Source: Folioceros fuciformis (taxonomy: Eukaryota). From it: DNA of 20,000 bases. Positions 1 through 20,000 of this stretch are shown piece by piece; the stretch's first letter is position 1; each line of letters begins with the position of its first letter. A program made the translations under genes and the position numbers. Location: positions 321,250 through 341,249 of the forward strand of contig JBNGIO010006246.1 in NCBI GenBank assembly GCA_049999805.1, given 5' to 3'. Below the pieces are notes generated by a model, which saw nothing but the letters and a program-made list of their open reading frames with translations, had not been told where the DNA came from and did no database searches.

Positions 1-98
1 AAATGCCCTCAGACTACTTTTGTCCCTCAAACCAACAATATGTAAAACATCCTGCTCCACAAATCAAGACCACAAGACCGATCGTCCAAACACCTTAC

Positions 99-575
99 CG
101 CAACACCGTAAGCAAGTCCCTGTCTCTTGCCATTCAGGAAGATGTCTCCTGTCTGCCTCACATTCTTGGACAGCCTCCCTACCAGTCCAACCACATCCGA
201 GCCGGTGCAGTCAGTGGCAAACTTCCTTATTTGTCATATTCACTTCTTAGTGGACTGTAACAACTGATATCTTCCTTAGCCCCCATTTGTGTGCACAGCA
301 CCCCACTCCACGACTCAAACACCCTCAACAAACGTAGACTTACCGGCCAGAGTGTCCAGAAGAGTGGACTTTCCAGATCCCGAGGGCCCCATTACAGCAG
401 TAATGGTGCCAGGTTCAGCATAGCCTGTGAGGCCATCAATGAGAGTGTTCACGGTACCCCCCCAAGACACCGTGACAGACAGATTGGACCAAGCCAAGTA
501 GGCACCCACTTCAACCTCCTTGCCTTTCCCTTTCCCTTTCCCTGTCCCCTTCCCTGGCCTCGGGCTGAGCTCCAT
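99..575 (-). CDS. ABCG (WBC) half-size ABC transporter, ABCG11-like, 5' part only; gene continues off the left edge. Exons 575-344 and 178-99.
   Basis: Translation [12 protein letters not shown]...[34 protein letters not shown] (Walker A GPSGSGKS). It splices (donor G|GTAAGT at 343, acceptor TAG| at 179) to [33 protein letters not shown]. This matches the N-terminal NBD of plant ABCG11-type proteins. The start ATG at 575 is assumed. Confidence 0.9.
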
Positions 576-2021
576 CAATTTCCCGAGCACCAACAAGTCC
601 TACTCAAACCTCTGACAGATCCGGGTAGCCTTTACAGGCGACAGCTTCACTTTCTGCATCGATCAAATTCAAAATGATGCTCGTAAATGAGGCTCCATGT
701 TTGGAGATTCATGTCACCAACCGGAAGCAACCATGGATCACTACGCGTAGCGTTATGTACGAAATTCTGAGACTCTAAAGCGCAAAGTTGACGACGGATG
801 AACGATACAAGTCCGCAACAAATGGCTCGCTCACCACCCTAAACATTTTATAGAATAATTACAATGTTCCTTTTTTCACAATTTCCTAGAAACCGTGTGA
901 GTTCTCACTTTCTATGTTCATTGTTCAGCTTTATTTAAACCAGAAAACTAGTGCATTCTAAATAACCCTTAAGTTTATTCAAGCTAGATACCTAGGGCTA
1001 GGAAGTATCTGTTTTATGTCGGAAGAGTACATGTCTTTAAATTCTAAGATACTTTTCACATATGTAATAAATTTTCATACCCACTCCATAATATATTATA
1101 ACTATAATTATAATTAAATAAATAAGATTAAAGATGATTGGTTGCAGGATACCTAATACCTACTAATAAAGATTATGAGGAGAATTATTATAAAACAAAG
1201 ATGTCAAACCCATATACCCTAAAAGTAAGGGGAGACAACCTAACCAAATGGAGTAGAAAACATTTCAAATTATAAATGGTATATTTTATAGTTATAATAT
1301 ATATAGTTTAATATGGAGAAATCCCAAAAAATTCTTTGTTCACATTAACTTCTAAATGACAACTTGTATGGATCAATCACTTTGTCTCTATCCATTCTAC
1401 TTGAACTAATTCTTGAAGATCTAAAATTTTGTCATGCTTCACTTATCTCATGATGCACATCTCTACCCATGCTCAATGTTGAGTGTCTTAGTTTACATCC
1501 TCCATGACATCCAAGCTTACAACCAAGTCTTGGTTTACAACCTTTCATGACATCCTCCATTGACCACCAAGCTTAGGTATAGTATAACATTGTGAGCTCA
1601 TAGTTTGTTGTGAAGTTTAGGGTTTGTAAAGTTAGGTTGTAGGTATAAATGAAGACACCTAACAAAGTAAGTTGTGAGTGGTTTCATACGTATGGCAAAC
1701 CATGGGTGACCTATTTATATTTACTACTCTTATCTATTTCAAAAGATATATTTTTTTGTCTCAAATTCGATAAAACTTCATCACCTATTGGTTTGAGATG
1801 CTACTAACAAGCTCCCCATTTGTGACATGGGGTGATGCTAACTGAGTGCATGAACCACCTGATTACAACCCATTGGGAAAAAGGTCTCGTAATGATTTTA
1901 ACAAGTATTGTTTAGGTTCCATTTGAGTATTGCTTCATAATATTTAGGGTAGTTTGAAGTCTTTGTAATAATGCTTTTAAATAACAAAGAGAATATAGTA
2001 TGAATAGTTAGATATATAATC

Positions 2022-2102
2022 GGGTTTGGGGTTTAGGGGTTGGTTTAGGGTTTAGGGGTTAGGGTTTAGGGTTTAGTGTTTAGGGTTTAAACCCTAAACC
2101 CT
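2022..2102. repeat. Degenerate interstitial plant telomeric repeat (TTTAGGG)n followed by inverted (CCCTAAA) units
   Basis: gggtttggggtttaggggttggtttagggtttaggggttagggtttagggtttagtgtttagggttt|aaaccctaaaccct read directly from the sequence. Confidence 0.9.
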
Positions 2103-2662
2103 ATTTTTAAAAATATAATATGAATACTCAGATATATTCAACAATTGTCAATGAAGTTAATATATTCTGTAAAAATATATATCCTTTACTTTTGAAGAGA
2201 AAATATTTCTATCATCGAAACATGAGGTGAAAGTTTAGCTATATATGTGAGGATCGAACCTCACTTTGCGCAAGCGAGAGGTGGGTGATTGCAGTTTTTT
2301 GCAATAGTGTCATTTTGTTGGATAGTTTGACGTAGTTTTTCAAGATGACACTTGTTAGTTATTAGTGTCTCTCCTTAGTCTTAGTGTGTTTGTTTTGTTT
2401 GACAATGTGATTATGTTCTTGTGCTTCATGTAGAAGCAAGCACTCTTTGCTCGTGGAAAGCCGAAGTTCATTTTTGTGATTTGCTCAACAACCTTTTGTA
2501 AGTTGAAGGGTTTGGGATTATTGCGTGACCTTTTCGAGTTGAAACGTTTGCAGTTATTGAATGATTGAGAATGTGGTTTTTGTGTGTGCTTTGCATAGAG
2601 ATAAGCATAATTATGGAGTTGATGGTGGATTTGCTTGCTTGTGCAGACCAGATTCGGCAAAC

Positions 2663-3445
2663 ATGCCCAAGAGAAGACAACCAAAATTTCATGAATATCT
2701 TCCTCCTGCGATTATACGAAAATTGTCCAAAGAAGAACAAGCCAAGACTATCAAGGCTTGTCTGGAGTCCTTCTTGGACCTGACTCCCAAAAGAGAGTTT
2801 CCTCCCGGTAGGAATGAGAATGGCGATGGGTCGCTGGATAATGATACCAAGCAGACCCAGTCGCTAGTCCGGGAGCAGGGGGCGAAAAATGAGAACGTTG
2901 CCGGCCATGGTGCAGGCGCCGTTGCGGATTCACAGCACCAAGCTCCTCTGGATGGGTGTGACATGAGTCCGAGGAATATTCAAGCTTCTGAGTTTGAGGT
3001 GGGGATGCTGGACCCATCGGACAGGGAGGCCCGGCAAAGCCCGCAGATTCAAGTTCCGGATTCCGAAGCAGCTCAGGATATGGAGGGCATGGAAACAGAC
3101 GGCATGTTTGAGACCCAGGCTCTTCCTCAAGCCACAAGCCCCATGGACAGTGGTTTTGCTGATTATGATGTGTTCCCTGCGCTAACAATGGGTGGAGATC
3201 ACTTGGTGAGCGAGAAACTCTTGTCGGCAAACGGATCTAAAGTACAAGTACCGTCACAAGGTGGGGAGGATGCCAATTTGTTGAAGGTTCAGAAGTACCG
3301 GTTGGAGGAGCAGTTGCGAGAGATGTTATCCAGACAAGAAGCTATATCAAAGGAAATTGAAGCTACGCGCCTGAAGATTATGATTGCGGAGGCCGAAGAG
3401 GCAACAGTTGCTATCGATGGTGAGCTCCCAGGATCAGACTGCTGA
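2663..3445 (+). CDS. Hypothetical protein (~260 aa): basic N-terminus, acidic/disordered middle, C-terminal coiled coil
   Basis: Long uninterrupted ORF with coding-like GC next to AT-rich DNA. The ATG at 2663 (MPKRRQPKF) is preceded by a likely acceptor (ttgtgcag| at 2647). The tail LLKVQKYRLEEQLREMLSRQEAISKEIEATRLKIMIAE is heptad-like. No family recognised. Confidence 0.55.
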   Translation: MPKRRQPKFHEYLPPAIIRKLSKEEQAKTIKACLESFLDLTPKREFPPGRNENGDGSLDNDTKQTQSLVREQGAKNENVAGHGAGAVADSQHQAPLDGCDMSPRNIQASEFEVGMLDPSDREARQSPQIQVPDSEAAQDMEGMETDGMFETQALPQATSPMDSGFADYDVFPALTMGGDHLVSEKLLSANGSKVQVPSQGGEDANLLKVQKYRLEEQLREMLSRQEAISKEIEATRLKIMIAEAEEATVAIDGELPGSDC

Positions 3446-4052
3446 GAGGATTCCAGACGCAACAACTGCGCCTCATCAGGCTGTTGCTGCTGTCTCGTTC
3501 TGTTGACGGTGTGGGAGGCGACGGGGTTGTAGCCTCCACTGAAGATTAGAGTCGGGACCCGGGATCACAGGTTTATCCCGTAGTTGCAAGGCTAGGTTAG
3601 TTTGAGCATGCGTAGATGCTGTGGCTGGAAGACGCTAAGTGTGGTAAGCATCTTGGTGTAGCGCTCTCCATCTCAAACAAATCGCCTTGTGAAACTTTTG
3701 CTGTCGGTTCAAGTCGACTTCGTTCTGTACTCCCTTTTCGCAAGGCCAAGTCTGGTCACAGCTTGGAGTTTTGCGGGTCCAGCAACGCGCTAGAAAACAG
3801 AGCTGTGCGACGAAAGAGGACAAGATCATCGTCGAACACAAAGACGCAAAGCAGACGCATCTTCCTCTCATCGACCTCTGCTTGCCGCGTTGTGCTTGCC
3901 AGAGCAGCACGCTCTGCCAGCCCAATCCATTTGTGGCGGATGACAAATTCTCGTCCTTGTATGGAACCGTGAATTGTGAGACTGAGCTTTGGAAATCATC
4001 AGAACCTCTTGTGGCGTCCCAGGCCAGCCCTGCCGCTGAGCTGTAGCTTGGC

Positions 4053-6184
4053 ATGGCGCTGGAAGCTAGCGCTGCATCAGCCCGGCTGCTGGCAGAAGGG
4101 CCAGCGCTGGAGCACAACTCCAGCTACCACTCCATTCCCGTCCTCAACATGACCACGGCGGCATGGGCAGGCGTCGCGCTTATTCTCGCCTTCTCGATCG
4201 GTGTGGCCGTGGCCGGGGCCATCAAGCTGGCATTCGCCTTGCGGAGCCTGGCAGAGGAGAAAAAGGCCATGGAGAAGGGCCACGAAGCATCCCTGAAGCA
4301 AAAAATACAGCAGATCCGGGGATTTGAGTCTCCGGCCGGTGCGGTAATCCGGACCGCGCCTCCCCCCCGCGCGGAAGCTGTGGCCAGGGTGGAGAAGGCG
4401 TCGCCAGAGCGGACGCCATGGAGCTTCGGAGCACGGGACATGGTGGCCGAGAATCGGTACAGCGCGGTGTACCGCGTGGTGATGCCGCTCACGGGGCAGG
4501 CCGTGGCCGTGAAGCGCGTGAGCCGATGCCTGTGCCAGCGAGCTCGGAAGGACGCGGGCCGATTGCTGCGGGAGGCCAGCGTCGCTCACCCTAACGTGAT
4601 GTGGCCGACCGGGTTTGTGCTCGACAAGGGCCACAGCCTGCTGTTGCTCTACCCGGAGGAGCATATTGGGAGCGGGACCTTGCGGGATCTGNNNNNNNNN
4701 NNNNNNNNNNNNNNNNNNNNNNNNNNNNNNNNNNNNNNNNNNNNNNNNNNNNNNNNNNNNNNNNNNNNNNNNNNNNNNNNNNNNNNNNNNNCTGGTGAAG
4801 GTGGACAAGTCGAGGGAAAAGTATGCTCGCGGCGGGGCTCCTGCCGGTGCAGGCTGGGACGTGGAGTCTGTGCCTTCTGACATGTCGGATCTTAGCCTGT
4901 ATCCGCAGTCCACTAGCTATGAAAGCTCGGCGATGTTTTCATGTCAGGATTGGAGTGAGTCTAGATCTGCGGCGGGTAGCACGGCCCTGAGAGACGCCAG
5001 GGAGTACTTGAAGCGCATGGCGGAGACGTTCCGTGCGAGGGAAGGGAAATACTACGAATCCGAGACGGAAGGGAGCATCATCTCGTTCCGTGTTGGCTCC
5101 AAGTTCACCGCCAATTCCACAGCGTCCACAATGTCCTGGCGTGACGCACAATCTGATGTTGAGTCAGTGCGGCACGAGTCCGGACACATTGATGCAGGGA
5201 GTTTCGAGCCGGGTGGAGTTTCCGTGGCAACGAGGAAGGCTACCAGCAGCGGCGAGTATTCTGCTTGGTATGGCCATTCTTCCTTCCACCGTTCCCCGTC
5301 TAAGGATCTCCCCAAGCTTGCTGCGCATATGGATCCCTACTCTACTCCGCCAACGACACGTTTCGAAGGAGGAAGTGCGACCGGCATGAACTGTAAGACG
5401 AAAAAGCATGAGAGTCGGATACAGATACCGAAGAAGTATAAGAGGGAGGAGCATGAGGATTGCGATTTGTTGAATTGGAGGGCCAGGTTCCAGATTGCGT
5501 TGGGGCTGGCTCGGGGACTCGCGTTTCTGCATCACAAATGCTCGCCCCCACTCATCCACCTTGACATCTCCTCCAACACGGTGTTTGTCGACAACAACAA
5601 GCAGGCCAAGTTATGCGACGCGGAACTCAGCAACCTGCTGGATCCAGCAAATTGCAGCGTGGAAGATGGAAACGTGTTTACGGACTGTGCCTCTGAGGGC
5701 TACGTAGCGCCAGGTATACATATGTGTACGCAGCTTGCATCAATCATTAGTCTTGTCTCGTTAGCTTGCTGCTGCTGCCAGATGCATGGCAGCAGATCAA
5801 AGCTTAACAATCTGATCCGCTGTGTGGTGCGCAGAATGTGGAACCGACATCAAGGGCGTCGCTCGTAGCTGCAATGTCTACAGCTATGGCGTTGTACTGT
5901 TGGAGTTGCTCACAGGAAAGGAGGCCAGCGGCTACATCGACCAGCACCACAAACACCTTGTGTCGTGGGTAAAGGCAAACGCAAGCTCACAGTTGCAGTA
6001 CCATGATGCCATCGTTATCTTTGATGGAAGGATCACTGATGATATGGGCTGTCTTCGGCACATGCTGTCCGTTCTGCGGATTGCTATGCTGTGCATCAGC
6101 CCTGCATCATGTAGGCCAGATATGCAGAAGGTTGTACAGCTTTTAGAGAAATCTGACTCCAGGGGAAGATTTCGGCGCAACTGA
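4053..6184 (+). CDS. Receptor-like (pseudo)kinase, PXC3/LRR-XI-like kinase domain, with N-terminal TM helix and no ectodomain. Exons 4053-5713 (containing N gap 4692-4791) and 5835-6184.
   Basis: TM segment AAWAGVALILAFSIGVAVAGAIKLAFAL. Kinase motifs YSAVYRVVMP..AVAVKRV, HPNVMWPTGFVL, LNWRARFQIALGLARGLAFLHH..PPLIHLDISS, GYVAP|ECG, NVYSYGVVLLELLTGK, LRIAMLC..RPDMQKVVQLL. A phase-1 intron 5714-5834 (GT..AG) sits in the APE codon. The frame across the gap cannot be verified. Confidence 0.8.
4692..4791. other. Assembly gap (100 N placeholder)
   Basis: Run of N inside the RLK ORF. Confidence 1.
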
Positions 6185-6523
6185 CTTCCTGCTCGCCAGA
6201 ACGCAGGCTTCACCAAGGTGGCCATGCTTCGGCTTTTCGTAGTTGAACTGCGCGTCACTCGTTCTTGGGGAAGCCAAAAATTCCGGCAGCGATTTGACTC
6301 GTCGGCCGCCTCAATTCCCACATTTTCTGCTACCCGAGCTGACTTTTAGAACCAACTGTGCGACACGTAAGTACCATGCCCCGAAGCCTGTGTGGGAATC
6401 CTTGGGGAAATAAGCAAGTGAGTAAAAAATTGCCTGCCACTCGGTCAATGGCAAGACTTGAACATTCTCTTCCTTGGGCGCGAGGCCGAATTTGAATAAA
6501 CAAAGGAAGACAACTGGGTGCGT

Positions 6524-8331
6524 TCAGTTTCGGTGATGCATTCGTCCGCTTTCGGACCCTGCAAATGGATCAATCGTGACATTGATAACCGCAGGTGTTC
6601 TTGCGGAGAAGGACTCTTTCAGAGCCGACTCTAGCTCCTCTGGCGTTCCTGCCAGATAGCCTTTCCCTCCAAAGGCTTCCATCATGACGTCATAGCGCGC
6701 ACCTGGGACAAAGGATGTTGGTGCTGGATCGTCTTTGTGCGGCCCTGAAATATCTTCTGGTCGCCTGCGGTCGCCACCGTAAACTCCACCGTTGTTGAAA
6801 ACAATGATGACCACAGGCAACTTGTAGCGCACTAGAGTCTGATGGAAGAAAACGAGGGATAAAAAATGTAAGACGCGATGTACGACACTCAACTACTGCA
6901 TGACATGATCGATATTTACCTCAACTTCCATCGCACTGAACCCAAAGCCAGAGTCCCCTTCGACAGCCACAACCAGACGTCCAGGTGACACGACAGCCGC
7001 TGCAATGGCGTAACCTAAACCGACTCCCATGGTTCCCCAGGTGCCGGCATCGAGCCTTGTCCGGGGCTCAGTCTGCTCGAGAACTGACCTCCCCACATCC
7101 ATAGTGTTGGCCCCCTCAGACACCAGGATCGGAGCTGGTGAGCCTTCGCCCAATATGGCATCTCGGATGATCCTCATGGGAGTCAGGAAGTTGAACGGAA
7201 CAACGACTTTGGCCAGTGATGCAGCCATTCTGCTCTTGTTCACTTCAGTTTTCGACCGGACCTGTTGCACCCAAGGATGCCCACTTCCCAGCACGAATGG
7301 ATCATCTTTCACGACCTTGTTCAGTTGCTGGATAACAACTCTGGCATCGCCAACTAGTCCAACTGCGGGCTTTCTCAACTTTATCTCTGCTTCATCAATG
7401 TCGACCAGGATGAACTTGACATCCTTTGACCACTGCGGAGGTTCACCAAAATGTAGCAACCAGTTCAGACGTGCACCGACAACTAGGACCACGTCACTCT
7501 GCCCTACCACCAATGATCTGGCTGCTGCAGCAGAGAGGGGATGAGAATCAGGAAGCAACCCCTTCCCCATCGGAGTAGCCAAGAAGGGAATTCCCGTGAC
7601 TTCAACAAATTGCTTGATGGCCCCCTCGGCCCTTGCCAAGGCAGCTCCTTTTCCGAACACAATCAAAGGCCGCTCTGCATTCTTCAGCAGCTCAGCTGCT
7701 TTCTCCAAGTCGGCAGATGGAACTTGCTTGGTCTCCTCTCTGGCCCATACTGGAACAAGTTTCTGAACAGAGCTCAGAAGCTTTTCTGCATCTTCCTCTG
7801 ACAGCGTCTCATGTAGCACATCCGATGGTAAATCAACATACGTCCCACCCGGCCTGCCATCCACTGCAGCGGCCAATGCATCGGAGACAACCTTTGGGAT
7901 CTCCAATATGCTCCTTGCCTTCCCAGAGTACTTCGAAAAAGGTTTCACGATTTCCACCTGGTCTAACTCCTGGAAATCGCCTTTTCCGACGTCCGCTTGT
8001 GTACTGGAACCGGATACCAAGACCAGGGGCCAAGTATTGATGGTGGCATTACTAAGACCAGCCAAACCATGAACACAACCTGGCCCAGATACAGTGAGAA
8101 GAACACCAGGCTTGCCTGTCAAATAACCAGCCGCACCAGCTGCATACCCTGCAGATTGCTCATTGTGGAAAGCTATGAAGCGGACGCCTTCCTTCACCGC
8201 ACTTGAAGCAAATGAGGTCACAGGAATCCCCACCACTCCAAACATGTGTTCCACTCCGGCCTTTGCAAAAGCCCGGGCTGCCACAACATTGCCATCCACT
8301 ACTCTATGCTTGATCTCTGCCCCATTCGTTT
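6524..8331 (-). CDS. OXC: Oxalyl-CoA decarboxylase / 2-hydroxyacyl-CoA lyase (TPP-dependent). Exons 8331-6920 and 6838-6524; probably the C-terminal module of a fusion with the upstream ligase.
   Basis: MFGVVGIPVT, FHNEQSAGYAA (catalytic Glu), TVSGPGCVHGLAGL, GDFQELDQ, RLDAGTWGTMGVGLG and the TPP motif GDSGFGFSAMEVE|TLVRY..IIVFNNGG. The C-terminus is SESGRMHHRN. Intron 6919-6839 (GTAAAT..CAG, phase 0). The exon opens at an acceptor ttgcag| (8332) with an in-frame TGA just upstream and no ATG before the conserved N-terminus. Confidence 0.95.
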
Positions 8332-8613
8332 CTGCAACCGCTCAACACAAGAAATGACACTTCGTCAGGTAGCTGAATGTTGCAACCACACCACTTTCTA
8401 CGATCCCTGCAGAATTCCGACAAGTGCCAGGACAAAATACTGCCCTGCATGATGACCCTCAGGTGTCTGAGGACATAAATGTGTCCACCACATGTGCGTA
8501 CCAATGCTCCAAAAACCCCGCCAGATACCAGGCTGCAGAGTTTACTCCAGATTGATGGCATGTTTACAATCGCTGAAGAACACCCCTAACAAGGTCTACG
8601 AAAAGCCAATCTG

Positions 8614-10562
8614 CTAACCTGTTTTTTCTTCTTTTTGAGAATCGGCAGGCGTAGGCAGGAAGTGTTCAGCAACCATGCGCCGCTGAATCTTGCCAGTTGC
8701 CGTCTTAGGAAGCTCTTCACCGAAAAACAAACGCTTGGGGATCTTGAATGGGGCAAGGTTGCTCCTTAGAAATTCCAAAATATCCTTGTCAGTGGCTTTT
8801 GACCCTTTAATCAACACCACTGCGGCATTCACCTGTTGCACGGTGTATTGCGAGTCAGTGGAAGCTGACATGTCTGCAAGCCCCAGTTCTAAAAAGTCAT
8901 AGATAAGTCTTTGCGACGTTGAGAAGCTGTACCTCTTCACCGTACTTTTCATCTGGAGCAGCAAAAGTCACAGCCTCTGAAATTTTTGGATGCCTCAGTA
9001 GCACACCATCGACCTCAAGAGGAGATATCTTCTCGCCTGCAAAAGCGTAAAGTCAGCTGTGAGCTGTTTTTCAGCAATACCTTTACCATCACAACCTCAA
9101 CATTGTGGCACCACTAGCTTACCACCGCGGTTGATGAGCTCTTTGATACGGCCAGTCAAGGTGAGGTAGCCCTCCTTGTCCAAAAACCCACGATCACCGG
9201 TATGAAACAAGCCAAACTCGAACGCAGACTTATTAGCTTCCGGATTGTTCTTGTACCCCTTGGTCACATTTGAACCCCGAATGCACACCTCACCCTGCTC
9301 TTCAGGCTTCAGAACGTTACCCTCATCGTCCAGAATGGCGAGTTCAACACCTACTGGTTTGCCAACTGTTCCCGCCTTGTGCGGTCCATGTGCCGGCAGT
9401 GGATTGGCAGTGATCTGATGACTGGCTTCTGTCATAGCGTAAGCCTCAAGCACCGGAGCCTGGAAAGCTTCCTCTAGCTTCTCCAACACCGCCGGTGCAA
9501 GACTGGAACTGCAGCTTCGGATGAACCTGAGCTTGGGATATTCCTCCAGCGGTTTGCTCCTATGCAACGAGAGCAATATCTGATGGATGGTGGGAACCGC
9601 AGTGTACCAAGTAGCACGGTAGCCCTTTATGTCAGCCCAGAAGGTGGACGCAGAAAACCGACCTGCAGCTGGCAGAATTGCAGCCCCACCGGCCGCCAGA
9701 CTCGAGAGCAATGCCGCCATCAGCCCGTGAACGTGAAACAGAGGCATGACGATCAGAGTACGGTCAGACTCCGATAGATCATACGCTGCCTTGATGTTCA
9801 GCACTGACGTGGCCAAATTTTTTTGCGTCAGAGGAACTCCCTTGGGCCTGCTGGTGGTCCCTGAAGTGTGGAGAAACAGCGCACCATCCTCCTCCTCAGG
9901 CTGCGGCCCTGCCACATCTTCACTCTCGGCTCCCACCTCCAGCCGTGCGCGGGACGAGAGGACGACATCCCCNNNNNNNNNNNNNNNNNNNNNNNNNNNN
10001 NNNNNNNNNNNNNNNNNNNNNNNNNNNNNNNNNNNNNNNNNNNNNNNNNNNNNNNNNNNNNNNNNNNNNNNNTCCCAATGCACCCCGGCCACCGGCAAGC
10101 CGAGTCTCGCAGCCGCAGCTTCAGCAGATGCGTTTCCCTCCTTCGCGGGGACCAGCAACAGCGACGACTCGGCATCCTTCAAATAGAACATGAATTCATC
10201 CTCCGTGTAGGCAGAATTGAAAGGAGCTGCGACCGCACGAACCCGGATGGTTGCCAAGAACACAACCACGAACTACCCACAATGCACAAATCCGTCATTA
10301 GCACAGGCTCGGATCAAACCAATTATCCCACACTGGAGAGAGTCTTTGAGAAACCCACCTCAAGGGAATTGGGCAAGGCAAGCGACACCACAGCTCCAGG
10401 ATTGACACCGACACGCCTCAGCTGGGCAGCAGCCTTGCTGACCGCAGCACCCAATTCGGAATGCGAGAGCTGGGGGCCTCTGGACGCAATCACAGCCGCA
10501 TTTCTCGCGTGCTCAGCAGCAGCCTTCTCGAGCAGAGCAGTCACTGTGACAGCTAGTGCCAT
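8614..10562 (-). CDS. AAE3: Oxalate-CoA ligase (AAE3-like acyl-activating enzyme). Exons 10562-10359, 10272-9123 (N gap 9973-10072), 9036-8933, 8832-8614 (or 8619 if spliced onward).
   Basis: LPNSLE|FVVVFLATIRVRAVAAPFNSAYT, AMP-binding DGALFLHTSGTTSRPKGVPLTQ, PLFHVHGL, FIRSCSSSLAP, EAYAMTEASH, HTGDRG, KELINRG|GEKISPLEVD, YGEE|VNAAVV, LPKTATGKIQRR. All three introns are GT-AG (86, 86, 100 bp) and restore the frame. Confidence 0.95.
9973..10072. other. Assembly gap (100 N placeholder)
   Basis: Run of N inside AAE3 exon 2. Similarity to AAE3 on both sides suggests the true gap is short. Confidence 1.
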
Positions 10563-10847
10563 TGCGGAAGCCTCCCACTTCTACGGACGGGTCGCTAGGA
10601 AGGAGGCTATTTCAACCGCTCGAAAGACTGGAGGGCCTTCCAGGGTTCCTTTCGGTACCGGAGTATCCTACGCACCTGGCCTCCTCCTGTGCATGGAGGA
10701 CAGGGTAATGGGGAACGCACACGTCATAATACGCATATGGATATTTGAGGTAGATACCTTATGGTCCACGGGAGATAGTATTTCATTCGCCAATGAAGTA
10801 ACGCCCCCTTCGTTACGCAGCGTAGAAGGAAGCAACGGCCTCGAATC

Positions 10848-10947
10848 NNNNNNNNNNNNNNNNNNNNNNNNNNNNNNNNNNNNNNNNNNNNNNNNNNNNN
10901 NNNNNNNNNNNNNNNNNNNNNNNNNNNNNNNNNNNNNNNNNNNNNNN
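10848..10947. other. Assembly gap (100 N placeholder)
   Basis: Run of N upstream of AAE3. Confidence 1.
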
Positions 10948-11539
10948 GCTCCAAGTAGCCCGCCGTCCACTGACGACTAGGCTCCAAGTAGACTCTCACT
11001 GTCGTGCTGCTCTTTATTCCAGATACTTACAAAAGCTTTATTCCGGATACTGGTTAGGTTTATTCCAAATACTTACAAAAGAGCAATCTGACAAGCTTCC
11101 TCTTCAAACCCTCCACAGTTGTGTCTGAAGGCTAGGCTTCTCACTGAGAGCTATGTGAGAAGCACTGACAGCTATGTGAGTGTGAGAAGCACGGACAGCT
11201 ATGTGACTGTGAGAAGCCCTGACCTCTCACTGAGGGTTTGAAATCTTGCTTCTCACTGAGGGTTTGAGGGGTTTGAGATCTTGCTTCTCACTGAGGGTTT
11301 GAGGTTTTGCCTTGAACACACATCCTTTGAGGTTTTGCTTGGAACACACATCCTTTGGAAAGGAGATTTTCCAAGAAGCATAGATATGTGAGATTTTCCA
11401 AGAAGCATAGATATGTGTTCCAAATGTGTGTTCCAAAGGCAGCTCTAGACTTAGTTTTCACCTTTCTACTTTTATTTCACTTGTATCATTACTAATGCGA
11501 CCTTTCTACTTTCATTTCACTTGTACCATTACTAATGCG
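10948..11539. repeat. Patchwork of consecutive short tandem duplications (units ~23-40 bp)
   Basis: tttattcc(a/g)(g/a)atact x3 (11013-11081); 27-bp tgtgagaagcac(t/g)gacagctatgtga unit x2+ (11154-11217); tctcactgagggtttga x3 (11225-11302); 28-bp unit x2 (11298-11353); exact 27-bp gagattttccaagaagcatagatatgt x2 (11363-11416); 40-bp unit x2 (11460-11539). Confidence 0.9.
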
Positions 11540-11689
11540 GAACTTTCAAGTCACTCTCCGAAAAAAGCTCGACACCACGCTACATGTCCAAAAATGCCGG
11601 CACCACGACTGGGGATAGATCCCGGATCTGAAGTAGAAGCAATTACCACAAGCTAGGGATAAACCCAGGACACAAATCACTTCTATTTT

Positions 11690-12619
11690 ATTGAGGTAAG
11701 CACCTCCAAGACAACTCAGACCGCCAGGTCTGTAGCCTCAACACGAACTAGAATGCATGAGTCAGCCCGAAAATTCTCTCGGCACCACAACGCTTTCAGT
11801 CAGGGACGCTTTGAAATCTCTAAAGCAAGGGGTTCAAGCATCGGAACCGGAACTTCTCAAGAACCACCCATTCTTGTCGGTCTTAAATCTCTCCTCTAGT
11901 ACGTAGAACCTTCGCCTCCTGCAAAGAAGGGGTCTTTCAGTCTGTAAAAAAACGCACAAAAACTGGTTCAGGGCTGGATGTCTGGGGTGTTGTATACCTT
12001 GTGAAACTCGACCCACTTCGCCTGGGATTCCAAGTTTCTCCGGCACCACAACGGCCTAGAAGTCGACCTCGAGAGAGTACATGACTCTAGATCATAACCT
12101 TGAACCTGGAAATACGTCCTGTTGCAAGGACTGTTCAGATCGATGAGCAAAACTTTGTTTTGATTCACAGGATTTACCACATGCATACATGCATTCCCCG
12201 GGTACGCGATTGCTGACATGAAACCAGTAGGTGATCAGTCGTTAAGGACGGATACGATGGAATACCTCTGGTGAGAAGCACAGATGCACGTGTAAGGTCT
12301 TGGACATGGGAGCAGTTGGGTTCTCTGGGGAAAACAACCGCTTGTTAAATAAGCTCGTCAGACCAGTACCTATAGGCACGTAGCAGATTCGGCGTCGTCC
12401 GCGAAGGCGAAAGCCAAAAGCTCCGTCGGGAAAGGTCAGGACTTACGAGCAAGGCAAGCCAGGTCTTGAACGCAGGTCGGCAGCGGGCTGCGCAGCCACC
12501 GGCTACTGCAACACCACCTTCTCATCCAATTCCTCGGGCAAAGTGAGGGAGACCTCGCGGCGCACGACAGCGTCTGCCGCTGCTGCGCTGGTAAAGCCGT
12601 CTCTGAGAAGACTGTCCAT
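11690..12619 (-). pseudogene. F-box protein pseudogene
   Basis: From ATG 12619: ..LTLPEELDEKVVLQ*PVAAQ, then a 1-nt frameshift into RCRPAFKTWLALLVSPDLSRR, which together match the F-box consensus LP.E...IL.RLP....R.R.V.K.W..L..SP.F. Further fragments MHVVNPVNQNKVLL, GYDLES and SWRCLP resemble F-box-associated repeats and are broken by stops and frameshifts. The 3' boundary is approximate. Confidence 0.7.
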
Positions 12620-13198
12620 CGTTCTCGTCACCAAAGAGATCCTCGGCGACCCGTCGAGGGCACTCAAGCAGCAAATCTTGAGGCCACTCAACCCTCGACC
12701 TGGGCAGGTTGTGTGATGCGGAGTCTATTCAAGGGGAAATTTGTTAGGGGGCCGCCATCTTCCTTACGCCCCCCTGGGGCTGGACGCTAGAGCTACACCT
12801 GACAGCCCAGACCCTGTCTCAGAACTGCACGAGAAATAAATTTGGCAATTCTTTCCAGGGAATCACAACCACCCTTCCTAGGCCGACCTTCATTGCATTG
12901 TGTCATCTTCTGAAATGGCATCCCCATTCTGTTTCCTCATCTGCAAACTTGGAAACCAAGACAACGTGTTGGCAGGAGTCTTGCCCTGCTGCTAACCTGG
13001 GCCAGGCACGGCGGCAGGTTGCCGGTGCCATGAATTGCTGAAGGGTTGCACGCCGAGTGGCGCCGGGTTTGGCTTCCCAAACCCCCCATCACATCAGCCT
13101 CTGTGCTCGAGCTCGCTGGTTGCGTCCACAGCCGCTGGCTTTGAGCTCGAGCCCCGTCCCCTCTGATAGCATCCACAGCACCGCCAGCCACACTCGCT

Positions 13199-13207
13199 AA
13201 ACCCTAA
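13199..13207 (+). promoter_or_regulatory. Telo-box (AAACCCTAA) upstream of eIF2-gamma
   Basis: Exact AAACCCTAA about 340 bp before the ATG. Telo-boxes are typical of the promoters/5'UTRs of plant translation-machinery genes. Confidence 0.55.
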
Positions 13208-13332
13208 ACTGTGTAAACTGATATTGTCTAAACCCAGTTCTGAACAACCGGCCGGTGTGACACGCGATGTCGGAAAACCGCGACGGAAAGCATTTGTACT
13301 AAAAAATGTTTTTTTTGGGTTCGTTGTTTGTA

Positions 13333-13386
13333 GGGTTAAGTGTTGGCGTGGTTGGCCTTGGGTTAAGTGTTGGTGTGGTTGGCCTT
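13333..13386. repeat. 27-bp tandem duplication
   Basis: gggttaagtgttgg(c/t)gtggttggcctt x2 with one mismatch, probably within a 5'UTR intron. Confidence 0.85.
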
Positions 13387-13543
13387 GTGGTATACCATAG
13401 AGAGGATACTCCAATGACATGTAGGTACTACCAGTCGCTGCTTCTAAACGCTTGTTAGGTCTACTCTTGCCTGTCGGCTGGGAAGCGAGCTGGTCTTGAA
13501 CATCCCTCGCAGGTCACAGCAAGGGACGTCAAATTGTTCCACC

Positions 13544-14935
13544 ATGGCGAAGCGCGGGTTGATGGAGCAGGATTTGAGCAAGTTGGAGGTGGATAAGCTG
13601 CATCCGCAGTCTCCAGAGGTGATCTCCCGGCAAGCAACGATAAATCTTGGAACGATCGGGCATGTGGCTCACGGGAAGTCGACAGTGGTGAAGGCTATCT
13701 CGGGGGTGCAGACCGTGCGATTCAAGAACGAGCTGGTTCGGAACATCACTATCAAGCTAGGTTATGCGAATGCGAAGATCTATGTCTGCGAGAATGAGAA
13801 CTGCCCTCGGCCGGTGCGTTACAAGGCCTACGGCAGTGGCAAGGAGGACAGCCCACTGTGTGATGTGCCTGGGTTTGAGACCTCTCGGATGAAGCTGTTG
13901 CGGCATGTGTCTTTTGTGGACTGTCCTGGACATGATATTCTCATGGCTACTATGCTTAACGGTGCTGCCATCATGGATGGGGCCCTGCTGCTCATTGCGA
14001 GCAACGAAAGCTGCCCGCAGCCGCAGACTTCAGAGCATCTGGCTGCTGTGGAGATCATGCGTCTCAAGCATATTATTATTCTGCAAAACAAAATAGATCT
14101 TATCCAGGAAAGCGTGGCGATGAACCAGCACGAGTCCATCCAGAAGTTCATTCAGGGCACTATTGCAGACGGTGCTCCAGTGGTGCCAATATCTGCACAG
14201 CTGAAGTACAATGTGGATGTTGTTTGTGAGTACATCGTGAACAGGATTCCCATCCCGGAGCGAAATTTTGTTGCTCCACCAAACATGATTGTGATCAGGT
14301 CCTTCGATGTTAACAAGCCTGGAGCTGAAGTGGACGATATTAAAGGAGGAGTTGCGGGGGGCAGCATTTTGAGAGGTGTGCTGAAGGTGGGGCAGAAGAT
14401 TGAGGTTCGGCCAGGACAGGTGACCAAGGATGAGAGTGGCAGTATCAAGTGCACCCCTATTTTCTCGAGGATCATCTCCCTGTATGCGGAGCAGAACGAG
14501 CTCCAATTTGCGGTCCCTGGTGGACTCATTGGTGTTGGCACTACCATTGATCCCACTTTGACTCGTGCTGACAGGCTGGTTGGTCAAGTGCTTGGTGAGG
14601 TTGGGGAGCTACCAGAAGTTTTCGTTGAGCTGGAGGTGAATTTCTTTCTTCTTCGGCGACTGTTGGGTGTGAGGACCAAAGGCACTGAGAAACAAGGGAA
14701 AGTTAGTAAGCTAGCAAAAGGAGAGGTGCTCATGTTGAACATTGGGTCCATGTCAACTGGCGCACGGGTGCTGGCCGTCAGAAATGATCTTGCTAAGTTG
14801 CAGCTCACTTCACCAGTATGCACGAGCAAGGGAGAGAAGGTAGCCCTCAGCAGAAGAGTTGAGAATCACTGGCGATTAATTGGTTGGGGTCAAATCCAGG
14901 CCGGAGTACAGCTCGACATTCCCCCAGTAGCATAG
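13544..14935 (+). CDS. eIF2g: Eukaryotic translation initiation factor 2 gamma subunit (463 aa, intronless CDS)
   Basis: [34 protein letters not shown] (G1), [15 protein letters not shown] (G3), LQNKIDL (G4), PISAQ (G5) and C-terminal [16 protein letters not shown]. The ATG context is accATGG, and a likely 5'UTR acceptor cgcag| lies at 13512. Confidence 0.98.
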
Positions 14936-15687
14936 CCGAGTGAATCACAACCTCAGCAAATCGAAGCAGAAGACAGGACCGGACAAACCACAGGTTTTAG
15001 GGCTTTACTCGTTAGGTAGTATGTGGATAGGCCGAGAATTACTCGGTACAATTTTTGTGAAGTGGCGCAGGAGACCTGGCTTGGTGTGTGTTTCCTTTGA
15101 TCAAGGCTATCTTGAGTTCATTTTTGTTATGTTTGTGTTTGATGTTGCCGGAGGATTGAGCATCCCTGCGTTGGTGATGGCTTGGACGCTCAACCTGGGC
15201 TTGCGCTTTGGTTCCAACCCGAGTTTCTCCCCGTTTTCTAGGGGAGTTTGCATGAAGACCACGGGCTGTGGGTGAAGCTACGTGGGTGGGTCTTCAACTT
15301 CACGTTCAAAGATACCTGTACGAAGTCGTTGAATCCTTGGGCAGTAGGAGGCGTGGACATCATTTGGACTGCACTGCCGTAGAAACGCTCCCCATTGCAT
15401 CGAAAATACCTAAAGGGACAAACGTGCGCCACAGGCAATGCGTTTTTCCTCGCATCAAGCGGGAGAGTTATAATAGAGGAATGGAATGGTACACGGGATT
15501 CAGCATTCACTAAGCAATCTACGAACCTCCAAATCTCAGATACCCTAGTAACACAAAGTGACGCGATGGTTACAAATCAATACGAGACTGCACAGCGCTG
15601 GCTACATCGGGATGAAGGTCGCTAAAATAGATTTTGGACAGGAAAAAAAAATCTGAAAAGCCCAGCCTTGGTGGACTCCACAGTTCA

Positions 15688-18600
15688 TCATACATAATGG
15701 TACGAAAACTTCTTCTTCCCAAACAAACTCTTCTTCCAAGGGGTGGATGCCGATGGTTTGATGATATCTCCAAGGATACACAGTACCTGCATTTGCGTGA
15801 GCACGGACACGACATCAGAAGCTGAGCGTGCACTAGCTGATCACTGATGTGCTGTGCTGTCCGCTCTGATCTGATGGGAGAGAAACCAGAAAAAGATAAA
15901 AAAACAAACCTCACTAAATTCAGGTCTCTGTTTCGGGTCATGATGCCAGCACCGTTCAGCAAGTGCAGTCAGCTTTTCAGGCACAACGGAAGGCATCACG
16001 GGCCTTAACTGCCTGGCAGGTGGAATTCGCAAAGTCACACATGTGGATAAAACAACAAAGGCCCGAGACATCAGGACCAGAACACCTCGCATCAAATTTT
16101 GCAGCAAATGAGTCGGACAATAGGGTACATGTACAAACCTTTGTACAACGCCGATTGCAGCCTGCAGAGGCGTCAGGCCCGAGTAAGGTATTTCTCCAGT
16201 GACAACCTCCCTGGTGCAAGGGCAAAACAAAACATTATGTATGTTGCAAGGGAAAAGCACAGCAATAAATCGCGAGGCGAAAGGAGACTACACCTCACCA
16301 GATCATTATCCCGTAAGAGTACACATCAGCCTTGTGGTCATACGGCTTGTGCTCTAAGACCTGGTATCCAAAGCGTTAAGCCGAATCAGGAACCCTGACA
16401 AAATTTGATTGAAAGTGATGAACCAAACCACTTCACATGCAGAATAAATACCTCAGGAGACATCCATCTATACGTCCCCGTTTCAGCAGTCATTTCCACA
16501 GGCCAATGCCCTGATCCAGAGCTTCCCACAGTCGATGGCTTCAAGCGAGCTACACCGAAATCACACACCTTTACCACCTGGAGAAAAAGCACATCCTAGG
16601 AAGTTAGGAAGCCCATGGCACCGTAAAATTAACCACATTGGAGGCAAATGTCCGGCTGTTGACGACAAACATTACGAACTGAGAACATTTCTCACATCAT
16701 GCTCATCAATCAAAAGGTTTGCAGCCTTCAAGTCTCGATGCACAATCCCTCTCCTGAAAAAAGCAATAAGTTCTGTCATTGTGGAGAAGAAAGAGATCAG
16801 GCGCCGTGCCAGTTTCCAAGCAGCCCTCTTCTAGCAGTATCCATCAATGGCGTTTACTACCTGTGGAGGAAATCCATTCCCCGTGCAGCATCTCTCAAAA
16901 CCTTTACAGCTGAAGAAACATCCAAGCCACTCCCTCGAGCTTGCATCATATCTCTGACACTGGAATGGATACAATACCACAAACAGATTGAACAACTCGT
17001 TCCGATGGTAAACTGGCACCTGGGAGAGCTAAAACAGAGCACCTTCTACAGGATTGCATTCAGGGACAGCAGAATAAAATAATTACCTTCCACCAGACAT
17101 AAGCTCGGTCACTATACAAAGCCTGGGCCAGCAAGAACATGCTCCAATAAATTGTACTAGGTTCTTGTGGCGGACCAGTCTGCAAAAGCAAACAACAGAG
17201 ACCACAGGTCAACAGCACTCTTCTAGATTGCTGTCTAAGTTAAAATGAAGCACGAAAAAGAGGATCACCACCTCATGATTGAAACTTCCTGCTTGAACAT
17301 CTGCAAAAGCTCGGCAGCTGGGGCAGCTCGCAAGATGCCAGAATCCACATCGACATCTCCATCCAGCAACATGATCTTAATGGCAACATCCTGGCTGAGA
17401 TATGTGCCTCGATAGAGGCGGCCTGAGGAGCCACCACCCAACCTTTCGCCAATCACGAGCTGCACACATTTGGAAAGGAAACAGATAAATAAAAACTTAC
17501 TCTGCACACACGGTGGAGTAAAAAGAGGAAAGTACATCAGTTTTACAGCCTTTGAGGAATCCAATTGTATCATAAAAACGATTGCACGAGAAGGGGGAAG
17601 GTAATACATTGCTATAATCAACTGCCCAATCCTCATACGCTATTGCTTCGGCAGCAGTCCGCAACTGAGCTTCAGTGGAGAGTTTTGAGCGCAAAGGAGG
17701 TGCCAAACTAAGCTCAGAACTCAAAGTTCTTACAAATGCTTGCCTCAGTTCCTCGGGCTGTAAGGAAGTCAAGGAGAACATAAGCTCATGGGAGTGCATA
17801 ATCACTGAATCTTGATTCACTTGCACATAAAGAAGGATAAATTGGGCACTGACCTCGTCTCCCGTCCAGCCCTCAACAACAAATACCTCCAAGGCCATGC
17901 CGTCTACGGTGCTAAAAGCATGGGCTTCCTGCACATTCGTTACACCAAGTGAGGGCACGCGCAGTATGGGAGATTTTACCGTTGCAAGCCTCCGATCCAA
18001 CACCAAAATCGCCAAGACAAAGGAAGATGGAGATGGCTATCACCTTTATGTTCAGTTGAAGGGAAATGCTGTTCAAAGCTGACGTGAAAAGCTTCAGAAT
18101 GCCAGGCCGGTCAGAGGCAGCAAGAGTTATCTCATAGCCGTAAGAGGGACTTGAATCTTCATGTCCACTGGAATAGCCTTCATCATCAATCTCTAGCGGA
18201 TTCGTGAAGGACCCGAAAGTGGGCCTAGAGAACGGAGATGCTGATCCAGGAGGTGTGTTCCTAGAAGCAGGACCACGAGATCCGGGAGATGCTCGGGATC
18301 TTGCCTGCACCCCAGCTGGATGAACCTTGGACTGACTACTACCACCTAGCAGGCCAGCCAAGTTTGAACATGAGCCAAAAGCTGGTTTGGGAATTTTGGG
18401 AATGGGGATTGCTCTCCTTCGAGACGTCACTTCTGGTTGTGAGGAAGCCTCCTCACTGGCCTCGGACGCGGACGATCCACCAGGTAACTGTACCTTCCGT
18501 ACATGAATTTGTGGGAGGGGCACGGCGCCCGTCGAGGCTACGTCGCCCTTCAGCTCTGCCTCCCCAGCCTCTCCAAGCAGTCGCATGTGCAGCAGAACAT

Positions 18601-19623
18601 CCTCATGCCGTTGCACATCGATGTTCAGCGCATACCTGCAGAGCAGCAAACACCGTAACAAACATAAGACACTAGCTAGTACCATAACAGCCACGACGTC
18701 ATCAAAGACCACACTTTGGCCCGCATTCACACAAAACCCTCATCTGGCAGCAAGCACATTGCAGCCCACACCCACTTCCTACTTCCCAATTGGGTCAAAC
18801 CAAGCTGCCTCCTATACGCATCCACGGACAACCCAGCCATCTAATTCCACAGCCGACGGAAATCGGAGCTGCTTCTCGATGCATCCCCAAAACCAGCTCC
18901 GCAAGACCGTGTCGTCCTACGCTCCGGATTCTAACAAACCCCGCCCCAAGTCCCCCACACCATCCCCCAATTACAGTCTCCCGCGATCCAATTGGTTCAA
19001 GAAAGCAGGCGCACGGAGCTCACCTCGCTGGCAAGCGGGAAAAATGGGCTCGCAGATTGTTGCACACCTCCGCCCCGAAGCCCAGAGCGGTGACCCTGTC
19101 AACCACCTGCTTCACCACAGTCTCCCGGAGGTTGACAGAAATGAGAGAGTGGCCCTTAGTAGCACGTTCCTGCTGCGAGCGTCCCATCTGCCTGGGCGAA
19201 AGGGCCAGCGAACTCAGCAGCTTGGTGACCCGCAATGCGCATCTACCAGAGGAAGAGGGGGAGGGGGAGCAGGGACGCGGCAGCTCGCACTCGATGTCTG
19301 GCTCCCCTCCGTCTTCACGTGTGGAGCTGCCATTGCTCAGGCTCTTGTCCATGGACCTGGTTCTGCGCCATCCCACCTGAAGATGCACCATCAGCCCGGC
19401 GGACTTCACGTCGATGGGCTCACTCCCCCACAGGCTTGTGCAGCAGAGGCGGCAGCAGCAGAAGAAGAGGAAGATGCGAATGACGAAGAAGACGACGATG
19501 CTCAAGGCTGAGTGAGTGGTGTACGCACAACCCTTCTATGCGGCACACTAATTCTTCAAAGGGACAGGAGGAATGGGGCCGTGAAGCTGACGGTGACATG
19601 CCACGCGCGGCCATGGATAGCAC
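15688..19623 (-). CDS. ACT-domain Raf-like protein kinase (STY8/17/46-like). Exons: 19623-19529 (tentative), 19434-19024, 18635-18044, 17928-17854, 17757-17608, 17459-17272, 17179-17087, 16959-16861, 16753-16696, 16577-16452, 16360-16299, 16210-16139, 16012-15910, 15786-15688.
   Basis: [27 protein letters not shown] domain [41 protein letters not shown]; kinase motifs [75 protein letters not shown]. All internal junctions are GT-AG and frame-consistent. The first exon and start are uncertain (alternative ATGs at 19391 and 19352). Confidence 0.92.
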
Positions 19624-19710
19624 ATGCCAGCCGCGAGGCCATGCGGGTTGCCGAGCGATAGGCGGGCGCAGGCTCGTTCCAGGAAAGCGCGGATGCGTTC
19701 CGTTCAGCAG

Positions 19711-19741
19711 GCCGGGCCAGGCCAGGCCAGGCCAGGCCAGG
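19711..19741. repeat. (GCCAG)5 pentanucleotide microsatellite upstream of the kinase
   Basis: gccgg gccag gccag gccag gccag gccag g read directly. Confidence 0.85.
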
Positions 19742-20000
19742 ACGACACCCGAGACGCGGATAGACCTTAACCTTAACCCTCCCGCCTCTGTGGGGCCGTA
19801 GCCTTAACTTAGGCGCGGTCCCCGACAGACGCCGCTTCCGGCGGATCGTGAATTCGTGAATCGTAACTTCGCCGAAATGGTGAACAATTCGGTGTTGAGA
19901 TACGAGTCTTTTTGCCTTTGCACGTTTCGATCTCCACGAGATGATAGCAGGAGAGAGTTTGGTGCGCCTTTCCTCAGGGGATGTTTACATGCATATATAG

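What the first reader, a model, noticed from the sequence alone, without database searches (positions are those of the whole stretch)
6524..10562. Predicted fused oxalate-CoA ligase + oxalyl-CoA decarboxylase: two steps of oxalate catabolism in one gene
Seen: AAE3 and OXC lie head-to-tail on the minus strand only ~280 bp apart. The AAE3 frame ends ...GAA AAA ACA G|GTTAGC, a phase-1 donor at 8619/8618. The OXC exon starts ttgcag|AA ACG AAT GGG at 8331, a phase-1 acceptor with an in-frame TGA just upstream and no ATG ahead of the conserved VDGN N-terminus. Removing the 287-bp intron 8618-8332 makes G+AA=Glu and gives a continuous frame: ...HFLPTPADSQKEEKT-E-TNGAEIKHRVVDGNVVAARAF..., a hydrophilic linker, about 1,130 codons nominally. 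Known: AAE3 converts oxalate to oxalyl-CoA and TPP-dependent OXC converts oxalyl-CoA to formyl-CoA + CO2; in Arabidopsis and maize they are separate genes (AAE3/O7 and At5g17380/OCD1). Inference: a bifunctional enzyme that may channel oxalyl-CoA, or at minimum a tight two-gene metabolic cluster. I cannot confirm whether this fusion has been described before.
Basis: partly seen in the sequence, partly recalled or inferred. Interest (0 to 1): 0.92.

Follow-up and report, generated by a model that had tools for sequence, protein, structure and literature searches.

The report
Fused oxalate ligase-decarboxylase gene, alternatively spliced
In this bryophyte-like genome the two enzymes that start oxalate breakdown are spliced into one long protein, an old arrangement shared with liverworts, peat moss and green algae but split into two genes in vascular plants.

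Summary
On the minus strand an AAE3-type oxalate-CoA ligase (exons 10562-8619) and an OXC/HACL-type thiamine-diphosphate decarboxylase (exons 8331-6527) are joined in frame by removing a GT-AG, phase-1 intron (8618-8332). Spliced contigs of one public run carry exactly this joint. They also carry a second joint from the same donor to 8532, which runs into a stop after 24 codons and gives a ligase-only product. The OXC frame has no in-frame ATG ahead of its conserved N-terminus. The fused ORF is 1105 codons, not about 1130, because a 100-N gap stands for 19 bases.

The architecture is not new to databases. Of the 120 longer relatives listed, 43 carry AMP-binding plus TPP-enzyme domains: Marchantia, Riccia, Calypogeia, Sphagnum fallax, streptophyte and green algae, Galdieria. 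Sphagnum-like genomic contigs have the same intron at the same place and phase. Vascular plants and some moss-like transcripts have stand-alone genes. Their OXC nests inside the fused clade, which points to an old fusion and later splitting. Ten full-text searches found no paper describing the natural fusion. Enzyme activities and channelling are inferred, not shown.

The parts
10359..10562 (-). AAE3 exon 1 (ATG at 10562; 68 codons). The RNA contig reaches 10668, so the 5' UTR is at least 106 nt.
   Evidence: joint 10272/10359; AMP-binding, E 1.2e-08.
9123..10272 (-). AAE3 exon 2. It holds the 100-N assembly gap 9973-10072, which stands for 19 nt in the RNA contig with the frame kept.
   Evidence: tables 5, 5c; AMP-binding, E 8.1e-56; best solved match 5ie0, oxalate--CoA ligase, E 3.5e-128.
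8933..9036 (-). AAE3 exon 3 (start of AMP-binding_C).
   Evidence: joints 9035/9122 and 8830/8931 with shifted cuts; matched in Sphagnum-like loci.
8619..8832 (-). AAE3 exon 4 (rest of AMP-binding_C with the PKTATGKIQR motif, then the hydrophilic tail ...PTPADSQKEEKT). It ends with the first base of a split codon.
   Evidence: (AMP-binding_C, E 3.9e-08).
8332..8618 (-). Linker intron, form A (287 nt, GT..AG, phase 1). Its removal fuses the two reading frames. If it is left unspliced, TAG at 8616-8614 ends the ligase.
   Evidence: table 5 (joint 8331/8619, one contig, depth 41.3, side 27 plus 3 ambiguous).
8533..8618 (-). Linker intron, form B (86 nt, same donor, proximal acceptor ctctgcag at 8533).
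   Evidence: table 5 (joint 8532/8619, depth 60.8, side 30). A 258-nt contig then runs on unspliced from 8532 to 8305.
8332..8532 (-). Segment kept in form B. The frame reads A-WYLAGF...SSDT and stops (24 extra codons). It holds no in-frame start for OXC.
   Evidence: translation of form B; list of ATGs.
6920..8331 (-). OXC exon 1 (470 codons: TPP_enzyme_N, TPP_enzyme_M and the start of TPP_enzyme_C).
   Evidence: E 2.9e-28, 2.3e-36, 9.3e-11; HACL/OXC structures, E down to 3.2e-131.
6839..6919 (-). OXC intron (81 nt, GT..AG).
   Evidence: joint 6838/6920, side 255.
6524..6838 (-). OXC exon 2 (104 codons, rest of TPP_enzyme_C, ends ...GRMHHRN) plus the TGA stop at 6524-6526. The 3' UTR runs below 6524.
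   Evidence: (E 1.4e-09).

Best explanation
This is one nuclear gene of a bryophyte-like plant with two outputs.

Form A. The last ligase exon is spliced across a 287-nt phase-1 intron to the first decarboxylase exon. The result is a 1105-residue protein. Its N-terminal AAE3 module would make oxalyl-CoA from oxalate, ATP and CoA. A short, variable, probably disordered linker follows. The C-terminal thiamine-diphosphate OXC module would convert oxalyl-CoA to formyl-CoA and CO2.

Form B. The same donor is spliced to an acceptor 86 nt downstream. The frame then stops after 24 codons, which gives a ligase-only product. It also leaves the OXC part untranslatable from an AUG.

Shown: the exon structure, both splice joints, the domain content and the conservation of the fused layout. 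Inferred: both enzyme activities (by orthology), any gain from proximity or channelling, and any regulation of the A/B choice. The fusion is old (green lineage, also Galdieria) and was later split in vascular plants and in some moss-like lineages.
For: -: contigs of run X1 lack all five introns, so they derive from spliced RNA. They match the window with 0 other letters. They carry the joints 8331/8619 (depth 41.3) and 8532/8619 (depth 60.8). Both have GT..AG ends.
- form A is open through both halves. There is no usable in-frame ATG for OXC, and TGA lies at 8344-8342.
- AMP-binding and AMP-binding_C are followed by TPP_enzyme_N, M and C.
- the ligase half is closest to solved oxalate--CoA ligases (5ie0, 6qjz, 8aff). 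The next family scores about 1e-34. It is 74% identical to the Arabidopsis protein named oxalate--CoA ligase (P0282).
- the OXC half is 70-75% identical to the vascular-plant proteins compared, in a land-plant clade with SH-aLRT 100.
- 43 of the 120 listed longer relatives carry AMP-binding plus TPP domains.
- the linker region is collinear, and its length and composition vary.
- the window keeps 182 of the 183 columns that are invariant in 32 fused homologs.
- 4 Sphagnum-like genomic loci have the same exon order, the same CAG|GTTAG phase-1 donor, and an acceptor that also yields Glu.
- the fold of the fused Sphagnum homolog has two confident halves (mean pLDDT 85), a linker at 516-533 below pLDDT 50, and pTM 0.55.
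- PMC8004701 (passages read): Arabidopsis OXC was expressed and assayed for oxalyl-CoA decarboxylation, and GFP-AtOXC is cytoplasmic.
Against: - Only one run holds the stretch. Its kind is on record only as a guess, and it may come from the same material as the assembly.
- The form-A junction contig has 27 (plus 3 ambiguous) letters on its shorter side.
- No single contig spans ligase and decarboxylase. Records end at 8334 and begin at 8619.
- Form B has the higher contig depth (60.8 against 41.3), and the tool warns that contig depth cannot rank forms.
- The unspliced frame ends in a clean stop. The same locus is annotated as two genes in Sphagnum jensenii and S. balticum.
- Close relatives have stand-alone OXC and AAE3 transcripts with their own ATG (L006, L002, P0131-P0133, P0266-P0268).
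- There is no protein-level evidence.
- The window's genome is not held, so a second OXC gene cannot be excluded.
- OXC and 2-hydroxyacyl-CoA lyase activity cannot be told apart from sequence here.
Confidence: 0.8

Rival explanations
1. These are two separate neighbouring genes. The ligase ends at TAG 8616-8614 and OXC is made from its own transcript. The joints are read-through (conjoined) by-products without a protein role.
For: - The unspliced frame gives a complete ligase.
- Sphagnum jensenii and S. balticum annotate the homologous locus as two genes.
- Stand-alone genes are the rule in vascular plants. In Diphasiastrum, the locus tags place the two genes in different chromosome series.
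- Form B does not fuse the frames.
Against: - There is no usable in-frame ATG for OXC between the TGA at 8344 and the conserved core.
- No joint from any donor inside 8332-8532 was listed.
- The fused joint has a contig depth of 41.3 beside 65.6-67.1 for the flanking exons, so it is not a trace product, though depth is a weak measure.
- The fused layout is kept from Galdieria and green algae to liverworts. The same phase-1 intron is present in Sphagnum-like DNA.
Confidence: 0.08
2. The fusion is real, but the C-terminal half works as a 2-hydroxyacyl-CoA lyase/synthase (or on another acyl-CoA) rather than as oxalyl-CoA decarboxylase. In that case the protein is not an oxalate-catabolic module.
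For: - The best solved matches include enzymes deposited as 2-hydroxyacyl-CoA lyase/synthase (8vzd, 6xn8).
- Most database names for the plant and algal proteins are '2-hydroxyacyl-CoA lyase'.
Against: - The partner domain is closest to characterised oxalate--CoA ligases, and its product is oxalyl-CoA.
- The angiosperm orthologue was assayed as an oxalyl-CoA decarboxylase (PMC8004701, passages).
- The OXC half lies in the same land-plant clade as the seed-plant proteins.
Confidence: 0.08
3. Assembly or scaffolding artefact: the two genes were put side by side, or the gap region was mis-joined.
For: The window holds three 100-N gaps, one of them inside the ligase.
Against: - The RNA contigs match both sides with 0 other letters and cross the gap in frame.
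- There is no N between 8332 and 8618.
- Independent Sphagnum-like contigs show the same neighbourhood.
Confidence: 0.02

Closest known systems
Predicted AMP-binding + TPP-enzyme proteins of about 1100 aa in liverworts, Sphagnum fallax, streptophyte algae, chlorophytes and Galdieria (e.g. Marchantia polymorpha P0243, 1101 aa; Sphagnum fallax P0001, 1102 aa)
   Same: They share the domain order, a similar length (1049-1240 aa for most) and a collinear junction with a short variable linker. The OXC half is 76-79% identical to the bryophyte members. Sphagnum-like DNA has the same phase-1 linker intron.
   Different: These are database predictions with automatic names. Ten full-text searches found no paper on them. 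The window adds RNA evidence for the joint and for an alternative acceptor. The chlorophyte members mostly end in PTS1-like tripeptides, which the window lacks (the PTS1 rule is recalled).
Arabidopsis AAE3 (oxalate--CoA ligase, structures 5ie0/5ie2/5ie3) and AtOXC (At5g17380); maize O7 and OCD1 (recalled)
   Same: These are orthologous enzymes of the CoA-dependent oxalate pathway. The ligase half matches 5ie0 at E 3.5e-128 and is 74% identical to the Arabidopsis protein. The OXC half is 70-73% identical to the seed-plant proteins compared. It has no N-terminal extension and no PTS1-like end, which fits the cytoplasmic location reported for GFP-AtOXC (PMC8004701, passages).
   Different: In vascular plants they are two unlinked genes of about 515-530 and 570-600 codons. 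Here they form one spliced reading frame.
Yeast Pcs60 (oxalate--CoA ligase, structures 8aff/8afg) with the peroxisomal TPP enzyme Pxp1 (recalled)
   Same: The ligase family is the same (E 8.9e-84). It is paired with an HACL/OXC-type TPP enzyme in the same compartment.
   Different: They are separate, peroxisomal proteins. The pairing is recalled and was not tested here.
Bacterial oxalate degradation by formyl-CoA transferase (Frc) plus OXC (structures 2c31, 2q27)
   Same: The same TPP-dependent decarboxylation of oxalyl-CoA takes place. The OXC half matches 2c31 at E 1.1e-114. One metagenome protein (P0048) even fuses a CoA-transferase domain to OXC.
   Different: Bacteria activate oxalate by CoA transfer from formyl-CoA, not by an ATP-dependent ligase. 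The partner domain is therefore unrelated.

Membership tests
AAE3 / oxalate--CoA ligase (ANL adenylate-forming superfamily) | AMP-binding plus AMP-binding_C domains | tested here: met
   PF00501 (E 8.1e-56 and 1.2e-08) and PF13193 (E 3.9e-08) on the ligase exons.
AAE3 / oxalate--CoA ligase (ANL adenylate-forming superfamily) | Closer to characterised oxalate--CoA ligases than to other acyl-CoA ligases | tested here: met
   5ie0 at 3.5e-128, 6qjz at 2.7e-121 and 8aff at 8.9e-84, against 1.7e-34 for the next family; 74% identity to the Arabidopsis oxalate--CoA ligase P0282.
AAE3 / oxalate--CoA ligase (ANL adenylate-forming superfamily) | Core motifs: P-loop TSGTTxRPKG, hinge GRxKExINRGG, C-terminal catalytic Lys in PxTxxGKxxR (motif names recalled) | tested here: met
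   all three patterns are found at residues 177, 415 and 501 of the spliced product.
AAE3 / oxalate--CoA ligase (ANL adenylate-forming superfamily) | Oxalate-specific CoA ligase activity | not testable with these tools
   Needs an enzyme assay.
OXC / HACL family of thiamine-diphosphate enzymes | TPP_enzyme_N, M and C domains in order | tested here: met
   PF02776, PF00205 and PF02775 on exons 8329-6920 and 6838-6527.
OXC / HACL family of thiamine-diphosphate enzymes | Cofactor motifs: activating Glu (HNEQ) and the GDS...NN diphosphate-binding motif (motifs recalled) | tested here: met
   found at residues 586 and 989-1017 of the spliced product.
OXC / HACL family of thiamine-diphosphate enzymes | Orthology with the plant enzyme shown to decarboxylate oxalyl-CoA | tested here: inconclusive
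   One search places it in one land-plant clade (SH-aLRT 100) with seed-plant proteins. The Arabidopsis protein itself was not among the rows, and OXC versus HACL specificity cannot be read from these data.
Fused AAE3-OXC architecture | One open reading frame, ligase first, collinear with the fused homologs | tested here: met
   form A is open for 1105 codons. The junction aligns with 43 fused proteins; 182 of 183 invariant columns are kept.
Fused AAE3-OXC architecture | The fused mRNA exists | tested here: met
   a junction contig joins 8619 to 8331 (one run, shorter side 27 plus 3). A full-length molecule was not seen.
Fused AAE3-OXC architecture | The fused polypeptide exists and has both activities | not testable with these tools
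   Needs proteomics and enzymology.

The most novel reading that the evidence does not exclude
The bifunctional ligase-decarboxylase is the ancestral form of CoA-dependent oxalate catabolism in the green lineage. The linker intron is where it comes apart. In this genome, an alternative 3' splice site in that intron acts as a switch between a bifunctional and a ligase-only product. In Sphagnum, the same intron carries an in-frame ATG two codons ahead of the acceptor, which would be a half-way stage of gene fission. Vascular plants and some mosses completed the split independently.
Probability: 0.3. Interest if true: 0.6.

Novelty: new member of a known kind. Interest (0 to 1): 0.4.

Why it matters
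A natural fusion of the first two enzymes of the CoA-dependent oxalate pathway is independent 'Rosetta stone' evidence that the plant HACL-like TPP enzyme works on the ligase's product. It also offers a ready-made test of whether tethering helps to handle the labile intermediate oxalyl-CoA.

The distribution is a clean case of gene fission along a known phylogeny. The gene is fused in algae, liverworts and Sphagnum, and split in vascular plants and some moss-like lineages. The break point sits at a conserved intron.

For annotation, the practical point is that this locus should be modelled as one gene with two splice forms. Pipelines disagree on the homologous Sphagnum locus.

Tried and rejected
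- RNA runs: no listed holder is on record as RNA. The one holder (X1) is labelled RNA only as a guess. I treat it as RNA because its contigs lack five GT-AG introns.
- Runs X2 and X3 (other organisms of the same study), laid at 80% likeness, gave only short partial matches (53, 61 and 44 letters, all under 90% alike). They say nothing about the joint in relatives.
- Cover of 8533-8618: my back-calculation from the bin means gives about 1.4. That is too weak to claim or exclude intron retention.
- The window's own genome is not held, so I could not look for a second OXC or AAE3 copy.
- Intron against intron, window versus Sphagnum-like L001: no meaningful similarity, best E 0.35.
- A small first exon for OXC inside 8332-8618: the ATGs at 8561, 8493 and 8450 are out of frame, the one at 8476 gives 5 codons, and no joint from a donor inside the interval was listed. 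Rejected.
- Literature: ten full-text searches found no paper on a natural ligase-decarboxylase fusion. In the one paper opened (PMC8004701) 'fusion' refers to His-tag, GFP and GUS constructs; for the other hits only listings and abstract starts were seen. Subscription papers are outside the library. One example, recalled and not seen, is a 2011 survey of plant acyl-activating enzymes. No supplements were opened.
- Complex prediction of the two halves was not run. The pair exceeds the 1000-residue limit, and I make no binding claim.
Full report
**What is in the sequence**

All of this is on the minus strand. An ATG at 10562 opens a frame that runs through four exons: 10562-10359, 10272-9123, 9036-8933 and 8832-8619. 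A second frame runs through 8331-6920 and 6838-6527 and stops at TGA 6526-6524.

Pfam finds AMP-binding and AMP-binding_C on the first set of exons. It finds TPP_enzyme_N, M and C on the second set.

The ligase frame ends ...KEEKT followed by G|GTTAGC. The acceptor is ttgcag|AAACG at 8332/8331. TGA at 8344-8342 closes the OXC frame upstream. Of the 7 ATGs listed between 8618 and 8250, only the one at 8476 is in the OXC frame, and it gives 5 codons.

Without splicing, the ligase frame stops immediately (...KTG, TAG at 8616-8614). The nominal count of about 1130 codons includes a 100-N scaffold gap at 9973-10072.

**Transcript evidence**

One public run (X1) holds 75% of the sampled words of 7900-9100. 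Its kind is on record only as a guess. When laid on 6200-10800, its contigs match with no other letters. They skip 10358-10273, 9122-9037, 8932-8833 and 6919-6839, each with GT..AG ends on the minus strand, so they come from spliced RNA. They replace the 100 N by 19 letters, which keeps the frame and makes the fused ORF 1105 codons.

Two joints are listed at the donor 8619/8618.
- One goes to 8331. It skips 287 bases, has depth 41.3, and its shorter side is 27 letters plus 3 ambiguous.
- One goes to 8532. It skips 86 bases, has depth 60.8 and side 30. It is carried by a 258-nt contig that then runs unspliced from 8532 to 8305.

The second gives ...EEKT-A-WYLAGF...SSDT and a stop after 24 codons.

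The caveats are as follows.
- There is one run, possibly from the same material as the assembly.
- The form-A junction contig is shorter than the tool's 31-letter rule for a bridging record. It is still the size a 31-mer graph bubble allows.
- The long contigs stop at 8334 and begin at 8619, so no single record spans both halves.
- Contig depth cannot rank the two forms.
- The other two runs of the study gave only short partial matches and are uninformative.

**Identity of the halves**

The ligase exon matches solved oxalate--CoA ligases far better than any other acyl-CoA ligase. 5ie0 scores 3.5e-128, 6qjz 2.7e-121 and 8aff 8.9e-84, while the next family scores 1.7e-34. The exon is 74% identical to the Arabidopsis protein named oxalate--CoA ligase.

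The TPP half matches the HACL/OXC group of solved structures. 8vzd scores 3.2e-131, 2c31 1.1e-114 and 2q27 1.6e-113. It is 70-75% identical to the stand-alone proteins of lycophyte, fern, gymnosperm and angiosperm that I compared.

The spliced product carries the ligase P-loop, hinge and C-terminal Lys motifs. It also carries the HNEQ and GDS...NN cofactor motifs (motif names recalled).

Passages of PMC8004701 report that Arabidopsis OXC was expressed and assayed for oxalyl-CoA decarboxylation, and that GFP-AtOXC is cytoplasmic. The activities of the protein encoded here are inferred from this orthology. Sequence alone does not separate OXC from 2-hydroxyacyl-CoA lyase activity.

**The fused layout elsewhere**

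I searched the OXC exon against longer proteins. It returned 140 hits, of which 120 were listed. Of those 120, 43 carry AMP-binding together with TPP domains, and one more carries AMP-binding_C only.

The named fused proteins come from these groups:
- bryophytes: Sphagnum fallax, Calypogeia fissa, Marchantia paleacea;
- streptophyte algae: Mesotaenium, Spirogloea, Closterium, Chlorokybus;
- chlorophytes: many species, including Chlorella, Coccomyxa, Trebouxia, Chromochloris, Botryococcus, Chloropicon, Ostreobium and Polytomella;
- red algae: Galdieria.

The Marchantia cluster also holds the 1101-aa M. polymorpha protein, named 'oxalate---CoA ligase' or '2-hydroxyacyl-CoA lyase', and a Riccia protein. 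Several members come from contigs barely longer than their ORF (for example 1093 aa on 3524 nt) or from a transcriptome assembly, so fused mRNAs exist in other organisms.

I aligned 45 homologs with the window's product. These were the 43 proteins with both domain sets, one protein with AMP-binding_C only, and one with formyl-transferase domains in place of the ligase. The ligase end (PKTATGKIQRR..F) and the OXC start (DGN...GV.HMFGVVGIPVT) are collinear. They are separated by a linker that varies in length and composition. The window keeps 182 of the 183 columns that are invariant among 32 fused homologs.

A fold of the Sphagnum fallax protein with that alignment gives two confident halves (mean pLDDT 85). 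The linker at 516-533 is below pLDDT 50, and pTM is 0.55. This fits a flexible tether and gives no support for a fixed interface.

**Genomic conservation of the joint**

A metagenome scan returned 48 loci. Four Sphagnum-like loci (L001, L003-L005; 78% identity) carry the ligase exons upstream of OXC on the same strand.

In L001 the ligase exon ends CAG|GTTAG, again with a stop on read-through. An intron of 830 nt follows, and the acceptor ...TGCCAG|AAGAC again gives Glu. The position and phase are the same as in the window. The intron sequences themselves are not alike.

In L001 an in-frame ATG lies two codons ahead of the acceptor. This explains the OXC-only models of 581 aa that begin MPEDINANK in Sphagnum balticum and S. 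jensenii, and the ligase-only model that ends ...STSG. Pipelines therefore disagree on the same locus.

Nine loci of about 70% identity that have about 5 kb of upstream DNA (L012, L013, L015, L016, L019-L022, L031) show no ligase exon upstream.

cDNA-like contigs L006 and L002, and several 569-570-aa proteins (P0131-P0133), are stand-alone OXC with their own ATG. P0266-P0268 are stand-alone ligases.

**Tree**

I built a quick maximum-likelihood tree of the OXC part, with LG+G4 and SH-aLRT support only. It had 48 rows that I chose from the roughly 380 proteins in hand: 27 fused, 11 stand-alone plant and 10 other.

All land-plant rows fall in one clade (support 100). That clade sits inside a clade with the fused streptophyte algae (99), and that in turn sits among fused chlorophytes. 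Galdieria branches apart.

The stand-alone vascular-plant rows, and the stand-alone L006 and L002 (sister to Sphagnum, 99), lie within fused lineages. The label 'fused' needs 5 changes on the tree, at least 3 of them forced by well-supported branches. The simplest reading is an old fusion with later splits. The tree is not a formal test of the order of events, and the choice of rows is mine.

**Mechanism, with shown and inferred steps marked**

Shown: the gene structure, two splice forms from one donor, the domain content, conservation of the layout and of the linker intron, and the lack of an AUG start for a stand-alone OXC.

Inferred:
- Form A encodes a bifunctional enzyme that turns oxalate into formyl-CoA and CO2 through tethered modules.
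- Form B yields ligase only. It may be a target of nonsense-mediated decay, because a spliced intron lies far downstream of its stop (rule recalled).
- OXC supply in this organism depends on form A, unless another copy exists elsewhere in the genome.

Channelling is a hypothesis. The variable, low-confidence linker argues for proximity rather than a built tunnel.

**Novelty**

The architecture is already in public protein collections for dozens of species, under automatic names. Ten full-text searches found no paper that describes or tests a natural fusion. In PMC8004701, the one paper opened, 'fusion' means tagged or reporter constructs; the other hits were seen only as listings and abstract starts. 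Subscription literature and supplements were not covered.

I therefore rate this as a new member of a known, but uncharacterised, kind. The alternative acceptor and the shared linker intron are the new details.

Noticed in passing
window 9973-10072 (also 4692-4791 and 10848-10947): There are three runs of exactly 100 N. The one inside the ligase exon stands for only 19 bases in the RNA contig, and the frame is kept.
   Followed up: yes
window 4792-5868 (+), and below 6200: An ORF on the opposite strand has a weak protein-kinase match (Pkinase E 4.5e-07, just under Pfam's cut-off). It is convergent with OXC. The 4254-nt RNA contig that covers OXC runs about 2.2 kb past 6200, so the two transcripts may overlap at their 3' ends.
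   Followed up: partly
window 13448-14935 (+): A single 495-codon open frame carries GTP_EFTU, GTP_EFTU_D2 and eIF2_C domains. It looks like a translation initiation factor 2 gamma gene without introns in this stretch.
   Followed up: no
proteins P0015-P0047: Most chlorophyte fused proteins end in PTS1-like tripeptides (SKL, AKL, SKM, PKL, ANL, SNL). The window, bryophytes, streptophyte algae and Galdieria end in HRN, HKN or SHN. The fused enzyme may be peroxisomal in chlorophytes and cytosolic in streptophytes (PTS1 rule recalled, not tested).
   Followed up: partly
proteins P0048, P0030, P0083-P0118: OXC also occurs in other fusions. There is a CoA-transferase domain (PF02515) plus OXC in a metagenome protein. 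There are formyl-transferase domains (PF00551, PF02911) plus OXC in a eukaryotic transcriptome ORF. Many 882-aa metagenome proteins combine GntR/FCD regulator domains with OXC. Some of these may be merged gene calls.
   Followed up: no
L043-L046 (about 3500-5500 in each locus): Sphagnum-like metagenome contigs hold degenerate pieces of the ligase and of OXC side by side. They are 33-63% identical to the fused Sphagnum fallax protein P0001 piece by piece, and the linker and OXC N-terminus are missing. They look like broken second copies of the fused gene.
   Followed up: partly
L001 4959-4975: In Sphagnum-like DNA an in-frame ATG sits two codons ahead of the linker-intron acceptor. An OXC-only protein could therefore be made from a transcript that starts inside the intron. 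The window has a TGA there instead.
   Followed up: partly
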